Shown here: piece after piece, positions 1-64,000 of the stretch
Position numbering within the stretch: the first letter of the stretch is position 1
Layout of the letters: each line of letters opens with the position of its first letter
Assembly: GCA_013204395.1 (NCBI GenBank)
Contig: JABMNZ010000003.1
Span: forward strand, 13,570-77,569
Length of the DNA stretch: 64,000 bases
DNA from: Parcubacteria group bacterium
Lineage (GTDB): Bacteria > Patescibacteriota > Patescibacteriia > UBA9934 > GWF2-40-263
Direction: 5' to 3'
Notes under the pieces: generated by a model
Told to the model about the DNA's origin: nothing
What the model saw: the letters and a program-made list of their open reading frames with translations, nothing else
The model's database searches: none
Translations under genes and position numbers: made by a program

Positions 1-724
1 CGAACGGATCCCCTACTCCACGACGCGACTTAAAAAGTTCGAACCCCTTGATAAGAGTAGTGATGTTCTTTTTTGCCTCAAGACGTCCTACGGTTAAAAA
101 AAAGTTTGCTCCCAGGCGGTAATGCTGAAGCGTTGCTCGAGCATCGGTCTGTTCCATTTTTATCGAAGGAGCCAAAGGCGTCACAACAACATGTTCTTTC
201 GATGTCCTATAAATCTGCAGAAGATCATCTGCTGTGGCTTGAGAAGGAACAATAACTTTCAGTGAATGCTTTAGAGCGTGACGAGTCACACTTTTTAATC
301 GTTTACGAACCTTTGGATCATAAAGATCTGGTCGACGAGCAAATGCCACATCATGAATAGTGGTCACAACCTTCACTTGTTTTGACACTCTTGGAATTGC
401 TTGCGCTGGCACAAACAGCACGGATGGTTTTTTCCTCATCACCTCCCACCTCACTCTCCCTGCCATCCAACCACGAGAAAACGGCCAGTTCAAAACAGAA
501 CTTGACCAACCTTCTGGTAACTCTCCGAGTGTCTCATCAAGAGGGGTGGGTGAATACAAAACCACCCGCTCTCCCTCAATGAGTGGGTGGCTCTTCATGG
601 CCTGAATCAAATCGCGTGCGTAATTCTCTACTCCCGTGCGTCTTTGCTTGTTCGCAGAGCTCGCGTCAATCGCATACATCACTAGACCTTTTGTGTTTGA
701 AAGAAGATTCAATTCAGCATCCAT
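1..724 (-). CDS. GT4 (glycosyltransferase family 1) glycosyltransferase, runs off the window start
   Basis: Not in the ORF track. Manual minus-strand translation from ATG 724 gives ...AIDASSANKQRRTGVENYA...VVTTIHDVAF...VIVPSQATADDL...FFLTVGRLEAKKNI, typical GT4 motifs; open to position 1. Confidence 0.9.
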   Translation of the reverse strand, partial: MDAELNLLSNTKGLVMYAIDASSANKQRRTGVENYARDLIQAMKSHPLIEGERVVLYSPTPLDETLGELPEGWSSSVLNWPFSRGWMAGRVRWEVMRKKPSVLFVPAQAIPRVSKQVKVVTTIHDVAFARRPDLYDPKVRKRLKSVTRHALKHSLKVIVPSQATADDLLQIYRTSKEHVVVTPLAPSIKMEQTDARATLQHYRLGANFFLTVGRLEAKKNITTLIKGFELFKSRRGVGDPF

Positions 725-726
725 AG

Positions 727-1731
727 CTACGCGGTAAAAATAGATCTCTTGTAAGCCTCAAGGTTCTCAAGGGCGATCCCCGTCCCCTTTGCCACACACT
801 GCTGGGGATCTTCTGCCAAGAAGGTTGGAACACCTGTAGCCTCTGCAATAAGTGTATCAAGGTTCCGAAGCTGAGACGAGCCTCCTGAAAGTACAATCCC
901 CTTATCCATCACGTCAGCACTCAATTCCGGAGGAGTTTTATGAAGCACTTCTTTTACGGTGTTGATAATGCCCTCTAGCTCATCTTGAATCGCCGCGGTG
1001 ACATCATCAGAAGTTACTTCAATAAGTTTTGGTAATCCCGTAACCATGTCCCTACCCTTCACCTCCATGGTGAGTTTGTCTGGAAGATACATCGCTGCCC
1101 CGATCTCAATTTTAATATTTTCAGACGTTCTCTCTCCAATCGCCAAACTGTATTTACGTCGAATGTAATCACTAATGGAAGCATCAAACTTCACCCCACC
1201 AATACGGACGGACTCAGAGGCCACAATTCCACCAAGGGAAATGACGGCCATCTCTGATGTTCCTCCCCCGATATCAATGATCATGTGCCCTGACGGAGAT
1301 CCAATCGGGATGTTCGCGCCAATAGCCGCCACAATAGGCTCCTTAATGATATAAGCCGCCTTAGCCCCAGCGGCAAGCGTCGCATCGATCACCGCACGTC
1401 TTTCTGTAGATGTGATTCCCCCAGGCACGGCAACCATAACTTCAGGACGGAACAATCGCACACCCCCAAGAGCCTTGTTAATAAAATAACGAAGCATCGC
1501 TTCGGTTGTCCGATAATCCGCGATCACTCCGTCTTTCAATGGTCGTCTTGCCACAATAGTATCTGGCGTACGACCAAGCATGTCCTTTGCTTCTTTACCC
1601 ACAGCCAACACCTTCTTGTCTGTATAGCTCACTGCCACCACAGATGGCTCATGAATAATAATACCTCGCTTAGGGACATAAACGAGGACAGTGGTTGTAC
1701 CCAAATCAATTCCGATCTTTTTCTGAAACAT
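727..1731 (-). CDS. mreB: Rod shape-determining protein MreB/Mbl
   Basis: IGIDLGT, RPLKDGVIAD, IDIGGGTSE and LSGGSSQL actin-like ATPase motifs. Confidence 0.95.
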   Translation of the reverse strand: MFQKKIGIDLGTTTVLVYVPKRGIIIHEPSVVAVSYTDKKVLAVGKEAKDMLGRTPDTIVARRPLKDGVIADYRTTEAMLRYFINKALGGVRLFRPEVMVAVPGGITSTERRAVIDATLAAGAKAAYIIKEPIVAAIGANIPIGSPSGHMIIDIGGGTSEMAVISLGGIVASESVRIGGVKFDASISDYIRRKYSLAIGERTSENIKIEIGAAMYLPDKLTMEVKGRDMVTGLPKLIEVTSDDVTAAIQDELEGIINTVKEVLHKTPPELSADVMDKGIVLSGGSSQLRNLDTLIAEATGVPTFLAEDPQQCVAKGTGIALENLEAYKRSIFTA

Positions 1732-1733
1732 AT

Positions 1734-3707
1734 CTAAAGTTCAACGCGTACCTCCAAGTCTTGATCTAAAATGGTGTTCAACCTATACAGGTCATCTCCC
1801 CACTCACTTCCAGCCTCAGCAGGATCTGCGTGCGTCACATTCTTATCAAAATCGAAGTCCAAAGTCAACGCGTGAGCTGCCGTTCCGCTTTGTTTTATAA
1901 CATCCAGTTCATAGTCACCTCTAGCAATAGAGCTAGTAACCTCACCTGCGAGTCTAAAACTGAACGTGAGAGTTTTTTGTTGTCCTGGTTCTATTGAAAT
2001 GAACCCTCCAAAGGACGTTAAACCAAGATCGCTGAGTGTTTGTGTTTCAACACTTCCCTCAATCAACTCAGAACCCTTTGGAACATAGACTCTTGTGTAG
2101 GTTCGGTATCGAGTGGTCTTAAAATCGAAGATTCCCGTGTGATCATACGTCACAGACACGGTTCCCATAAAACGACCGCGATCATCTTTATTGATGGTGT
2201 ACTTGATGGTTCTATTTACCGCTGGGTCTGACTTCAAACTTGCTAGGTTGGCGTCTACCACCATGAGGGTATCAACGTCTCCAGGTGTTACAGATCCTCC
2301 CCAACCAGATCGCTCAATAACTTCTTGAACTTGATCGTCTGTTGAGAACAAAAGAATCTGCTTGCTAACAAGCGCACTACGAACATCTATGAAAACCTGT
2401 TCCCACTCATCAAAGGAAAGTTGGTAAAGCCGAGACTTCATTTCATCTACCAAGTCGCCTAATATTTCTTTTCTTTGTGACACTGGAATCCCCTGAGACT
2501 TAAAACCGAACTGTACCTGGTATTCAATGGCATCAGGAATATTCTCAGCAGTAAATACCTGTCCTCCAATTTCAATCCCCCCGGTTATTTCTAGAAGCTT
2601 GGATGCAAATGTTGGAGTCAAAGCAATTACATTATCTATGTGATCTGTAGTCGGAACCTTAGATTCCGTACCAATATAACCAGCTTCTTGTAAGAAAAGC
2701 TCAATGCCTTTAGCTGTAGACGTTGGAAAATCTGGCGACCAGTTGCTATCTCGGAAAAACCACTGAGTTGCTGCATTGTATTCTTTCAACGGTGAAGGTG
2801 GCTCAGTAGTAACGTGACTGGCAGCAGAATTGTCCAGAGCATACACGTCAGCAGTCTCAAGATGAGATATGTCTCCACCGAATGTTTCGAGTATTCCGTA
2901 AGAGCCAATAAAGCCCCCACCAGGACGCATCTCACTATTGTTTAAAAACAGCAAAAGGTTTGTTGATGGTTCCTTCAAGCCGGCATAGGCAGGAAGCAGA
3001 CGTGCAGCGATCGAAAGTAAATTCAATTGATTTTCAAGCAGAGCGAGCTGCACCGCTACAGGATCAAGTAGGGTTAGCATCGGACCGACCCGAACATCTC
3101 CGGACAACAATTTAATCTCTTGCTGAGCGATGTGCACCTGTGCCGTGAGCAGATCAATTTCATCTGCCGAAGCCGCTAGCCTTGAGAGAACGGCGCGCTT
3201 GGTTTCTGTTGAAAGATCATCAAAAGTTATGTCGGCAGAAAATCCATCTTGTATCTCGTCAAGATAGTCTTGAGAAACTCCAGCCAGTTGCATCATGTCC
3301 TCACCAAGATCGAACAGTGGATCTAGAGCAGAGGCAATACTCGAACTGGCACGAATTAAATCTGATACAGACGTCACATATCTGCCAATGGCTGGCACCC
3401 AAGAAATAGATGACAGGATCGGCAAGCGTCCCTCAGCAACACTCAAGTCCTCCTGAGCTCCCGCAAGAATCTCTCGCGCGCGCTCAAAAGAGAGTGACTG
3501 CGCCTCAACCTTGGCCTCAAGTAGTTGATCGCGCGCATCTGACACATGGGCATACACCTGACCAGCGACAACAACCAGAGTAATCGACCACGCTACAACA
3601 AGAATAATGCTGGATACCAAAAGTGTTCGCACAAGACGTCTGCGTCGATATCGTTTGTTCTCTATCTCAGGCTCAACCTGATGTAAAAAGTTTGCGCTGT
3701 GACTCAT
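1734..3707 (-). CDS. DUF4012-domain membrane-anchored protein
   Basis: N-terminal TM helix; NNSEMRPGGGFIGSYG and RDSNWSPDFP motifs typical of DUF4012. Confidence 0.8.
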   Translation of the reverse strand: MSHSANFLHQVEPEIENKRYRRRRLVRTLLVSSIILVVAWSITLVVVAGQVYAHVSDARDQLLEAKVEAQSLSFERAREILAGAQEDLSVAEGRLPILSSISWVPAIGRYVTSVSDLIRASSSIASALDPLFDLGEDMMQLAGVSQDYLDEIQDGFSADITFDDLSTETKRAVLSRLAASADEIDLLTAQVHIAQQEIKLLSGDVRVGPMLTLLDPVAVQLALLENQLNLLSIAARLLPAYAGLKEPSTNLLLFLNNSEMRPGGGFIGSYGILETFGGDISHLETADVYALDNSAASHVTTEPPSPLKEYNAATQWFFRDSNWSPDFPTSTAKGIELFLQEAGYIGTESKVPTTDHIDNVIALTPTFASKLLEITGGIEIGGQVFTAENIPDAIEYQVQFGFKSQGIPVSQRKEILGDLVDEMKSRLYQLSFDEWEQVFIDVRSALVSKQILLFSTDDQVQEVIERSGWGGSVTPGDVDTLMVVDANLASLKSDPAVNRTIKYTINKDDRGRFMGTVSVTYDHTGIFDFKTTRYRTYTRVYVPKGSELIEGSVETQTLSDLGLTSFGGFISIEPGQQKTLTFSFRLAGEVTSSIARGDYELDVIKQSGTAAHALTLDFDFDKNVTHADPAEAGSEWGDDLYRLNTILDQDLEVRVEL

Positions 3708-4501
3708 GTTTGATCCTTATACTTTTTATAGTAGTATAGCGCACTTTTTATCTGAATACGTGTAAGAGGATTCAACACCTGTTTGAAAAATCCCCCCTCA
3801 GCTGTTTCACGTCTATGATAATGAATGAGTTCCACTTGAGGGTGATAGACAACTCGCCAATCATTGAGCCAAAAACGTCGGCACCAATCTTGATCTTCAA
3901 AATAAACAAAAAAGTTTGGATCGAATCCCCCAACGTCTTCATAAGCCTTTCTCCGAACAAACATAGCTGCTCCGAGAATATAATCAACATTCTGAGTCCG
4001 AGTAAGATCCTCTCCTTTCAACATGTAGGCATCAACAGCTGTCTGAGCAAATTCAAATCGACGCAACATTGGCAGGCGTCTGTAAAATATCACCTCTGGA
4101 GCCATAAACTTATATGCACTGAATTGCCGTGAGCCGTCAGGGTTCGAAAGTCGTGGACCCACCATGCCAACGTCTGGGTGTGTCTCCATGAATCCGATGA
4201 GTTGTTCAAGTGAGCCTTCTGTCAAAATCATGTCCGGATTGAAAACAAATAAAAAACGCCCTGAAGCGTGTTCCATTGCCAAATTCATACCGCGGCCAAA
4301 ACCGATATTTTCTTCCGTTGTTAAAACAATAACATCCTGGAACTCATCAAGCACCTTATCGGCCACTCGCATTTGAGGGTTATTATCGACCACAATGATT
4401 TCAATCGAACAACTAGGATTAGCTCGATAAATACCCTTAAGCGTCTGCCTGAGCAAACCAGGGGTGTTGTAGTGCACGATAAGTACAGAAACATCTATCA
4501 T
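3704..4501 (-). CDS. GT2 glycosyltransferase (rhamnosyltransferase-like)
   Basis: VSVLIVHYN, VVDN, NIGFGRGMN, NPD, FVYFEDQDWC; start trimmed to ATG 4501. Confidence 0.9.
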   Translation of the reverse strand: MIDVSVLIVHYNTPGLLRQTLKGIYRANPSCSIEIIVVDNNPQMRVADKVLDEFQDVIVLTTEENIGFGRGMNLAMEHASGRFLFVFNPDMILTEGSLEQLIGFMETHPDVGMVGPRLSNPDGSRQFSAYKFMAPEVIFYRRLPMLRRFEFAQTAVDAYMLKGEDLTRTQNVDYILGAAMFVRRKAYEDVGGFDPNFFVYFEDQDWCRRFWLNDWRVVYHPQVELIHYHRRETAEGGFFKQVLNPLTRIQIKSALYYYKKYKDQT

Positions 4502-5541
4502 ACAAACCATTTCCGTATCTCTCGAGCTCGAACACGACTCCCATTAAGAACTGCACGGCGTTTAGCCCACATAGATGGCAAAAACTTCATCGCATCAAAC
4601 ATTGCCCTGATTCCTTTTTCAAAAAGAATGACATACACCAAGCGAGAGAGCTCATAAGTAAAGATCCATGGAAGAGCCAAAAGCATGCTTGAAATCCTTA
4701 GGTTTTTTACAAGCATCAACCAATGGTTACGTGTGGAGTAATAATTCCGAAGAGATGACTTAGCTCGCCTGTTGGTTATACGTTGCCACAACCCCATCTT
4801 CTCTGGTCCATACATTCCACGGTAGTGATAAGCAACAGCACCTGGAATATAGAGCGATCCCCACCCAGCCTGTTGCAATCGCCATGCCATATCCACATCT
4901 TCCTTGTAAGCAAAAAAATCTTGATCAAAAAACTCATCTCCATAGCGTGTATCTTCCAACGCACTACCTCGATAGAGACATAACGCTCCACTGATACCGA
5001 ACACAAGCTCCATCTCATCAAATTGCCCGCGATCCATTTCGCCAGCCCCACGATCTGTCACCGTTCGATTCTTATGAGGATTCAATCCAACTGAATCAAA
5101 TCGATCTGAACGAATTGTCTCGCGCATCACCTCGTCAGCAAGATTTTCTCCAAATGCTCTCAGAAGCTTTCCGCCAAAGCTTCCCACTTCCGGATAATCC
5201 CTTGGGACCGCCATCAGCCTTTCTAAATAATCGTCGGAGAAAATAATATCTGGGTTTGTGACCAGGATAAACTTCTCTTGATCAGGACTTGCGTGATCCA
5301 AGGCGTAGCGGATCCCTTGGTTGTGAGCCACGGAGAAGCCGAGATTTCTTGGATTTCGGATAACCATGACTTCTGGATACTCATCACGAAGAAAAACACC
5401 CACTCCATCGGAGGAAGCATTATCAATTACAAGCACATTGAAATCCCGGAAGGTCTGGCCCATAATGGATTTCAGAAGGTCAGGAAGGAACTCCATAGAG
5501 TTCCAAACCACTATATGTATGCTAACAGAAGGATCTGACAT
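4498..5541 (-). CDS. GT2 glycosyltransferase
   Basis: VIDNASSD, NLGFSVAHN, NPD, YKEDVDMAWR; start trimmed to ATG 5541. Confidence 0.9.
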   Translation of the reverse strand: MSDPSVSIHIVVWNSMEFLPDLLKSIMGQTFRDFNVLVIDNASSDGVGVFLRDEYPEVMVIRNPRNLGFSVAHNQGIRYALDHASPDQEKFILVTNPDIIFSDDYLERLMAVPRDYPEVGSFGGKLLRAFGENLADEVMRETIRSDRFDSVGLNPHKNRTVTDRGAGEMDRGQFDEMELVFGISGALCLYRGSALEDTRYGDEFFDQDFFAYKEDVDMAWRLQQAGWGSLYIPGAVAYHYRGMYGPEKMGLWQRITNRRAKSSLRNYYSTRNHWLMLVKNLRISSMLLALPWIFTYELSRLVYVILFEKGIRAMFDAMKFLPSMWAKRRAVLNGSRVRAREIRKWFV

Positions 5542-5550
5542 AACAGGCCT

Positions 5551-6297
5551 ATGATAGAGAATAGCCAAGAACAAGACAACCATTTAACCAAACAGCGGCC
5601 AAAAGTTGGCATTGGTGTACTTGTTGTAAAAGACGGAAAAGTTTTGCTTGGCAAACGAAAGGCTTTAAACGGCGCTGGCACATGGAGTCCTCCTGGTGGG
5701 CACTTAGAGTTTGGTGAGTCATGGGAAATGTGTGCGGCAAGAGAAACGCTTGAGGAAGCTGGAATATCAATCAAGAACTTAAAGTTTTTTACGTCGACCA
5801 ATGATATAAGACTTGATAAGGGCACTCACTACACCACGATTTGGATCTTGGCAGAGTACGCAGCAGGAGAAGTGTGTAATCGGGAACCAGAAAAATGCGA
5901 AGGCTGGGATTGGTTTGTGTGGGAGCAAATGCCTCGACCATTGTTTCAACCAACCGAAACTATTGTCCGACAAGGCTATCACCCTCTCTCTGTCTGTCAC
6001 GATAAGTTAGTTCGCGACAAACTCCCAGAAATAATCGAATCTCATGGAGACGTGGCTATTACCCATGTGGCTGACACTGGTGAGTATCGAGACCGACTTC
6101 GGGCAAAACTGATAGAGGAAGTTAGGGAATATATTGAATCCGGAGAAACTGAGGAGCTCGCTGACATCATTGAGGTCATCCACTCACTCACGGCCCTAGA
6201 CGGAACACACCGAGAACAGCTCCAACTCATACAAACAAAAAAACACGACGAGCGCGGAGGTTTTGAAAAGAGAATAGTTTTAGATCAGACGAGATGA
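5551..6297 (+). CDS. NUDIX hydrolase fused to a MazG-like/all-alpha NTP pyrophosphohydrolase domain
   Basis: NUDIX box GGHLEFGESWEMCAARETLEEAG plus EPEKCEGWDW; C-terminal KLVRDKLPEII...KLIEEVRE...EELADIIEV...RGGF. Confidence 0.8.
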   Translation: MIENSQEQDNHLTKQRPKVGIGVLVVKDGKVLLGKRKALNGAGTWSPPGGHLEFGESWEMCAARETLEEAGISIKNLKFFTSTNDIRLDKGTHYTTIWILAEYAAGEVCNREPEKCEGWDWFVWEQMPRPLFQPTETIVRQGYHPLSVCHDKLVRDKLPEIIESHGDVAITHVADTGEYRDRLRAKLIEEVREYIESGETEELADIIEVIHSLTALDGTHREQLQLIQTKKHDERGGFEKRIVLDQTR

Positions 6298-7782
6298 TCA
6301 CCTCACTTTCTTGGTCACATCAAACCCTAGGTATTTGCCCATCATAAGTCTTGTCTGGGCATCGATAGCTGGAAATGAACCGAAGACAATAAACGTAATA
6401 GGAAGCAGGGCCCATTGGAAAAGCATCACCACCCAGGTGTGCTTTTTTATTTTCTCTGGACGCCTCGGCAAAAGTGTAAGTGAAACAAGCGCTGAGACAA
6501 GAATACCGATCATGGCAAGTTGCATGAGGGACTGTAGAGTAAAAGGCGCCGCCTGAATCAAAGCCTCACCACGCCCTACTGCAACCCACAATGGCAACCA
6601 CCCAAGAACAAACATAATGATCGGGGCTGTGGCCCATGTCCACATGCCCTCAATGTGATTGAATACGTATTTTATCTTCTTTGCTCGTGGAATATTTGGA
6701 TGGCGCCTAAACCCATCGATGATGTATGGCAGGTGTTCAACTCCCCATGCCCATCGTCGCATTTGCTTGTAGAGCGCGCCGAGAGATTCCTTATAGGTCT
6801 TACCAGACACAGCGTCCATAGATACTGGTAAGAACATCGGGATCACCCTGTAATCACCTTCATAATGCAAAAAGGCTTGCATGAAAATTCGCGAATCCTC
6901 ACTCACAATATCTTTCTGCCAAAACCCAACATCCTTCAGCATCTTCCACGGCATCGAATGTGATGAGAATGTCCAAAGTCTGTCAGGACGCGTCAGCTCC
7001 CCAAATAACCAAAAGGTTGTTCCAAAGGCACCTATGCGCACTGGTGCAGATGATGTCCAAATATTATTTGAGAACAATGCGATCGGTTGAAAGGAGCTGC
7101 GAGTTGGATTCTCCACAGTAGAATAGAGATATGTCAGGTAAGAGAAATATTGCTTGTGTGCGATCGTGTCGACGTCAAAAGCAGAAACCACCAGATCTTC
7201 ATCATTAAGATCTGGAAATTCTTTTGTTATCATCTCTTCTGTACGGGACCCCATCCAATTCAAGTTAGACCCCTTTCCAGGTATCTCTCCTTCAATATCT
7301 TTTGGGTGCACCGTTGTAAATAAACGAAGAAACTCAATGCCAAATTCTTTTTGTGCTCTTATCACATGTCTACCAAAAGCCTGTTCATCACCCTGTTCTC
7401 CTCCCAAAACAACAATCATCTTTCTGCTTGGGAAAGGACTTTCACGCAGACTTCGAAGTGTTCCGCGGATGATGTCGTATCCCTCCTTGTACGTTGGCAG
7501 AAAAATTAAGTGATGAATCTTTTCTGCACCATCTAAGCCAGTGAGTTTAGCCTGCCAGTCTACGAGATCTGCTTTTTTATATCTTCGCCATGAAATTAAA
7601 ACAAAAATATTGAAATACAAAACTCGAAACAGCCACAAAAGATCGAAGACGATGATAAAAACTATCACCCATAGCGGCTTATAAAAAGAGAAAGATAATG
7701 CAAGTAGAAAAGTTCCCCAAACCGTTAGGCCGGGGAACATTTCCCAAAAACGCATTTTACCGTAAGTGTAAGGTTCCGACAT
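6298..7782 (-). CDS. Membrane-bound GT2-like glycosyltransferase
   Basis: PTYKE, GKGSN, DVD, SED and QMRRWAWG (QxxRW) motifs with N- and C-terminal TM helices. Confidence 0.85.
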   Translation of the reverse strand: MSEPYTYGKMRFWEMFPGLTVWGTFLLALSFSFYKPLWVIVFIIVFDLLWLFRVLYFNIFVLISWRRYKKADLVDWQAKLTGLDGAEKIHHLIFLPTYKEGYDIIRGTLRSLRESPFPSRKMIVVLGGEQGDEQAFGRHVIRAQKEFGIEFLRLFTTVHPKDIEGEIPGKGSNLNWMGSRTEEMITKEFPDLNDEDLVVSAFDVDTIAHKQYFSYLTYLYSTVENPTRSSFQPIALFSNNIWTSSAPVRIGAFGTTFWLFGELTRPDRLWTFSSHSMPWKMLKDVGFWQKDIVSEDSRIFMQAFLHYEGDYRVIPMFLPVSMDAVSGKTYKESLGALYKQMRRWAWGVEHLPYIIDGFRRHPNIPRAKKIKYVFNHIEGMWTWATAPIIMFVLGWLPLWVAVGRGEALIQAAPFTLQSLMQLAMIGILVSALVSLTLLPRRPEKIKKHTWVVMLFQWALLPITFIVFGSFPAIDAQTRLMMGKYLGFDVTKKVR

Positions 7783-8462
7783 TATTTTTCTGAAGAGATG
7801 TCCTTTTGAAGACGATTCAAGAACTTATGAGCATGATCTTTTCCACCAAGGCCAAATGCTAGCCCACCTGAAAGTGAAAGCATGGCAACCAATCCTGTAA
7901 AGAGAACTCTGATCAATTCAGGTGCAATCTGTAGTTGAACTAATGCAGCCATTAAAGTGAACACTAAAATGGCCCACTTTGCCACTCCGGAAAGAAAATC
8001 AGCTGATTCAAGCTTTGCAGCTTCTACAGAAGTCTTAACGACGTTCTGAACAAAGTTTCCAAGCAAGATTCCAGCGAGCAGGATAATTACAGCAATGATT
8101 ACGTTAGGGATAAATGTGACCACCTGACTCAAATAGTCAGTAACTTGATCCCAACCTAAAATATCTGTTGCTGCGATGAGAGCAATGATGATGAAAAACC
8201 ACTTAACAATCCAACCAAGAAGACCTCCGATGTGTAGACGAAGTCCTGCTCGTTCAAACTGTGATGTTATCTCCAGCTTCTTTGCAAGATCATCTACACG
8301 TAAGAGTGCAACAACCTTTACAACGACTGTGCGTAAAATATGGGCGATAATGACGCCGACCAGAAAAACGAGGACCGCTCCCAATAAATTTGGAAGGTAT
8401 GCGATCAACGTATCCCATAGCTCTAGAAGTGGTCCCTGCAGTACATCTTGCGTAAGATACAT
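7782..8462 (-). CDS. Conserved TM-helix repeat membrane protein (MscS-associated TM_helix type)
   Basis: Repeated YLPNLLGA/FIPNVIIA TM units; GLAFGLGGKD. Confidence 0.75.
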   Translation of the reverse strand: MYLTQDVLQGPLLELWDTLIAYLPNLLGAVLVFLVGVIIAHILRTVVVKVVALLRVDDLAKKLEITSQFERAGLRLHIGGLLGWIVKWFFIIIALIAATDILGWDQVTDYLSQVVTFIPNVIIAVIILLAGILLGNFVQNVVKTSVEAAKLESADFLSGVAKWAILVFTLMAALVQLQIAPELIRVLFTGLVAMLSLSGGLAFGLGGKDHAHKFLNRLQKDISSEK

Positions 8463-8533
8463 AGCGTTAGATTAGTGAAAAATAATAATTATTACACTAA
8501 GAGTAGCATTTTCCATTTTTTGCATCCAACTCG

Positions 8534-8938
8534 TTATCCCCACGTTTTTTTTGAAAGAGTGATGTGTGGCTCCTTATTGTAATCTGGTAGGACAAAAGTC
8601 CCCTGAGGGGTTTTGCTAAGATCAAGACTACCAACAAGATCCTTAACGGAAATATTTTGAGGGTTTGTGATCCCCCATATGGGGATATCTTGAGTCATGG
8701 CAATACTGTTAGCAAGAGTTACACTCACCCGACTTGCGGTGAATGAACCTGGACCAGTAACAACAATTACCCCCTTTAGGGTATTAATTGGCATCTTCCA
8801 CTTATGAAGAGTCTCATCAATTGAAACCAAGTGCTTTTCTGGAGGAACAAAAAAGTCCTCGCTTTGAACCAGATCTCCTCCATCCAGCAAAGCGAGGGTT
8901 AAATTTGAAATATCTTGCGAAGCAATCACTAAGTACAT
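8534..8938 (-). CDS. tsaB: Short TsaB-like t6A modification protein
   Basis: VVTGPGSFTASRVSVTLAN motif; C-terminal P-x-Y-x3-P-x-IT. Confidence 0.75.
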   Translation of the reverse strand: MYLVIASQDISNLTLALLDGGDLVQSEDFFVPPEKHLVSIDETLHKWKMPINTLKGVIVVTGPGSFTASRVSVTLANSIAMTQDIPIWGITNPQNISVKDLVGSLDLSKTPQGTFVLPDYNKEPHITLSKKTWG

Positions 8939-8940
8939 AG

Positions 8941-9546
8941 TTAGACAGTTAAATTGTCTATCATCACAACTTTTTCCCCATTTAAGATGGAGAGTAAGAA
9001 TCGATCCGCCACCTGACGTCTGTCAAGAAACTCATCTTTTGGCATTAATGTGTAGTTTATCTCGTAAGGAATCTCTTCTTCAAACTGCGTAATCATCTTT
9101 TCAAGATCAGCCTGCTTCAGGCTTCCTACAATCAGAATATCTGTTTCAATATCAATGGCGTCAACAAAACGACCAGTAAACGCAAAGTAGTCAACAGTCC
9201 CCTTTTCCTGAATAACTTGGACAAAATTCTTCTTCAGTAAAATCTGCACCTTCTGAAAAAGAGAACGTAGATCATCAAAAAGGATAAACTCTGTGTTCAC
9301 CTGATAGTATTTCTTCTTTTCTGATAACCTGGTAGATTCCTTTGTTTTGCTCTTTTTTTCAGTAATTAAACCCAATTCAATAAGATTCGCGAGTTCTCGT
9401 CTCACGGAATTAAGCTGCGCATCGATCCTACGAGTAAGTTCCCGAACAAAAAAAGATTCATCCGGATGCTGAAGAAACAGTGCCATCAGGCGAGCACGAG
9501 TCTTCGAGCCAAACATCTGCTCAATTTTAAATGTATTTTTGATCAT
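8941..9546 (-). CDS. Winged-HTH protein with a degenerate nucleotidyltransferase-like C-terminal domain
   Basis: FGSKTRARL...FVRELTR...NSVRREL HTH; TGRF...DILIVG and EINY motifs; start trimmed to ATG 9546. Confidence 0.7.
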   Translation of the reverse strand: MIKNTFKIEQMFGSKTRARLMALFLQHPDESFFVRELTRRIDAQLNSVRRELANLIELGLITEKKSKTKESTRLSEKKKYYQVNTEFILFDDLRSLFQKVQILLKKNFVQVIQEKGTVDYFAFTGRFVDAIDIETDILIVGSLKQADLEKMITQFEEEIPYEINYTLMPKDEFLDRRQVADRFLLSILNGEKVVMIDNLTV

Positions 9547-9622
9547 ATGCCTATCGGTTGCACCTCCACCCTTTCCGGGTATAATGTACACAAATGGTAA
9601 ATGGAGGGCAAATGAATACCAC

Positions 9623-11815
9623 ATGAATATCAAAGCATCGAGATACGAACCCACGAGCCCAGAAGAAAAGATTCGTGGCACATCAGTCCTACTTCCGGTC
9701 TCTGATCGGGGAGGTTTTGTGTTCATGGTGGCCTACACAAAAAAGGAAAACGACGACACAGAGCTTCTGCTGGAAACTCTTATTGATCAAACACATCGCC
9801 TGGCAAGCTCATTTGGGAAAGAGTCAAATCCTCAACATCGCTTTGAACAATTTCTTGGCGCGTTGAATGAGACTCTTTCAGAAAATGTACGTGAGGGGCG
9901 TTGGTCTGTTCCGATTGATCAATTGCACGCAATGGTTGGCATTATATCAGGTGGCCAAATGTTCCTCTCAGGAACAGGAGAGCTCACGGCTCTTTTTCTT
10001 CACAAGAAACCCTCACAAAGATATCAGATTTTTAATCTCTTTCGTGGAATACAAACAGAACAATCTTTACCAACATGGGAAAAGCCGTTTGCTGTAGTCC
10101 TTGACGGAGATTTACATAACGGAGATGTCTTCTGTGTTTCAGACAAAGATCTTCAAACAACCATCGAACCAGACGAGCTTAATGGAATCCTCTCATCTCT
10201 CCCCCCTGTAAGTGCCGTTGAAAAAATTCGACAATACTTTTCTCATAAGGAAGCATTGCTTCTAGTGGTCATTAAAATGGATGATCAAACAAACAACAGC
10301 TACGCCGCATCCACACATGCTGTTACTAGAGCAGACAAATCTGTTGATGAACTCATGGACACACAGGCAACAACAGACAGGTTTCTTGAAGATCAAAGTC
10401 CAAGCATCTCAACCGCCATACGCCGTGTAACACAATGGATCAAGGTTAAAACACAATCAAAATCAAGAGTTCTCAGAGACATAAACACCAACGGATCATT
10501 TGCAACAACCCTGCGTAGAATTGGTCGTTCTGCACTCCGTGTGCTTCTATTTTTGGCAAAACGCTCAATGAAACATGCAAAACAGGCATTTCATGCTCTC
10601 AGAAAAAAGGAGACTCGTGATCACATAAAACGACAGGTTCTCTCAGGAGGTGGCGCAAAAAACCGCGTTCAATCAATTCTTCATTCAACAAAACAAATTC
10701 CACGATCAACACAGTTTCTTGTTATTGGAATAATTGCCGCAGTGATCATTCTCGCCTTTGGTGTCACAACCATATCCAAATCTCAGGCACGTTCTGCCGA
10801 GGAAGATCTTTACCAAAAAAGTCTTGCCACCATCGAAGACACCATCGAGCGCGCATCAAGTGCAGTTATCTATAAGGATGAAGATCAGGCGCGCACACTC
10901 TTTCTCAATGCCCAAACCCTTATAGAAAATCTCCCAATCAACACACCTGAACGTGCGGAAAAATCGGTTGAGCTTATTACAGACATTCAATCAGCCATGG
11001 ATGACATTAGACATCTTGTCACGATCCCAAACCCTCCACTGCTCGCAGACTTGGCCACAGTGACAGATGGCGTATTTGGAAATGCCATTGTTCAAACCTC
11101 AAACTCACTTTACACATTCGCTTCCGATGGACGCGTCTACACACTAAACAGATCACAAAAAACTTTCGAGGCGATCTCTGAGACGACAGAATCAGGAAGT
11201 GTTGCGAGGGAAGTCACGCAAGAAGATGATAAAATTTATCTCTTGGACACCATTGGTGAAATCTATAGTGTCACCTCCGGTGAGGTAAACAGTGCGGGGC
11301 TTATTGATACTAGCTGGGTAGACTTACAAGCTTACGCCGACCGACTCTATCTTCTGCGACCATCCTTAAACGGCCAAGAGGGTCAGGTAGTAAGATACAC
11401 TCGAAATGGTAGCGACTTTACATCTGAAAGCAACTGGATCACTTCTCGCACAGTCTCATTTGATAACGCCGTTTCCTTGACTATCGATGGAACGGTGTAC
11501 GTACTCATGAAAAATGGCTCTATTTCACGATTCACTAGCGGAAGTGAAGATGGTTGGAGTGCTGGAACCGTTGAGCCACGCATAACAAATGCGACCGATA
11601 TTTGGACAGGGCCTGATTCTTCCTACATCTATGTTCTTGAACCAGACTCTCAAAGACTCATCGTTTTTGATAAAGCGTCTGGAGAATTCCTGGTTCAATA
11701 CTCTTCAAGCGCTTTCACAAATCTTTCAGATTTCACCGTCGACGAATCTGACTACACCATTTATCTTCTATCTGGCTCAAAGCTCTACAGCATTGCCACC
11801 TCACATATACAATAA
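9623..11815 (+). CDS. Hypothetical single-pass membrane protein: N-terminal PP2C-like region and C-terminal beta-propeller-like region
   Basis: Central TM (FLVIGIIAAVIILAFGV); repeated YVL/IYLL strands with D-G turns in the C-terminus; GDLHNGDVFCVS in the N-terminus; start trimmed to ATG 9623. Confidence 0.6.
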   Translation: MNIKASRYEPTSPEEKIRGTSVLLPVSDRGGFVFMVAYTKKENDDTELLLETLIDQTHRLASSFGKESNPQHRFEQFLGALNETLSENVREGRWSVPIDQLHAMVGIISGGQMFLSGTGELTALFLHKKPSQRYQIFNLFRGIQTEQSLPTWEKPFAVVLDGDLHNGDVFCVSDKDLQTTIEPDELNGILSSLPPVSAVEKIRQYFSHKEALLLVVIKMDDQTNNSYAASTHAVTRADKSVDELMDTQATTDRFLEDQSPSISTAIRRVTQWIKVKTQSKSRVLRDINTNGSFATTLRRIGRSALRVLLFLAKRSMKHAKQAFHALRKKETRDHIKRQVLSGGGAKNRVQSILHSTKQIPRSTQFLVIGIIAAVIILAFGVTTISKSQARSAEEDLYQKSLATIEDTIERASSAVIYKDEDQARTLFLNAQTLIENLPINTPERAEKSVELITDIQSAMDDIRHLVTIPNPPLLADLATVTDGVFGNAIVQTSNSLYTFASDGRVYTLNRSQKTFEAISETTESGSVAREVTQEDDKIYLLDTIGEIYSVTSGEVNSAGLIDTSWVDLQAYADRLYLLRPSLNGQEGQVVRYTRNGSDFTSESNWITSRTVSFDNAVSLTIDGTVYVLMKNGSISRFTSGSEDGWSAGTVEPRITNATDIWTGPDSSYIYVLEPDSQRLIVFDKASGEFLVQYSSSAFTNLSDFTVDESDYTIYLLSGSKLYSIATSHIQ

Positions 11816-11816
11816 T

Positions 11817-12212
11817 ATGAAGACAAGAACTCATCATTTACTAGCCATAGGTATTGCTGTGGTTGTCGTAGCACTACTTGTAATCCTTCCAAGAGGCTCC
11901 CAACCTAATTCCACAACTCAAACCAGTAGCCTAGACGGAACATGGTATATCCAATGGGTTGGCAATGAAGGAGAGATAGTCTGGATGCAGTACGACATTC
12001 TAACCCCAAACTACACCGTCACGGCCTCTCATGGATACCTAGAGGAAGGAACCTATGTCTTGATCAAAGGAGCCATCGACAGATCGATGGTGATCGAAAA
12101 AACTTGGACCAATGCTCTTGGCGAGCAAACCTACGAGCTCACAATTGTGCCAAATGAAGATTTTACGACTATCACGTTTGACGGCGTGACTCTCACAAAA
12201 ATCGAGAAGTAA
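11817..12212 (+). CDS. Hypothetical membrane-anchored/secreted protein
   Basis: ATG 11817 directly after the upstream stop; N-terminal hydrophobic helix; LDGTWY. Confidence 0.7.
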   Translation: MKTRTHHLLAIGIAVVVVALLVILPRGSQPNSTTQTSSLDGTWYIQWVGNEGEIVWMQYDILTPNYTVTASHGYLEEGTYVLIKGAIDRSMVIEKTWTNALGEQTYELTIVPNEDFTTITFDGVTLTKIEK

Positions 12213-12217
12213 AAAAC

Positions 12218-12249
12218 AAAACACCCTCGACATTCGCCGAGGGTGTTTT
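12218..12249. terminator. Bidirectional intrinsic terminator
   Basis: AAAACACCCTCG-N8-CGAGGGTGTTTT between convergent genes. Confidence 0.8.
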
Positions 12250-12260
12250 AGTTGCTTTGC

Positions 12261-12710
12261 TTATTTTAGGTTCACTGCGCCACCGGCGTCCTCGATATCC
12301 TTCTTCATCTGTTCTGCTTCAGCCTTTGGTACTGCTTCTTTTACCATTGTCGGAGCAGCGTCAACGATAGCCTTTGCCTCCTTAAGACCCTCACCAGTAA
12401 TGGTTCGAACAGCCTTGATTACAGCAATCTTGTTGTCTCCAGAACTTGCTAGCTCAACATCAAACTCAGTCTTCTCTTCTACTTCAGCACCGGCAGCAGC
12501 TGGTCCAGCAGCCATCATCATGGCTGGAGCTGAAGCACTGACACCAAACTTTTCTTCTAGCACCTTAACGAGCTCTGCAAGGTCCAATACTGACATCTGC
12601 TCAACTGACTCAACAAGAGCCTTGAACTTTGATGGAACCTCTGCGGACTTTTCCTCAGCAGCAGGAGCGTCTACGACAGTCTCCTCAGCTACAGTTGTTT
12701 CTTCTGACAT
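12261..12710 (-). CDS. rplL: 50S ribosomal protein L7/L12
   Basis: [32 protein letters not shown]. Confidence 0.97.
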
Positions 12711-12731
12711 AATTGTATCGATTAGAACGAA

Positions 12732-13253
12732 TTAACTCTTTGCCTCCTTAACGGCACTTAGTACGTAGACCAGAGCTCGCAAATTACCCGCAAGGACATT
12801 TACGAATCCGGAGATTGGAGCATTGATTGTACCCACCAACTTGGCAAGCAACTCATCTCTGCTAGGCAAGGTTGAGAGCTGCATAACAGCAGCTGAATCT
12901 ACAAACTTTCCTTCCAAAATACCTCCGACAAGACTAATCCCATCTCGGTCCTTAGCGTACTCAGCCATCATCTTCGCAGCAGAGACTTCATCATTGAATC
13001 CGAAGCTGGTTAGAATAGATCCTTGTAAGTCGTCTTTACCGACCTTGAATCCATTTTCTTCCAGAGCGCGGACCAAGAGAGTCTTCTTGGCAACAATCAG
13101 CTCAACTCCTTGTTCACGACCCTTTGCACGAAGATCATTAGCGTCATCCATTGTGTAACCTGACACAGATGTAAACACCGCAGATTTCATGCTAGAGAGC
13201 CTCTTGGAAAGATCAGCAATGATCTCTTCCTTCTCATTACGTGTTTTTGGCAT
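12732..13253 (-). CDS. rplJ: 50S ribosomal protein L10
   Basis: VAKKTLL, LSTLPSRDELLAKLVG; start trimmed to MPKTR at 13253; upstream of rplL. Confidence 0.95.
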   Translation of the reverse strand: MPKTRNEKEEIIADLSKRLSSMKSAVFTSVSGYTMDDANDLRAKGREQGVELIVAKKTLLVRALEENGFKVGKDDLQGSILTSFGFNDEVSAAKMMAEYAKDRDGISLVGGILEGKFVDSAAVMQLSTLPSRDELLAKLVGTINAPISGFVNVLAGNLRALVYVLSAVKEAKS

Positions 13254-13323
13254 AAAAAATATTCGACCTTTAATTAAAAACTGCAGACTCGCGCCGCAGT
13301 AGAAAAAAGGTCGAAACCTTTTA

Positions 13324-13365
13324 CCTCGACGGGACTTATGCTCGGAAGCAACCCGTTGTCTACGG
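13324..13365 (-). promoter_or_regulatory. L10 leader-like autoregulatory RNA
   Basis: Minus strand CCGTAGACAACGGG-loop-TAAGTCCCGTCGAGG resembles the L10-leader kink-turn pattern and sits in the rplJ 5' UTR. Confidence 0.75.
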
Positions 13366-13385
13366 CAAATCTTTAGTTCGATGAG

Positions 13386-13414
13386 ATAATAAAGGATCCG
13401 ACGGGGCATGTCAA
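13386..13414 (-). promoter_or_regulatory. Sigma70-type promoter of rplJL
   Basis: TTGACA-17 nt-TATTAT on the minus strand. Confidence 0.7.
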
Positions 13415-13420
13415 GATAAG

Positions 13421-13458
13421 AAAAAGCAGCCTGCGTCAAGGCTGCGCGTTGAGAGCTA
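13421..13458 (-). repeat. 38-bp direct repeat, copy 1 (stop codon plus intrinsic terminator)
   Basis: AAAAAGCAGCCTGCGTCAAGGCTGCGCGTTGAGAGCTA, identical to 14056-14093. Confidence 0.95.
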
Positions 13459-14013
13459 ACTCTCCTGGCGATCAACGTTGGACACCGTCACAATCTCACC
13501 AGACAGAAAGCATTGCGCGGCGGCCGTACCTCCTCTGAATGGGCTACGAACACCATTCCCGACCCAGTGACCAGCGAAGAAGCTTCCACTTGGACAGCAC
13601 TCCGACCCCATGCAACCGACGAAACCCTGCTGCACCTGCGTAACCATCCCCATGTCGAAGTCCTTAGGGAGCTGGCCCGGAATGTAGCAACTCACGGGGT
13701 CTCCCGGGAAGATGGCATCGCCGCAGTAGGAGCAGACAATCGCCTCCTTGAAGTACTCTGAATGAGCACACAAGATGCACTCCTTCCGCAAAAAACGATG
13801 AACCCAGAGTGGCAGCCACGCCTGCCACAACTTGAACGTGGGCCTACTCTCGTTCAACTTCCGATCGCCCAACATCAGATTCTCGAGCTGGTGCACCCTG
13901 TGGTTACATCCTGCCGTGAGAAACGGTTGCTCACCGTCCTTGGCCACCACCCTGAATGAAAGTGGTGGCGGGCGCCTCACTACCGGAATCAATGAAACCT
14001 GTTCTTCTGCCAT
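13456..14013 (-). CDS. Orphan Cys-rich hypothetical protein
   Basis: AGGAG SD before ATG 14013; CILC, CSYC and CMGSECC motifs; followed by a terminator. Confidence 0.7.
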   Translation of the reverse strand: MAEEQVSLIPVVRRPPPLSFRVVAKDGEQPFLTAGCNHRVHQLENLMLGDRKLNESRPTFKLWQAWLPLWVHRFLRKECILCAHSEYFKEAIVCSYCGDAIFPGDPVSCYIPGQLPKDFDMGMVTQVQQGFVGCMGSECCPSGSFFAGHWVGNGVRSPFRGGTAAAQCFLSGEIVTVSNVDRQES

Positions 14014-14055
14014 GGGTACTCTCCTAGATAAACGAGTGCCAAACAATCATGAAAT

Positions 14056-14093
14056 AAAAAGCAGCCTGCGTCAAGGCTGCGCGTTGAGAGCTA
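14056..14093 (-). repeat. 38-bp direct repeat, copy 2 (stop codon plus intrinsic terminator)
   Basis: Identical to 13421-13458. Confidence 0.95.
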
Positions 14094-14720
14094 GATGTTG
14101 CTCAGACTTCCCCGGCCGGCTTCTTGCCTCTTGGTACGCACCTCGTAGTACGTCATGAAGGCGAGTGTCAGCGAGATGGAGATGATCCCGCGAATCACGT
14201 AGATGGTCGCGAGAAGATTCCCTTCGTGTAGCGATGGAACGAGTCCAACACCGTGAGCTGCCAGGACCAGCAGCCAAGCGGTGAACGATTCGGTGTTCCG
14301 CTTTTCTTTGATCATGGTGTGGTACATGGGGATGGTTCCCGCCTCTATGAGCACCTGTGCGAACAGGCTTGAATGCCAGAGATCACCAGAGATGACCGCG
14401 TAGGCCACCCCAAGCCCTGCCGCCAGCAGGTAGTACTTTTCCCAGGGACGAAATCGCAGTGTGCGATCTCCCCACACCAGGATCGAGATGATCACGATCA
14501 GCACCACGAGCAGGTCAACCACGTTGTTGACCCCACTGGTGATGTCCCAGTCTTCCTGAAGCAGGTAGCTCAGCAAGCTCCCGCCAACGCCGACCAGGAA
14601 CAGAATCCACATCGATAGCGTTGGAGTGATCTCCTTACGCCAGATCTGATAGACATACCGCAGGGCAAAGATGAGCATGATGCCCACCACAACCCAGGCA
14701 CAGATCTCTTTTAGATGCAT
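14091..14720 (-). CDS. Multi-pass membrane protein (PQ-loop-like)
   Basis: About 7 hydrophobic helices; ITP...SMW and TES...AW motifs; SD GAAAGG/AAGGT upstream. Confidence 0.7.
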   Translation of the reverse strand: MHLKEICAWVVVGIMLIFALRYVYQIWRKEITPTLSMWILFLVGVGGSLLSYLLQEDWDITSGVNNVVDLLVVLIVIISILVWGDRTLRFRPWEKYYLLAAGLGVAYAVISGDLWHSSLFAQVLIEAGTIPMYHTMIKEKRNTESFTAWLLVLAAHGVGLVPSLHEGNLLATIYVIRGIISISLTLAFMTYYEVRTKRQEAGRGSLSNI

Positions 14721-14812
14721 GACACCTTTTCCTTTCGAGCTTGTCCTAGATTACCCAGGAACAACAAAACATGCCCTATAAAGGGCATGTTGTCAATGTT
14801 CTATCATCCTTC

Positions 14813-15535
14813 TTAAGCAATAACGGTTCCTATAAATCGCTCTCCTTTCAGCAAAGCATCAAGGTTCTCCATGTTCTTTCCGTTCAAGATGGCCACTTTG
14901 ATTCCACCGGTATGTGCCAGCCTCGATGCCACAGGATCAAACGGTGCGCTCATACCAGGATCCCACTCATTGCCAACCATCTTTCGGAAATCCTTCCAGG
15001 TTATGTCGCAGATTTGCTTTGCATTTTTATGCTTGTTTGGATCCTTGTCGTAAACGTAATCAATATTAGACAGATTGATGACCACCTTAGCCTTGAGCCT
15101 CTTGGCAATGCGTGTAGCCACGTAATCCGTTGACCAACCAGGCTTCCAACCCGCAGCCACCATGACGGGCTGCTTCCATCCTCGGATCGGTCTACTTGGA
15201 TCCTTGAGCATAACCGGATGGGCAACGTCACGCAGAACTGTCCTGACCAAGTGCCCATTCAATCGGGTTGCGTGAATCCCCAACCAGTCCAAGTCATCCC
15301 GAGTGAGCTTCCCCACCTTACGAGCGGCCTCCTGATAATGGCGAGCCGTTCCTCCACCACCGACCACAATCACAAACCTCCAATCTCGTTTAATGTGTTT
15401 GACGATCAACTTTTTTAAATCTTTAAGGAACTGATGATCAATTCCCCCATTGGGAACAACTAATGATCCCCCCACGGAAACGACAAGTGTCGATGGTGTC
15501 AGTGAATTGGTATGCGTCATAAAAAGAGCGCCCAT
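14813..15535 (-). CDS. pyrH: UMP kinase, archaeal type
   Basis: VSVGGSL, VVGGGGTAR, DWLGIHATRLN, PGWSTDYVA, YDKDP, PFDPVA. Confidence 0.92.
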   Translation of the reverse strand: MGALFMTHTNSLTPSTLVVSVGGSLVVPNGGIDHQFLKDLKKLIVKHIKRDWRFVIVVGGGGTARHYQEAARKVGKLTRDDLDWLGIHATRLNGHLVRTVLRDVAHPVMLKDPSRPIRGWKQPVMVAAGWKPGWSTDYVATRIAKRLKAKVVINLSNIDYVYDKDPNKHKNAKQICDITWKDFRKMVGNEWDPGMSAPFDPVASRLAHTGGIKVAILNGKNMENLDALLKGERFIGTVIA

Positions 15536-15549
15536 GAGGCGCTAATTGA

Positions 15550-15903
15550 TTACGAATTTTTTGATTGTTTAATAAGCCAGTTCGTTGCAAGTGAGATCAC
15601 CCACAACATAAGCGCCGCCAGCAGTGCGGGGACAAACCCATCAACCACAAACCCTTCTACAATCGTGGCAACCAGCCAAATCATTAAAGCATTAATGACA
15701 AATGTGAACAGACCCAAGGTTACAATAGTGACAGGAAGCGTGAGAATGAAGAACAGTGGACGCACCAAAGCGTTTACAAGTCCGAGAACCAATGCGGCGA
15801 TGAGCGCGTTATAAAACGTCGCAACACCAAAACCAGGCACTACATTTGCAACAACCAGGAGGGCTATAGCATTTATGATCCATCTAAAAAGTATGTATGG
15901 CAT
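15550..15903 (-). CDS. 4-TM membrane protein (phage holin family/YvlD-like)
   Basis: LGLVNALVRP, LTLPVTIVTLGLFTFVINALM. Confidence 0.85.
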   Translation of the reverse strand: MPYILFRWIINAIALLVVANVVPGFGVATFYNALIAALVLGLVNALVRPLFFILTLPVTIVTLGLFTFVINALMIWLVATIVEGFVVDGFVPALLAALMLWVISLATNWLIKQSKNS

Positions 15904-15906
15904 AAC

Positions 15907-16113
15907 TTAGACGGCAAACTTTTCTTTAATGTCATTCACTTTGTTCTCAACCTCAGAGAGCTTCTCCTTCAATTCTCCGGCCAACTCCAATCCACGCTCA
16001 AACTGCTTAAGTCCTTTATCTAGATCTAGATTTTCCTCAGAATCAAACCACTGCGTGATTTGCTCAAGTTCTTCAAAGGCTTTTGCAAAATTTACTTCTT
16101 TCTTTTTCGTCAT
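15907..16113 (-). CDS. xseB: Exodeoxyribonuclease VII small subunit
   Basis: FEELEQI, LDKGLKQFERG; adjacent to xseA. Confidence 0.9.
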   Translation of the reverse strand: MTKKKEVNFAKAFEELEQITQWFDSEENLDLDKGLKQFERGLELAGELKEKLSEVENKVNDIKEKFAV

Positions 16114-17318
16114 ACCAATTTCTGTTGTCCCTTTCCATTTACGCTTTTTACTTCTGCTTCAAATGATCCTGCGGCCAATTGTACACCAACGTGTGTGCCC
16201 ACACCAACCTTTGATGCATCGGTCAAAACAGCCCCATCAACCGTCACGAGGCTGTATCCACGTGCAAGAACCCGCTTTGGATCCACTTGCCTAAGCACGC
16301 GCGCCACCCCCTCAAGTTCTGACCTGATAAGAGGTAACCAGTCCTCCCCCGCAACCATAAGCCTCTCTTGAATAGCCCTAAATCTTTCCTTCTGACGCTC
16401 TAAAATAAATGAAATTGACCCGGTGGCACGTTCAATAACCCGTCCATGGGCCTGGACAACATCAGTGATCCTCTCTTCCATGTGACGTTCCATGGTCTCT
16501 ATTTCGTACTGAACATCAGATCTAGATGGAACGACTCTCTCAGCGGCGTTTGATGGCGTTGACGCACGCACATCAGCCACAAAGTCAGCTAATGATTCGT
16601 CACGCTCATGCCCAACCGCGCACACCACGGGGATGGTCGAAGAAAATACCGCCCTGGCGACCTGTTCATCATTGAATGCATGTAAATCCTCCAAACCACC
16701 TCCACCACGCGTAAGAACAAGAACGTCTGGGCGATCCAACTCAGGCAGTGCGTTAAAGTACGCAAAGGCTCCCACAATATCCTTCACAGCCTCACGACCT
16801 TGAACATGCACATGAGTATGAGAGACCGTCACTCCACCCCACCGATTATTCAGAATTTGTAAAAAGTCCCCAAAGGCAGCGGCGTCTCGTGACGTGATAA
16901 GACCAATGCGCTCAACAAACCTTGGTAGACCACGCTTACGTGATGGATCAAAAAGCCCCTCAGTTTCCAGCTTCTTTTTCAAAAGTTGATAAGCTTGTTG
17001 CAGGGCACCCTCACCCACCGGAGCCACCTCTTGCACGTTCATCTTAAAGGTTCCAAACCGCTCATACACTTTTGGCGATCCAATCACTTGTACCCTCATG
17101 CCGCTTTCAATCTCCACCTTTAACTGCCACTTCGTCATGAAACACTTGAGTACGGCCTCCTCCTGTTCATCCTTTAAATCAAAACTCACCCATTTCCCCT
17201 GGGCGATTCTAAAGTCGGACACCTCCCCTTCAACAACAACTTGCGCAGATGGAATCTGCCCAAGAGCCTGATTTACCAGACCTAGATATTGGCCAACCGA
17301 AAAAACCTGAGCTTCCAT
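16110..17318 (-). CDS. xseA: Exodeoxyribonuclease VII large subunit
   Basis: VEGEVSDF, RGGGGLEDL, AVGHERD, RASTPSNAAE, LARGYS. Confidence 0.95.
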   Translation of the reverse strand: MEAQVFSVGQYLGLVNQALGQIPSAQVVVEGEVSDFRIAQGKWVSFDLKDEQEEAVLKCFMTKWQLKVEIESGMRVQVIGSPKVYERFGTFKMNVQEVAPVGEGALQQAYQLLKKKLETEGLFDPSRKRGLPRFVERIGLITSRDAAAFGDFLQILNNRWGGVTVSHTHVHVQGREAVKDIVGAFAYFNALPELDRPDVLVLTRGGGGLEDLHAFNDEQVARAVFSSTIPVVCAVGHERDESLADFVADVRASTPSNAAERVVPSRSDVQYEIETMERHMEERITDVVQAHGRVIERATGSISFILERQKERFRAIQERLMVAGEDWLPLIRSELEGVARVLRQVDPKRVLARGYSLVTVDGAVLTDASKVGVGTHVGVQLAAGSFEAEVKSVNGKGQQKLV

Positions 17319-17794
17319 TACAGTGGGAGGTTAAAAAATTGAGGTTGATAATACTGAACAAGTAACCACAAACTAACTCCTAGTATGAGATGAGACACGA
17401 GCATCTCCACCCACACATTCTTCCCCTCCTTAACACCAAAGACTCCCATGCCGAGCAAGGGATACAAAACGAATCCCGCCACCACCCAACTCAACACAGC
17501 GTAAACTAATAGGGAATAAATTGTATAAGGAGCATCGGTCACAAAAAGCCACCCCTGAGTCACAAAAACTACATAGATAAAACCAAACAAGAAACCTAGA
17601 ATCAGATGAAGCAACAAGCCAATAAAGAAGACTTCATGCTTATGCTTTATCTTGATACCAAAAATAGTCTTGATATCAACAAGGAGTGGAACATTCTTTA
17701 CTTTTCCACGCTCAACAATCTCAAGCACAATCGCTGGCAACGAAAAAAAGAATGCTACCAACCCTCCCAATGCTCCGCCAAGTAAGTAGTCCAT
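17318..17794 (-). CDS. Hypothetical membrane protein
   Basis: Four hydrophobic segments; operon packing. Confidence 0.75.
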   Translation of the reverse strand: MDYLLGGALGGLVAFFFSLPAIVLEIVERGKVKNVPLLVDIKTIFGIKIKHKHEVFFIGLLLHLILGFLFGFIYVVFVTQGWLFVTDAPYTIYSLLVYAVLSWVVAGFVLYPLLGMGVFGVKEGKNVWVEMLVSHLILGVSLWLLVQYYQPQFFNLPL

Positions 17795-17795
17795 A

Positions 17796-18728
17796 TTACG
17801 GATAAATAACTAAAGCAACTTTTCTTCCATCAGTAATCTCCTCTCCACCATTCCAATCGTGCATGGCATAGAGGATCGTGTCAAAGTCATAGAGGAACGC
17901 TTCCCCCCTATAGGTACCTGGATCGTTCACTATAAACTGCCCAGCTTCTGTGTATCCACGAATCACCAACATATGATAAATCGGGCCTGGCGCTGTGAAA
18001 TATGGATTGTTCAAGAGTCTGCCGCCAGCTGGAATGATCACAGGGCGACCTGCCGCCAAGTGAGTTTTAATCTGATCTACCGTTGGATCAACCATTAGCT
18101 CATATGTACGTCCAAACATAAGTTCGGCGAACATCCCAGTCTGCAGTGCGGTTGTGTCTTCGTAAAAACCAAAAAGCTCGTTTTCAAAATCAACAATAGA
18201 AAGAATGGCTTCATCGGCCTTACTTGCTTCAATCAAACCCTCAGGCTCACCCTCGAAGTATCGCTCAACCATGTACACACTCGCCTCTTCACATCCCTCC
18301 TGATACGGCTCTCCCCATGTTCCGTTTGGAGCCTGAGGGGTAAATGGAACCGCAAGATTAATTGAAAGTGGTAATAGATCTTCCTTTTCCTCTTCAACAA
18401 CAATCTCTTCTTCGATTACTCCAGACGCATCGATCAGTTCACCATCAACTTCATCAATAACAATCACCTCTGTTACATCTACCTCAACGGCATCAACAAC
18501 ATCTTCTTCAAGAACTGCAAGATCTTCAACTACTTCTACCTCAGTCTGATCCTCTTCTTCGATCAAAGATTCATTCTCAACAACTTGTTCAAATGTAACT
18601 GACACTGGCAGCTCAGGAAGACTCGCCGTCGCCCACCAATCCATCACCGCCACCCTATTCAAATATAGCGCTGCTCCCAGCGCTATCATCACAATAAGAA
18701 ATTCTACAAATAGTTTTATACCCCTCAT
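17796..18728 (-). CDS. C39-like peptidase domain protein, membrane-anchored
   Basis: VPFTPQAP...CEEAS, HMLVIRGY, NDPG; acidic linker. Confidence 0.85.
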   Translation of the reverse strand: MRGIKLFVEFLIVMIALGAALYLNRVAVMDWWATASLPELPVSVTFEQVVENESLIEEEDQTEVEVVEDLAVLEEDVVDAVEVDVTEVIVIDEVDGELIDASGVIEEEIVVEEEKEDLLPLSINLAVPFTPQAPNGTWGEPYQEGCEEASVYMVERYFEGEPEGLIEASKADEAILSIVDFENELFGFYEDTTALQTGMFAELMFGRTYELMVDPTVDQIKTHLAAGRPVIIPAGGRLLNNPYFTAPGPIYHMLVIRGYTEAGQFIVNDPGTYRGEAFLYDFDTILYAMHDWNGGEEITDGRKVALVIYP

Positions 18729-19051
18729 ACCGGCTCACAAATGCCAACCTCTTCAATAAAATCAGTACAGACATGCTCTGCGGGACACTCTTCATCTGAT
18801 ACACACTCGCAATATTCTGCACAAACCGTCACGCACACATCCGCGTCCTGACCGCGACAAGCACTTCCACAATCATTCCAGGCCCCACCAGCATCCTGGC
18901 ACGAACCAGAAGTGAGTGCCCCAGCTTCAATAGGCCGCTCTTCAAGCAGGACTTCTTCGTCGACAACTATCTCAGCTGTAACAGGTGTCTCCGTGGCTGT
19001 ACAACCAGCGCCCAACAAAACCATCGCTAATATTAATCCTGACCACTTCAT
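18725..19051 (-). CDS. Cys-rich lipoprotein
   Basis: Lipobox LLGAGC; C-terminal multi-Cys domain. Confidence 0.75.
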   Translation of the reverse strand: MKWSGLILAMVLLGAGCTATETPVTAEIVVDEEVLLEERPIEAGALTSGSCQDAGGAWNDCGSACRGQDADVCVTVCAEYCECVSDEECPAEHVCTDFIEEVGICEPV

Positions 19052-20448
19052 AAGGAAGCATTTTCACGCATCCATCTCTGAAGCCTGTAAGTAGCAATCA
19101 CGTCATCTTCGTTATACTCCATAATCTTTTGGAGGATTTTAGGCTTCTTTGTCTTCAACCACTCCTCAAACCACATGACAGAGTTTGCCCCTGACGCATC
19201 CGAAGACCGCCAGGTGAAACCAATGTAATTGGCAATATCTTTCAAGGCGTAAAATGAGAGCGGAAAAATCACGGCTGGACGCACCACATTTAAGATATCA
19301 ATCATATTACGCTCAAGGGCTTCACGAGCAATCTCGCTAATGCCATAGCGTAAGGCAAACCGTTGAACCACTTCATGCTCAAACCATCCGTAGTGATAAA
19401 TAGGTGCATCAAGATGTCTTTCAACAAACTCCACAAATTCCGCCCACATCTCCCCTTCTTGCTCGGGACTCTCTGCAAAAAATGAATGATAAGTCTGCTG
19501 TCCCTTTTCAACAACCAAAACTCCAAATAAATAATCAAAATCACGCAACGGATCAGACTCGATGTCAAAAAAGACTTCAATGGACGCTTCGGGTAACTCC
19601 ACATTGGAACGAATCATGTGACGATTCTCCACAATAGAGATCGCCTGGTCCCGCATCGTCTCTAGTCTGCCAGTGCTAACATCTGGAACAATCAATTCAA
19701 GTTCCGATATGGTTTTCACCGCAAGCTGGCGAATGGTTTCAATACCGGCCGCTGAAAGGCGGCGCACTTCCTCGCGCCACACTCGATTCAAAAGCGACAG
19801 ATCATCACATCCCTCAGACTCATCGCGACATTCAGAAAACCACGGCGACTGCTTACATCCTGATGTCACAAAATGTGCCGGGCGCTTCCCCGCAATAATT
19901 TTTTCTATTTCCGTCAGAGTAAGTTCGTATTGACCCTCGAACTGCTCTATGTGATAAGGCATAACCTTATTCTCAGGATTTATCACATATCCCATCACCG
20001 GCTTTGTGTTTTGAATGCGCTCAAGCAGCTCAGCATAAAAACACCCTTGAAACTTATGATCATCGCGCAACTGACGCGTGCGTTTAATATCAGCAGCAAT
20101 ATAATAATAATCTCCAAAGCGAGAACGCCCCTCTACTTTCTCCAACATGTCAGGGTGCCCAACCCAATGCTTATCTACAAGTACCCCGTGATAGATCGAC
20201 TGGCGACCCTCTGCCATAAACGCGAGCGTCTGATTAAACGCCTCCTCTGGATCCTCTGCCGTCACCTCGACCAAATCCTCCCGATCAGAAATCAGATCTC
20301 GTTCCTTACCTTCAATCATTCCATCATTCTGAAGCTTGTGCATAAGCGCCTGATGCGGACGTGCCTCATCTACATGCACATCAAAATAGACCCAGTTTGG
20401 GCACTTAAGATATTGATAAAACGTTCGCTCTGTAATTTGTCCTTTCAT
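19048..20448 (-). CDS. TM0106-family RecB-like nuclease with an RNase H-like C-terminal domain
   Basis: GHPDML...ADIK, FFDIESDP, IYHYG, YALKDIA, YNEDDVIAT; start trimmed to ATG 20448. Confidence 0.88.
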   Translation of the reverse strand: MKGQITERTFYQYLKCPNWVYFDVHVDEARPHQALMHKLQNDGMIEGKERDLISDREDLVEVTAEDPEEAFNQTLAFMAEGRQSIYHGVLVDKHWVGHPDMLEKVEGRSRFGDYYYIAADIKRTRQLRDDHKFQGCFYAELLERIQNTKPVMGYVINPENKVMPYHIEQFEGQYELTLTEIEKIIAGKRPAHFVTSGCKQSPWFSECRDESEGCDDLSLLNRVWREEVRRLSAAGIETIRQLAVKTISELELIVPDVSTGRLETMRDQAISIVENRHMIRSNVELPEASIEVFFDIESDPLRDFDYLFGVLVVEKGQQTYHSFFAESPEQEGEMWAEFVEFVERHLDAPIYHYGWFEHEVVQRFALRYGISEIAREALERNMIDILNVVRPAVIFPLSFYALKDIANYIGFTWRSSDASGANSVMWFEEWLKTKKPKILQKIMEYNEDDVIATYRLQRWMRENASL

Positions 20449-20722
20449 GAACTTATTATAACAAAGGCTACCAGCAAGGCCCAGGCCAAGGTGCAAAAAA
20501 CCTAGGCGGGTCGGAAGCTTAGCTTCCGACATTGCGACTTTATTTCAAATAATCAGCTTAAAACAAAAATCATGCATTCAATGCACGATTCGTGACTCAA
20601 CCCAGTATCAATTGTTGCATTCAATGCACAGGTTGGTCAGCAGGTTTGTACAGATTTTTGCGACGTTGTTTCATTGACATGACCTCTCTCCTATGGCTTA
20701 CTTCCCTCGGAATGGAGAAAAG

Positions 20723-22162
20723 ATGAAACCCAACCCAAGAGACCGAGCCTTCCTCATGGCCCTGGATTCGATGAATGATCCCCACCTCCCGTGGGGACTG
20801 CGATTCTCCATTTTGCAGGACGATATTCCGGAAGGATACTTCGTCCGAAATGGTCACAGCGAATTCATGCGCCATTTCTGGGCAACGCTCTCACTCGCAC
20901 TCCCTGGCTCTGCACTGGAAATGCGTCTATTTGAGAAGCTCTCGCTGCCAAACATGGGTGCAGTTCCAACCTGGATCTCCGTGTGCGGACCCACGAGCTG
21001 GCCGGTGTTCTGGGTACACGTCATCCTGCGCAGCGATGCGCGGGGAGGAATTCACACCCTGGCCGTGCAGCGTCTACGCACCGTGACCGGAGGTACCGCC
21101 GAGCTTTGCACCGCCGCAACAGAACTCGCCAGACAAGACGGCAACGAGCAGCTCGTCGCACGACTGCGCACTGAGGCCATAGAAGTCGCAACAGACTGGT
21201 GGGAATGGAAGTTGATCATCGGCATGGAAACGGACGTGAGCGCGGATGCCCGCGTCAAAGCCCTCCAGCAACTTCGAGAGCTTCCAGTGGAGCGTGACGG
21301 GCTCGAACCATCCCTCAGCACAGCCGATCCAGAAGTCAGGCTGATCGTGATCGATCGTCTGCTCGAGACCTTCCCCGAGCGACCGGACCTCTGGCGGAGG
21401 CGATTCCTGACGGTTAGTCCGCCTGATGAACGCTACCAATGCTGGATCAAGTTCCTGTCGGTGACCCCCCCAGCCCATGAGCTGACAACCGTTCTGTTCC
21501 ACGTCTGGAACAACAAGCCAGAGCGCGCACGGTGCCTGGAGGCCATCGAACACCTCGATGCACAATGCCCTGCGTGGATCTATGCGCACTCTGCCAGCTA
21601 CGGAGCGCCCCACGATGACCCCAAGCTTCACTCCATCAGAGAGGTGATCTGGCAACGGATCTTCGCCACGGCACAGTCCTGCCATGACTGGTGCCAGTTG
21701 ACCAGGTTCATGAGAAGGCGCCACGAACAAGGCCACCCTCTCGTGAACGAAGCTTTCGAGAAGGCCCTAGATCTGGCCGAAAACTTCGAAGAGCTCTCGG
21801 ACGTGTACAGCCTCTGCCTGCATGAAGTGGCAGATGGCCATCATCGGCGAACCGAACACGACCCAGCGCGCGCACAGGTCATCCAAGGACTCCTTGTTCG
21901 GATGGAAGAGATTGGAGCCTTTTGGGACTACTGGAACGGACATCATCTACTGATGTCCGACAGGCTCTCCAGGATCGTTTGCTTGGCCAGCACCCCGTCA
22001 CAGATGGGGTTGGTCTACAACAGGCACTTCCAACTGCCTTACCAACGTGATGACAATCGAGAGCTCTACGACGAGCTTCTGCGACGCATGCACGCTGCTG
22101 GGCCCTCGTTGGTCACCAGCTTCCTTCCCAAACCAGCAACCGAGGCTCAACCCCGAACCTAA
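20723..22162 (+). CDS. Orphan all-helical (HEAT/TPR-like) hypothetical protein
   Basis: Long GC-richer ORF; GGAG SD before ATG 20723; TTGACA at 20674; Trp-containing helical repeats. Confidence 0.7.
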   Translation: MKPNPRDRAFLMALDSMNDPHLPWGLRFSILQDDIPEGYFVRNGHSEFMRHFWATLSLALPGSALEMRLFEKLSLPNMGAVPTWISVCGPTSWPVFWVHVILRSDARGGIHTLAVQRLRTVTGGTAELCTAATELARQDGNEQLVARLRTEAIEVATDWWEWKLIIGMETDVSADARVKALQQLRELPVERDGLEPSLSTADPEVRLIVIDRLLETFPERPDLWRRRFLTVSPPDERYQCWIKFLSVTPPAHELTTVLFHVWNNKPERARCLEAIEHLDAQCPAWIYAHSASYGAPHDDPKLHSIREVIWQRIFATAQSCHDWCQLTRFMRRRHEQGHPLVNEAFEKALDLAENFEELSDVYSLCLHEVADGHHRRTEHDPARAQVIQGLLVRMEEIGAFWDYWNGHHLLMSDRLSRIVCLASTPSQMGLVYNRHFQLPYQRDDNRELYDELLRRMHAAGPSLVTSFLPKPATEAQPRT

Positions 22163-22186
22163 CGCCGACCTCTCCTTAGAGGTCTC

Positions 22187-22210
22187 CCCGCCAACGCAGG
22201 CGGGTTTTTT
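22187..22210 (+). terminator. Intrinsic terminator
   Basis: CCCGCC-AACGCA-GGCGGG followed by a T tract. Confidence 0.8.
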
Positions 22211-22281
22211 CTTACAAAAAAATCACGGGCTCGATGCCCATGATTTTTCCTTCACCACCCCCACCTCCCTGGGTCCACCCC

Positions 22282-22361
22282 GGCGACTCAGACAGCGGAA
22301 CAACTTTGAGTCGGCAATATGCGACCGATCTCACAAGTTCGTTCCGATGGCTGAGGTCGCC
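22282..22361 (+). repeat. Bulged-hairpin repeat family, copy 1
   Basis: GGCGACTCAGACAGCGGAAC-AACTTTGAGTCGG-CAATATGCGA-CCGATCTCACAAGTT-CGTTCCGATGGCTGAGGTCGCC. Confidence 0.92.
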
Positions 22362-22384
22362 CAATCATAGAGAGAAAGTCAGTC

Positions 22385-23512
22385 TCATCGATAATCAGCC
22401 GGCTCATAAACATTACGAGCATTCCAAAGAATCCACCCACCAGCACCTGCGTCACGAGCCGCCCTAATTTGCGACTCGATCAACTCCGCCGTGTAGTACG
22501 CTCCGATATCAAAGTCCTGTAACCAAGGCCGTGATTTTGCACGCAAATCTTCTTCCGTTCCAGACCAAACTCCTGCGATAAGATCGGCTCCTTCATCTAG
22601 CGACATTTTCACAATCTCATAAGGGTTCTCTGCTGGATTTGCGTACCCCTTGAATCCATTTGGATAATGACTTGGATACACCATAGGTGAAATCCAATCT
22701 GCGTACGGCAGGGCGTCCACAAACCGCTGACCAATATTAAAATCATCGTAAGACCAATACGTCATCCCAAATAAATCGAATGACACGGGTACCTGTTGAT
22801 CACGTAACGTTCCCCCTACTTTTTTGAAAAACTCCTGCATGACTTCCTCCTTACTCCTTACCCCGTCATACACGGGGTAAACAATCGCATGGACGGCCCC
22901 ATCAGAAGCAAAACGAACGTAATCAAACTGAATCTCATCGAATCCGGCTGCGTACAGTTCTAATCCTAAATCGATTGCGTAGTCAGCCACCTCTGGTGCT
23001 GCCGGGTCCACCCAAACAGACCCAATGCTGTCGAGCCAAAATGCACCCGAAGCTGTTCGCATGGCAATCTCAGGATGGGCATAAGCAAAAGCCCCGTCAC
23101 GCATAACAGCCACACGAGCAATACGATACACGTCCGCCTCATATAACTTATCAAGTACATCTTCAAATTTTTCTATATCAATTAACTCGCCGTCATCCAT
23201 CTTTACATCGATAACCACTGAGTTAAGTCCTGTTTCCAACATATAAGCCAGCAGTTGGTCTGCACGATGTGATCTGGCGGTATATGCCGTCCAATATATC
23301 CCCCGAACCTCATCTGGAGTGCTTATATGAATATCCTCCTCTTGTTCAACCTCATCGAGACCGAGCTCAGGGATTTCCACCTCGCCACTTTGCACAGGAA
23401 CATCCTCAGAAAATTCTTCAACATCGACATAGAATCCAACAACAAACGGAATCGCTACAAGTGCAACTAAAAACACAGGCACCCCTACGGCAATCCTGTG
23501 TTTTCTTTCCAT
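22385..23512 (-). CDS. Putative glycoside hydrolase (DUF4015-like)
   Basis: LNSVVIDVK, GFDEIQFDYVRF, PMVYPSHY, RPWLQDF, WILWNARN. Confidence 0.88.
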   Translation of the reverse strand: MERKHRIAVGVPVFLVALVAIPFVVGFYVDVEEFSEDVPVQSGEVEIPELGLDEVEQEEDIHISTPDEVRGIYWTAYTARSHRADQLLAYMLETGLNSVVIDVKMDDGELIDIEKFEDVLDKLYEADVYRIARVAVMRDGAFAYAHPEIAMRTASGAFWLDSIGSVWVDPAAPEVADYAIDLGLELYAAGFDEIQFDYVRFASDGAVHAIVYPVYDGVRSKEEVMQEFFKKVGGTLRDQQVPVSFDLFGMTYWSYDDFNIGQRFVDALPYADWISPMVYPSHYPNGFKGYANPAENPYEIVKMSLDEGADLIAGVWSGTEEDLRAKSRPWLQDFDIGAYYTAELIESQIRAARDAGAGGWILWNARNVYEPADYR

Positions 23513-23513
23513 A

Positions 23514-24119
23514 TTATTGTTTGTCTTCCACCGCGACAGTTGTCATGGTGTCTCCAATGGCGATTGCGTCCACAACTTCCAATCCTTCTGTCACGCGTCC
23601 AAAGATTGTATAGGCCTTTGGCAATGGCACATCGCCCAACATAATGAAGAACTGAGAACCATTGGTATTAGGACCAGCATTGGCCATAGCCACTATCCCG
23701 CGCTCGTATTGATAATTATCTTTCAGCTCGTCTTCAAACCTGTATCCAGGACCACCTGATCCTGTTCCATTTGGATCCCCTCCCTGAATCACGAAACCTT
23801 CTTCGCGACGATGAAAGGTTAGACCATTGTAGTATCCACCTTCTGTGAGATACACAAAGTTGGAGACGGTTAATGGCGCTGTATCAGCAAAGAGCTCAAA
23901 AACAATGTCGCCCTTTTCTGTACTTAGCCGAATCTGCTTGTTTTCTATTTTCTCCCCCTCGAGCGCTCCTTGGAACGCCCATGCCTCTGACACGGTTTCT
24001 TCTACCACAACTTCTTGATCATTAATGATTATTACTTCCGCTTCCTCCGGAACTGATGTACACCCTCCACCCGCTAGCACCACAACGGCAGCCAGCGACA
24101 CAAGAACAAATCGTTTCAT
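23514..24119 (-). CDS. Cyclophilin-type peptidyl-prolyl isomerase (lipoprotein)
   Basis: FHR, FVIQGGDP, AMANAGPNTNGSQFF; N-terminal LAGGGC. Confidence 0.93.
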   Translation of the reverse strand: MKRFVLVSLAAVVVLAGGGCTSVPEEAEVIIINDQEVVVEETVSEAWAFQGALEGEKIENKQIRLSTEKGDIVFELFADTAPLTVSNFVYLTEGGYYNGLTFHRREEGFVIQGGDPNGTGSGGPGYRFEDELKDNYQYERGIVAMANAGPNTNGSQFFIMLGDVPLPKAYTIFGRVTEGLEVVDAIAIGDTMTTVAVEDKQ

Positions 24120-24133
24120 ACTTAGCGTCTAAG

Positions 24134-24724
24134 TTAATTCAGATAAGAGCGCCCAGCTTGGATAATATCAGCTAAACCAAGTTGAGCAATTGCTGTATCC
24201 AAGGACGGCCCCCCGAAGATTACGACCACAGATAGGATAGCGATCACGAATGACAGCACGCCTACAAGCTTTCCAACTTTCATTGGCATGTGGTCACAGT
24301 TGCGACAAGTTCCAATGTAAACGATCTTTCGTAATACTTCAACTGGCTTGTCGTTGGAGGTTAATTTTGTTTCGCTAACCGCCATGACTGGCATATTGTT
24401 CTCCAATGCCTCTTCAATAACCTGATCGACAACAGCCTCTACATCAATTTTTTCTTTTGCAATTGACTTTGATACAACAGCCTTCTTTTTAGCTACTGTC
24501 TTTTTCTTTGCCGGAGCCTTCTTCTTGGCAACAGTCTTTTTAACAACCACCTTCTTTTTAGGTGCAGCTTTTCCGGCGGAGCCGGATCCCGCTGTGCGGG
24601 GCTTTTTTGCTACGGCTGGTTTTTTAGCCGAGCGCTTTTTTGCAGCTGGCTTTCCGGCGGAGCCGGACCTGGCTACGCCTGGCTTTTTTGCCGCCGCTTT
24701 GGGAGCCTTCTTTTTTGTAGGCAT
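24134..24724 (-). CDS. Histone H1-like Lys/Ala-rich protein with CxxC and a C-terminal TM helix
   Basis: MPTKKKAPKAAAKK... repeats; CRNC; hydrophobic C-terminal helix; start trimmed to 24724. Confidence 0.7.
   Translation of the reverse strand: MPTKKKAPKAAAKKPGVARSGSAGKPAAKKRSAKKPAVAKKPRTAGSGSAGKAAPKKKVVVKKTVAKKKAPAKKKTVAKKKAVVSKSIAKEKIDVEAVVDQVIEEALENNMPVMAVSETKLTSNDKPVEVLRKIVYIGTCRNCDHMPMKVGKLVGVLSFVIAILSVVVIFGGPSLDTAIAQLGLADIIQAGRSYLN
24572..24601 (-). repeat. 30-nt in-frame palindrome-derived insert (PRTAGSGSAG)
   Basis: TCCGGCGGAGCCGGATCCCGCTGTGCGGGG on the + strand; first 15 nt shared with the other two copies. Confidence 0.85.
24653..24682 (-). repeat. 30-nt in-frame palindrome-derived insert (PGVARSGSAG)
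   Basis: TCCGGCGGAGCCGGACCTGGCTACGCCTGG on the + strand. Confidence 0.85.
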
Positions 24725-24783
24725 AAGAGTGCTCTCTCGAGTTACCCCGAGAAATAATGAACGATTAAAAAATATTATTTCCA

Positions 24784-25239
24784 TTATAGCACACGGCTCA
24801 CCGGCACCACTAATGTTGAGCCGGAAAACTCGATCTGTGCGCTCACAGATCCACTCGTGAGATCAAAGTTCGTTGCCAGTGGCAGCCATGTAAGTGTGTT
24901 TCGATTGAATTGATACAGCACCACTTCTGTTACATCCACACTCTCATCAATAAAAAATGTAAGTTCACCCCGCTCAAGTTGACCACTATCAAGTATGAGT
25001 TCATATGCCGGTCCAATCACACCATCTACGCCAACTTGCACATCCTTAAGTCGTTCGATTGTCACGTCAGCGGCACTACGAGTAAGTCCAGTGACCTGAA
25101 CCACCCCATCAGATGACCCAGCAACAAGTTGCTCGGGTGCTGATGACAAGAAAAAGAAAATGCTACCAAACAAAACCATCGCGACGACAATCGCGATGGA
25201 AGCCTGACCCTCTTTTTTCTTCCTCCCTACCATACCCAC
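24784..25239 (-). CDS. Hypothetical membrane-anchored protein
   Basis: N-terminal KKKEGQASIAI plus TM; beta-rich C-terminus. Confidence 0.7.
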   Translation of the reverse strand: MGMVGRKKKEGQASIAIVVAMVLFGSIFFFLSSAPEQLVAGSSDGVVQVTGLTRSAADVTIERLKDVQVGVDGVIGPAYELILDSGQLERGELTFFIDESVDVTEVVLYQFNRNTLTWLPLATNFDLTSGSVSAQIEFSGSTLVVPVSRVL

Positions 25240-25248
25240 CTATTATAC

Positions 25249-26316
25249 CTACTCTTCCCAAGGAAGTCCCGTTCGTCCAAAATGTCCGTATGTTGCTGTC
25301 GATTGATACACTGGTTTAAGAAGATCGAGCCTCTCAACAATCGCCTCGGGCCTAAAATCAAATTGCTGAGTAATCAGTTTAGTGAGATCTCCGGCGGAGC
25401 CGGACCCGGCTCCGCCGGGCATTTTTGCCCCCTTAGACTTCACACCAATACCAGAGGCATGGATATGCACGGGCTCAGCACGCCCCATGGAATACACCAA
25501 GTTAACCATGGCGGCTGATGCCAACTCTTGATCCACTATATAACGCGCTGCATAGCGAGCCATGTAAGCCCCTGCGCGATCCACCTTCCCAGGATTTTTT
25601 CCTGAAAATGAGCTGCCACCATGAGGAATTAACCCCCCATAAGTATCTACATTCGACTTGCGTCCATTCGCTCCTGAGTCCGCCTTGAATCCCGCCTCAG
25701 TAAATGAACCAATTGGATTGATAAGTAATTGAGTTCCATCTTCTCCCACAACAGGAATAAGCAAACGTTCCAAAAGTGCAGTCTGCACATCTTTTTCTGC
25801 AACACTCACTTGATGACTGGCACACACCGTGACCCCAGTAACTTTCTCACGCTCCATCACCACCTGAACTTTGCCATCTGGTTTGAGCCAAGAGAACATA
25901 GGATCTCCGCGACGCAGATCATCGAGTCTTCGCGCCAAAGCGTGTGCGTACACCACAGCGCGTGGCAAACGCTCGCGCGTTTCACTCGTAGCGTAACCAT
26001 TAATGATCATGTTGTCCGTTGCGCCGTTTTTCACGCGCTTCATTTCTTCGGACTGAGTCTCAATGTTTACGAAGACTTCTATGTCATCGTTGTAACCAAT
26101 GTCTTTGTAAATCTTCTGAGCAAGAGCTCCAAGATCAAAATCCGCTGTAGACGTCACCTCCCCACCTATCATCATCATGCCATGGCTTCCCATCACATTG
26201 AGATCCACCTGCGCCTGAGGGTCTCGACGCAAATACTCGTCCACAATGGCATCAGCGATTTGATCGCAAACTTTGTCTGGATGTCCCTGTGTAACTGATT
26301 CAACGGTCTTTTTCAT
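25249..26316 (-). CDS. metK: S-adenosylmethionine synthetase (divergent)
   Basis: ESVTQGHPDKVCDQI, KPDGK, GRKSNVDTYGG, KVDRAGAY, YGHFGR. Confidence 0.9.
   Translation of the reverse strand: MKKTVESVTQGHPDKVCDQIADAIVDEYLRRDPQAQVDLNVMGSHGMMMIGGEVTSTADFDLGALAQKIYKDIGYNDDIEVFVNIETQSEEMKRVKNGATDNMIINGYATSETRERLPRAVVYAHALARRLDDLRRGDPMFSWLKPDGKVQVVMEREKVTGVTVCASHQVSVAEKDVQTALLERLLIPVVGEDGTQLLINPIGSFTEAGFKADSGANGRKSNVDTYGGLIPHGGSSFSGKNPGKVDRAGAYMARYAARYIVDQELASAAMVNLVYSMGRAEPVHIHASGIGVKSKGAKMPGGAGSGSAGDLTKLITQQFDFRPEAIVERLDLLKPVYQSTATYGHFGRTGLPWEE
25390..25419 (-). repeat. 30-nt in-frame palindrome inside metK (PGGAGSGSAG)
   Basis: CCGGCGGAGCCGG-AC-CCGGCTCCGCCGG, a perfect 13-bp inverted repeat. 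Confidence 0.9.
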
Positions 26317-26428
26317 AGCGACCGCAGGTTATCAAAATCAGGCCTCTGAATCAACGGATAAGCTGTGCGGGACATGTTGACAAGTAATAAACAAAGGAGT
26401 CAAATATCGATTGCATTCCTCCTGCGAC

Positions 26429-27007
26429 ATGGAAAGGCCATTGAACGTGACGAATTCCGAAGCTGCTCCCCCATTCCTGACTAGAACCGAAGCCTTCGAC
26501 CGCTCGGAGTACGAACCCTTCTACCTGGTGATTGGCATCATCTGCTTTACCATGGGCATCGCAGCCTTGCTGCAAGTTGGACTATTCACAGGTACAACCA
26601 ACCTGATCAAGTGGGCAACAGGTATCAGTGCACTTGTGAGCGCGGTTCTCCTGCTGAGCAAGGCTGTCTGGTCCTGGTACACCGGCAAACACCTGGCTTA
26701 CAAGATCTTCGTCTTACTCTGCCAAGAGAAAGATCTGCTTGGACAGGGCAACATCCTCCAAGCGTCACTCGATCAAATCGTGATGCTTCGAAAGGTACTG
26801 AGCAAGCACCAAACGAACATGACATACGAACAGAACATGCACTTGCTCGGCGAAGTCACTCTCTTCGAGGTTGAGTGCCAAGTCATCAGGGCAAAGCTCC
26901 ACGCAGAGCAAGCCGCCCGGCTACAACAGGCATTCAAGGCAAGTAGACACGACCCACCTTGGGTGAACTTCACTGACACGGCCAAACAGGCATCTGTGAG
27001 CGTCTAG
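26429..27007 (+). CDS. Orphan 2-TM plus coiled-coil protein (paralog of 27108-27647)
   Basis: TTGACA at 26377; start ATG 26429 or GTG 26447 after GAAAGG; terminator follows. Confidence 0.7.
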   Translation: MERPLNVTNSEAAPPFLTRTEAFDRSEYEPFYLVIGIICFTMGIAALLQVGLFTGTTNLIKWATGISALVSAVLLLSKAVWSWYTGKHLAYKIFVLLCQEKDLLGQGNILQASLDQIVMLRKVLSKHQTNMTYEQNMHLLGEVTLFEVECQVIRAKLHAEQAARLQQAFKASRHDPPWVNFTDTAKQASVSV

Positions 27008-27015
27008 CTCACCAC

Positions 27016-27040
27016 GACCCCGACACGGAGGGTCTTTTTT
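27016..27040 (+). terminator. Intrinsic terminator (near-duplicate of 27997-28021)
   Basis: GACCCCGACACGGAGGGTCTTTTTT. Confidence 0.8.
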
Positions 27041-27107
27041 CTTTGACAAATTAAGCCCATGAGAGTGAAGTGCCCGCGACGCACCTAAACGCGGCAGAAA
27101 GGCCACT

Positions 27108-27647
27108 ATGTCTGAGAGTCTCCCCCTGCAGTCCTTCACCACCTTCACCTCCGAAACAGAGATGAAGGCCCGTTACAACTGGGACTTCTTGATGTTTGCC
27201 GCGCTCATGCCACTGCTCTCAGGTCTGTTCTACGCGACAGCCAGAGACACTGGAAGCTTCAACTCGGAGATCCTCCTCATCTCCATTCCGTTGATGGCCA
27301 TCCCGTTCTTCTTGGCGGCAGCGCTGTGGGTTTTCTTGCGAGGAGACCATCATCAGTACAGCACGTTCGTCGAACTGTGCCAGCCTGACAATCTCCTGAA
27401 AAGAGGTGATGCACTGCTCATGCAGCAGAGAAGTCTCGTGGCACAAGAGAGGGTCTTGACCCTGCTGGAAGAAGGCTACGGCCCCAGTCAAGAGTTGACT
27501 GAAGCACGTGCTCAACTGGAAGCACAGATGGCCCGCCACGCAACTCGCGTCACGGAACTCGCTCGTCAGCAGGACTATCTCCTGCGACAAGCGTTCAAAG
27601 CAGCTGGCAAGAACCCACGGTTCCTGAGAGAGCCAACGCCAACGTGA
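27108..27647 (+). CDS. Orphan 2-TM plus coiled-coil protein
   Basis: TTGACA at 27043; GAAAGG SD; shares F-V-x-LCQ-x-x-x-LL and QAFKA with the upstream gene. Confidence 0.7.
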   Translation: MSESLPLQSFTTFTSETEMKARYNWDFLMFAALMPLLSGLFYATARDTGSFNSEILLISIPLMAIPFFLAAALWVFLRGDHHQYSTFVELCQPDNLLKRGDALLMQQRSLVAQERVLTLLEEGYGPSQELTEARAQLEAQMARHATRVTELARQQDYLLRQAFKAAGKNPRFLREPTPT

Positions 27648-27704
27648 ACACCTGGTCACAAGCCTGACCAACACTGACCCCGAACAGACACAGAAAGGCA
27701 CCCC

Positions 27705-27971
27705 ATGTCCGAACAGGTAATAGACGCAGCCACACTCCGCACCGCCTTCATGAAGTCCCTCAGGAACTCCCTGGTGGTAGCGCTGATCATCGCTGCGGGA
27801 ATGGTCTACCTGAAACTCACCTACTCGCCCACAGAGAACCAGGAGGCCTATGGAATCACCATGGGCTCCGGAGGCTTGTTCCTGACCATCGTCACTCTTC
27901 ACGCGCTCGGAAACTGCTTCTTGTACTGGACTCACCCAGTACGAAAGGGATCCATCCCGTCTTCTGAGTGA
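27705..27971 (+). CDS. Small 2-TM hypothetical protein
   Basis: GAAAGG SD; two hydrophobic helices; terminator follows. Confidence 0.65.
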   Translation: MSEQVIDAATLRTAFMKSLRNSLVVALIIAAGMVYLKLTYSPTENQEAYGITMGSGGLFLTIVTLHALGNCFLYWTHPVRKGSIPSSE

Positions 27972-27996
27972 GACGAACTCCTCGCTCAACACACCT

Positions 27997-28021
27997 GACC
28001 CCCATACGGAGGGTCTTTTTT
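27997..28021 (+). terminator. Intrinsic terminator
   Basis: GACCCCCATACGGAGGGTCTTTTTT. Confidence 0.8.
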
Positions 28022-28086
28022 CTTATATAGAACATCTACAACCCCAACCCACCAAACAAAACGTCGACCCACCACGGGCCACCCAA

Positions 28087-28164
28087 GAGGAATGAGCGTC
28101 GACACAACTTTGAGTCGGCAACACGCGACCGATCTCACAAGTTCGTGCCGACGATCAGTTCCTC
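28087..28164 (+). repeat. Bulged-hairpin repeat family, copy 2
   Basis: GAGGAATGAGCGTCGACAC-AACTTTGAGTCGG-CAACACGCGA-CCGATCTCACAAGTT-CGTGCCGACGATCAGTTCCTC. Confidence 0.92.
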
Positions 28165-28200
28165 CAAAGCCTTCACATCGACTTATCCCCACCACACCCC

Positions 28201-28246
28201 TTGCGTTCGGTTTTTGTTCGGTTCATAATACGAACATAAAGCGAAC
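28201..28246 (+). promoter_or_regulatory. lexA promoter with two direct-repeat LexA-type boxes
   Basis: TTGCGT-17-CATAAT overlapped by GTTC-N7-GTTC (28205-28219) and followed by GAAC-N7-GAAC (28232-28246). Confidence 0.75.
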
Positions 28247-28255
28247 AGGAAATTT

Positions 28256-28870
28256 ATGTCGAACATAACCAAAAAACAAGCAGAGGTGCTCGCGATCATC
28301 CGCACGCACCTTGAAGACGAGGGCTATGCCCCATCCTACCGAGAGATAGCAGACGCCCTAGGCCTCTCCTCCCCAGCCACTGTCCACGCGCATGTGCAAG
28401 CGCTGGCAGAAAAAGGTCTCATCGCCACCGGTGATGATGGGAGAGCGCGCTCAATCGAGCTAGTCGATGAAGAAGTTAAACAGCCATCAGTAATGCTACC
28501 CCTCATGGGTATCATCACAGCAGGAGAACCTATCGAGGCCGTGGAAGATAATGAAGCCATGGCTGTGCCTTCAGACTTTGTTCTAGACAGCGCCAACTCA
28601 TTTGTCCTTAGAGTAAAAGGACGCTCCATGATAGAAGATGGAATACTAGATGGCGACTACGTTGTCATCGAGAGAAATCCATCACCTCGTGACGGAGAGG
28701 TAGTGGTAGCCTTACTAGATAATGCCTTTGCCACGCTGAAACGATTTTACAGAGAACGCAATCGTATCAGACTTCAACCTGCAAACAGCTCCATGGAACC
28801 AATCTTCGTCCAAGACTGCATTATCCAAGGAGTTGTCCGAGCTGTCATAAGAAAATTTCAACCTGTGTAG
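28256..28870 (+). CDS. lexA: SOS repressor LexA
   Basis: GYAPSYREIA HTH, AG cleavage site (ITAGEP), GRSM (Ser) and TLKR (Lys). Confidence 0.96.
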   Translation: MSNITKKQAEVLAIIRTHLEDEGYAPSYREIADALGLSSPATVHAHVQALAEKGLIATGDDGRARSIELVDEEVKQPSVMLPLMGIITAGEPIEAVEDNEAMAVPSDFVLDSANSFVLRVKGRSMIEDGILDGDYVVIERNPSPRDGEVVVALLDNAFATLKRFYRERNRIRLQPANSSMEPIFVQDCIIQGVVRAVIRKFQPV

Positions 28871-29268
28871 ACCGATCAAGAAGTTGCGGAGGGATCACGT
28901 AACATCTCGATAAAAAAAGATACTGAGCGTCCGGCAAGACAATTCTCAGTATCTACTCAAGGCACTACCTTGTTACGCCGAGGACGAATCCTCATTCGTA
29001 TGGCAGCTTTTGTATTGTAATGAAGGTGGGCGTGGAGAGCAAACCCGTCGGAGCTTGCTCTCTACACCTCACCTCTTAAAAAAGACCTCTAGGCCAAGGG
29101 TTCCGCTGCAAGCACGGGGACAGGAAAGACCATGCTCTGCCTGGGTGCCAGAGCCGTCACATCCAAGATCCTTCTTGCGGCCGAACCCTTGATCTCGACC
29201 ATTATTCTTAACCCCAAGCATCTTCTTCACCCCTATCCCCCTCCACCACCAACATGGGTGTAACACCT

Positions 29269-29344
29269 CGACTCAGACATTGGGACAACTTTGAGTCGGC
29301 AATATGCGCCCGATCTCACAAGTTCGTACCAATGGCTGCAGTCG
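29269..29344 (+). repeat. Bulged-hairpin repeat family, copy 3
   Basis: CGACTCAGACATTGGGAC-AACTTTGAGTCGG-CAATATGCGC-CCGATCTCACAAGTT-CGTACCAATGGCTGCAGTCG. Confidence 0.92.
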
Positions 29345-29583
29345 CCGACTATCAACAAGCTCGCCCAACACTCAACTCACAAACCCACCCCCTTCACCTT
29401 TTACAAACCATAACCCCATTACCCCTATGTCATCCTCGACCCTACGTTACACAGCCATCACACTATCATTCCTCCCTTACAAGCGTGATCATCGTTTTAC
29501 AAAAAGTCTACGCTCACTTCGTCTACGCGCTTCCAGACGCCGCGCTAAACAAGCTCTGCGACAAATACTCTCTCACGTAACAA

Positions 29584-29841
29584 ATGATGGCTATGCACGA
29601 GCTTCTTAATGACCCTGTGGACGTGGAGGTATCGTTTTCAAATAACCGTGTCGTTCCGCGTTCCATCAGGTGGAACCAAAAAGATTACAAAATTGAAACA
29701 GTAAACCTAGTTCACACGGCACGAGAGGGACACAAAAAAATGTTCTACTTCTCAGTCTCAGACCTAAATAACTATTTCAAACTAAAACTAGATCCAGAAA
29801 ATTTAGATTGGCGCCTAGTCGAGCTTTATACAGATGGATAA
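29584..29841 (+). CDS. Small beta-rich PolY-associated protein (DUF6504/ImuB-C-like)
   Basis: VPRSIRWNQKDYKI...FYFSV...FKLKLD...WRL pattern; lies between lexA and PolY. Confidence 0.65.
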   Translation: MMAMHELLNDPVDVEVSFSNNRVVPRSIRWNQKDYKIETVNLVHTAREGHKKMFYFSVSDLNNYFKLKLDPENLDWRLVELYTDG

Positions 29842-29863
29842 AAGAAAAAGCACCTCATGGGTG

Positions 29864-30376
29864 CTAGTCGGCTTGTACCTTAAGTTCAAGGTACCTCACC
29901 AGGTCGAGTTCGTAGTGCCGATCAGATCCCTCAACGAGCTTGAAGCCGAGATTCTCGTACAGCGCGCGAGCTGCTTCGTGCCAGGGCTCAGAAACGAGCC
30001 GCACCACCTTGATGAGTGGGGACACTCCTACAGCCTGGTCGAGCAAATTCTCCATGAGTGCACGGCCAAGTCCTCGACCATCACCACGGAAGTCTTCGTC
30101 CACCAACACGTACTCAACATGACCAACACCCTTGCGCCAGTCGTAGGTGATGCAGAGCATGGCCACACCGACCACACGCCCTGTTTCCTGCTGACGGATC
30201 ACAGAGATGCGCGTGCGTGCGCGTTCCATAAGCCTACGCTGGTGCAAGACATCTTGGTACGGCAGAAGTCCTGATTGAAGTAGTTCATCGCCGCGCTCGT
30301 TTAGAAACGTAATGCAGTCACGGTAATCGTCCAGCCGAGCCAAATCGATCCTGAACAAGGTGCTGTTAAAGGGCAT
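29864..30376 (-). CDS. GNAT family acetyltransferase
   Basis: VEYVLVDEDFRG...GLGRALM, AARALYENLGF; AGGAGG SD. Confidence 0.85.
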   Translation of the reverse strand: MPFNSTLFRIDLARLDDYRDCITFLNERGDELLQSGLLPYQDVLHQRRLMERARTRISVIRQQETGRVVGVAMLCITYDWRKGVGHVEYVLVDEDFRGDGRGLGRALMENLLDQAVGVSPLIKVVRLVSEPWHEAARALYENLGFKLVEGSDRHYELDLVRYLELKVQAD

Positions 30377-30427
30377 GTGTGCCTCCTAGAAAAAGACTCT
30401 ACCATAGAATCTATCATCGTCAAACTT

Positions 30428-31777
30428 ATGGAGCGCATCATTCTCCACATTGATTTTAATTCCTACTTCGCCTCTGTTGAACAGCAGGCGAATCCCTTTT
30501 TACGTGGCAAACCCATCGGCATCACAGGAAAAAGCCAGGAGCGCTCTGTTGTCGCCACAGCCTCAATTGAAGCCAAAGCCCTTGGTGTTAAAACAGCCAT
30601 GAGTACATGGGAGGCAAAGAAGGTATGCCCAACAATCATCCTCTGGCCTGGTGATCCAGAAAAGTATTCAGACATCACATCTAGATTTAATCGAATCTTA
30701 AGTGAGTTCACACCAAACGTCTCTCAGTTCAGTGTGGACGAGAGTTTTTTAGATATTACAGACGAGGCTGAAGATTATTTCGGCGCAACCTGCCTTGCTC
30801 AAGCTTTGCGCGAGCGACTCAGAGAGGAGTTTGGAGATCACATCACCGCTTCCATAGGCATCGCCCCAAACAAGCTCATGGCCAAACTCGCCTGCGAGTC
30901 AGTCAAACCTAATGGACTAACGGTCGTTCGCAAAGACGACTTAATCGATTTCATCGACACGCGTGAACTTGATGACCTATGTGGAATCGGACATCGTATA
31001 AAGCATCGCCTGAATGCTCTTGGCGTTGAAACTTTTAAACAACTCCGTGAATTCCCCATCAACGATCTCGTCGATGAATTCAAATCTTACGGCACTTGGC
31101 TACATGCAGCAGCTCATGGACACGACTCATCCGCGGTCGTCTCATCCACGCAAAAAGGCATTCGCACCATGCACTCGACTGGCGTGAAGTCTTATGGACA
31201 CTCATACACCCTCCCTCAAAACACTCACGACCTCCTTGTCATAAAACGATACCTACTAGGCCTGGCAGACAAAGTTGCATGGCGCATGCGCCGCGATAAA
31301 ACCCTAGCCCGTCGCGTAAGCGTCTTTGTTCGTTTTGGCGACTTCACTGGACACGGCGAGCAACGCACATTCAACGAACCAACAGCCAACGGACTAAAAC
31401 TATTCCAAATAGCCTGGCGCATCCTCTCCCCCCATCTCTCCCCTCACTCTCACCCCCAACCCACAGGCCGAGCACGCGACACAGACATTGGTACAACTTT
31501 GAGTCGGCCTACCAGTGACCGATCTCAAAGTTCGTACCAAGGGCTGGGGTCGCCCCCCAATGACCTAGTCCGCCTAGTAGGCCTATCTACATCCCTATTA
31601 TCCTCAGGTCCTGAACAACCACCTCTATTTAAAAAAGACCGAAAGATGATTTCCGTCTTCTCTTCACTCGACAAGCTTCAACATCGATATGGTCCCGGTG
31701 TCTGGCAACGCGCTTCAACCATGCCAATCGAATTCAAATCCCGATCTAGTGGATTCAATTATGACCACGAGGTTTAA
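30428..31777 (+). CDS. dinB: Y-family DNA polymerase (DinB/YqjW-like) with a clamp motif and RecA-NT-like tail; carries an in-frame hairpin insertion
   Basis: ILHIDFNSYFASVE, SVDESFLD, SIGIAPNKLMAKLA, QPPLF, LDKLQHRYG; start trimmed to ATG 30428. Confidence 0.92.
   Translation: MERIILHIDFNSYFASVEQQANPFLRGKPIGITGKSQERSVVATASIEAKALGVKTAMSTWEAKKVCPTIILWPGDPEKYSDITSRFNRILSEFTPNVSQFSVDESFLDITDEAEDYFGATCLAQALRERLREEFGDHITASIGIAPNKLMAKLACESVKPNGLTVVRKDDLIDFIDTRELDDLCGIGHRIKHRLNALGVETFKQLREFPINDLVDEFKSYGTWLHAAAHGHDSSAVVSSTQKGIRTMHSTGVKSYGHSYTLPQNTHDLLVIKRYLLGLADKVAWRMRRDKTLARRVSVFVRFGDFTGHGEQRTFNEPTANGLKLFQIAWRILSPHLSPHSHPQPTGRARDTDIGTTLSRPTSDRSQSSYQGLGSPPNDLVRLVGLSTSLLSSGPEQPPLFKKDRKMISVFSSLDKLQHRYGPGVWQRASTMPIEFKSRSSGFNYDHEV
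31476..31553 (+). repeat. Bulged-hairpin repeat family, copy 4 (inside the PolY CDS)
   Basis: GCGACACAGACATTGGTAC-AACTTTGAGTCGG-CCTACCAGTGA-CCGATCTCAAAGTT-CGTACCAAGGGCTGGGGTCGC. Confidence 0.9.
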
Positions 31778-32490
31778 AGCTTCTTAAAGATCAGCATCTG
31801 AGAAATAGATTGGTCTTTGAATTCTCTAAACCTTGGATACCCATTCATAAGACCTTCAGTGGGTACCATGGGTGTCTGTTCTACAAGTTCAAAGCCAGCT
31901 TGTTCAGCAGCTTTAATATATGTCTCAGTCGTTCTGTAGATATCATATGAAGTTCCAAACTCACGAGGTATGGCTGCCACAAACATATCATCGCCCATAC
32001 TCTCGACTTTTGCCTCACCAAGACGATTCTTCTTAACGTACTCAAAATCAGGAACAGTTATCACAAAGATTCCACCTTGCTTAATTACCCCAGCCAAACT
32101 TTCAAATGATTTTGTCAGGTCTTCGAGATGGTTAGCAACATAAAGCATAAAACCAATATCAAAGAACCCCTCATGCTCCATAGTGTCGACCGTTGCACAC
32201 TGAACAATCACGGATGGATGCTGCTCTCGCATAAACTTCGCACCCTTCTCAGATGGTTCAACTGCTGTAATCGATCCCGCTTCCAGCTCGACCAAGACTT
32301 TCACAAGCCACCCAGTACCAGCCCCAATGTCGATCACCCTCTTGCCTGTCACTTCTGAAAGGATGTCACGAATATACTCAAGAACAAACTTTCTAAACGG
32401 AGAATCAACAGTCGCCTCTGAAGTCCAATCAATACGATCATCATCGTACTGCTTTGGATCAATAGCCTTTTGAAAAAAATCAGATGTCAT
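31774..32490 (-). CDS. Class I SAM-dependent methyltransferase
   Basis: VIDIGAGTG, AVEPS, IKQGGIF. Confidence 0.85.
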   Translation of the reverse strand: MTSDFFQKAIDPKQYDDDRIDWTSEATVDSPFRKFVLEYIRDILSEVTGKRVIDIGAGTGWLVKVLVELEAGSITAVEPSEKGAKFMREQHPSVIVQCATVDTMEHEGFFDIGFMLYVANHLEDLTKSFESLAGVIKQGGIFVITVPDFEYVKKNRLGEAKVESMGDDMFVAAIPREFGTSYDIYRTTETYIKAAEQAGFELVEQTPMVPTEGLMNGYPRFREFKDQSISQMLIFKKL

Positions 32491-32492
32491 AC

Positions 32493-33047
32493 CTATTCCC
32501 CAAACACACCTTCAACCAAGTGAGCTCCGGGGTCTGGGCTGCCATCAAACAAATTTACTGTGATCACTATATCTGTGTACGCAGAGTAGTCCTCTTTATC
32601 AGGAGCCACCCAGTCAATAACAAACTCACCGTCGTCATTTGTAATCATTGGTCCAAGAGAGAAAAAGTCGTATGGAATCTTCCTAATAATCCACGCCTGG
32701 TAGTAATGAATCTCTCGATCTATCTCTGGAAGCAACGTCTTTATTTCTATGTAGTACTCATCATCCTTCTGTCCTCGGCGTGCCTCACCAAGCTCTTCTC
32801 CTGTAGCCACCCATCGCAAGTTAGCCTCCTTTGCCTCGGTGTCCATGGCTCCGTTTATGATTGCCTGTGATATTGGGTCCGGTGTAAGCACGTTCACAAT
32901 AGAACCCACCTCAGACTCCTCAACCACAGGTTCAGCGCGGAACCACTTAACAGCAAAAACAAAAAGTAGAAACAGCGCAACTACAATCAGGCCACTGCCT
33001 ATCGTTGACCTCCAACGAATTCCTTTATTTTTTAGACCGTATTTCAT
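32493..33047 (-). CDS. Membrane-anchored hypothetical protein (RskA C-terminal-like)
   Basis: N-terminal TM; YYQAWI...SLG...IVIT...P.HLVEG pattern. Confidence 0.55.
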   Translation of the reverse strand: MKYGLKNKGIRWRSTIGSGLIVVALFLLFVFAVKWFRAEPVVEESEVGSIVNVLTPDPISQAIINGAMDTEAKEANLRWVATGEELGEARRGQKDDEYYIEIKTLLPEIDREIHYYQAWIIRKIPYDFFSLGPMITNDDGEFVIDWVAPDKEDYSAYTDIVITVNLFDGSPDPGAHLVEGVFGE

Positions 33048-34192
33048 ACGACAGCGGCTCGCTTTACAGCTTCAGCCACCACATCGGCCACACCAGGATC
33101 AAAGGGAGATGGAAGGATTTTGTGTGACGTTGGCTCTGGCACCATTTTAGACAATGCTGTTGCTGCGGCTACCAACATAGCTGGTGTGATTGTTTTTATA
33201 CGTGCTTCTAAGACTCCTTTAAAAATTCCAGGAAAAGCCAAAACATTATTTACTTGGTTAGGAAAATCAGATCTCCCGGTTGCAATAACGGCCACACCAG
33301 CTTTGTGTGCAACCTCAGGCATGATCTCAGGCACTGGATTTGCTAGAGCAAAAATAATCGGCTGTGCTGCCATGGACCGCGCCATCTCTTCGTCGACAAG
33401 CCCCGGCTGGCTGACACCAATAAAGACATCAGCACCATTAAGGGCCTGCGCCAATGTGCCTGTACGCCCATCGGGATTAATTTGCGCCGCCAACTCATCC
33501 TTATAAGGATTCATTCCATCGCGCCCAAGCGCAATCATTCCGCGAGAATCAATCATGTCCATATGTTTGAGTCCTGCATGAAAGAGAAGGTCAGCAACCC
33601 CCATCCCCCCGGAACCTGCACCGCATACAACCACCTTCACTTCGTCTATCTTTTTCCCAACAACCTTCAAAGCATTAATCAGTCCAGCCAAGACGACCAC
33701 AGCTGTTCCATGTTGATCGTCATGCATCACAGGAATATCCAACTCCTCGATAAGCCTGCGTTCTATCTCAAAACAACGTGGCGCTGATATGTCTTCCAAA
33801 TTGATTCCTCCAAACCCAGGGGCAATCCACTTCACCGCCTGAACAATCTCGTCTACATCTTGTGTATCTAAACAAATTGGATACGCGTCAATGTTGGCAA
33901 AGTGCTTAAACAAAATCGCCTTACCTTCCATGACCGGCAAACCAGCCTCTGGTCCAATGTTTCCCAAACCAAGCACAGCCGATCCATCTGTTATTACCGC
34001 CACTGAACGTCCTTTAATGGTCAGATCCCACGCTCGAGATTTATCTGCAGCAATAACTCGACACGGTTCAGCCACACCAGGAGTATAAGCAATGGAAAGA
34101 TCATCCGTGGTCTCCATTGGAAACGTAGACTGGATCTCCAACTTCCCCTGCTTTTTCTTATGAAGTTCCAGTGACTCTTTAGAATAGTTCAT
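33044..34192 (-). CDS. NAD(P)-dependent malic enzyme
   Basis: AYTPGVAE, VMEGKAILFK, INLEDI, HDDQHGTA, TGRSDFPNQVNN. Confidence 0.95.
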   Translation of the reverse strand: MNYSKESLELHKKKQGKLEIQSTFPMETTDDLSIAYTPGVAEPCRVIAADKSRAWDLTIKGRSVAVITDGSAVLGLGNIGPEAGLPVMEGKAILFKHFANIDAYPICLDTQDVDEIVQAVKWIAPGFGGINLEDISAPRCFEIERRLIEELDIPVMHDDQHGTAVVVLAGLINALKVVGKKIDEVKVVVCGAGSGGMGVADLLFHAGLKHMDMIDSRGMIALGRDGMNPYKDELAAQINPDGRTGTLAQALNGADVFIGVSQPGLVDEEMARSMAAQPIIFALANPVPEIMPEVAHKAGVAVIATGRSDFPNQVNNVLAFPGIFKGVLEARIKTITPAMLVAAATALSKMVPEPTSHKILPSPFDPGVADVVAEAVKRAAVV

Positions 34193-34209
34193 AAACGTTC
34201 GATTACCTT

Positions 34210-36300
34210 CTATAAATCATCAACATTTCTTAAAAAACTCATTGAACTCACATCCTTCTCTTCTCGCTCTCCAATGTCATTAAGCACGATAGTCGGACCC
34301 TCATCACCATCATTCCAGCGCGATCTGCTTGGCGCGGTGTATGCAGCCTTGAGTCTAACTTGTTCGAATAAATCATCTGGGAGCTCCTGCAAGAACTGTG
34401 ATGGCTGTCCTATCATGAGCGTATCATAGCCAGAAGTGATCGGGTATGTGTAAAAAAGTTGCTTGCGCGCACGTGTCGTTGCCACGTAAAACAATCGTCT
34501 CTCTTCCTCAAGACCACCTTTTTCTTCAAGCGCCCGACCAATGGGAAACTTTCCATCAATCAAATGCATCACAAACACAGCATCCCATTCAAGTCCCTTT
34601 GCTTGATGAATGGTAGACAGAACGATCTTCTCAGCATCATCATGCCCGCCTTGTTCCCTCACCGCCCCGTAGTCTGCACTGAGCGACACCTCATCAAGAA
34701 AAGTGGTCAGACTCTTATATCCCTCTGCAAATAATGCAAATTGTTCTAGATCGTCCAAACGATCCATAAAGTCCGGGTACTCAGCTTCGACATAATCTCG
34801 ATAGTCCCCACCGATTACAGCCCTAATCAAATCAGAGGGCATCTCTTCGGCGGCTAGCTTTGTAAGCGTTCTGAGCAAGGTGGCCCATCCAGCTTGTGCG
34901 CGCTTACCAAACTTCATTTCTACCTTGAGAATCTCCTCTAGGGATTCAACTCCCTTTATCAATGAAATAATTTTTTGTGCCGTCACCAATCCAACCCCAC
35001 TGAGAAGACCCAGAACTCTCATCCAAGCCACTTCATCTTTTGGATTCTGCTTGATTCGCAGATGCGTCACAATATCCTTCACGTGTGCTCTTTCAAAAAA
35101 CTTAAGCCCTCCACGATACTCGTAAGGGATATCTCGCTTCATGAGTTCAAACTCAAGTGTCTGTGAGTGATAAGCCGCACGAAACAAAACGGCAATTTCA
35201 CTGAGAGGAATACCCTCATCGCGTAGCACCAAAATTCGTTGGGCAATATATTGTGCTTCTTGGTTACTATTGGATGCTGGCACTAAATTAGGACGTTCCA
35301 ATCCGTCTCGTACGGTAGTGAGTTCTTTTTTAAACTGCTCTCTGTTTTTTATAATCGACTCGTTAGCCACAGCCAAAATCTCAGGTGACGATCGGTAGTT
35401 GATTGTGAGTCTAAACGTTTTTGTTTCGTTGTACGTCTGAGGAAACCCAAGAATATTCTTGATCTCAGCGGCGCGGAATGAATAAATGGATTGCGCGTCA
35501 TCCCCAACCACTAAAATATTTCCGTGCTCAGCTGCAAGCTGCCTAACAATCTCCGCCTGCACAACATTTGTATCCTGATACTCATCAACCAGAATATACT
35601 CAAACTGATGAGCGAGCTGCTGTCGAATATTCTCACGCGTATACAAAAGTTCTCGAAGTTTCAAAAGCAGGTCATCAAAGTCCATGGCGTCTGCCTCCCG
35701 CTTACGTATGTGATATAGCTCAGCTATTCTCTCGATGATCGGAATGATTTCCTTAAAGTTTGAATAACGGCCCTCGATCACTTCCCTCAGGGTGCCGCCA
35801 GAGTTCATGGAGTAACTAATCATCCCGTGCAACTTGGCAGGCGATGGAAAACGTCGCTCGGAAGTATCGACGTTCAATACTTTGATACAAACCTTTATGA
35901 GCGACTTGGCATCCTCTTGATCCAAAATCGTAAAACTTGATGTGTACCCAAGCTCACGCGCGTACTTTCGCAGGAGTCGGTTAGCTATGGAGTGAAACGT
36001 TCCACCCCAGAGACCAACTGGGTACCTCCCCAAAAGCCCTTCAACGCGTGACAACATCTCTTTGGCCGCCTTGTTCGTGAACGTCACGAGCAGAATATTG
36101 TCCGCACTGACCCCTCGTTCTAATAAATAGGCCACGCGGTACGTAATGGTCCTGGTTTTACCCGACCCAGCCCCTGCCAAAACAAGAGCGGGTCCATCTC
36201 CGTTAAGAACCACTTCCAGCTGCTGTGGATTCAATTCCTTTTTAAAATCAATCGTTGACTGCGATAGATCAAAATCATCTTGTAATACAAATTCCTTCAT
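34210..36300 (-). CDS. UvrD/PcrA family ATP-dependent DNA helicase
   Basis: AGAGSGKT, TFTNKAA, DEYQD, VGDDAQSIYSFR, TIHQAKGLE, EERRLFYVA. Confidence 0.95.
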   Translation of the reverse strand: MKEFVLQDDFDLSQSTIDFKKELNPQQLEVVLNGDGPALVLAGAGSGKTRTITYRVAYLLERGVSADNILLVTFTNKAAKEMLSRVEGLLGRYPVGLWGGTFHSIANRLLRKYARELGYTSSFTILDQEDAKSLIKVCIKVLNVDTSERRFPSPAKLHGMISYSMNSGGTLREVIEGRYSNFKEIIPIIERIAELYHIRKREADAMDFDDLLLKLRELLYTRENIRQQLAHQFEYILVDEYQDTNVVQAEIVRQLAAEHGNILVVGDDAQSIYSFRAAEIKNILGFPQTYNETKTFRLTINYRSSPEILAVANESIIKNREQFKKELTTVRDGLERPNLVPASNSNQEAQYIAQRILVLRDEGIPLSEIAVLFRAAYHSQTLEFELMKRDIPYEYRGGLKFFERAHVKDIVTHLRIKQNPKDEVAWMRVLGLLSGVGLVTAQKIISLIKGVESLEEILKVEMKFGKRAQAGWATLLRTLTKLAAEEMPSDLIRAVIGGDYRDYVEAEYPDFMDRLDDLEQFALFAEGYKSLTTFLDEVSLSADYGAVREQGGHDDAEKIVLSTIHQAKGLEWDAVFVMHLIDGKFPIGRALEEKGGLEEERRLFYVATTRARKQLFYTYPITSGYDTLMIGQPSQFLQELPDDLFEQVRLKAAYTAPSRSRWNDGDEGPTIVLNDIGEREEKDVSSMSFLRNVDDL

Positions 36301-36374
36301 AACGGCCCCATTCTATCATAAAAAAAGACCCCTGACCCTCGACGTTATCGAGTTGGTCAAGGGGTCAAAGGGGG

Positions 36375-37760
36375 CTACAGAGGAGCACAAGCCTTGCGCA
36401 ACTCTGCGTCCACACTCTTGAGATCGGGCCCACCGTCTGTGAGCTGGCGCATGAGGTGAACGTTTGCCAGGTGTACGTGCGGGAACACACTGGCACGAAC
36501 CTGGCGACTGAACCCGTAGTCTAGCAACTGGCCCGTCATCGGATCTGGACGAGTAAGTCGTCGGTGTATGGACTTGAGCTCGTCGTCCCAAGCTCTACAG
36601 CAAGAGTCTGAGACGGTTTGGCTTCGGTCCATGAGAATCGCCGTCTGCAACAAGAGCTCCTCAAGCTGCCAGTGGAGTTCCCGAAGCTTCATGCTGTGAT
36701 AGACACGAATGAGCACGTCCCGCGCGCGCAACATCACGGCAGCGGCGGCATCAGGAATTTCGCTTCGTGCCACTTTGGCAGCCTCAGCCATGATGGCGGC
36801 AACCTCACGAAGGTCACGCACGGTGTGCTTGATGGAACGATCAAACGGCTTGGTGACGACGGCTTCGAGCTTTGTCGCCACCGCTCCCAGACGTCCCGCT
36901 TCCTTGATGACCGTCCCGGTAGAACGTTCTTCAGAGGAACCTGCTCGCCTTGCATCAAACGGCAGAAGTCGATCGTCACCAAACAGTTTCCTGGACTGCA
37001 GGCGATGCAACTGGGAGTCAGCGATCTGGCGACACATCAACCGATGACGATCGATGTAGACCTCCAGGACCGCCTCACGAAAACTCATTCTTCGTGAAAT
37101 GCCGCGCACCCCCTGAATCCGCTTGGCGAGCTGAGTTTGCCCCGCGAAGATGATCAGTGGGATACGACCAGGATTGAACCTCCCGATCGAGTCTTTCAGC
37201 TCTCCGGCCTGAAGCACGCGGCGCAGAGCCTCTACCTTACGTTCGTCAATGACACGACCATGCCTGTCCAGCAGAGCGGCCGCAACCAGGACGTACTCCT
37301 GTTTTTCACCCTCACCAACCAGGTGAAGGGTCCATGATGTCTTGACCATCCAGTTGAAGGTGTCGTCCCAGGTACGAAGATCGGGAATCTCGATGCTCTT
37401 GCCGCGCACCTCAGCGTGGGCCATCCCTCGTCGAGCCGTGTAGACGGTCTTGTACGAGATGAAACACTGTTGCCCATATTCCAGAGGATCCTCGCCATTG
37501 AGGCGCTCTGAGACACTCAGGTTTCTGGACAAGATACGACCTGGGGCAAGCTCCGGAACATCCGCAAGAACGTCGGTGCCGCGAGCCGGTACCATGTAAA
37601 GACAGTGTGGAACCAGCTCAATGAGAGCAAAGTTCAAGACATTGAGGGGAGACTGTTTGCCCTCACCCTTTCTCCTAGTACGCAGAAGCCTGAAGTCACG
37701 AGTAATGACAACGGGCTCCATCGGATCCGGCATTTCAAACCGGCCTGTGGAATGAGCCAC
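36375..37760 (-). CDS. Orphan Arg-rich hypothetical protein
   Basis: 461-aa GC-richer ORF; AGGAGG SD before GTG; promoter TTGACA-17-TATCTT (37837-37809); terminator-like hairpin at about 36320-36367. Confidence 0.75.
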   Translation of the reverse strand: MAHSTGRFEMPDPMEPVVITRDFRLLRTRRKGEGKQSPLNVLNFALIELVPHCLYMVPARGTDVLADVPELAPGRILSRNLSVSERLNGEDPLEYGQQCFISYKTVYTARRGMAHAEVRGKSIEIPDLRTWDDTFNWMVKTSWTLHLVGEGEKQEYVLVAAALLDRHGRVIDERKVEALRRVLQAGELKDSIGRFNPGRIPLIIFAGQTQLAKRIQGVRGISRRMSFREAVLEVYIDRHRLMCRQIADSQLHRLQSRKLFGDDRLLPFDARRAGSSEERSTGTVIKEAGRLGAVATKLEAVVTKPFDRSIKHTVRDLREVAAIMAEAAKVARSEIPDAAAAVMLRARDVLIRVYHSMKLRELHWQLEELLLQTAILMDRSQTVSDSCCRAWDDELKSIHRRLTRPDPMTGQLLDYGFSRQVRASVFPHVHLANVHLMRQLTDGGPDLKSVDAELRKACAPL

Positions 37761-37928
37761 GATTCAGACCTCCTTTTCCAGTGCTTTTTCTCAATGAATC
37801 AGCCCTGCAAGATAATCAAATCCAACCACCTTGTCAACACTAATTTCCCCAAAAACAAAACAAAGGTCTCGACGACCTTTGTTTTGTTAACCCCCCCTCT
37901 CCACACCACCAGTCGTGGGTAAACCACC

Positions 37929-38004
37929 GCGAACGAGCGTTGGGACAACTTTGAGTCGGCAATATGCGACCGATCTCACAAGTTTGTACCAGTGATCGGT
38001 TCGC
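37929..38004 (+). repeat. Bulged-hairpin repeat family, copy 5
   Basis: GCGAACGAGCGTTGGGAC-AACTTTGAGTCGG-CAATATGCGA-CCGATCTCACAAGTT-TGTACCAGTGATCGGTTCGC. Confidence 0.92.
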
Positions 38005-38056
38005 CGCTCACAAACAAACCCACCCCTTCGACTCCGCTCAGGGAGTAATCAATAGT

Positions 38057-39076
38057 TTATTTCAAATACTTATACTTGTTCGCAATATGCTGATCAAAAC
38101 TAGCCGCATAAATCACCTCCCCTTCTGGTGTCGTTAAAAAATACAAATACTCAGAATCCACAGGATCCAACACGGCAGCAATAGAGTTCATCCCAGGGTT
38201 ACTAATCGGCCCAGGTGGCAACCCAAGATTCTTGTACGTATTATATGGCGAGTTGATTCTCGAATCTTCCAAAGAGACTCCTGGATCGCTCTTGCCGGTA
38301 ATGTAATTCACGGTTGAATCTGCCTGCAGAGCCATTCCTATCTGTAATCTTGTGAAAAAGATTCCAGCAACAATTTTCATATCTTCAACTGACTGAACCT
38401 CTCGCTCAACTATGGATGCCAGTGTCATGACCTCGTGCACAGTCAGTCCGTTATTAAAAACCAAAGAGTCTGGAATCACTATTTCGCTTTCCGCCATTCG
38501 CCTCTTAAGTGTCAGCACCATGGTGTCTACAATCGTTTGTGCACTCACGTCTTCTCGGAAACGATAAGTGTCTGGAAAAAGATAACCTTCAAGACCCTGC
38601 CCCTGTGGAATGCCAGCCAGAATATTTGACGCTGTCACCATCCATTTCCCAGCCTCTCCAGAAACTTCATTCCAATCGTCTTCACTCACACTCTCAAAAG
38701 CATCGACAACAACCGCGCCCATCTGCGAACTGGTGAAGCCCTCAGGAAAAGTCACCTCGACTTCAGAAGCCTCAGCATAAGCAAGCTCAGAAACAATACT
38801 TCTGATACTAGAACCTGGTGTGATCTCAAAACTTCCCGCCTGGAGGATAACGTCATTTAACCTGACATACACCTTGAAAAAAAATGGACTTGTAATCATT
38901 TCAGCATCACTGAGGGCTTTGGCTATCGCCTCAACTGATGCACCTTGCTCTACATCAAAAGCTACTGACTCAGCGGCATCTGATGGACCAATGAGATACG
39001 CGTCATAGGCATAGGACCCGGCTAGAATAGTTCCAACGACGACCGCGATGCCAAAGAAAAGAAGAATTGCTCTCAT
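38057..39076 (-). CDS. mltG: Endolytic transglycosylase MltG
   Basis: VTFPEG, LEGYLFPDTY, LASIVERE, LQADST, SPYNTY, GLPPGPISNPG; start trimmed to 39076. Confidence 0.95.
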   Translation of the reverse strand: MRAILLFFGIAVVVGTILAGSYAYDAYLIGPSDAAESVAFDVEQGASVEAIAKALSDAEMITSPFFFKVYVRLNDVILQAGSFEITPGSSIRSIVSELAYAEASEVEVTFPEGFTSSQMGAVVVDAFESVSEDDWNEVSGEAGKWMVTASNILAGIPQGQGLEGYLFPDTYRFREDVSAQTIVDTMVLTLKRRMAESEIVIPDSLVFNNGLTVHEVMTLASIVEREVQSVEDMKIVAGIFFTRLQIGMALQADSTVNYITGKSDPGVSLEDSRINSPYNTYKNLGLPPGPISNPGMNSIAAVLDPVDSEYLYFLTTPEGEVIYAASFDQHIANKYKYLK

Positions 39077-39080
39077 AGTA

Positions 39081-39566
39081 TTACGCTCCGTGGCAATCAA
39101 TGTATTTTTTATCTGCGCCGCAAAAACACTCTCGATCAGCACGATCCTCAGCAGTAAGCCAAGAGCTCGACTGAACCTTACCTCCTTGCCCTATATTGAA
39201 AACCGTTTCAATCCCAAGCTCTTTTGCTAGTACTGCCTCTGGAATATTATCTGCAAATCGATCCCCGCCATTTGCAAACACATGTGGTTGGATCTCTCGT
39301 AAAGCCTCGCAAACACTCATGTCCTCACAATCTACTTCGTGAGATGTAAGCAAGACTCGTGTTACACCTGCCATGGCTTCAATAATTTCCTTTCGCTGAT
39401 CCTGTGGCATAAACACGTAACCTTTTTTCTTTGTAAGCCAGTTATCGTTGTTAATAACAACCACCAGCTCATCCCCTAAAGCGGCAGCTTCTTGAATCAT
39501 CCGAACATGGCCAACATGAATCGGATCAAACCCCCCTGAGACTGTTACGATAATTTTATCGGACAT
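39081..39566 (-). CDS. Cytidylyltransferase-family protein with a C-terminal SEC-C motif
   Basis: SGGFDPIHVGH, FANGGDR, KVQSSS; tail CFCGADKKYIDCHG. Confidence 0.88.
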   Translation of the reverse strand: MSDKIIVTVSGGFDPIHVGHVRMIQEAAALGDELVVVINNDNWLTKKKGYVFMPQDQRKEIIEAMAGVTRVLLTSHEVDCEDMSVCEALREIQPHVFANGGDRFADNIPEAVLAKELGIETVFNIGQGGKVQSSSWLTAEDRADRECFCGADKKYIDCHGA

Positions 39567-39580
39567 AACTCATCGAAGAA

Positions 39581-40126
39581 CTAAATAAACAAGTGATCAA
39601 AGCGCGTAAGAGTGACTAGATACATAATGATAGGAAATAACTTTCCACCTAGCAAGCCCACCAAAGCACCAGCAACAACATCAGAGAAATAATGGACTCC
39701 GACAGCGACTCTGCCCAAGGCTACTAGTACTGCAGCTACCAATACACATACGAACAAATCAGAATTTATTGACATAAAAGCTAGAGCAAACACGAACGTA
39801 GCATGTGATGATGGAAACGAGTGTGTCTCAATAAAAGGTTTAATGATCGGCTCGTACTTTTGTTTTGTATATGGCCTTGGTCTTTTAACAATGCGGGAAA
39901 TAACAGATGTAATAACCCAAGGCACGAACAGCCCAAGCCACAACATCAAAGCCACCAAAAGAAACCGCGACGCTGTATGTGGCACACCCCATAAAGCAAC
40001 TCCATATACCACACCGATCATCAACCAAATCAAATCATCAGCACAAAAGACAGCCAAGTGACGTAAGAGCCATGACTTCTTTGTAGCCTCATGTACTGAT
40101 CGAGAAAGTCGTGTGTCTAAATTCAT
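39581..40126 (-). CDS. PAP2 family phosphatase
   Basis: RPRP, SFPSSHA, RVAVGVHYFSDV. Confidence 0.9.
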   Translation of the reverse strand: MNLDTRLSRSVHEATKKSWLLRHLAVFCADDLIWLMIGVVYGVALWGVPHTASRFLLVALMLWLGLFVPWVITSVISRIVKRPRPYTKQKYEPIIKPFIETHSFPSSHATFVFALAFMSINSDLFVCVLVAAVLVALGRVAVGVHYFSDVVAGALVGLLGGKLFPIIMYLVTLTRFDHLFI

Positions 40127-40830
40127 ACTGCCTTATCTCTTAATGTTTCGAGTTCCTCTTCTCTTCGTTTAATATCCTCGAGGATTGCCGCTGCGTCTTT
40201 GGGTGGAACTAGATTCTTATCTTTAAACGCGCACATATCAGCAACCGGACATGCCCAACAACGAGGCTTACTGATACACAGGTATCGTCCGTGCTTCACA
40301 AAGACATGGTTAACACTCTTCTTATTTTTGTCAGGAATGATTTTGAGCAAAGCCACTTCTGTCTTCTCTGGCGTCTTTGTCTTCACCCAACCGAGTCGAT
40401 TGGTTACACGATGTACATGTGTATCAACAGCTATGGCCGGTGTGTTGAACGATGCTACTAGCACAACAGAGGCTGTCTTGCGTCCCACGCCTGCCAAAGA
40501 TACAAGTTCGTCCATTGTCGACGGGACCCTCCCATCAAACATTTCAACAACCCTCATAGCCATCAATTTGAGATTCTTAGCCTTCTGTCGAAACATTCCA
40601 ATCGTGTTGATCTTTGATTCGATTTGTTTGACCGAAGCCTTAGCCAACTTCTCTGGTGTGGGAAACGCTCTAAAGAAACCTGGCATCAGCTTCAGCACCT
40701 GTTCATCTCTCGTACGAGCCGACAAAAGCACGCCAACTAGATTCTGATAAGGATTCCCAATCTCCATCGCCCCAGGGTTAGGCCAACGTTTCTTCAAAAC
40801 TTTCAATACTGGGATAATGTTTTTCTGCAT
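40123..40830 (-). CDS. nth: Endonuclease III
   Basis: LLSARTRD, LAGVGRKTA, VDTHVHR, C-x5-C-x2-C-x5-C. Confidence 0.93.
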   Translation of the reverse strand: MQKNIIPVLKVLKKRWPNPGAMEIGNPYQNLVGVLLSARTRDEQVLKLMPGFFRAFPTPEKLAKASVKQIESKINTIGMFRQKAKNLKLMAMRVVEMFDGRVPSTMDELVSLAGVGRKTASVVLVASFNTPAIAVDTHVHRVTNRLGWVKTKTPEKTEVALLKIIPDKNKKSVNHVFVKHGRYLCISKPRCWACPVADMCAFKDKNLVPPKDAAAILEDIKRREEELETLRDKAV

Positions 40831-40831
40831 G

Positions 40832-42421
40832 TCACATTAATGGTTGTCCTGTCATCTCTGGAGGCTGTGGAATCCCCATCGCCGCAAGAATTGTTGGTGC
40901 TACGTCAGCGAGCATCCCCACTGGAGGCATCAGCGATGGATCTCCCTCAGGAACCTCACCAGCGATAGATGGATGGCCTTCAAGTTGATTAGAAATGATT
41001 AAAAATGGAACTGGGTTTGTTGCGTGTTCTTTATTTATGTCTCCGGTACGCAGGTTTTTAAGTTCCTCAGCATTTCCGTGATCAGATGTGATGAACACCT
41101 GTCCGTCGCGAACAAGTGTTTCCTCAACAATTTTGCCAATAGCTGAGTCAACGGTCGACACAGCTTTTTTTGCTGCTTCGAAATCACCGGTGTGACCCAC
41201 CATATCTGGGTTAGCAAAGTTCATGACAATAAAATCATACTTGTTCTCACGCATTTCCTGAATCACCCTTTCAACAATCAGCTTCGCACTCATTTCTGGC
41301 GCCTCGTTGTATGAAGCAACCTTTGGAGATGGAATGATCACTCGCTCTTCGCCAGGAAAAGGATCTTCCTTGGTTCCATTTAAAAAGAAAGTAACGTGAG
41401 CATATTTTTCTGTTTCAGCAATATGAAGCTGCGTAAGACCTGCATCTGAGATAACTTCTGCCAAACACTTTTCAATTACCACTGGAGGAAAGGCAATTTC
41501 AACTGGCAATCCCTTTTCATAATCTGCCATGGTCACGGGGAACATGTTCTCAACTTTCTTCCGCTCAAAATTATCGAACTCTGGCATAACAAATGCCTTT
41601 GTAAGCTCACGCATTCTATCTGGTCTGAAGTTAAAAAAGATCACTGCATCATTGTCCTTAACATTTCCCACTGGCTTGTCACCATCCATAATGACAGTTG
41701 GTACAAACTCTTCGTCGTACACTTCTTTTTGATACGAAGCCTTAATTGCCTCAAGCGGATCGGTTGCCTGCTCCCCTTGGCCTAACACCATTGCGTTGTA
41801 AGCCTTCTCAACTCTATCCCATCGGTTATCTCGATCCATGGCAAAAAATCGCCCACTCAAAGAAGCGACCTTACCAATCCCAATTTCAGACATTTTAGTT
41901 TTCAATGTTGTGAAAAAATCTATACCAACATTGTAGACAGTATCTCTCCCATCCAAAATTCCATGAACGAACACTTCCTTTACCCCCTGGTCCTTAGCCA
42001 GCTGAAGCAACGCCTGGCAATGCAGATCAACTGAGTGCACACCACCGGCACTGACCATTCCTATTAGATGCAGGCGACTATTGTTCGTCTTTGTGTGTTG
42101 TATGGCGTTTGTAAATGCCTGGTTTGTATTAAATTCCCCCTCGTCAATTGCATGATTAATTCTTGGAAAAATCTGATAGTAAACGCGCCCTGCCCCAATG
42201 GCCAAGTGTCCAACCTGCGAATTTCCCATTTCCCCCCAAGACAAACCAACTTCCTCCCCCGCCGCTCGCAGGGTCATGGTCGGATAAGTTCTAATAAACC
42301 GATCGTAGTTTGGTGTCGGGGCCCTAAAGATGGCATTTCCCTCACTATCTGGTGCTACACCGAATCCATCAATAACGATCAAGACGGTAGGTTTTTTGAT
42401 ATCAGGCATAAGTAAAATCAT
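40832..42421 (-). CDS. gpmI: 2,3-bisphosphoglycerate-independent phosphoglycerate mutase
   Basis: MGNSQVGH, DGRD, AMDRD, AETEKYAHVT, NPDMVGHTG, TSDHGNAE. Confidence 0.96.
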   Translation of the reverse strand: MILLMPDIKKPTVLIVIDGFGVAPDSEGNAIFRAPTPNYDRFIRTYPTMTLRAAGEEVGLSWGEMGNSQVGHLAIGAGRVYYQIFPRINHAIDEGEFNTNQAFTNAIQHTKTNNSRLHLIGMVSAGGVHSVDLHCQALLQLAKDQGVKEVFVHGILDGRDTVYNVGIDFFTTLKTKMSEIGIGKVASLSGRFFAMDRDNRWDRVEKAYNAMVLGQGEQATDPLEAIKASYQKEVYDEEFVPTVIMDGDKPVGNVKDNDAVIFFNFRPDRMRELTKAFVMPEFDNFERKKVENMFPVTMADYEKGLPVEIAFPPVVIEKCLAEVISDAGLTQLHIAETEKYAHVTFFLNGTKEDPFPGEERVIIPSPKVASYNEAPEMSAKLIVERVIQEMRENKYDFIVMNFANPDMVGHTGDFEAAKKAVSTVDSAIGKIVEETLVRDGQVFITSDHGNAEELKNLRTGDINKEHATNPVPFLIISNQLEGHPSIAGEVPEGDPSLMPPVGMLADVAPTILAAMGIPQPPEMTGQPLM

Positions 42422-42538
42422 TATACGTTGATCGCCCGTGCTTTTGAAGGAGGTCTTGTATTTCGGTCAGTGTTTCATTGACAAACAAAAAAGGGGCACA
42501 TAAGGTTTGGTCGCCTCGGCAGAAAGGTGGTCAGTACA

Positions 42539-42970
42539 GTGAGTGACCTCTCAGTTTTTCTCCTCAACCGACTCAAGGAAGATGACCGTCCGCAGACCAT
42601 CACCATGGAAGCAACTGCGGGCGAGAACGATGGTGTTCGTATCAGACTCCCGAATGACGACGAGCTCATCGAAGTGAAAGCCAGAACTGCAACACTGGAC
42701 GGAAGATCCGGAAGGCTCCCTTGGTACATCCTGGCCGACACCTATCTCAGAATGACTGGTGCACGTGTCGCCATGGAGCTCGCCAGAGCACGATCTGTCC
42801 AGCCCCCAATGCCATCAACCACCAGATCTTGGATCTTGCAAGACGGAACCACCACGGACTACAAGACCCCCAGCACCCACGAATGGTTCGCTGCTGACCA
42901 GAAGGTCGATCCGCCACCCAAAGGTGCTGTTCTGCGAATCACCTTCTCGTATCCAGGATACGGCAAGTAA
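42539..42970 (+). CDS. Orphan hypothetical protein
   Basis: Promoter TTGACA-17-TAAGGT (42478-42506), GAAAGG SD before GTG 42539, terminator-like hairpin at about 42992-43019. Confidence 0.7.
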   Translation: MSDLSVFLLNRLKEDDRPQTITMEATAGENDGVRIRLPNDDELIEVKARTATLDGRSGRLPWYILADTYLRMTGARVAMELARARSVQPPMPSTTRSWILQDGTTTDYKTPSTHEWFAADQKVDPPPKGAVLRITFSYPGYGK

Positions 42971-43105
42971 GCCCCACGCGACCAAACGCCGCCCGTCTCA
43001 TCACTGAGCCGGGTTTTTTCTTTACTCACATACCACGGTCCTGCAGTGAGTTAAAATTAAGTAACACATCAAAAAACCACCGAGAAAACTTGGTGGTTTT
43101 TGGCA

Positions 43106-43130
43106 GGGGCTCGTGAGTCATGTTCGAACT
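43106..43130 (+). repeat. Direct repeat GGGGCTCGTGAG-N8-GAACT, copy 1 (tRNA 3'-end-like on the minus strand)
   Basis: Second copy at 44295-44319. Confidence 0.6.
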
Positions 43131-43211
43131 ATTTGTATGGTGTAGAGGCGGGTCACCCCATCTCGGGGCTCGATATTTACTTGCACAGGCAAGAGTTAAT
43201 CGTACCCTTAG

Positions 43212-43646
43212 CTACTGAGTGTCTTTGGTGATCAAGGCCTGTCTCCGTTCCTCCAAAAGACGTATGTATTCTCTCCAAGTATCCAGTATGGAGGTTTTGA
43301 AGAATGGAGGTTTCGCACGACTTAACTCATCGCCGTATTCCTCTCGACCTTCTTCAATATATCCTTTATATTGCAAAATTTCCTGATCTATTTCTTCGAC
43401 AAAAAATGCTTGCAACTCTGCTTCCGGCAGGTCTTTGAAGATGACATCAAGCTTTCCATCGTCCCTCAGCCTGGACAGAAAGTAGTTCAGATTCGAAACC
43501 TCTGCTTCCACAGGTGTTTGAAAGGCATCATCTTGATCGCCCTCGAGTGTCTCGCCTTTCAAGAAATCCTCAACTATGCTTTTGCTTCGCCGGATGGATT
43601 CGATAGGGCCCGGCAGTGATTCCCCTTCTCCATTTGGTCCAATCAC
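43212..43646 (-). CDS. Orphan acidic hypothetical protein
   Basis: 144-aa ORF with protein-like composition; start uncertain. Confidence 0.55.
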   Translation of the reverse strand: MIGPNGEGESLPGPIESIRRSKSIVEDFLKGETLEGDQDDAFQTPVEAEVSNLNYFLSRLRDDGKLDVIFKDLPEAELQAFFVEEIDQEILQYKGYIEEGREEYGDELSRAKPPFFKTSILDTWREYIRLLEERRQALITKDTQ

Positions 43647-43721
43647 TCTATATGACCAAGTTGACCATAGCTGCTAGTATATATCATAGTGTTGTTATTA
43701 ATGTGTTGTTATTAACTAACA

Positions 43722-44165
43722 GTGTTTATGGACGTAAGAAAACACAGAGGGAGCAGCTTTGAGCGCCCCGATGAGAAGAAAGGCAAACTCAAGGAGGCTG
43801 TGACTATGACCCCTGATAAATTAGTAGGCGTAAAGGAGATTCTTCATCAGACCTTTACGCTTGACGGAAGCCGCGCTGTGGCCTTAGCTCTTAGAAACAG
43901 CATGTCGGGAGATGAGAATAATGAATTTAGTATTCGCTTCCAGGAAGCTGAGCTTGGCCCTGACGGAGAGATACAAACAGATCACAACGGAGCTGATCTC
44001 CGTGGGGATAAGCGTATGGCTGATATGATATATGCTGTTGCCCAGGATCGTTTCGGTAGTTTTCCAGACGTAAAAACGGCGAGCGAGTTCATTACAGCAT
44101 TTCAGATTGATTTGGAGACAGCACTTGGAGCAGTTGATGGTGGTCAGGGTGAGGAGACAAGCTAA
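43722..44165 (+). CDS. Orphan hypothetical protein
   Basis: 147-aa ORF, divergent from the previous gene; ATG probably at 43728. Confidence 0.6.
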   Translation: MFMDVRKHRGSSFERPDEKKGKLKEAVTMTPDKLVGVKEILHQTFTLDGSRAVALALRNSMSGDENNEFSIRFQEAELGPDGEIQTDHNGADLRGDKRMADMIYAVAQDRFGSFPDVKTASEFITAFQIDLETALGAVDGGQGEETS

Positions 44166-44294
44166 CCCCCAGAGCACAGGATCATTCAGAGCCTCGATCG
44201 AGGGGTCGTTAAGGGTGTGCAGTAGTCATTCTTGTGCGGGCAGCCTTCTTTGTCTAAACAAAAACCTCCACGACAATCGCGAAGGAAATTCGGC

Positions 44295-44319
44295 GGGGCT
44301 CGTGAGGTGGACTAGAACT
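44295..44319 (+). repeat. Direct repeat GGGGCTCGTGAG-N8-GAACT, copy 2
   Basis: Matches 43106-43130. Confidence 0.6.
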
Positions 44320-44650
44320 CTGCATCTAGTCTTATCCTCTTCTTTGATAATGCCCCCTCAAAAAGTCGATAACTTTTTCTTTTTTCCGGCTTGTACATAG
44401 CTGGCATCCCGATAAGCCTGCCACATTTTTTACAATCGAGAACCATTATGTCTTTTAGTGGGCGCGCCTGTAGTCCAACGTATTTTTTCGGTGCATGAAT
44501 TCGATCTAGATAAAGACGCAGTAAAGGCCCTGGACCATCTTTTTGATAATGAAAAAACTTCGTTCCGCATTTGGAACACGACAGTTCAAACATCTGGGCA
44601 CCACCACCACGATCTTCTCTTTTCTTATCTGACTTGAATTGCATATTCAT
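44312..44650 (-). CDS. Small zinc-ribbon hypothetical protein
   Basis: CSKC...YQKDGPGPLLRLYLDRI...CKKC. Confidence 0.75.
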   Translation of the reverse strand: MNMQFKSDKKREDRGGGAQMFELSCSKCGTKFFHYQKDGPGPLLRLYLDRIHAPKKYVGLQARPLKDIMVLDCKKCGRLIGMPAMYKPEKRKSYRLFEGALSKKRIRLDAEF

Positions 44651-44675
44651 AAGAACACCATCAATGTTACCGAGT

Positions 44676-45935
44676 CTATCTCACCGCAAGCTCCTCCTCG
44701 ATTTCCATTAACCTATTATATTTTGCCAAACGTTCTGAGCGAGATAACGATCCTGTTTTTATGAAGTCTGCGTTCACTGCCACGGCCAAGTCGGCAATGG
44801 TTGTGTCAGCAGTCTCTCCAGAGCGATGAGACACGCTGATCTTATAGTTGTATTGCTTGGCGAGCATGATGGCATCCACTGCTTCTGAAAGTGAGCCAAT
44901 CTGGTTTACTTTAATCAAGATGGCATTCGCAGCTTTAAGCTCGATGGATTTTCGCAATCGCTCCACATTAGTCACGAGGAAATCATCTCCAACCAAAGCA
45001 ACTTTTTTTCCAAGACGTTTGTTGAGCTCAATCCAACCATCCCAATCGTCTTGATCCAGACCATCCTCAAGAGAAATGATCGGGTACTTGGCAATCCACT
45101 TCTCCCACATGGCTATCATCTGAGTGCTCGTAAGATTCTTTCCATCCACTTTCAACTCGTACTTCTTTGTCTTGCTGTTATAGATCTCACTGACAGCTGG
45201 ATCCATAGCAAGGTGCACATCCTTCCCCGCTTTGTACCCTGCCTTTTTAATAGCTAGCATAATCAGTTTAAAAGCATCTTCATTTTTCTTGAGAGGAACG
45301 GCATACCCACCTTCATCCCCCTTAAGGGTAGAGAATCCTCTGCTGGCAAGAATATCTCCCAGAGCATGGAAAACTTCTGAACCGCATCGCACGCGCTCTT
45401 TAAACTTGCTTTGACGCGGGACAATCATGAATTCCTGAAAGTCTAAAATCCATCCGGCATGCGCTCCCCCGTTGAGAACATTCATGGTTGGAATGGGTAG
45501 CTTAAAGGTAGTGAGTGGGATATCGAATGTATGACGAAGATATGCATACAGTGGCATCTTCTTCACCTTGGCAGCTGCATGTGCACACGCAAGACTCACA
45601 CCCAAAATGGCATTTGCACCAAGGTTTGATTTGTTTGATGTGCCATCAAGTTCAATCATTGCAGCGTCAATATCACGCTGACGAGTCACGTTCATACCAG
45701 CAAGCACTGGTGCGATCTTTTTATGAACATTAGCAACGGCCTTGAGCACCCCATTTCCTCGATAGCGCTTCTTGTCTCCATCACGCAACTCCAAAGCTTC
45801 ATGTATGCCTGTTGATGCGCCAGATGGAACACTGGCAGATCCAGATAGACCGTTTTTTAAAAGAACGGTTACGTTCAGAGTCGGAGTTCCTCTTGAATCG
45901 AGAATCTCGTGTGCGTGGATGGATTCAATGTTCAT
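44676..45935 (-). CDS. eno: Enolase
   Basis: EILDSRG, PSGASTG, GDEGG, LIKVNQIGS, SHRSGET, RSER. Confidence 0.97.
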   Translation of the reverse strand: MNIESIHAHEILDSRGTPTLNVTVLLKNGLSGSASVPSGASTGIHEALELRDGDKKRYRGNGVLKAVANVHKKIAPVLAGMNVTRQRDIDAAMIELDGTSNKSNLGANAILGVSLACAHAAAKVKKMPLYAYLRHTFDIPLTTFKLPIPTMNVLNGGAHAGWILDFQEFMIVPRQSKFKERVRCGSEVFHALGDILASRGFSTLKGDEGGYAVPLKKNEDAFKLIMLAIKKAGYKAGKDVHLAMDPAVSEIYNSKTKKYELKVDGKNLTSTQMIAMWEKWIAKYPIISLEDGLDQDDWDGWIELNKRLGKKVALVGDDFLVTNVERLRKSIELKAANAILIKVNQIGSLSEAVDAIMLAKQYNYKISVSHRSGETADTTIADLAVAVNADFIKTGSLSRSERLAKYNRLMEIEEELAVR

Positions 45936-47116
45936 AGTTTCAATGTCTCAACGCCTGGAAGTTTATCTCCGGCTAAAAATTGTAATAGGGCGCCACCGCC
46001 TGTTGATAAAAGAGTGAACTGATCAGCAAGTCCAAGATTCTCAATCGCTGGCATGGTATCTCCCCCACCAACTATAGTGGTTGCTTTGCCAGTCCTGTCG
46101 GCAATGGCTTTTGCAACTTGTCTTGTTGCCCCACAGAACGTTGGTATCTCACAATACCCAAGAGGGCCATTCCAGACGACGGTCTTAGCTTTTTCAATTT
46201 GTCCTACATACTCGGCAATCGTCTCTGGGCCAAGATCAACGATTCTATGAACGGCTTGAATCTGATCGACTGGCACTATTTCCTGCTTGGCATCTTTTCT
46301 CAATGCCCGCACAACAACCACGTCCGTTGGTAAAAAAATCTTTCCTTCCGCCACCTTCATAATTCGCTCTGCGCTTGCCACCGCCTTCTTCTCATAAACG
46401 GACTTTCCAACAGCAAGTCCTTGAGCTACAAAAAAAGCTGTCGATAAAGCCCCTCCTAAGAGCACCGCATCTATCTGTGAAGCGAAGTGTTCGATGATTG
46501 GAATCTTTGTTGTCATCTTTAACCCGCCCAAAGTTAGAACAAACGGACGTTTGCTATTTACCCCAAGCTTAGACAGTACCGATACTTCATTTGAAAGAAG
46601 TGGTCCTGCATAAGACGGTAATTCTGAAGTAATCGCGTCAATACTCGCGTGCTCTCTATGAGACACAGAGAAAGCGTCATTTACATAAAGATCCGCAAGC
46701 TTAGCAAGCGCACTGGCAAATGAGGCATCGTTTTCTTTCTCTCTTGAGTCAAAACGGAGGTTCTCCAGCAACAACACTTCCCCATCACCAAGAAGTTCAA
46801 CTTGTTTTTGAACATCTTTGCCAATAATTGATCTTGCAAGTTTCACTTTACAACCAAGCAAACTTGAAAGGCGTTTAGCAATTGGCTTCACGGAATAGGC
46901 GCTAACACGCCTGCCGTTTGGACGTCCCAAATGGGTCATGACAATAACTTTGGCCCCTCGTTGTAAAAGCCAATTAATGCCAACCGCACTTCTAGCAATT
47001 CTTCCGTGCGGACCATCAACAGCCTTGCCCATCTTAATGGGCACATTGGCATCAATCCGAACAAGCACACGCTTACTCTTAAGACTCATGTCATTTCGAA
47101 GTTTTTTCAAACGCAT
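45932..47116 (-). CDS. pgk: Phosphoglycerate kinase
   Basis: RIDANVP, HLGRP, LLENLRF, WNGPLG, GGGDT, STGGGA. Confidence 0.96.
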   Translation of the reverse strand: MRLKKLRNDMSLKSKRVLVRIDANVPIKMGKAVDGPHGRIARSAVGINWLLQRGAKVIVMTHLGRPNGRRVSAYSVKPIAKRLSSLLGCKVKLARSIIGKDVQKQVELLGDGEVLLLENLRFDSREKENDASFASALAKLADLYVNDAFSVSHREHASIDAITSELPSYAGPLLSNEVSVLSKLGVNSKRPFVLTLGGLKMTTKIPIIEHFASQIDAVLLGGALSTAFFVAQGLAVGKSVYEKKAVASAERIMKVAEGKIFLPTDVVVVRALRKDAKQEIVPVDQIQAVHRIVDLGPETIAEYVGQIEKAKTVVWNGPLGYCEIPTFCGATRQVAKAIADRTGKATTIVGGGDTMPAIENLGLADQFTLLSTGGGALLQFLAGDKLPGVETLKL

Positions 47117-47144
47117 ATCGCCCCCATCCTATCATGTACAAGTG

Positions 47145-47648
47145 CTACCCAAACAGCCACTTTGTCCACTTGCCCGCCTTTTCAAATCGGCGCTCAAGTA
47201 ACCCGTCCAATCCCAACACATGCCCGAAGCCCCCAGTGATGAATAGAACAAATACAAGTGAGTACATTATGTGTTCATCAATGATACCGTGGGCTGTATT
47301 GGATTCAAATCCAGCAAAGTAATACAGAAGCATGAGTAGGATTCCAGACAAAGCGGCCGGGCGCATGAACATCCCGAAAATCAAACCCAAACCAATTAAC
47401 ATCAAGCCCCAGATGTTCAGTTGATCAATGAATCCATTTCCTGCCATGGACTGAAAGAATTCAGCAAAAGGTCCAGTTGCTCCGGATAGATAGCCCGCTG
47501 CGCTCCAACCTCCCTCTGCTGTGAACTTCTCCCAACCTGCTGTAAAAAAAAGGACACCAATAGAAATGCGAAGTAGTAAGCCTGCCCACGCAAAACCCTC
47601 TGGCATCATAGCTCTTGAAAAACCAGAAAAAGATGTTGATTTACGCAT
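47145..47648 (-). CDS. DoxX family membrane protein
   Basis: LLRISIG..F..AGWEK, LGLDG; four TMs. Confidence 0.85.
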   Translation of the reverse strand: MRKSTSFSGFSRAMMPEGFAWAGLLLRISIGVLFFTAGWEKFTAEGGWSAAGYLSGATGPFAEFFQSMAGNGFIDQLNIWGLMLIGLGLIFGMFMRPAALSGILLMLLYYFAGFESNTAHGIIDEHIMYSLVFVLFITGGFGHVLGLDGLLERRFEKAGKWTKWLFG

Positions 47649-47649
47649 A

Positions 47650-48555
47650 TTAAAATTTAATGGTTAGTAAATTTATTTCAGGAGGATTAAACAAACGGGC
47701 TCTAGGACCAGTCTCACTCACACCAGAGGTAATAAAGAGTTGTTGATCTTCGTAATTAAACAGACCTTTATCATAATTGTTTCCGAGTTTTGTCGGCAGC
47801 CTAGCTATCGATCCGATCCATGGGAGTCTTATTTGCCCCCCATGGGTATGAGCGGCAACAACAAGATCGGCAAGACTGACACCTGAGTACAAAACAGCGT
47901 CAGGATTATGTGTGAGTAGAATCACTGTTTGCTCCTCTGTCAGACCTTGCATGGTCTGCTGAGGCTGGCCAGCAAACCAGAGATCTGAGACACCGGCGAG
48001 GACCACTTCTTTGTCGTCCACAAAAAGATTGATGGATTCGTTCTCCAGTACCGTGACCCCTAATCGTTCCAAGGTATCAATCACATACTGCTGGCCATTA
48101 TCTGTATAGTCATGATTCCCCGTTACAGCAAACACCCCTTGTGGCGCACTGAGCTGACCAAGTGGCTCAAGCATGTCTGCTTCAACGGCCTTTGAAAAAA
48201 TAAAATCTCCTGGAATGAGAATAATATCTGCCTGCAATTCCATGATCTTTGTAACCACCTTCTGCACCCACACCTCACCCTTATAAGGTCCTACATGTAT
48301 ATCTGAAACGAGAGCAACCGTGAGAGTGGACTCAGACTGATCAACTAAATCGATCACCTGTGGTCTCACCACGAGTGTCCGTGGCTCAATAAAGCTTCCA
48401 TAAAAAATGGTGATCCAACCAATCATGACAATAGAGACAAAAGACAACATAACCGATCGTCCACGAAATCTATTCCAAGATGTACCGACATTTATCAAAA
48501 AGGCACCAACGAATATCAAGTATCCAAAAATTATGAGATCGAAGAGCCACCACAT
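47650..48555 (-). CDS. Metallophosphoesterase (YkuE-like)
   Basis: SDIH, GD, GNHD, HNPD, HTHGGQ. Confidence 0.92.
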   Translation of the reverse strand: MWWLFDLIIFGYLIFVGAFLINVGTSWNRFRGRSVMLSFVSIVMIGWITIFYGSFIEPRTLVVRPQVIDLVDQSESTLTVALVSDIHVGPYKGEVWVQKVVTKIMELQADIILIPGDFIFSKAVEADMLEPLGQLSAPQGVFAVTGNHDYTDNGQQYVIDTLERLGVTVLENESINLFVDDKEVVLAGVSDLWFAGQPQQTMQGLTEEQTVILLTHNPDAVLYSGVSLADLVVAAHTHGGQIRLPWIGSIARLPTKLGNNYDKGLFNYEDQQLFITSGVSETGPRARLFNPPEINLLTIKF

Positions 48556-48558
48556 ACG

Positions 48559-49563
48559 TTAAAGATTTCCAACGTGAACAGCCATGTCAACAAGTCGTTG
48601 AGTGTAACCCCACTCATTATCATACCAAGCAAGAACTTTCAGCATGTCCCCATCAACCACTCGAGTCATACCAAGATCGACAACGGCCCCATAAGGAGAA
48701 CCAATAAAATCAGAGGAAACCAAAGGCTCGTTTGTTACACCAACGATCCCTTTCCATCGAGGACTCTTAGCCGCATCCATAAAAATCTTATTGATCTCCT
48801 CGACGCTCGTATTCTTCTTCAAAACAAAAGTGAAGTCCGTAAGAGACACATCAATAGAAGGAACGCGTACGGAGATTCCATCAAACTTATCTTTCAAAGA
48901 AGGAATAACTTTTGTCGTCGCCTTGGCTGCCCCTGTGCTTGTGGGAATCATATTGACAAGCGCAGAGCGGCCGATCCGAAGATCGGTTTTCTTATGAGAA
49001 AGACCATCTACAATATTCTCGCTGGCCGTCACCGAGTGAATGGTCGTAAGCATAGCCTTTTTCACCCCAACTGAATCAACAAGAATCTGTGCGACTGGTG
49101 CGGCTGAGTTTGTTGTGCAAGAGGCATTGTTAACGACATCCTGAGTTTTTTTACACACTTTGTGGTTTACCCCCATCAAAAATGTCGGGGCATCATCCGA
49201 CGGAGATGAGATCACCACCTTCTTTGCACCCGCCTCTATATGCTTACGTGCATCCGCTTCTTTTCTAAAAAATCCAGTTGATTCAATAACCACATCAACC
49301 TTGTGTTCTGCCCATGGTAATTGAGCAGGATCTTTCTGTGCGTACACAGGAATCTTGTCAGAACCAATCTTAATGAATCCTTTTCCAGACTTCACGGTTT
49401 TTCCCCACATCCGAAACACTGAATCATATTTGAGCATGTAAGCAAGCGTTGCGGGGTCCGTGAGATCGTTAATAGCAACAATCTTTATCCCCTTACGCTC
49501 ATACATAGCACGCAAGGTTGTCCGACCAATGCGGCCAAACCCGTTAATAGCAACTCTAATCAT
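48559..49563 (-). CDS. gap: Glyceraldehyde-3-phosphate dehydrogenase
   Basis: INGFGRIGR, NASCTTN, STGAAKA, WYDNEWGY; start trimmed to 49563. Confidence 0.97.
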   Translation of the reverse strand: MIRVAINGFGRIGRTTLRAMYERKGIKIVAINDLTDPATLAYMLKYDSVFRMWGKTVKSGKGFIKIGSDKIPVYAQKDPAQLPWAEHKVDVVIESTGFFRKEADARKHIEAGAKKVVISSPSDDAPTFLMGVNHKVCKKTQDVVNNASCTTNSAAPVAQILVDSVGVKKAMLTTIHSVTASENIVDGLSHKKTDLRIGRSALVNMIPTSTGAAKATTKVIPSLKDKFDGISVRVPSIDVSLTDFTFVLKKNTSVEEINKIFMDAAKSPRWKGIVGVTNEPLVSSDFIGSPYGAVVDLGMTRVVDGDMLKVLAWYDNEWGYTQRLVDMAVHVGNL

Positions 49564-49701
49564 AAAAAGTGAGTGTAAAGAATATAAATCTTGAATCCAT
49601 TCTATCATTTATCACCGTTGACATCGAGGGTGATTACGTCTATATTGCCGGCGTCGTTACACACACGTGCGACATAAACAATGTGTCGAGGGGTACTGAA
49701 G

Positions 49702-50103
49702 ATGGATCCGGAACTGCTGATCGTGAAGCTCTGGCGTGAGTTCAAAGAAACCACGCTGGAGATGCTGAAGTTGCTGCTGCTGAAAGAACTCGTTGAGCGG
49801 GATGACGACTTCGTCGAAGTCACTGACCGCGCGAGTGCCATCCGTTGTGCCAAGGCCTACGACAGGGCCACAGCCAAGGTCGAAGCGATCCGCGCACGTC
49901 GTGGCTCCAAGACCCTGGTCATCCAGATCTTCGGCATCGCTGAGGAAATCGTCCACAGCGTTCTCTGCCACGAAGAGTTCTGCACCTGTCGTCCAGACGG
50001 CAAGCTGACATCCAGGAACAGCGAGGTGCGCGTCCGATTCGAACTCCCCTCACCTGGGCTCATCGCCGACTCCAGCTGCTTCAGCAGCTTCGTCATGGCC
50101 TAA
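49702..50103 (+). CDS. Orphan hypothetical protein
   Basis: Promoter TTGACA-17-TATATT (49618-49646), GAGGGG SD, terminator-like hairpin at about 50167-50206. Confidence 0.65.
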   Translation: MDPELLIVKLWREFKETTLEMLKLLLLKELVERDDDFVEVTDRASAIRCAKAYDRATAKVEAIRARRGSKTLVIQIFGIAEEIVHSVLCHEEFCTCRPDGKLTSRNSEVRVRFELPSPGLIADSSCFSSFVMA

Positions 50104-50229
50104 GAGCCACCACCACGCACGAATGCAGACTGTCTCCTTCGCTCCGCGAGCGCCGAACAGCTGCTCCCCCTCCCCCGTCGAAAGTGCGACTGGTGAGGGG
50201 GTTTTCTTTATAAACAACAGAACAGGGCC

Positions 50230-53200
50230 TTAGCCCTGTTCTTCTTTTTGTTCTACTTCAGCTTCTGTTTTTGATTCTGGTTTTGGTTCTGGCCAATTGA
50301 TTTTTCCATCCTTTTTTGTCCAGACAACTACACAACCATGCCCCCCGTGCTTATCCCATACTTTGTAACCATTGAAGTTTGTGTCAGGCGTGTTCTCTAA
50401 GCTACGTTTTGGGTTCTGAAAAAAGAGATTGCCATAGACTTCTGTAACCCCACTTCGATTTGAAGATGACTGAGTGACACCATCAAGTGGGACAAGAACC
50501 TCATCTATCCCTCGACGCTTGGCTGTTTCGATCGCCTTTTCAAGCGACTGAAGGGTAAAAGAAACGTTATCAACGGACTGGATCAAATTCTCACGCGGAT
50601 TATTTGCCCGTACAATTAGCGCTGAATCATCTGTTCCCTGAACCTTACTCTCAACAAACAATGCCGATCCAGCAAAACGTTCCTGAGGAGTTCCACGCCC
50701 AAGCACATACGTAAATGCTTTCACGCCAGGATAATCTCCCCTGGCAAGTTCAGTGTGTCTTGAGGACGTACAAGCATCCCCTGTGTCACCACTCATAATT
50801 CTTGGGAGCCCTTGTCCCGGCACCATAGCAACGCTTATCGTATCGGTTTTTGAAACAGATTTCGGCCCACTTAGCTTTTCCATTGCCATAAGTGTGGAAA
50901 CGAAAGCATTTTTCTCAGCCCCCTTACCGACCCCCCAAGCCTTCTGCAGTGCCACAATAAGCTCCTTTGAAAATGGCTCATGTCCTGTCTGATGATCCGC
51001 TTGTTCTGGATGCAAATAATGCTCCAGTAGATACTGTTGAATAAAGTTAGCAGCCTTATTTACATACACCCCAGGGTCAAGCGACCTATCTGCAAGTTCA
51101 GCACCATAATCATAGTCAACTATTTGACGTACATGACGAGCACTCAGTCTCTGCATTAATCGATTGAACACCTCCCCTTTTCCTCCTGTGGCCGCAAGGT
51201 TCTCCATGATCTCTATTGAATCAGGTGAAGCACCTTGATTTTCAATTACCTCGGATAAAGTATCCAGCCCTTTGTTCATTGCATCAAGAACCTTAACCTT
51301 TGCCTCTATTCCCTTTACTTGACCAGCGACAATATTATGCTTTTTCTCAAGACCCTTTCGTTGCTCGTCAGCATTTTGACCATCAAGTTCCGCCATCTGA
51401 GAAGCCACCTCTTCAACAACAGCATTGAGCGTCGCCATTTTATCCTCAAGAAAAGATTGCTGTTCTCTTGAGGCAGATCCTAATTCCAATAAAAGTTTAC
51501 CTGATGGTTCATCAACAAATCCCTGATCCCCCTCATCCCATTGAAAGCTCTCTGTCATTCCAGAAAAAGCCTCTTTAAACAACTGTTTCCCGATCAGCTT
51601 TTCTATATCTCTTTTTTCTTTATCCAGCTTGTCTTCAGACCCTGGTTCCGTACGCTTCCGAACAGCAACCTCAATCACTTCTTCTTGATACCCCCCTGCA
51701 AGCTTAGCAAGCTCTGGTTTTTCCAAACGAGTTTTCTCCCAAACGCCTATCACGTACCCCAACTGACCCGTTGCCACAAATTGCCCTCCCCCCGTCGCTG
51801 CCGCAAAAATCTCTTGACCAAGTTCTGTTTTGAGTTGCCCCGGAACCTCATCCTTCAGGAACCCTTCAATAGAAGCTCTACGGACTTCCCGTAGCTCATG
51901 AAGGAGTTGTGCTGGTGTAAGCTGATCTGCACGAGCAAATTGATAAGCCTCTTTCACAAAATCTTGATCGTCTTCCCCAAGATCAGCAAAATCAACCTTC
52001 CCTCGAGGAGCAAATTGTTCCTCACCCACTTTCACCCCATCTGTTTCTCTCGGAGCAATAAGATCCATGGCTTTTTCTGGCACACCTTTTAGACCCCCAG
52101 TCCAAACGTTTCCAGATTTTGTCGCACGAGAAAATGCGCGTTTTAAAAGTTTATGCGATGGAAGCTGCTGATCAACACCCATAGCTTCAACAAGAATTTT
52201 CTGATGTTCGGTGGACAAATCTGCCAATCCACCACCTCGAGATAATCCAATAAAGATCTCGGCGAGATTTTGAGCATTGATCATTCCATATTCAGCAACA
52301 AACTTTGCAAGCAATTCACCATCCTCAGCAGATTCATAAGACAATAAACCTTCATTTTTCAATGTTTTAACTAACGGTTCTAGATCCGTTTTCCAGGGAT
52401 CATGTGCCTCATTGGCCGTGTGACCCTGCATCACTTCAAGTTTTTTCAATGCCCCACCCCATGGTATGTGCTCAGCCAATCGACCATCGGCACCCGCATA
52501 ACTTTCAAGTTCTAGTAACGTCGGGTTGTCTCTCGTCAATAATTTCCCAATAGACACCCAGTCAGGATCAACTTCTGTATATTCCCGAATTCTATCAATG
52601 TTACTCTTCTGTCGGTCGGACGGTTTTTTAAATGTTGAAGCGTATCCAAGTTGAACGGATTCATCACTAAAGTTTTTCTCAAACCCACCAACCGAGTCAG
52701 CAAAAACAATAACCTTGATCGGATTTACCTCTATCATCGTTTTCATCATCAACGAACTGACCGACTCAGCCAACTCAAGAGATCCTTCTTTACCGTTGTT
52801 TGCAAGAAAGGCAGAAAAGAACTTCTCAGGATTCAACAAGAGGAGCTTTTTCTGAAACTCATCCTTATCGACACTCTCTGACTCATAGAATTTAAAATCT
52901 GCTCTGAAGAACAAATCGAATGGTAATGAATCTTTACCAATCTTCTCCAAAACTTTTGACTGCTCAGCTTCCGTTAATTTCAAACCAGTCTCTGTGGCGA
53001 AAATAGCTGCATAGTGATCTTGCGAAATTACTTCAGCAACTAATTTTTCACGCTCATCAGGCTCAAGTTCTTCTGCCAAATCACCAAACCCAGGAAAGTT
53101 TCTATAAAAACTAATGTCTTCTGAGCGCCCTGGGGCATAGGTAAGAAGAGGTTTTCGATCCTTTTTCTGAACCATGAACAACGCTTGCCTAATCTGGTTG

Positions 53201-54618
53201 TACTCCTGTGAAGAGCGAAACTCATCATTGCTCGGGAGCTTTCCTAACTCAACCTGTTTCAATAAACCTGTTCGCAGCTCAGTCCGTGAAAGCATGGTCT
53301 TCACAAAATGCAATAGTTCCTCAGGGGTCTTCTCTACAACCCCATTATCATTCACCCATCTTAATTCCGGAACATCTACTAAAAGCAGTTCTCGAAAAGT
53401 TGTTTCCATGTTCGCAAACTCCTCTTGATTATATAAACCAGTTGGAACCTCGGGATGCAGCTGGCTATAGTAATCTGCTGCTCGCGATCCCGCTTCGCGA
53501 AAAAGGCTATGAGATAATCGAGAACAGACTTTTGAAAAACCTGGGATGTCATCTGGAAGAGATTTGATGTAATCTTTTGCCTTTTTATAATCAAGGACCT
53601 CTATCTTTTTCTCATCATAATCGCTTAGAGTCTCAGCTGCGTATTCTTCGAACAATGCCAATACTTTTTCCTCAAGCTCTTTCATTAACAACCCCTTTTC
53701 TTGTTTTCCTTTATGTTGCTCCTCAACATCCATGGACTTACTTGACTCAAACGCTGCCACAACATCTCCATCACGAACCAATTTTCTTGCACGTCCCACC
53801 TCAACACGGTTTGCAAACTGATCTCTAAAGTGCTTTCGGTAATTCACTTTTTCATAGTTCGACGCTAGAAATCTTTCATGTAATTGCAAGGCGGTTTCAG
53901 GATCAACGTTCAAAAACGCCTCTGAAGCACGTTCAAGAAAACTTTGTTTATCTCGGATCAAGTGATCATCCTCATGATCGCCGACCATTTCATCGATACG
54001 TGTCATGATATCCAAGGCCTTCACCGGATCTTTTTCCAAAAGCAAAAACCTTCTTGAATATGCATCTCGTGCAACAGCTACACCCTCACCCAACTCAGCA
54101 ACACTCTCTTCTGACACAACTCGCCTTCTGAGAAAATCTATCCCCTTCTCAGAATCATCAAGAAGCATTCTCGGAGCAATGTCCCTAGCCATCCACTGTA
54201 AAGCGGATGCCATATTCTCCTCTGGAGTATGTTGGTCCGTCCACCCACTCACATCCGTTTGCTCCTCATAGAATCTAAACGCCTCCTCTTCATCTTCAAC
54301 AGCAAGTTGTCCGATGGCTTCACACTTCACATTATGACGTAACCAGATTGGAAACTTTTCAAGATCTGAAAATGCTTCCCGAGGAAACTCTCGAATAAAG
54401 GTCCTCACTCCAGCTATGGCATTTTTTACATCCGATGAATCATACAAATCCGGATCCAAAGAATCATCATCTGGATAGTGTTCTGGGTCTCTATTTTTAA
54501 TGACATCTAAAGCAGAGAAGATTGCTCTGGATCTCAACTCAAACTTCTGAGCACGCTCAGCAGCCTTTTCTCTAGGTGATAATTCTTCGACTTGTGAACC
54601 TTCTCGACGCTCAACCAT
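50230..54618 (-). CDS. Very large acidic orphan protein (1462 aa)
   Basis: Uninterrupted 4.4 kb ORF; helical/coiled-coil composition; no recognised domain. Confidence 0.85.
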   Translation of the reverse strand: MVERREGSQVEELSPREKAAERAQKFELRSRAIFSALDVIKNRDPEHYPDDDSLDPDLYDSSDVKNAIAGVRTFIREFPREAFSDLEKFPIWLRHNVKCEAIGQLAVEDEEEAFRFYEEQTDVSGWTDQHTPEENMASALQWMARDIAPRMLLDDSEKGIDFLRRRVVSEESVAELGEGVAVARDAYSRRFLLLEKDPVKALDIMTRIDEMVGDHEDDHLIRDKQSFLERASEAFLNVDPETALQLHERFLASNYEKVNYRKHFRDQFANRVEVGRARKLVRDGDVVAAFESSKSMDVEEQHKGKQEKGLLMKELEEKVLALFEEYAAETLSDYDEKKIEVLDYKKAKDYIKSLPDDIPGFSKVCSRLSHSLFREAGSRAADYYSQLHPEVPTGLYNQEEFANMETTFRELLLVDVPELRWVNDNGVVEKTPEELLHFVKTMLSRTELRTGLLKQVELGKLPSNDEFRSSQEYNQIRQALFMVQKKDRKPLLTYAPGRSEDISFYRNFPGFGDLAEELEPDEREKLVAEVISQDHYAAIFATETGLKLTEAEQSKVLEKIGKDSLPFDLFFRADFKFYESESVDKDEFQKKLLLLNPEKFFSAFLANNGKEGSLELAESVSSLMMKTMIEVNPIKVIVFADSVGGFEKNFSDESVQLGYASTFKKPSDRQKSNIDRIREYTEVDPDWVSIGKLLTRDNPTLLELESYAGADGRLAEHIPWGGALKKLEVMQGHTANEAHDPWKTDLEPLVKTLKNEGLLSYESAEDGELLAKFVAEYGMINAQNLAEIFIGLSRGGGLADLSTEHQKILVEAMGVDQQLPSHKLLKRAFSRATKSGNVWTGGLKGVPEKAMDLIAPRETDGVKVGEEQFAPRGKVDFADLGEDDQDFVKEAYQFARADQLTPAQLLHELREVRRASIEGFLKDEVPGQLKTELGQEIFAAATGGGQFVATGQLGYVIGVWEKTRLEKPELAKLAGGYQEEVIEVAVRKRTEPGSEDKLDKEKRDIEKLIGKQLFKEAFSGMTESFQWDEGDQGFVDEPSGKLLLELGSASREQQSFLEDKMATLNAVVEEVASQMAELDGQNADEQRKGLEKKHNIVAGQVKGIEAKVKVLDAMNKGLDTLSEVIENQGASPDSIEIMENLAATGGKGEVFNRLMQRLSARHVRQIVDYDYGAELADRSLDPGVYVNKAANFIQQYLLEHYLHPEQADHQTGHEPFSKELIVALQKAWGVGKGAEKNAFVSTLMAMEKLSGPKSVSKTDTISVAMVPGQGLPRIMSGDTGDACTSSRHTELARGDYPGVKAFTYVLGRGTPQERFAGSALFVESKVQGTDDSALIVRANNPRENLIQSVDNVSFTLQSLEKAIETAKRRGIDEVLVPLDGVTQSSSNRSGVTEVYGNLFFQNPKRSLENTPDTNFNGYKVWDKHGGHGCVVVWTKKDGKINWPEPKPESKTEAEVEQKEEQG

Positions 54619-54640
54619 ACGCGTCCAAGTATACCAAACA

Positions 54641-54668
54641 AAACAACCCCGCCGTAACGGGGTTGTTT
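54641..54668 (-). terminator. Intrinsic terminator after tsf
   Basis: AAACAACCCC-GCCGTAAC-GGGGTTGTTT. Confidence 0.75.
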
Positions 54669-54677
54669 ATACTTTTT

Positions 54678-55265
54678 CTAGATGACGAAACGTGCGAAGC
54701 GCTTGAGCTGCATATTCTCCCCAAGGGAAGCAATTTTACTCTTCACAAACTCATCAATGGTGATGTCCTCGTCTTTGATATAAGCCTGCTCCATCAAAAC
54801 GATCTCAGAAAACCACTTGTTTAGTTTGCCTTCAGAAATCTTCTCAATCACCTCTGCTGGCTTTGCTTGTGCTTCCATTTCTCTTTTAAACATCTCTTTC
54901 TCTTTCTCGATCAAATCTACAGGGACATCAGCCCGAGTGAGGTAGACAGGATCAGCTGCCCCAACGTGCATGGCCAAGTCGTTACAAAACTCGATGAAGA
55001 CTTCGTTGCGGGCAACAAAGTCCGTCTCACACAACACCTCCACCATGGCACCCAACTTTCCATTTGAATGAATGTACGCATGGACACGACCTTCATTGGT
55101 CTCACGATCTGATTTCTTTGCGGCCTTAGCAAGCCCTTTCTCACGCAATAGTTCACCAGCTTTTACCAGGTCACCTTCTGCTTCCTCCAGAGCTTTCTTT
55201 GCGGCCATCATGCCGGCCCCGGTCTGTGAACGAAGCTCGGCAACTTGTGATGCAGTAATGCTCAT
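54678..55265 (-). CDS. tsf: Elongation factor Ts (short form)
   Basis: LRSQTGAGMM, CETDFVAR, RFARF. Confidence 0.96.
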   Translation of the reverse strand: MSITASQVAELRSQTGAGMMAAKKALEEAEGDLVKAGELLREKGLAKAAKKSDRETNEGRVHAYIHSNGKLGAMVEVLCETDFVARNEVFIEFCNDLAMHVGAADPVYLTRADVPVDLIEKEKEMFKREMEAQAKPAEVIEKISEGKLNKWFSEIVLMEQAYIKDEDITIDEFVKSKIASLGENMQLKRFARFVI

Positions 55266-55280
55266 AAAGAACGATTCAAT

Positions 55281-56027
55281 TTATTTTGATTCTTTTGTTT
55301 TTTGTACAACCTTTGCCCGAATGTTTGCCGCGTCCTTAATGGCATTGGCTCTTCCTTCCTTAATAGCGTCGCTCATCAATCTACAAACCAATTCAATGGA
55401 CTTCACAGCGTCGTCGTTTCCGGGAATGACACGACTCACACCAACAGGATTCACATTTGTGTCGCACAAGGCTATTACTGGAATACCTGTTACCACAGCC
55501 TCTTTAAGAGCCGTCTTTTCTGTTCGCACATCTATCAAGAACACAGCATCTGGAACCTTGGTAACGTTTTCTACACCACCAAGCTTGTGTTCCATGTCTT
55601 CTATCTCACGACTCAACATGAGCTGCTCTTTCTTTGTGTACTTCTTAAGCTCCCCCTTATCACGCTGATCCTTGAGCATCTTCATGCGCTTAAGGGTCTT
55701 CTTAATCTGATCGAAGTTTGTCAGTGTTCCACCGAGCCAACGGTGAATCACGTAAGGCATTCCACAAGCGTCTGCATACTTTTGCACGATTGCTTGTGCT
55801 TGTGGCTTGGTGCCGATAAACAAAATAACACCACCACGAGCGGTAATGCCTTTAGCTGTCTCAAGAGCCACTTCCAACAACTTAGAAGTTTCCTCAAGGT
55901 TAATGATGTGAACGCCATGACGAGCACCAAAGATGTATTCTTTCATCTTAGGATGCCATCGGGACGTCTTGTGACCGAAGTGCATGCCCGCTTTGAGCAT
56001 GTCGGTCAAGGACGGAAGATTTGGCAT
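55281..56027 (-). CDS. rpsB: 30S ribosomal protein S2
   Basis: AGMHFGH, WHPKM, RWLGGTLTN, PGNDD. Confidence 0.97.
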   Translation of the reverse strand: MPNLPSLTDMLKAGMHFGHKTSRWHPKMKEYIFGARHGVHIINLEETSKLLEVALETAKGITARGGVILFIGTKPQAQAIVQKYADACGMPYVIHRWLGGTLTNFDQIKKTLKRMKMLKDQRDKGELKKYTKKEQLMLSREIEDMEHKLGGVENVTKVPDAVFLIDVRTEKTALKEAVVTGIPVIALCDTNVNPVGVSRVIPGNDDAVKSIELVCRLMSDAIKEGRANAIKDAANIRAKVVQKTKESK

Positions 56028-56151
56028 AAGTTCCTTTTTACGTCGATGGTAGCGCCGGGCCCGTTATACGGGAGGATCCGGTCGACTAATTGATCCATCT
56101 GATGGATTAATTACGTGCGGGAGTATAGAAAAAATAGGCTTTTTCGTCAAC

Positions 56152-57174
56152 CTACTTAATAAACATCGCATCTCCAAAGGAGAAAAAGCGATACTTCTGC
56201 TCGACAGCCTGACGATACGCACTCAAGACATACTCTCGTCCAGCAAAGCTACTCACTAAAACAAGAAGTGTTGATTTTGGTAGATGAAAGTTTGTGATAA
56301 GTGCATCGATAATCTTGAAATCGAAACCTGGAGTGATAAATAAGTTCACATCGCCAGAGAACCCAGCTTCTGGAATCGATCCCCCATGTGCCGCTGCAAC
56401 ACCCTCGAGGGTACGCACTGTTGTTGTCCCAACAGCAATCACTCTATGTCCGTCTTTTTTCGCAACATTAATCCGCTGAGCAACCCCAGGTGCAATCGTC
56501 ACGTACTCGGCGTGCATCTTGTGTTCTTCTAATGTGTCAGTCTTTACAGGCCTGAACGTTCCTATTCCCACATGAAGGGTCACGTACTCTATCTCCACCC
56601 CATTAGCACGAATCTTTTTAAGCAACTCTTCAGTAAAATGGAAACCTGCTGTGGGCGCAGCAACGGAACCTGTCTCTTGGGCATAGACCGTCTGATACTG
56701 ATCGAGACTTTCCGGCACCTGATCAACATACGGTGGAATAGGAATCTCTCCGTGCTGGTTAGCAAAGTCAATAATTTCTTGATCAGACTTATCGAATCTT
56801 ACAGAAGCAACATCTGACTTACCTACCACCACCCCCTTAAGGACCTCAATCTCAATCGTGTCGCCAACATTCACATGACGCCCGGGTCGAATCAACACAT
56901 CCCAGAGACCGTCGCGTGGCCGCAAAAGAAACACTTCTATCTCCTTACTCCTAACAAGTCCTCGCAGGCGAGCTCTAAAGACTTTTGTGTTGTTCATCAC
57001 AAGCAGGTCTCCTTCTTTAATCTCATCGATTATCTGATCGAAACGTTTTTCCCCCAAAGATCCAGTCTCTCTGTCTAAAATCATTAGACGTGAATGGTCA
57101 CGTGGATGGGCCGAATACTGAGCTATTAGCTCCTGTGGCAGATTGTAGTCGAATAAATCAATTGAGTTGCTCAT
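56152..57174 (-). CDS. queA: S-adenosylmethionine:tRNA ribosyltransferase-isomerase
   Basis: FDYNLP, PIPPY, YQTVYA, GSVAAPTAG, TNFHLPKSTL, FFSFGDAM; start trimmed to 57174. Confidence 0.96.
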   Translation of the reverse strand: MSNSIDLFDYNLPQELIAQYSAHPRDHSRLMILDRETGSLGEKRFDQIIDEIKEGDLLVMNNTKVFRARLRGLVRSKEIEVFLLRPRDGLWDVLIRPGRHVNVGDTIEIEVLKGVVVGKSDVASVRFDKSDQEIIDFANQHGEIPIPPYVDQVPESLDQYQTVYAQETGSVAAPTAGFHFTEELLKKIRANGVEIEYVTLHVGIGTFRPVKTDTLEEHKMHAEYVTIAPGVAQRINVAKKDGHRVIAVGTTTVRTLEGVAAAHGGSIPEAGFSGDVNLFITPGFDFKIIDALITNFHLPKSTLLVLVSSFAGREYVLSAYRQAVEQKYRFFSFGDAMFIK

Positions 57175-57294
57175 ATCTTTCCCATTCTGCCTGAGGCTTA
57201 AGTAATTGACAAAACACGGCCTCATTGCTATTCTCCCCGCGAATTAATTGTACGTATCGGAAGTCCCTTTAGGCGACCAGAGCGTGCTAAATCT

Positions 57295-57588
57295 ATGAAA
57301 AAAGCCATTCACCCAGACTATTACACAACATCCAAAATATCTTGCGCCTGCGGCAATAAGCTTGAAATCGGATCAACTCTAGAAGCGATCTCCATTGAGC
57401 TATGCTCTAAGTGTCATCCTTTCTATACAGGAAAGCAGAAGATCATCGATACCGCACGTCGTGTTGAGAAATTCGAAGCCCGAACTTCTAAGAAGGCTTC
57501 TGAAATCACAGGGAAGAAAGCCAAGAGTGCAAAACGTTCTGCACAAAAAGTTGCAAAACGCGAAGAGGCAGAGAAAGCCGACGCATAA
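57295..57588 (+). CDS. rpmE: 50S ribosomal protein L31
   Basis: [25 protein letters not shown]. Confidence 0.96.
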
Positions 57589-57627
57589 CTGGTATAATGA
57601 AAAGCGTTCTCACGAACGCTTTTTTGT

Positions 57628-58701
57628 ATGAACCTACTTGAACAACTACAGGCCCATAAGGACCGCCTACAAGATCTTGAATCCAAACTGAATTCTTCAG
57701 ACGTTCTTTCTGATCCAAGAAAAATTCGAGAAGTGAACGAGCAGTACGCAGCCGAGCGAGACATCATAGAGGTGGGCAGTCGATATGAGAGTGTCGTAAA
57801 AAATCTAGACAGTGCCCGCACTACACTGAGTGAAACCTCTGAAGAGGAAATGAAAGAGCTCGCTCAAGGTGAAATAGATGAACTGGAAGTATCCCTGCCA
57901 ATTTTAGAACAAGAATTTACGGTCGCATTGATTCCACTGGATCCAATGGACAATAAAAGTATTATCGTTGAAATCCGTGCTGGTGCAGGTGGAGACGAGT
58001 CTTCCCTTTTTGCAGCAGAACTCATGCGCAGTTACAGTATTTACGCTGAAGTGCAGGGATGGAAAACAGAATTGATTTCAGCAAGTCGCACCGACGTTGG
58101 TGGATTCAAAGAAGTTATCTTCACAATAAAAGGAACCGGTGCGTACAGCGCACTTAAATACGAAAGTGGAGTCCATCGCGTGCAACGCGTTCCTGAAACT
58201 GAGAAACAAGGACGTGTCCACACTTCCACAGTTACTGTTGCCATCATGCCAGAGGTGGAAGAAGTTGACGTTCAGATAGATCCAAAAGATTTGATCATTG
58301 AAGCAACCACATCCACAGGTGCGGGTGGACAAAGTGTAAACACCACCTACAGCGCGGTGCGTATCACCCACACGCCAAGTGGCATCATGGTCTACTGCCA
58401 GGAAGAACGCTCACAGAAGCAAAATAAAGAGCGTGCCTTAGGTATTATTCGAGCGCGCGTGTACGCCATGGAGCAAGAAAAAGCACGTAAAGAAAGGGAA
58501 GATGAGCGCCGTGGCCAGATTGGTACCGGAGACAGATCTGAAAAGATACGGACCTATAACTTCCCTCAAGACCGAGTCACTGATCACAGAATCAACCAAA
58601 ACTTCCACAACCTCCCGGGGGTTATGAGTGGTAGTCTTGATGAAATAATTACCGCACTAAAGTCCGAGGAAATAGAACAAAGACTTAAGGAGCTTGGCTA
58701 A
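57628..58701 (+). CDS. prfA: Peptide chain release factor 1
   Basis: EIRAGAGGDE, HRVQRVPET (PxT), GAGGQ, RSEKIRTYN. Confidence 0.97.
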   Translation: MNLLEQLQAHKDRLQDLESKLNSSDVLSDPRKIREVNEQYAAERDIIEVGSRYESVVKNLDSARTTLSETSEEEMKELAQGEIDELEVSLPILEQEFTVALIPLDPMDNKSIIVEIRAGAGGDESSLFAAELMRSYSIYAEVQGWKTELISASRTDVGGFKEVIFTIKGTGAYSALKYESGVHRVQRVPETEKQGRVHTSTVTVAIMPEVEEVDVQIDPKDLIIEATTSTGAGGQSVNTTYSAVRITHTPSGIMVYCQEERSQKQNKERALGIIRARVYAMEQEKARKEREDERRGQIGTGDRSEKIRTYNFPQDRVTDHRINQNFHNLPGVMSGSLDEIITALKSEEIEQRLKELG

Positions 58702-58702
58702 T

Positions 58703-59374
58703 ATGCAGGCAGTCATACTCGCTGCGGGCAAAGGCGCACGCCTGCGTCCCGTTACATACACCACCCCCAAACCTCTCATTGATCTGTGTGGAAAGCCACT
58801 CATCGAGCATGTGCTCAGCGCACTGCCAAAAAGGATCGATGAGATTTTTGTTGTCGTAAACCACTTGCGAGATCAGATCATCGAGCGCTTGGGAGAAAAC
58901 TGGAACGGGGTGCCGATCAAGTACGTCGATCAAGAACCTCTCTCTGGTACAGCGGGTGCCGTGCATCTTCTCAAGAATCATCTGAGGGGGTCTTTCCTCG
59001 TCGTTAACTCTGACGACATTTACCAAGCTGAGGACCTTGCTCGTTTGGTAGAACACCCTATGGCCATGCTCTTCCAAAAGTCCGACTCTGAAAAAAAGTC
59101 CGGTGCGCTTGTTAGTAATGGTCGGTTCACAGGTCTTGGTTTAGGAAACAACGCTGTGTGCGGCGCGTACGTGCTGGACCAGAGCTTTTTTTCAATCGAG
59201 CCCGTTGAAATTCACGTGAGTGAGTTCATTGAACTTGGCTTACCACAAACACTTGCCGTGCTCGCCACAAGCGAAACAATCGCCGCTGAGCCCGCAACAT
59301 CCTGGATCCCTGTGGGGAATCCAGAGCAACTTGCGCAAGCTATCCACCGGATTTCTGGACAAGTCTGTGGATAA
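58703..59374 (+). CDS. Sugar-phosphate nucleotidyltransferase
   Basis: AVILAAGKGARLRP...PKPL, QEPLSGTAGA; start trimmed to ATG 58703. Confidence 0.9.
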   Translation: MQAVILAAGKGARLRPVTYTTPKPLIDLCGKPLIEHVLSALPKRIDEIFVVVNHLRDQIIERLGENWNGVPIKYVDQEPLSGTAGAVHLLKNHLRGSFLVVNSDDIYQAEDLARLVEHPMAMLFQKSDSEKKSGALVSNGRFTGLGLGNNAVCGAYVLDQSFFSIEPVEIHVSEFIELGLPQTLAVLATSETIAAEPATSWIPVGNPEQLAQAIHRISGQVCG

Positions 59375-59423
59375 CATTGGGTCAAAAAGATAAAACCTAG
59401 AAAAAATGGGCGTGCGGTGGCCC

Positions 59424-59451
59424 TTGACACATTTTTTCTAGAGAGTATCGT
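59424..59451 (+). promoter_or_regulatory. Putative sigma70 promoter of the large ncRNA
   Basis: TTGACA (59424-59429), 16 nt, TATCGT. Confidence 0.55.
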
Positions 59452-59452
59452 A

Positions 59453-60608
59453 GTCGTTACCGCTGACTGAACGGAACACCTGATTTAAGAGAACGGGCTT
59501 GCCCGGTCCCTGACGTCGAGTGTGACAATCAGACAGAACAGCAGTGAACAGTTGGATGAGGAACCTCGGTTCCATTGATCCTCTGGAAGGCGCCGAGACC
59601 TCGGTTAGACGCGCTCTCCTCAACCACTTCGGTGGATCTGTAAACTGTGCACCCGTAGCAAAAGGACGTTGAAGTGAAGCTTGCTTCACAAAAACTCTGT
59701 TAAAAAGACTGCAAAGACTTCGGTCCCAAACAGACACTGTAACCAGTACAACCGCAAGGTTGGTCCAGTAGCTGCAAACCGTCACGGATGAAAGTATCGG
59801 CTTGCCGAGACTGGATGAAGTGACAGATCGATAGATCGTTGAGGCATGCTACGGCGTGCCAGATGGCCATCACAACTTCCAGAACAACGAACTGGTTAAC
59901 AGTACGGAAGTGAAAAAGGTATAGATCTCGAGGCCTCGGCCAATTGATCCAGCTCTGCCAGAGCATGAAAAAAACCTTTGAGATGGAGAGCCAAGCAAGT
60001 GAGTCCTTCTGGGCAAGCAAGCTATGGTGCAACGATCTATTGATCAGACGAGGAAGAACTGGGTAATACCAGAACTGAATCGTCACCCTCCCCTGTAGAT
60101 CCAGGAATACTGGCTGAGTCCAAAAGTCGGCGAAAGTCGGACTGAAACTCTTCTACAGGAACCTGTGAACAACTCGATGATTTGAAGTGACTAATGGGGA
60201 AACCTGGATGTCTAACCACTCAGACCAGACCTTCGGGAATGGAATGAAAGGTCAACTGATCTGAAATGAGTGTTGTGCCTACCACAATTGGCAAAGCAGT
60301 TCATGGGAGCGACGGAGTTGGTGAGGTGTTTGAAAACGAGAAGAGGCATCCTTCGGGAAGTCAGACACTCGCTACGAGCGCCTTGCCACTCCGGCGTTGA
60401 GGAGGAATCCTTCGGGGTTCCAAAACACCGAGACTATCCGCAAGGAGAAACCTCACCCAACCGGAAGAGGTTGCCACGCAACCCGATCCACGTCGCCGCT
60501 TCACAGCAGCGACAACGCTTAGTCCAAATCCCAAGTGCGACCCCCCCCGCACTCAAGACAAGGACAACGCCGGACCATCAGCTCATAGAGCCTGGTCCGT
60601 TTTCTTTT
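59453..60608 (+). ncRNA. Candidate giant structured non-coding RNA (about 1.15 kb), class unassigned
   Basis: No credible ORF; many UUCG/CUUG/GNRA/UACG-capped hairpins on the + strand; long-range helices; 5' and 3' ends complementary; upstream promoter and downstream terminator. Confidence 0.8.
60571..60608 (+). terminator. Intrinsic terminator closing the ncRNA
   Basis: CGGACCA...TGGTCCG followed by TTTTCTTTT. Confidence 0.75.
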
Positions 60609-60644
60609 AGACAACTTTTACTTTTGTCTGCTACTGTTCGTTTC

Positions 60645-61556
60645 ATGACAATCATGGAGGCTCTACAATGGGCCAATAACAAGTTAAAAAAGGCTGGTGT
60701 AGATTCTCCAATGCTGGACGCTGAGATACTGCTGGCACATACCCTGGGCGAAAGTAAAGCCTGGTTGTTTTCACATTTTAGCGACAAGTTAAAAATTCAT
60801 CACCGCGAACAGTTCCATGAACTTATAGACAGAAGGACCGCTCGAGAACCAGTGGCATACATCACCGGAAAAAAAGCCTTCTACGGCCGAGACTTTCAAG
60901 TAAACGCGATGGTGCTAATTCCCCGCCCTGAAACCGAAACGATGGTTGAGGTTTCTTTAAAAATACTCGAAGGCCATGACCCTGAAAGAACACTTGTGTG
61001 CGATATAGGGACAGGGTCAGGAGCGTTAGCGGTGACACTGGCGGCAGAAACATCCCTGTCCGTTATTGCTATCGACGTGGACAAGCAGGCCCTAAGTGTC
61101 GCTAGCCAGAACGCTACTCAACTGGGCGTCTCAGACAATATCGATTTTCAACATGGTTCTCTCGCAGAACCTCTCATTCGTATTTTTAAAACAATCCGCG
61201 GGCAGACAAAGGTAAAAACCTCATCGGTCTACCCTTTTAAACATCTTCTCATCACAGCAAACCTCCCCTACCTTCCAGATAGCCGATTAGAGTCCACACA
61301 GCCAGAAGTACACGCCTACGAGCCTCATTTAGCCCTTGTGGCGGGTCGTGATGGCCTGGACGCGTACTTTGATCTATTTAGACAACTAAGAACCAACAGG
61401 ACCATCCTCCCCCGCCGCGTGACCGTACTCATTGAAATAGACCCCGAACAACGCCGTGGCGCCGAGAGTCTAATAGAACATGCCTTCCCAACTGCAAAGA
61501 TGAATGTACACAAGGACCTACAGGGCCTAGACCGAGTGATCGAGGTTGAGGTGTAA
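60645..61556 (+). CDS. prmC: Release factor glutamine methyltransferase
   Basis: LDAEILL, EPVAYITG, LIPRPETE, DIGTGSG, NLPY; start trimmed to ATG 60645. Confidence 0.94.
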   Translation: MTIMEALQWANNKLKKAGVDSPMLDAEILLAHTLGESKAWLFSHFSDKLKIHHREQFHELIDRRTAREPVAYITGKKAFYGRDFQVNAMVLIPRPETETMVEVSLKILEGHDPERTLVCDIGTGSGALAVTLAAETSLSVIAIDVDKQALSVASQNATQLGVSDNIDFQHGSLAEPLIRIFKTIRGQTKVKTSSVYPFKHLLITANLPYLPDSRLESTQPEVHAYEPHLALVAGRDGLDAYFDLFRQLRTNRTILPRRVTVLIEIDPEQRRGAESLIEHAFPTAKMNVHKDLQGLDRVIEVEV

Positions 61557-61558
61557 AC

Positions 61559-61587
61559 AAAAAACCGTCCACGTGGACGGTTTTTTT
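61559..61587. terminator. Bidirectional intrinsic terminator
   Basis: AAAAAACCGTCCACGTGGACGGTTTTTTT between convergent genes. Confidence 0.8.
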
Positions 61588-61596
61588 ATTTTGTTT

Positions 61597-62685
61597 CTAT
61601 TCTATCTCAATAGATTCTTCACTAGGCACCACTTCGATCCATGTCACACCAGCATTCATAACAACCTCTTCTTCTCCCACATAGAACCGCAGTCGCTCTG
61701 ATGCGCTTGGTTTGCGCCACTCAACTTCTATCACCAACCCATCTTGTAGAACATATCCATCCCCCACTCCAGTCGTGCGGATCTTACGCCTACCAACGCC
61801 ATCAATAACAGATACGTCTGTTATTACAACGGCAACGTTATCAGCCTCAATGCGGGCAGCTTCATCCGTCACATGTGGTGAATCGAACTGCCATCTTTCA
61901 TACCGTCCACTTTCTGAGTTGTACTCCCAATCAACGGAATAGACCGGTGGGTTAAAATCGATACGAATATTTGATGTGGAATCAGTTGGCTCTGGATCTT
62001 TAAAGTTCCACAGTCCGTACAAACGCTCTGGAGCTACACCACTTTCTTCACGTAATGCAGAAAAGGTTGAAAGGCTCTCGGTGTCGACATAGACGTTATG
62101 TGGGGCATAACGGTCCGTTGAACGCCAGAAATAACTCCCCCACCAATATTGATTGAAATCAAACGTGCTCCCAGAGGCAATCAAGTCTAGCGCGGCATTT
62201 GAACCACCCACATGGGTATACAGAGCGTCTAGCTCATTGTTCCAATCCAAGTAATACGGACGAGCTGATCGCACAGGACCAATCTTCTCAATCTCTTGAC
62301 CTTCGTAAAAGAATGCAAGCATCCTTGAAATACCAGCCTCAACAGGAGCCTCTACAACCAAGAACGCCTCATCGACCCCAGACGGTGGCCACGCATCCTC
62401 GTGGTTGTCGATCATTACACCGTAGACACCCAAAAATCCTTCAACTTCTTCGTACACACTCACACCTGTAAGAGGATGCCTATAAGTAGTTTCTAAAACA
62501 TCTCCCCCATCAGCATCAGATGTTTTCTCAATAGCTCTGTAAACAAAATCTGGAAGCACTAATGCAACAAGTACACCCAACACAATTACAACCAGAAGAC
62601 CGACTGACATTTGCCAGTCGGTCTTCTTAAAGCGTTTTATAAAACGCTTTGTCTTTTTAATTTCCTCCTTATTTGATTGTGACAT
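61597..62685 (-). CDS. DUF3048 domain protein
   Basis: PLTG, VMIDN, GPVRSARPY, APHNVY. Confidence 0.88.
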   Translation of the reverse strand: MSQSNKEEIKKTKRFIKRFKKTDWQMSVGLLVVIVLGVLVALVLPDFVYRAIEKTSDADGGDVLETTYRHPLTGVSVYEEVEGFLGVYGVMIDNHEDAWPPSGVDEAFLVVEAPVEAGISRMLAFFYEGQEIEKIGPVRSARPYYLDWNNELDALYTHVGGSNAALDLIASGSTFDFNQYWWGSYFWRSTDRYAPHNVYVDTESLSTFSALREESGVAPERLYGLWNFKDPEPTDSTSNIRIDFNPPVYSVDWEYNSESGRYERWQFDSPHVTDEAARIEADNVAVVITDVSVIDGVGRRKIRTTGVGDGYVLQDGLVIEVEWRKPSASERLRFYVGEEEVVMNAGVTWIEVVPSEESIEIE

Positions 62686-62687
62686 GA

Positions 62688-63374
62688 CTATTCAGCTTTC
62701 TTCTCCTCACCTTCAGCTGGAGCCTCACCTTCAGCGGCAGCCTCACCTTCAGCTGGAGCCTCACCTTCCGTAGGTGCTTCTCCTTCAGCTTCGTCCAATG
62801 CAGCCATTTCAGCTACGGTCCGCGGCTTACTTACACTAACGATAGTTAGATTTGTGTCGCCAACTATCTCCATCCCTTCTGGCAAGTCTAGATTTACTAA
62901 ACGGATTACGTCATCAAATGTGGCAAGCTGTGTCAGATCCACATTAATAGATCGCACCAACTTTGATGGAAGTGCTCGTACCAATACCGTCTCTCGTGAA
63001 TTCATAAGAGTTCCACCGAGGGTCTTCACAGCAGCAGCTTCACCGACAAACTCAAGGGTAACAACAGCCTCAATAGGCTTGTTCATATCTACAGATCTAA
63101 AATCTATATGAATCACCTCATCACGAAGCGGATCAAGATCGTAGTCGTGGATCAGAACATTAAGAGGTTTTGCATCTGCGACCGAAAGCTCAATAATTGA
63201 ACTCTCACCAGCCGCTCGATAGACCTTAATAAATTCCTGGCGATTAACAGATATGCTCTGTGGATCAGTTCCATCACCATAAACCACAGCTGGGACAAGA
63301 CCTTCAGCACGAATAACATTCGTTTTTCGGCCCTTTTGAGTACGTGTTTGTGCTTGTAGAGTAATTTCAGACAT
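62688..63374 (-). CDS. rplY: 50S ribosomal protein L25/Ctc
   Basis: VPAVVYG, HIDF, acidic EGEAPA tail. Confidence 0.95.
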   Translation of the reverse strand: MSEITLQAQTRTQKGRKTNVIRAEGLVPAVVYGDGTDPQSISVNRQEFIKVYRAAGESSIIELSVADAKPLNVLIHDYDLDPLRDEVIHIDFRSVDMNKPIEAVVTLEFVGEAAAVKTLGGTLMNSRETVLVRALPSKLVRSINVDLTQLATFDDVIRLVNLDLPEGMEIVGDTNLTIVSVSKPRTVAEMAALDEAEGEAPTEGEAPAEGEAAAEGEAPAEGEEKKAE

Positions 63375-63480
63375 AAGTTTTATTCAGTAGTAGCGGCGCC
63401 ATTGTGCGTAAAATCAACAAAAACGTCAAGTGTATAGAGAGTCCCCTTGGGTTTGTCTGAAATAAACCTAAAGACGTGCC

Positions 63481-63891
63481 CTAGCACGTCTTTTTATTCT
63501 TCTTAGTTTCCCTCAAACGTTTCCTCATTACTTTTGAAAGTTGTTCCCGATAAACCCTTCCAAGTTCTTCTTCCCATCCAGATGATTCAATCCACCGGTG
63601 AACCTCAATGACATCATCGAGTTCAATGGCCTTTTCTGAACGGAATCTTAAAACATCCTCATATGATAGGTCGGTCAAAAGCCCAACGGAACTCGCACCA
63701 ACTTGATTAACAAGTACCAGAGCCAGAATGGAGCTCATGCATTTACGACACTTGACGTGTAACAATTGTGTCTGCCCTTGCTCACCAAGCATGCGCGCCT
63801 CCATTGAATTGTAGCGCGTTTCACACACCGGACAAAAAGAGACTAGCTTGAGACCTTCATTCCACCGATTAGAACCTTTTGTTGATGACAT
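63481..63891 (-). CDS. Hypothetical zinc-ribbon protein
   Basis: CPVC...HVKCRKC, GLLTDLS. Confidence 0.75.
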   Translation of the reverse strand: MSSTKGSNRWNEGLKLVSFCPVCETRYNSMEARMLGEQGQTQLLHVKCRKCMSSILALVLVNQVGASSVGLLTDLSYEDVLRFRSEKAIELDDVIEVHRWIESSGWEEELGRVYREQLSKVMRKRLRETKKNKKTC

Positions 63892-64000
63892 ACGGTTGCA
63901 ATAGATTCATAAGAACAAGTCTCCATGAGAAAGACGACGAATCATCTTCACTCTACTGATACTCTACCATAGCTCATTTGACGTGACTACCACGCGTTCG

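Follow-up and report, generated by a model that had tools for sequence, protein, structure and literature searches.

The 64,000-nucleotide stretch of DNA from a Parcubacteria group bacterium (contig JABMNZ010000003.1 of assembly GCA_013204395.1; hereafter, the window) almost certainly contains a genuine non-coding RNA gene at positions 59459–60606 of the plus strand. The gene, approximately 1,148 nt long, is flanked by an NTP-transferase gene and prmC, with rpmE and prfA further upstream. A first-pass annotation had proposed a new or highly expanded class of large structured RNA at this site. The proposal of a new, very large class is supported by the lack of a matching Rfam family, a homologue with compensated helices, contigs from RNA libraries, and synteny in 19 of 29 genera; as for its size, the RNA is very large, but the copy in the window is mid-sized for a class spanning 518–1,721 nt. 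Three features absent from that annotation were a phased DnaA-type box at 59366–59374, a 3′ four-way junction, and what appears to be repeated loss of the gene. The landmarks of the locus are listed below.

57628–58701, plus strand: prfA (release factor 1; Pfam PCRF and RF-1), the upstream landmark
58703–59374, plus strand: NTP-transferase gene (Pfam PF00483)
59366–59374, no strand assigned: DnaA-type box TGTGGATAA, which shares bases with the stop codon of the NTP-transferase gene; it lies 49 bp upstream of the −35 element, on the helical grid of the family
59424–59451, plus strand: sigma-70-type promoter TTGACA-16-TATCGT, with the same layout at 49 loci
59459–60606, plus strand: large structured non-coding RNA, about 1,148 nt, with a predicted start at A59459 (ACC), 7 nt past the −10 hexamer
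59463–59536, plus strand: 5′ local stem-loop P1 with an inner CUUG hairpin (predicted p ≥ 0.95); homologues also have local 5′ hairpins
59665–59788, plus strand: 124-nt expansion module with several tetraloop hairpins, absent from the same-genus genome G001
59826–60045, plus strand: multibranched domain closed by the 16-bp helix 59826–59841/60030–60045; divergence near neutral, fold retained
60087–60402, plus strand: 3′ four-way junction core (predicted fold; helices B and C in the consensus fold of genus g6)
Junction helices: closing, 60087–60090/60399–60402; A, 60092–60099/60152–60159; B, 60162–60170/60299–60307 (with internal loop); C, 60308–60332/60375–60398
60571–60608, plus strand: predicted intrinsic terminator hairpin and U-tract, also in G001
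60629–60637, plus strand: extended −10 element TGCTACTGT, 7 nt before the prmC ATG, with similar elements before prmC in other RNA-bearing genomes
60645–61556, plus strand: prmC (release-factor methyltransferase; Pfam PrmC_N and methyltransferase), the downstream landmark

The NTP-transferase gene is not tied to the RNA, being present in genomes that lack it and absent beside some of its copies. Judging from the extended −10 element, prmC likely has its own leaderless promoter.

Limits, Coding Content and Predicted Fold

The RNA had originally been bounded by TTGACA at 59424 and a terminator at 60571–60608. Both elements are there, but the former is a −35 element, which moves the likely start to 59459. 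The terminator hairpin (60571–60599) with its U-tract is predicted with p 0.93 and recurs, with changes, in G001; a simple terminator scanner called no terminator for it. The absence of a credible gene was borne out, as three tested ORFs had no Pfam match and their frames are interrupted by 1-nt indels in close variants (59885 and 60322) and by a 124-nt gap in G001; the protein-coding reading of 59459–60606 is thereby ruled out. The accompanying description of the genome as gap-free was overstated: a crude count, rRNA included, gives 17 stretches of at least 900 nt without an ORF of at least 150 codons. Elsewhere in the window, a 1,462-aa protein (50230–54618, minus strand) and a 136-aa Cys-containing protein (63481–63891, minus strand) also have no Pfam match.

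The first 1,000 nt fold with a z-score of −7.1 against 20 shuffles. With six shuffles each, the whole RNA reaches −6.2 on the plus strand and its reverse strand −1.8, while gene controls give −1.2 for prfA, +1.1 for prmC and −3.9 for the NTP-transferase gene, the last uncomfortably low for this comparison. Hairpins with stable tetraloops number 15, versus 2.8 in shuffles, and all ten that had been claimed were found in place. Among the claimed long-range helices, 59826–59841/60030–60045 (16 bp, one G-U), 59764–59769/59810–59815 and 60092–60099/60152–60159 are each predicted with p ≥ 0.95. A helix closing the 5′ and 3′ ends (59453–59465/60504–60513) found no support: six of its 5′ bases lie upstream of A59459, the 5′ end forms a local hairpin, and 60509–60513 pairs locally with 60492–60496 in both this genome (G000) and G001, so that both ends fold locally. 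Two further helices, 60317–60327/60450–60461 and 60309–60316/60487–60496, stand as real complementarity, partly kept in G001, but compete with the stronger helix C (−34.2 versus −23.5 kcal/mol for the tail pairing), which is the family-wide one. The 3′ tail (60450–60496) thus offers the purine strand of helix C (60309–60327) an alternative, weaker pairing, a possible switch or strand-swap site. Kissing-loop palindromes were not retained in G001 and were dropped.

Conservation and Presence in RNA Libraries

The same-genus genome G001 carries the RNA unit at the same location and keeps its hairpins through compensatory changes. Identity between the two genomes is 33–40% at four-fold degenerate sites of three flanking genes, 59% in the RNA (40–78% by segment) and 88% in RNase P RNA; selection thus acts on the RNA, more weakly than on the ribozyme. 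In a joint fold, which with two sequences is descriptive, 43 of 191 pairs are altered on both sides, including pairs in the CUUG hairpins at 59494 and 59797 and in the hairpin at 60404. The comparison shows selection on RNA structure. It also exposes one large difference, in that G000 holds the 124-nt module (59665–59788) and G001 does not.

Contigs from RNA libraries (four runs from three studies, out of eight listed RNA runs) span 59460–60378 at about 95% identity to the window. One starts at 59460, a weak hint in favour of the predicted start at 59459. The gene is likely transcribed; this is likely rather than shown because one run was flagged as probably DNA and the contigs give neither strand nor level. 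They are equally silent on ends, DNA carry-over is possible, and among the eight runs the studies of two were flagged as probably DNA or a small share. The contigs end at 60322–60378, inside helix C, and these positions were not taken as the 3′ end of the RNA. No long contig of this organism was found in the four runs for prfA, prmC, rpsB, tsf or rpmE. Such missing coverage would fit an RNA far more abundant than the mRNAs, but the runs were picked via this stretch and so provide no evidence of level.

The letters of the library variants are mixed evidence on structure. The pair A59717G and T59724C is a clean compensatory change in the GAC-UUCG-GUC hairpin, and two loop changes preserve the GNRA and UNCG classes. 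In a close variant, 20 of the 39 listed substitutions fall on predicted pairs (51% versus a 59% background); eight of these keep the pair, one is compensated in an alternative hairpin and 11 break the pair.

Distribution Across the Family

The region upstream of prmC was drawn from 73 genomes of the family, of which 68 were assessable (G009, G023, G079, G081 and G093 were left out). The RNA unit precedes prmC in 48 of the 68 (45 recognised by pattern, three by eye), representing 19 of 29 genera; 14 genomes are empty at this site (8–207 bp) and six hold something else. Elsewhere in the order, 19 genomes from other families could be assessed, and in none is the unit present at the prmC site. An all-genome pattern scan gave at least 120 matches, and among the matches listed the titles suggest chance matches in unrelated taxa. 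Four metagenome loci join the set.

The anatomy common to the family comprises a DnaA-type box, a sigma-70 promoter, an AC start, a folded RNA and a terminator. The AC start was part of the pattern by which loci were picked, and its invariance is not independent evidence. The lengths of 518–1,721 nt run to prmC for the four RNAs without a called terminator. Among the 46 of 49 RNAs for which folding was scored, 38 have z ≤ −4 and eight fold weakly (z above −4, two near 0). Sequence clusters largely track host genera, each genome has one copy, and two members contain internal duplications, of 53 and 67 nt.

Within genus g17 the unit occurs in two of nine genomes. Four empty g17 genomes that are 96–100% complete gave no blastn match to the RNA, although the control matched, and all seven empty ones were negative with a covariance model. 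On a PrmC tree (a quick version with 46 rows and 15 of 42 inner branches open), nine gain or loss changes are needed, at least four of them forced. Because it is absent from 14 of 68 assessable genomes, the gene looks dispensable, and its patchiness is most simply read as repeated loss of an ancestral gene.

Other elements occupy or adjoin the same site. Five loci (L024, L026, L027, L032 and L099) have non-coding inserts of 450–640 nt before prmC with a promoter but no box, no ACC start and no Rfam match; these are possibly a different element or degenerate copies. One genome, G066, has a 305-aa ORF there (L139:2016–2933), which by its motifs we take to resemble a retron-type reverse transcriptase. 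In genus g9, tRNA genes follow the RNA in two loci only (L162 and L173), and one of these has an anticodon loop enlarged by an unusually long insertion (about 25 nt).

A Shared 3′ Junction

By eye and with a descriptor, a four-way junction is recognised at the 3′ end of many members, with a pyrimidine-rich tail and then the terminator after it. Its closing helix is (U)CC/GG(A), and three more complete it: helix A; helix B, which contains two C-G pairs and an internal loop rich in A; and helix C, one strand of which is purine-rich (GGAG). Helix B may resemble the 11-nt tetraloop receptor. The lower stem of helix C varies on both sides across genera (AACG/CGUU, AGCG/CGUU, AGUG/CACU and AAUG/CAUU), and a consensus fold of genus g6 recovers helices B and C, with 22 of 178 pairs changed on both sides. 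Few bases are invariant across genera. No clear junction is visible in genera g25 and g2.

Across genera, the statistical backing for the junction is weak. A first descriptor was too permissive; the one retained matched 16 of 52 members versus 12 of 156 shuffles, a circular comparison, having been written from these sequences. RNAalifold returned no structure from a 19-member alignment of helix C that was out of register. A covariance model built from 12 members recovers its training set and links only its source genera (g1, g6, g17 and g29); outside that set it gives two weak matches at the expected helix (E 0.03–0.04), compared with E 0.0095 for a chance match outside any RNA, and it misses genera g8, g24, g4, g9 and g25. 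For the missed genera, homology is weakly suggested by synteny, promoter layout, faint nhmmer links and helices seen by eye. Around the core that many members share, the periphery expands freely.

Promoter and DnaA-Type Box

TTGACA-16-TATCGT is the only promoter-like site in 59300–60700. Since shuffles yield 0.9 such sites, the promoter alone is no evidence; it carries weight through conservation. The accompanying box, TTATCCACA, is what we take to be the DnaA consensus. Of 49 loci, 43 have a perfect box no more than 90 bp from the −35 element and 48 have one when a single mismatch is allowed, whereas genome-wide in G000 a box is near five of 190 promoter-like sites, one of the five being the RNA locus. 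Distances from box to −35 element cluster at 8, 16–17, 27, 37–39 and 48–49 bp in one orientation and at 8–9, 17–20 and 28–30 bp in the other. In either orientation the distances thus fall at whole helical turns (Rayleigh p 1e-8 for 28 distinct combinations of genus, orientation and distance; median p 3e-5 with one value per genus). Such phasing would be the signature of a factor bound on one face of the DNA relative to the polymerase.

In G000, boxes also stand 16 bp before the promoter of mraZ and 8 bp before that of an ATP-cone gene, probably ribonucleotide reductase. None was found in the 300 nt before the five RNase P and four tmRNA genes of relatives that were checked. A class-wide sample of 401 genomes yielded 17 independent boxed promoters in the same phase, a weaker signal (p 0.008), which drive rRNA, groES-groEL, rpoB, tRNA and other structured RNAs (genes named from sequence; L296–L315). 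These phased boxes suggest a general activator role across the class, and because of the genes they precede, the box may mark strong promoters instead of replication timing. An origin of replication was rejected, with dnaA on contig C27, a negative skew along nearly all of C19, and one perfect box only.

DnaA regulates promoters such as that of Escherichia coli nrdAB. Promoters of this type share with the prmC-locus unit a DnaA-type box upstream of a sigma-70 promoter; the unit differs in driving a kilobase non-coding RNA and in having a single box on a grid of 10.2–10.5 bp that extends over up to five turns.

Several other loci show a comparable arrangement. In another family, L147 (G055, contig C61) and L148 (G051, contig C7) combine a boxed promoter (6 bp, in phase) and an ACCG start with a folded RNA of about 0.9–1.05 kb, located elsewhere in the genome, whose ends appear to pair and which is a candidate look-alike of the prmC-locus RNA. 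G069, which has the prmC-locus RNA, carries a second boxed unit on contig C83 (L172; 16 bp, ACCG start, about 640 nt). Three loci from class-level genomes (L300, L303 and L304) have a phased box, an ACC start and 380–750 nt of folded non-coding sequence without an Rfam match, and are possibly further new non-coding RNAs.

Comparison with Known RNAs

The first-pass annotation saw no hallmarks of rRNA, RNase P, tmRNA or introns, and the Rfam search it called for agrees, with no credible match at E ≤ 10 over 57000–63000. RNase P RNA was rejected, as a normal one lies on contig C14 (158 bits) and one occurs in four of four relatives. tmRNA was rejected as well: RNA-bearing G001, G006 and G030 have full tmRNA beside smpB elsewhere, and the region lacks a tRNA-like domain; the G000 assembly contains neither tmRNA nor smpB. 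ARAGORN called a permuted tmRNA at 20774–21381 (minus strand) of the window, inside a 494-codon plus-strand ORF without a Pfam match (20678–22159), and this call is probably false. A group I or II intron is contradicted by the lack of an Rfam core match, by intact flanking genes, and by the RNA's own promoter and terminator. SRP RNA was rejected with RF00169 in none of five genomes and the Ffh M domain in none of five (controls, 14 of 14), and Y RNA with Ro60 (TROVE) in none of five (controls, two of 14). A Shine-Dalgarno mimic formed by the GGAG/CUCC helix was dropped, SD-like 4-mers preceding only 109 of 708 ORFs and no conserved ORF following the helix.

In style, the family resembles the ornate orphan RNAs, and it fails every membership test run. 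Twenty loci searched at the Rfam gathering score and 20 at E ≤ 1 gave no match to GOLLD, ROOL or OLE. A phage context of the kind expected for GOLLD or ROOL was not seen: viral contigs (two pattern scans) and phage records (blastn) gave no match to the RNA, and there is no tRNA in the window. According to the available sections of a recent study, GOLLD, called the largest ornate class with many members above 800 nt, is conserved in its 3′ region, less so in its 5′ region, and forms cages; A-minor and kissing contacts hold the GOLLD and ROOL cages together, and the linkers of both RNAs are variable (PMC12286853). On that description, GOLLD and the prmC-locus RNA are alike in being very large and ornate, with a conserved 3′ and a variable 5′ part, tetraloops and A-rich junctions (PMC12286853). 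GOLLD is found in phages near tRNA islands, whereas the prmC-locus RNA is chromosomal and single-copy between prfA and prmC, has a phased DnaA-type box and no Rfam match, and reaches a greater length, 1,721 nt. Moreover, GOLLD cages have been seen, while the prmC-locus RNA is known here from its sequence and predicted folds. ROOL is similarly large and complex, with a variable linker and, in the sections available, no known protein partner (PMC12286853); the prmC-locus RNA differs in lacking an Rfam match, in its absence from the phage collections searched, in having many members two to three times longer, and in that pseudoknots, a feature of ROOL, are not established for it.

OLE RNA (about 600 nt; PMC12054373) is also a large chromosomal RNA with its own expression and a conserved gene neighbourhood. 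The prmC-locus RNA has no Rfam match to it and is far less conserved in sequence and length. The raiA motif RNA, of about 200 nt, is likewise a single-locus orphan with multiway, including four-way, junctions, in the portion of the report available (PMC12968392); relative to it, the prmC-locus RNA has no Rfam match and is three to eight times longer (1,148 nt here). Two candidate partners were considered, and neither presence pattern is informative on the RNA. The CNNM/DUF21-domain gene, which we take to represent the OapA family of OLE partners, does not track it, lying on another contig in G000, not being found in RNA-bearing G017 and G075, and being present in RNA-lacking G036 and G072. Proteins of the KhpA/B type, reported to bind raiA RNA (PMC12968392), are near universal (71 of 73 family genomes) and do not track it either.

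Possible Functions

We place moderate confidence, no greater, in the reading that this is a non-catalytic scaffold RNA, coupled to DnaA, that works like GOLLD and ROOL and belongs to neither. A single-copy chromosomal gene would give rise to a folded non-coding RNA of 1,148 nt, likely from its own promoter. DnaA at the helically phased box would likely switch that promoter on, tying output to growth and replication. By analogy with GOLLD and ROOL, the RNA would likely pack as a compact or multimeric particle. The 3′ junction, with its invariant-looking GG flanks, GGAG strand and A-rich loop on two C-G pairs, may form the functional surface that docks tetraloops or a protein partner, and peripheral stem-loops would be added by insertion and duplication, with bulk and stability mattering more than sequence. 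The small constrained core, free periphery, A-rich junctions and abundance of GNRA and UNCG caps are consistent with a structural scaffold, and conservation well below that of RNase P disfavours catalysis. Cage geometry, however, would usually need a constant size, and the three-fold range in length strains a cage reading. More tentatively, the scaffold may represent a new class of RNA machine on the kilobase scale, may self-assemble through a small junction core that tolerates a three-fold change in size, up to 1.7 kb, and may be kept in genomes without SRP or purine synthesis because it stores or sequesters something across host-attached and free phases.

An RNA that binds RNA polymerase or a sigma factor in place of 6S RNA, with a small binding core and neutral expansions, is an unlikely alternative on present evidence. 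The model for it is Ms1, the actinobacterial counterpart to 6S RNA. The syntenic position, rapid divergence, and own promoter and terminator of the prmC-locus RNA all fit, and the 6S model found nothing in five genomes; as the model is insensitive (controls, five of 14), its silence means little. The predicted fold is multibranched with unpaired ends, not a rod with a central bubble, and in the absence of a model match as well 6S RNA itself was rejected. Absence from 14 of 68 genomes also counts against a replacement for 6S.

Quite unlikely is a nucleotide and phosphate reserve, that is, a nuclease-resistant polymer made on a DnaA growth signal and degraded in the host-free phase. PurC was found in none of five genomes (controls, 14 of 14), the central part of the RNA has kept its fold although its sequence has diverged almost neutrally, the RNA lengthens by duplication, and the box recurs before the putative ribonucleotide reductase gene. 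Against storage, sequence constraint on the core and the 5′ end exceeds what it would need, G036 lacks both PurC and the RNA, and rRNA could already serve this purpose.

Two explanations carry little probability. The first is a ribozyme or enzyme RNA in which, as in RNase P, a variable periphery surrounds a conserved catalytic junction. The conserved junction with its A-rich internal loop and the variable surroundings are what it would predict, but 59% identity (RNase P RNA reaches 88% between G000 and G001), the small number of bases invariant from genus to genus, apparent dispensability, and the lack of an Rfam ribozyme or intron match argue otherwise. The second, similarly improbable, is insertion between prfA and prmC of a mobile RNA cassette, either selfish or domesticated, or of an intron remnant. 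It would account for the patchiness within g17, the forced gains or losses on the PrmC tree, the other inserts at the site in relatives, and the look-alike units elsewhere in G051, G055 and G069. Empty junctions, however, differ among themselves and reveal no evident target duplication or shared scar; no terminal repeats of the unit were seen, no transposase, nuclease or reverse transcriptase lies beside this copy, and the single copy per genome, clustering by host genus and lack of viral or phage matches fit poorly with mobility.

A giant leader or attenuator regulating prmC is highly improbable: the RNA invariably sits immediately before prmC in the same orientation, and the pairing between the helix C strand and the tail is partly kept in G001, but prmC has its own extended −10 element, and the terminator is clear of the alternative helices, with no antiterminator seen.

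Significance for the Family

In the literature searched, which left most subscription papers outside, no published description of the prmC-locus RNA was found. The main text of the Minerva preprint (10.64898/2026.09.22.753630), in the form available, does not mention Patescibacteria, CPR or prmC; its supplements might list the RNA. Apart from rRNA and introns, bacteria very rarely have non-coding RNAs longer than 800 nt, and the present family reaches 1,721 nt. The genomes are about 1 Mb in size; SRP RNA and Ffh were undetected in the five genomes searched for each (among G000, G001, G002, G006, G017 and G036; Ffh controls, 14 of 14). Retention of so large an RNA in such genomes, which appear to be without SRP and purine synthesis, is surprising. 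The 49 variants form a natural series from 518 to 1,721 nt that bears on what a minimal core needs and on the generality of cage formation, a question that the available sections of PMC12286853 leave open. Sister genomes with and without the gene offer a ready comparison, and the phased DnaA-type box provides a first handle on when the RNA may be produced.
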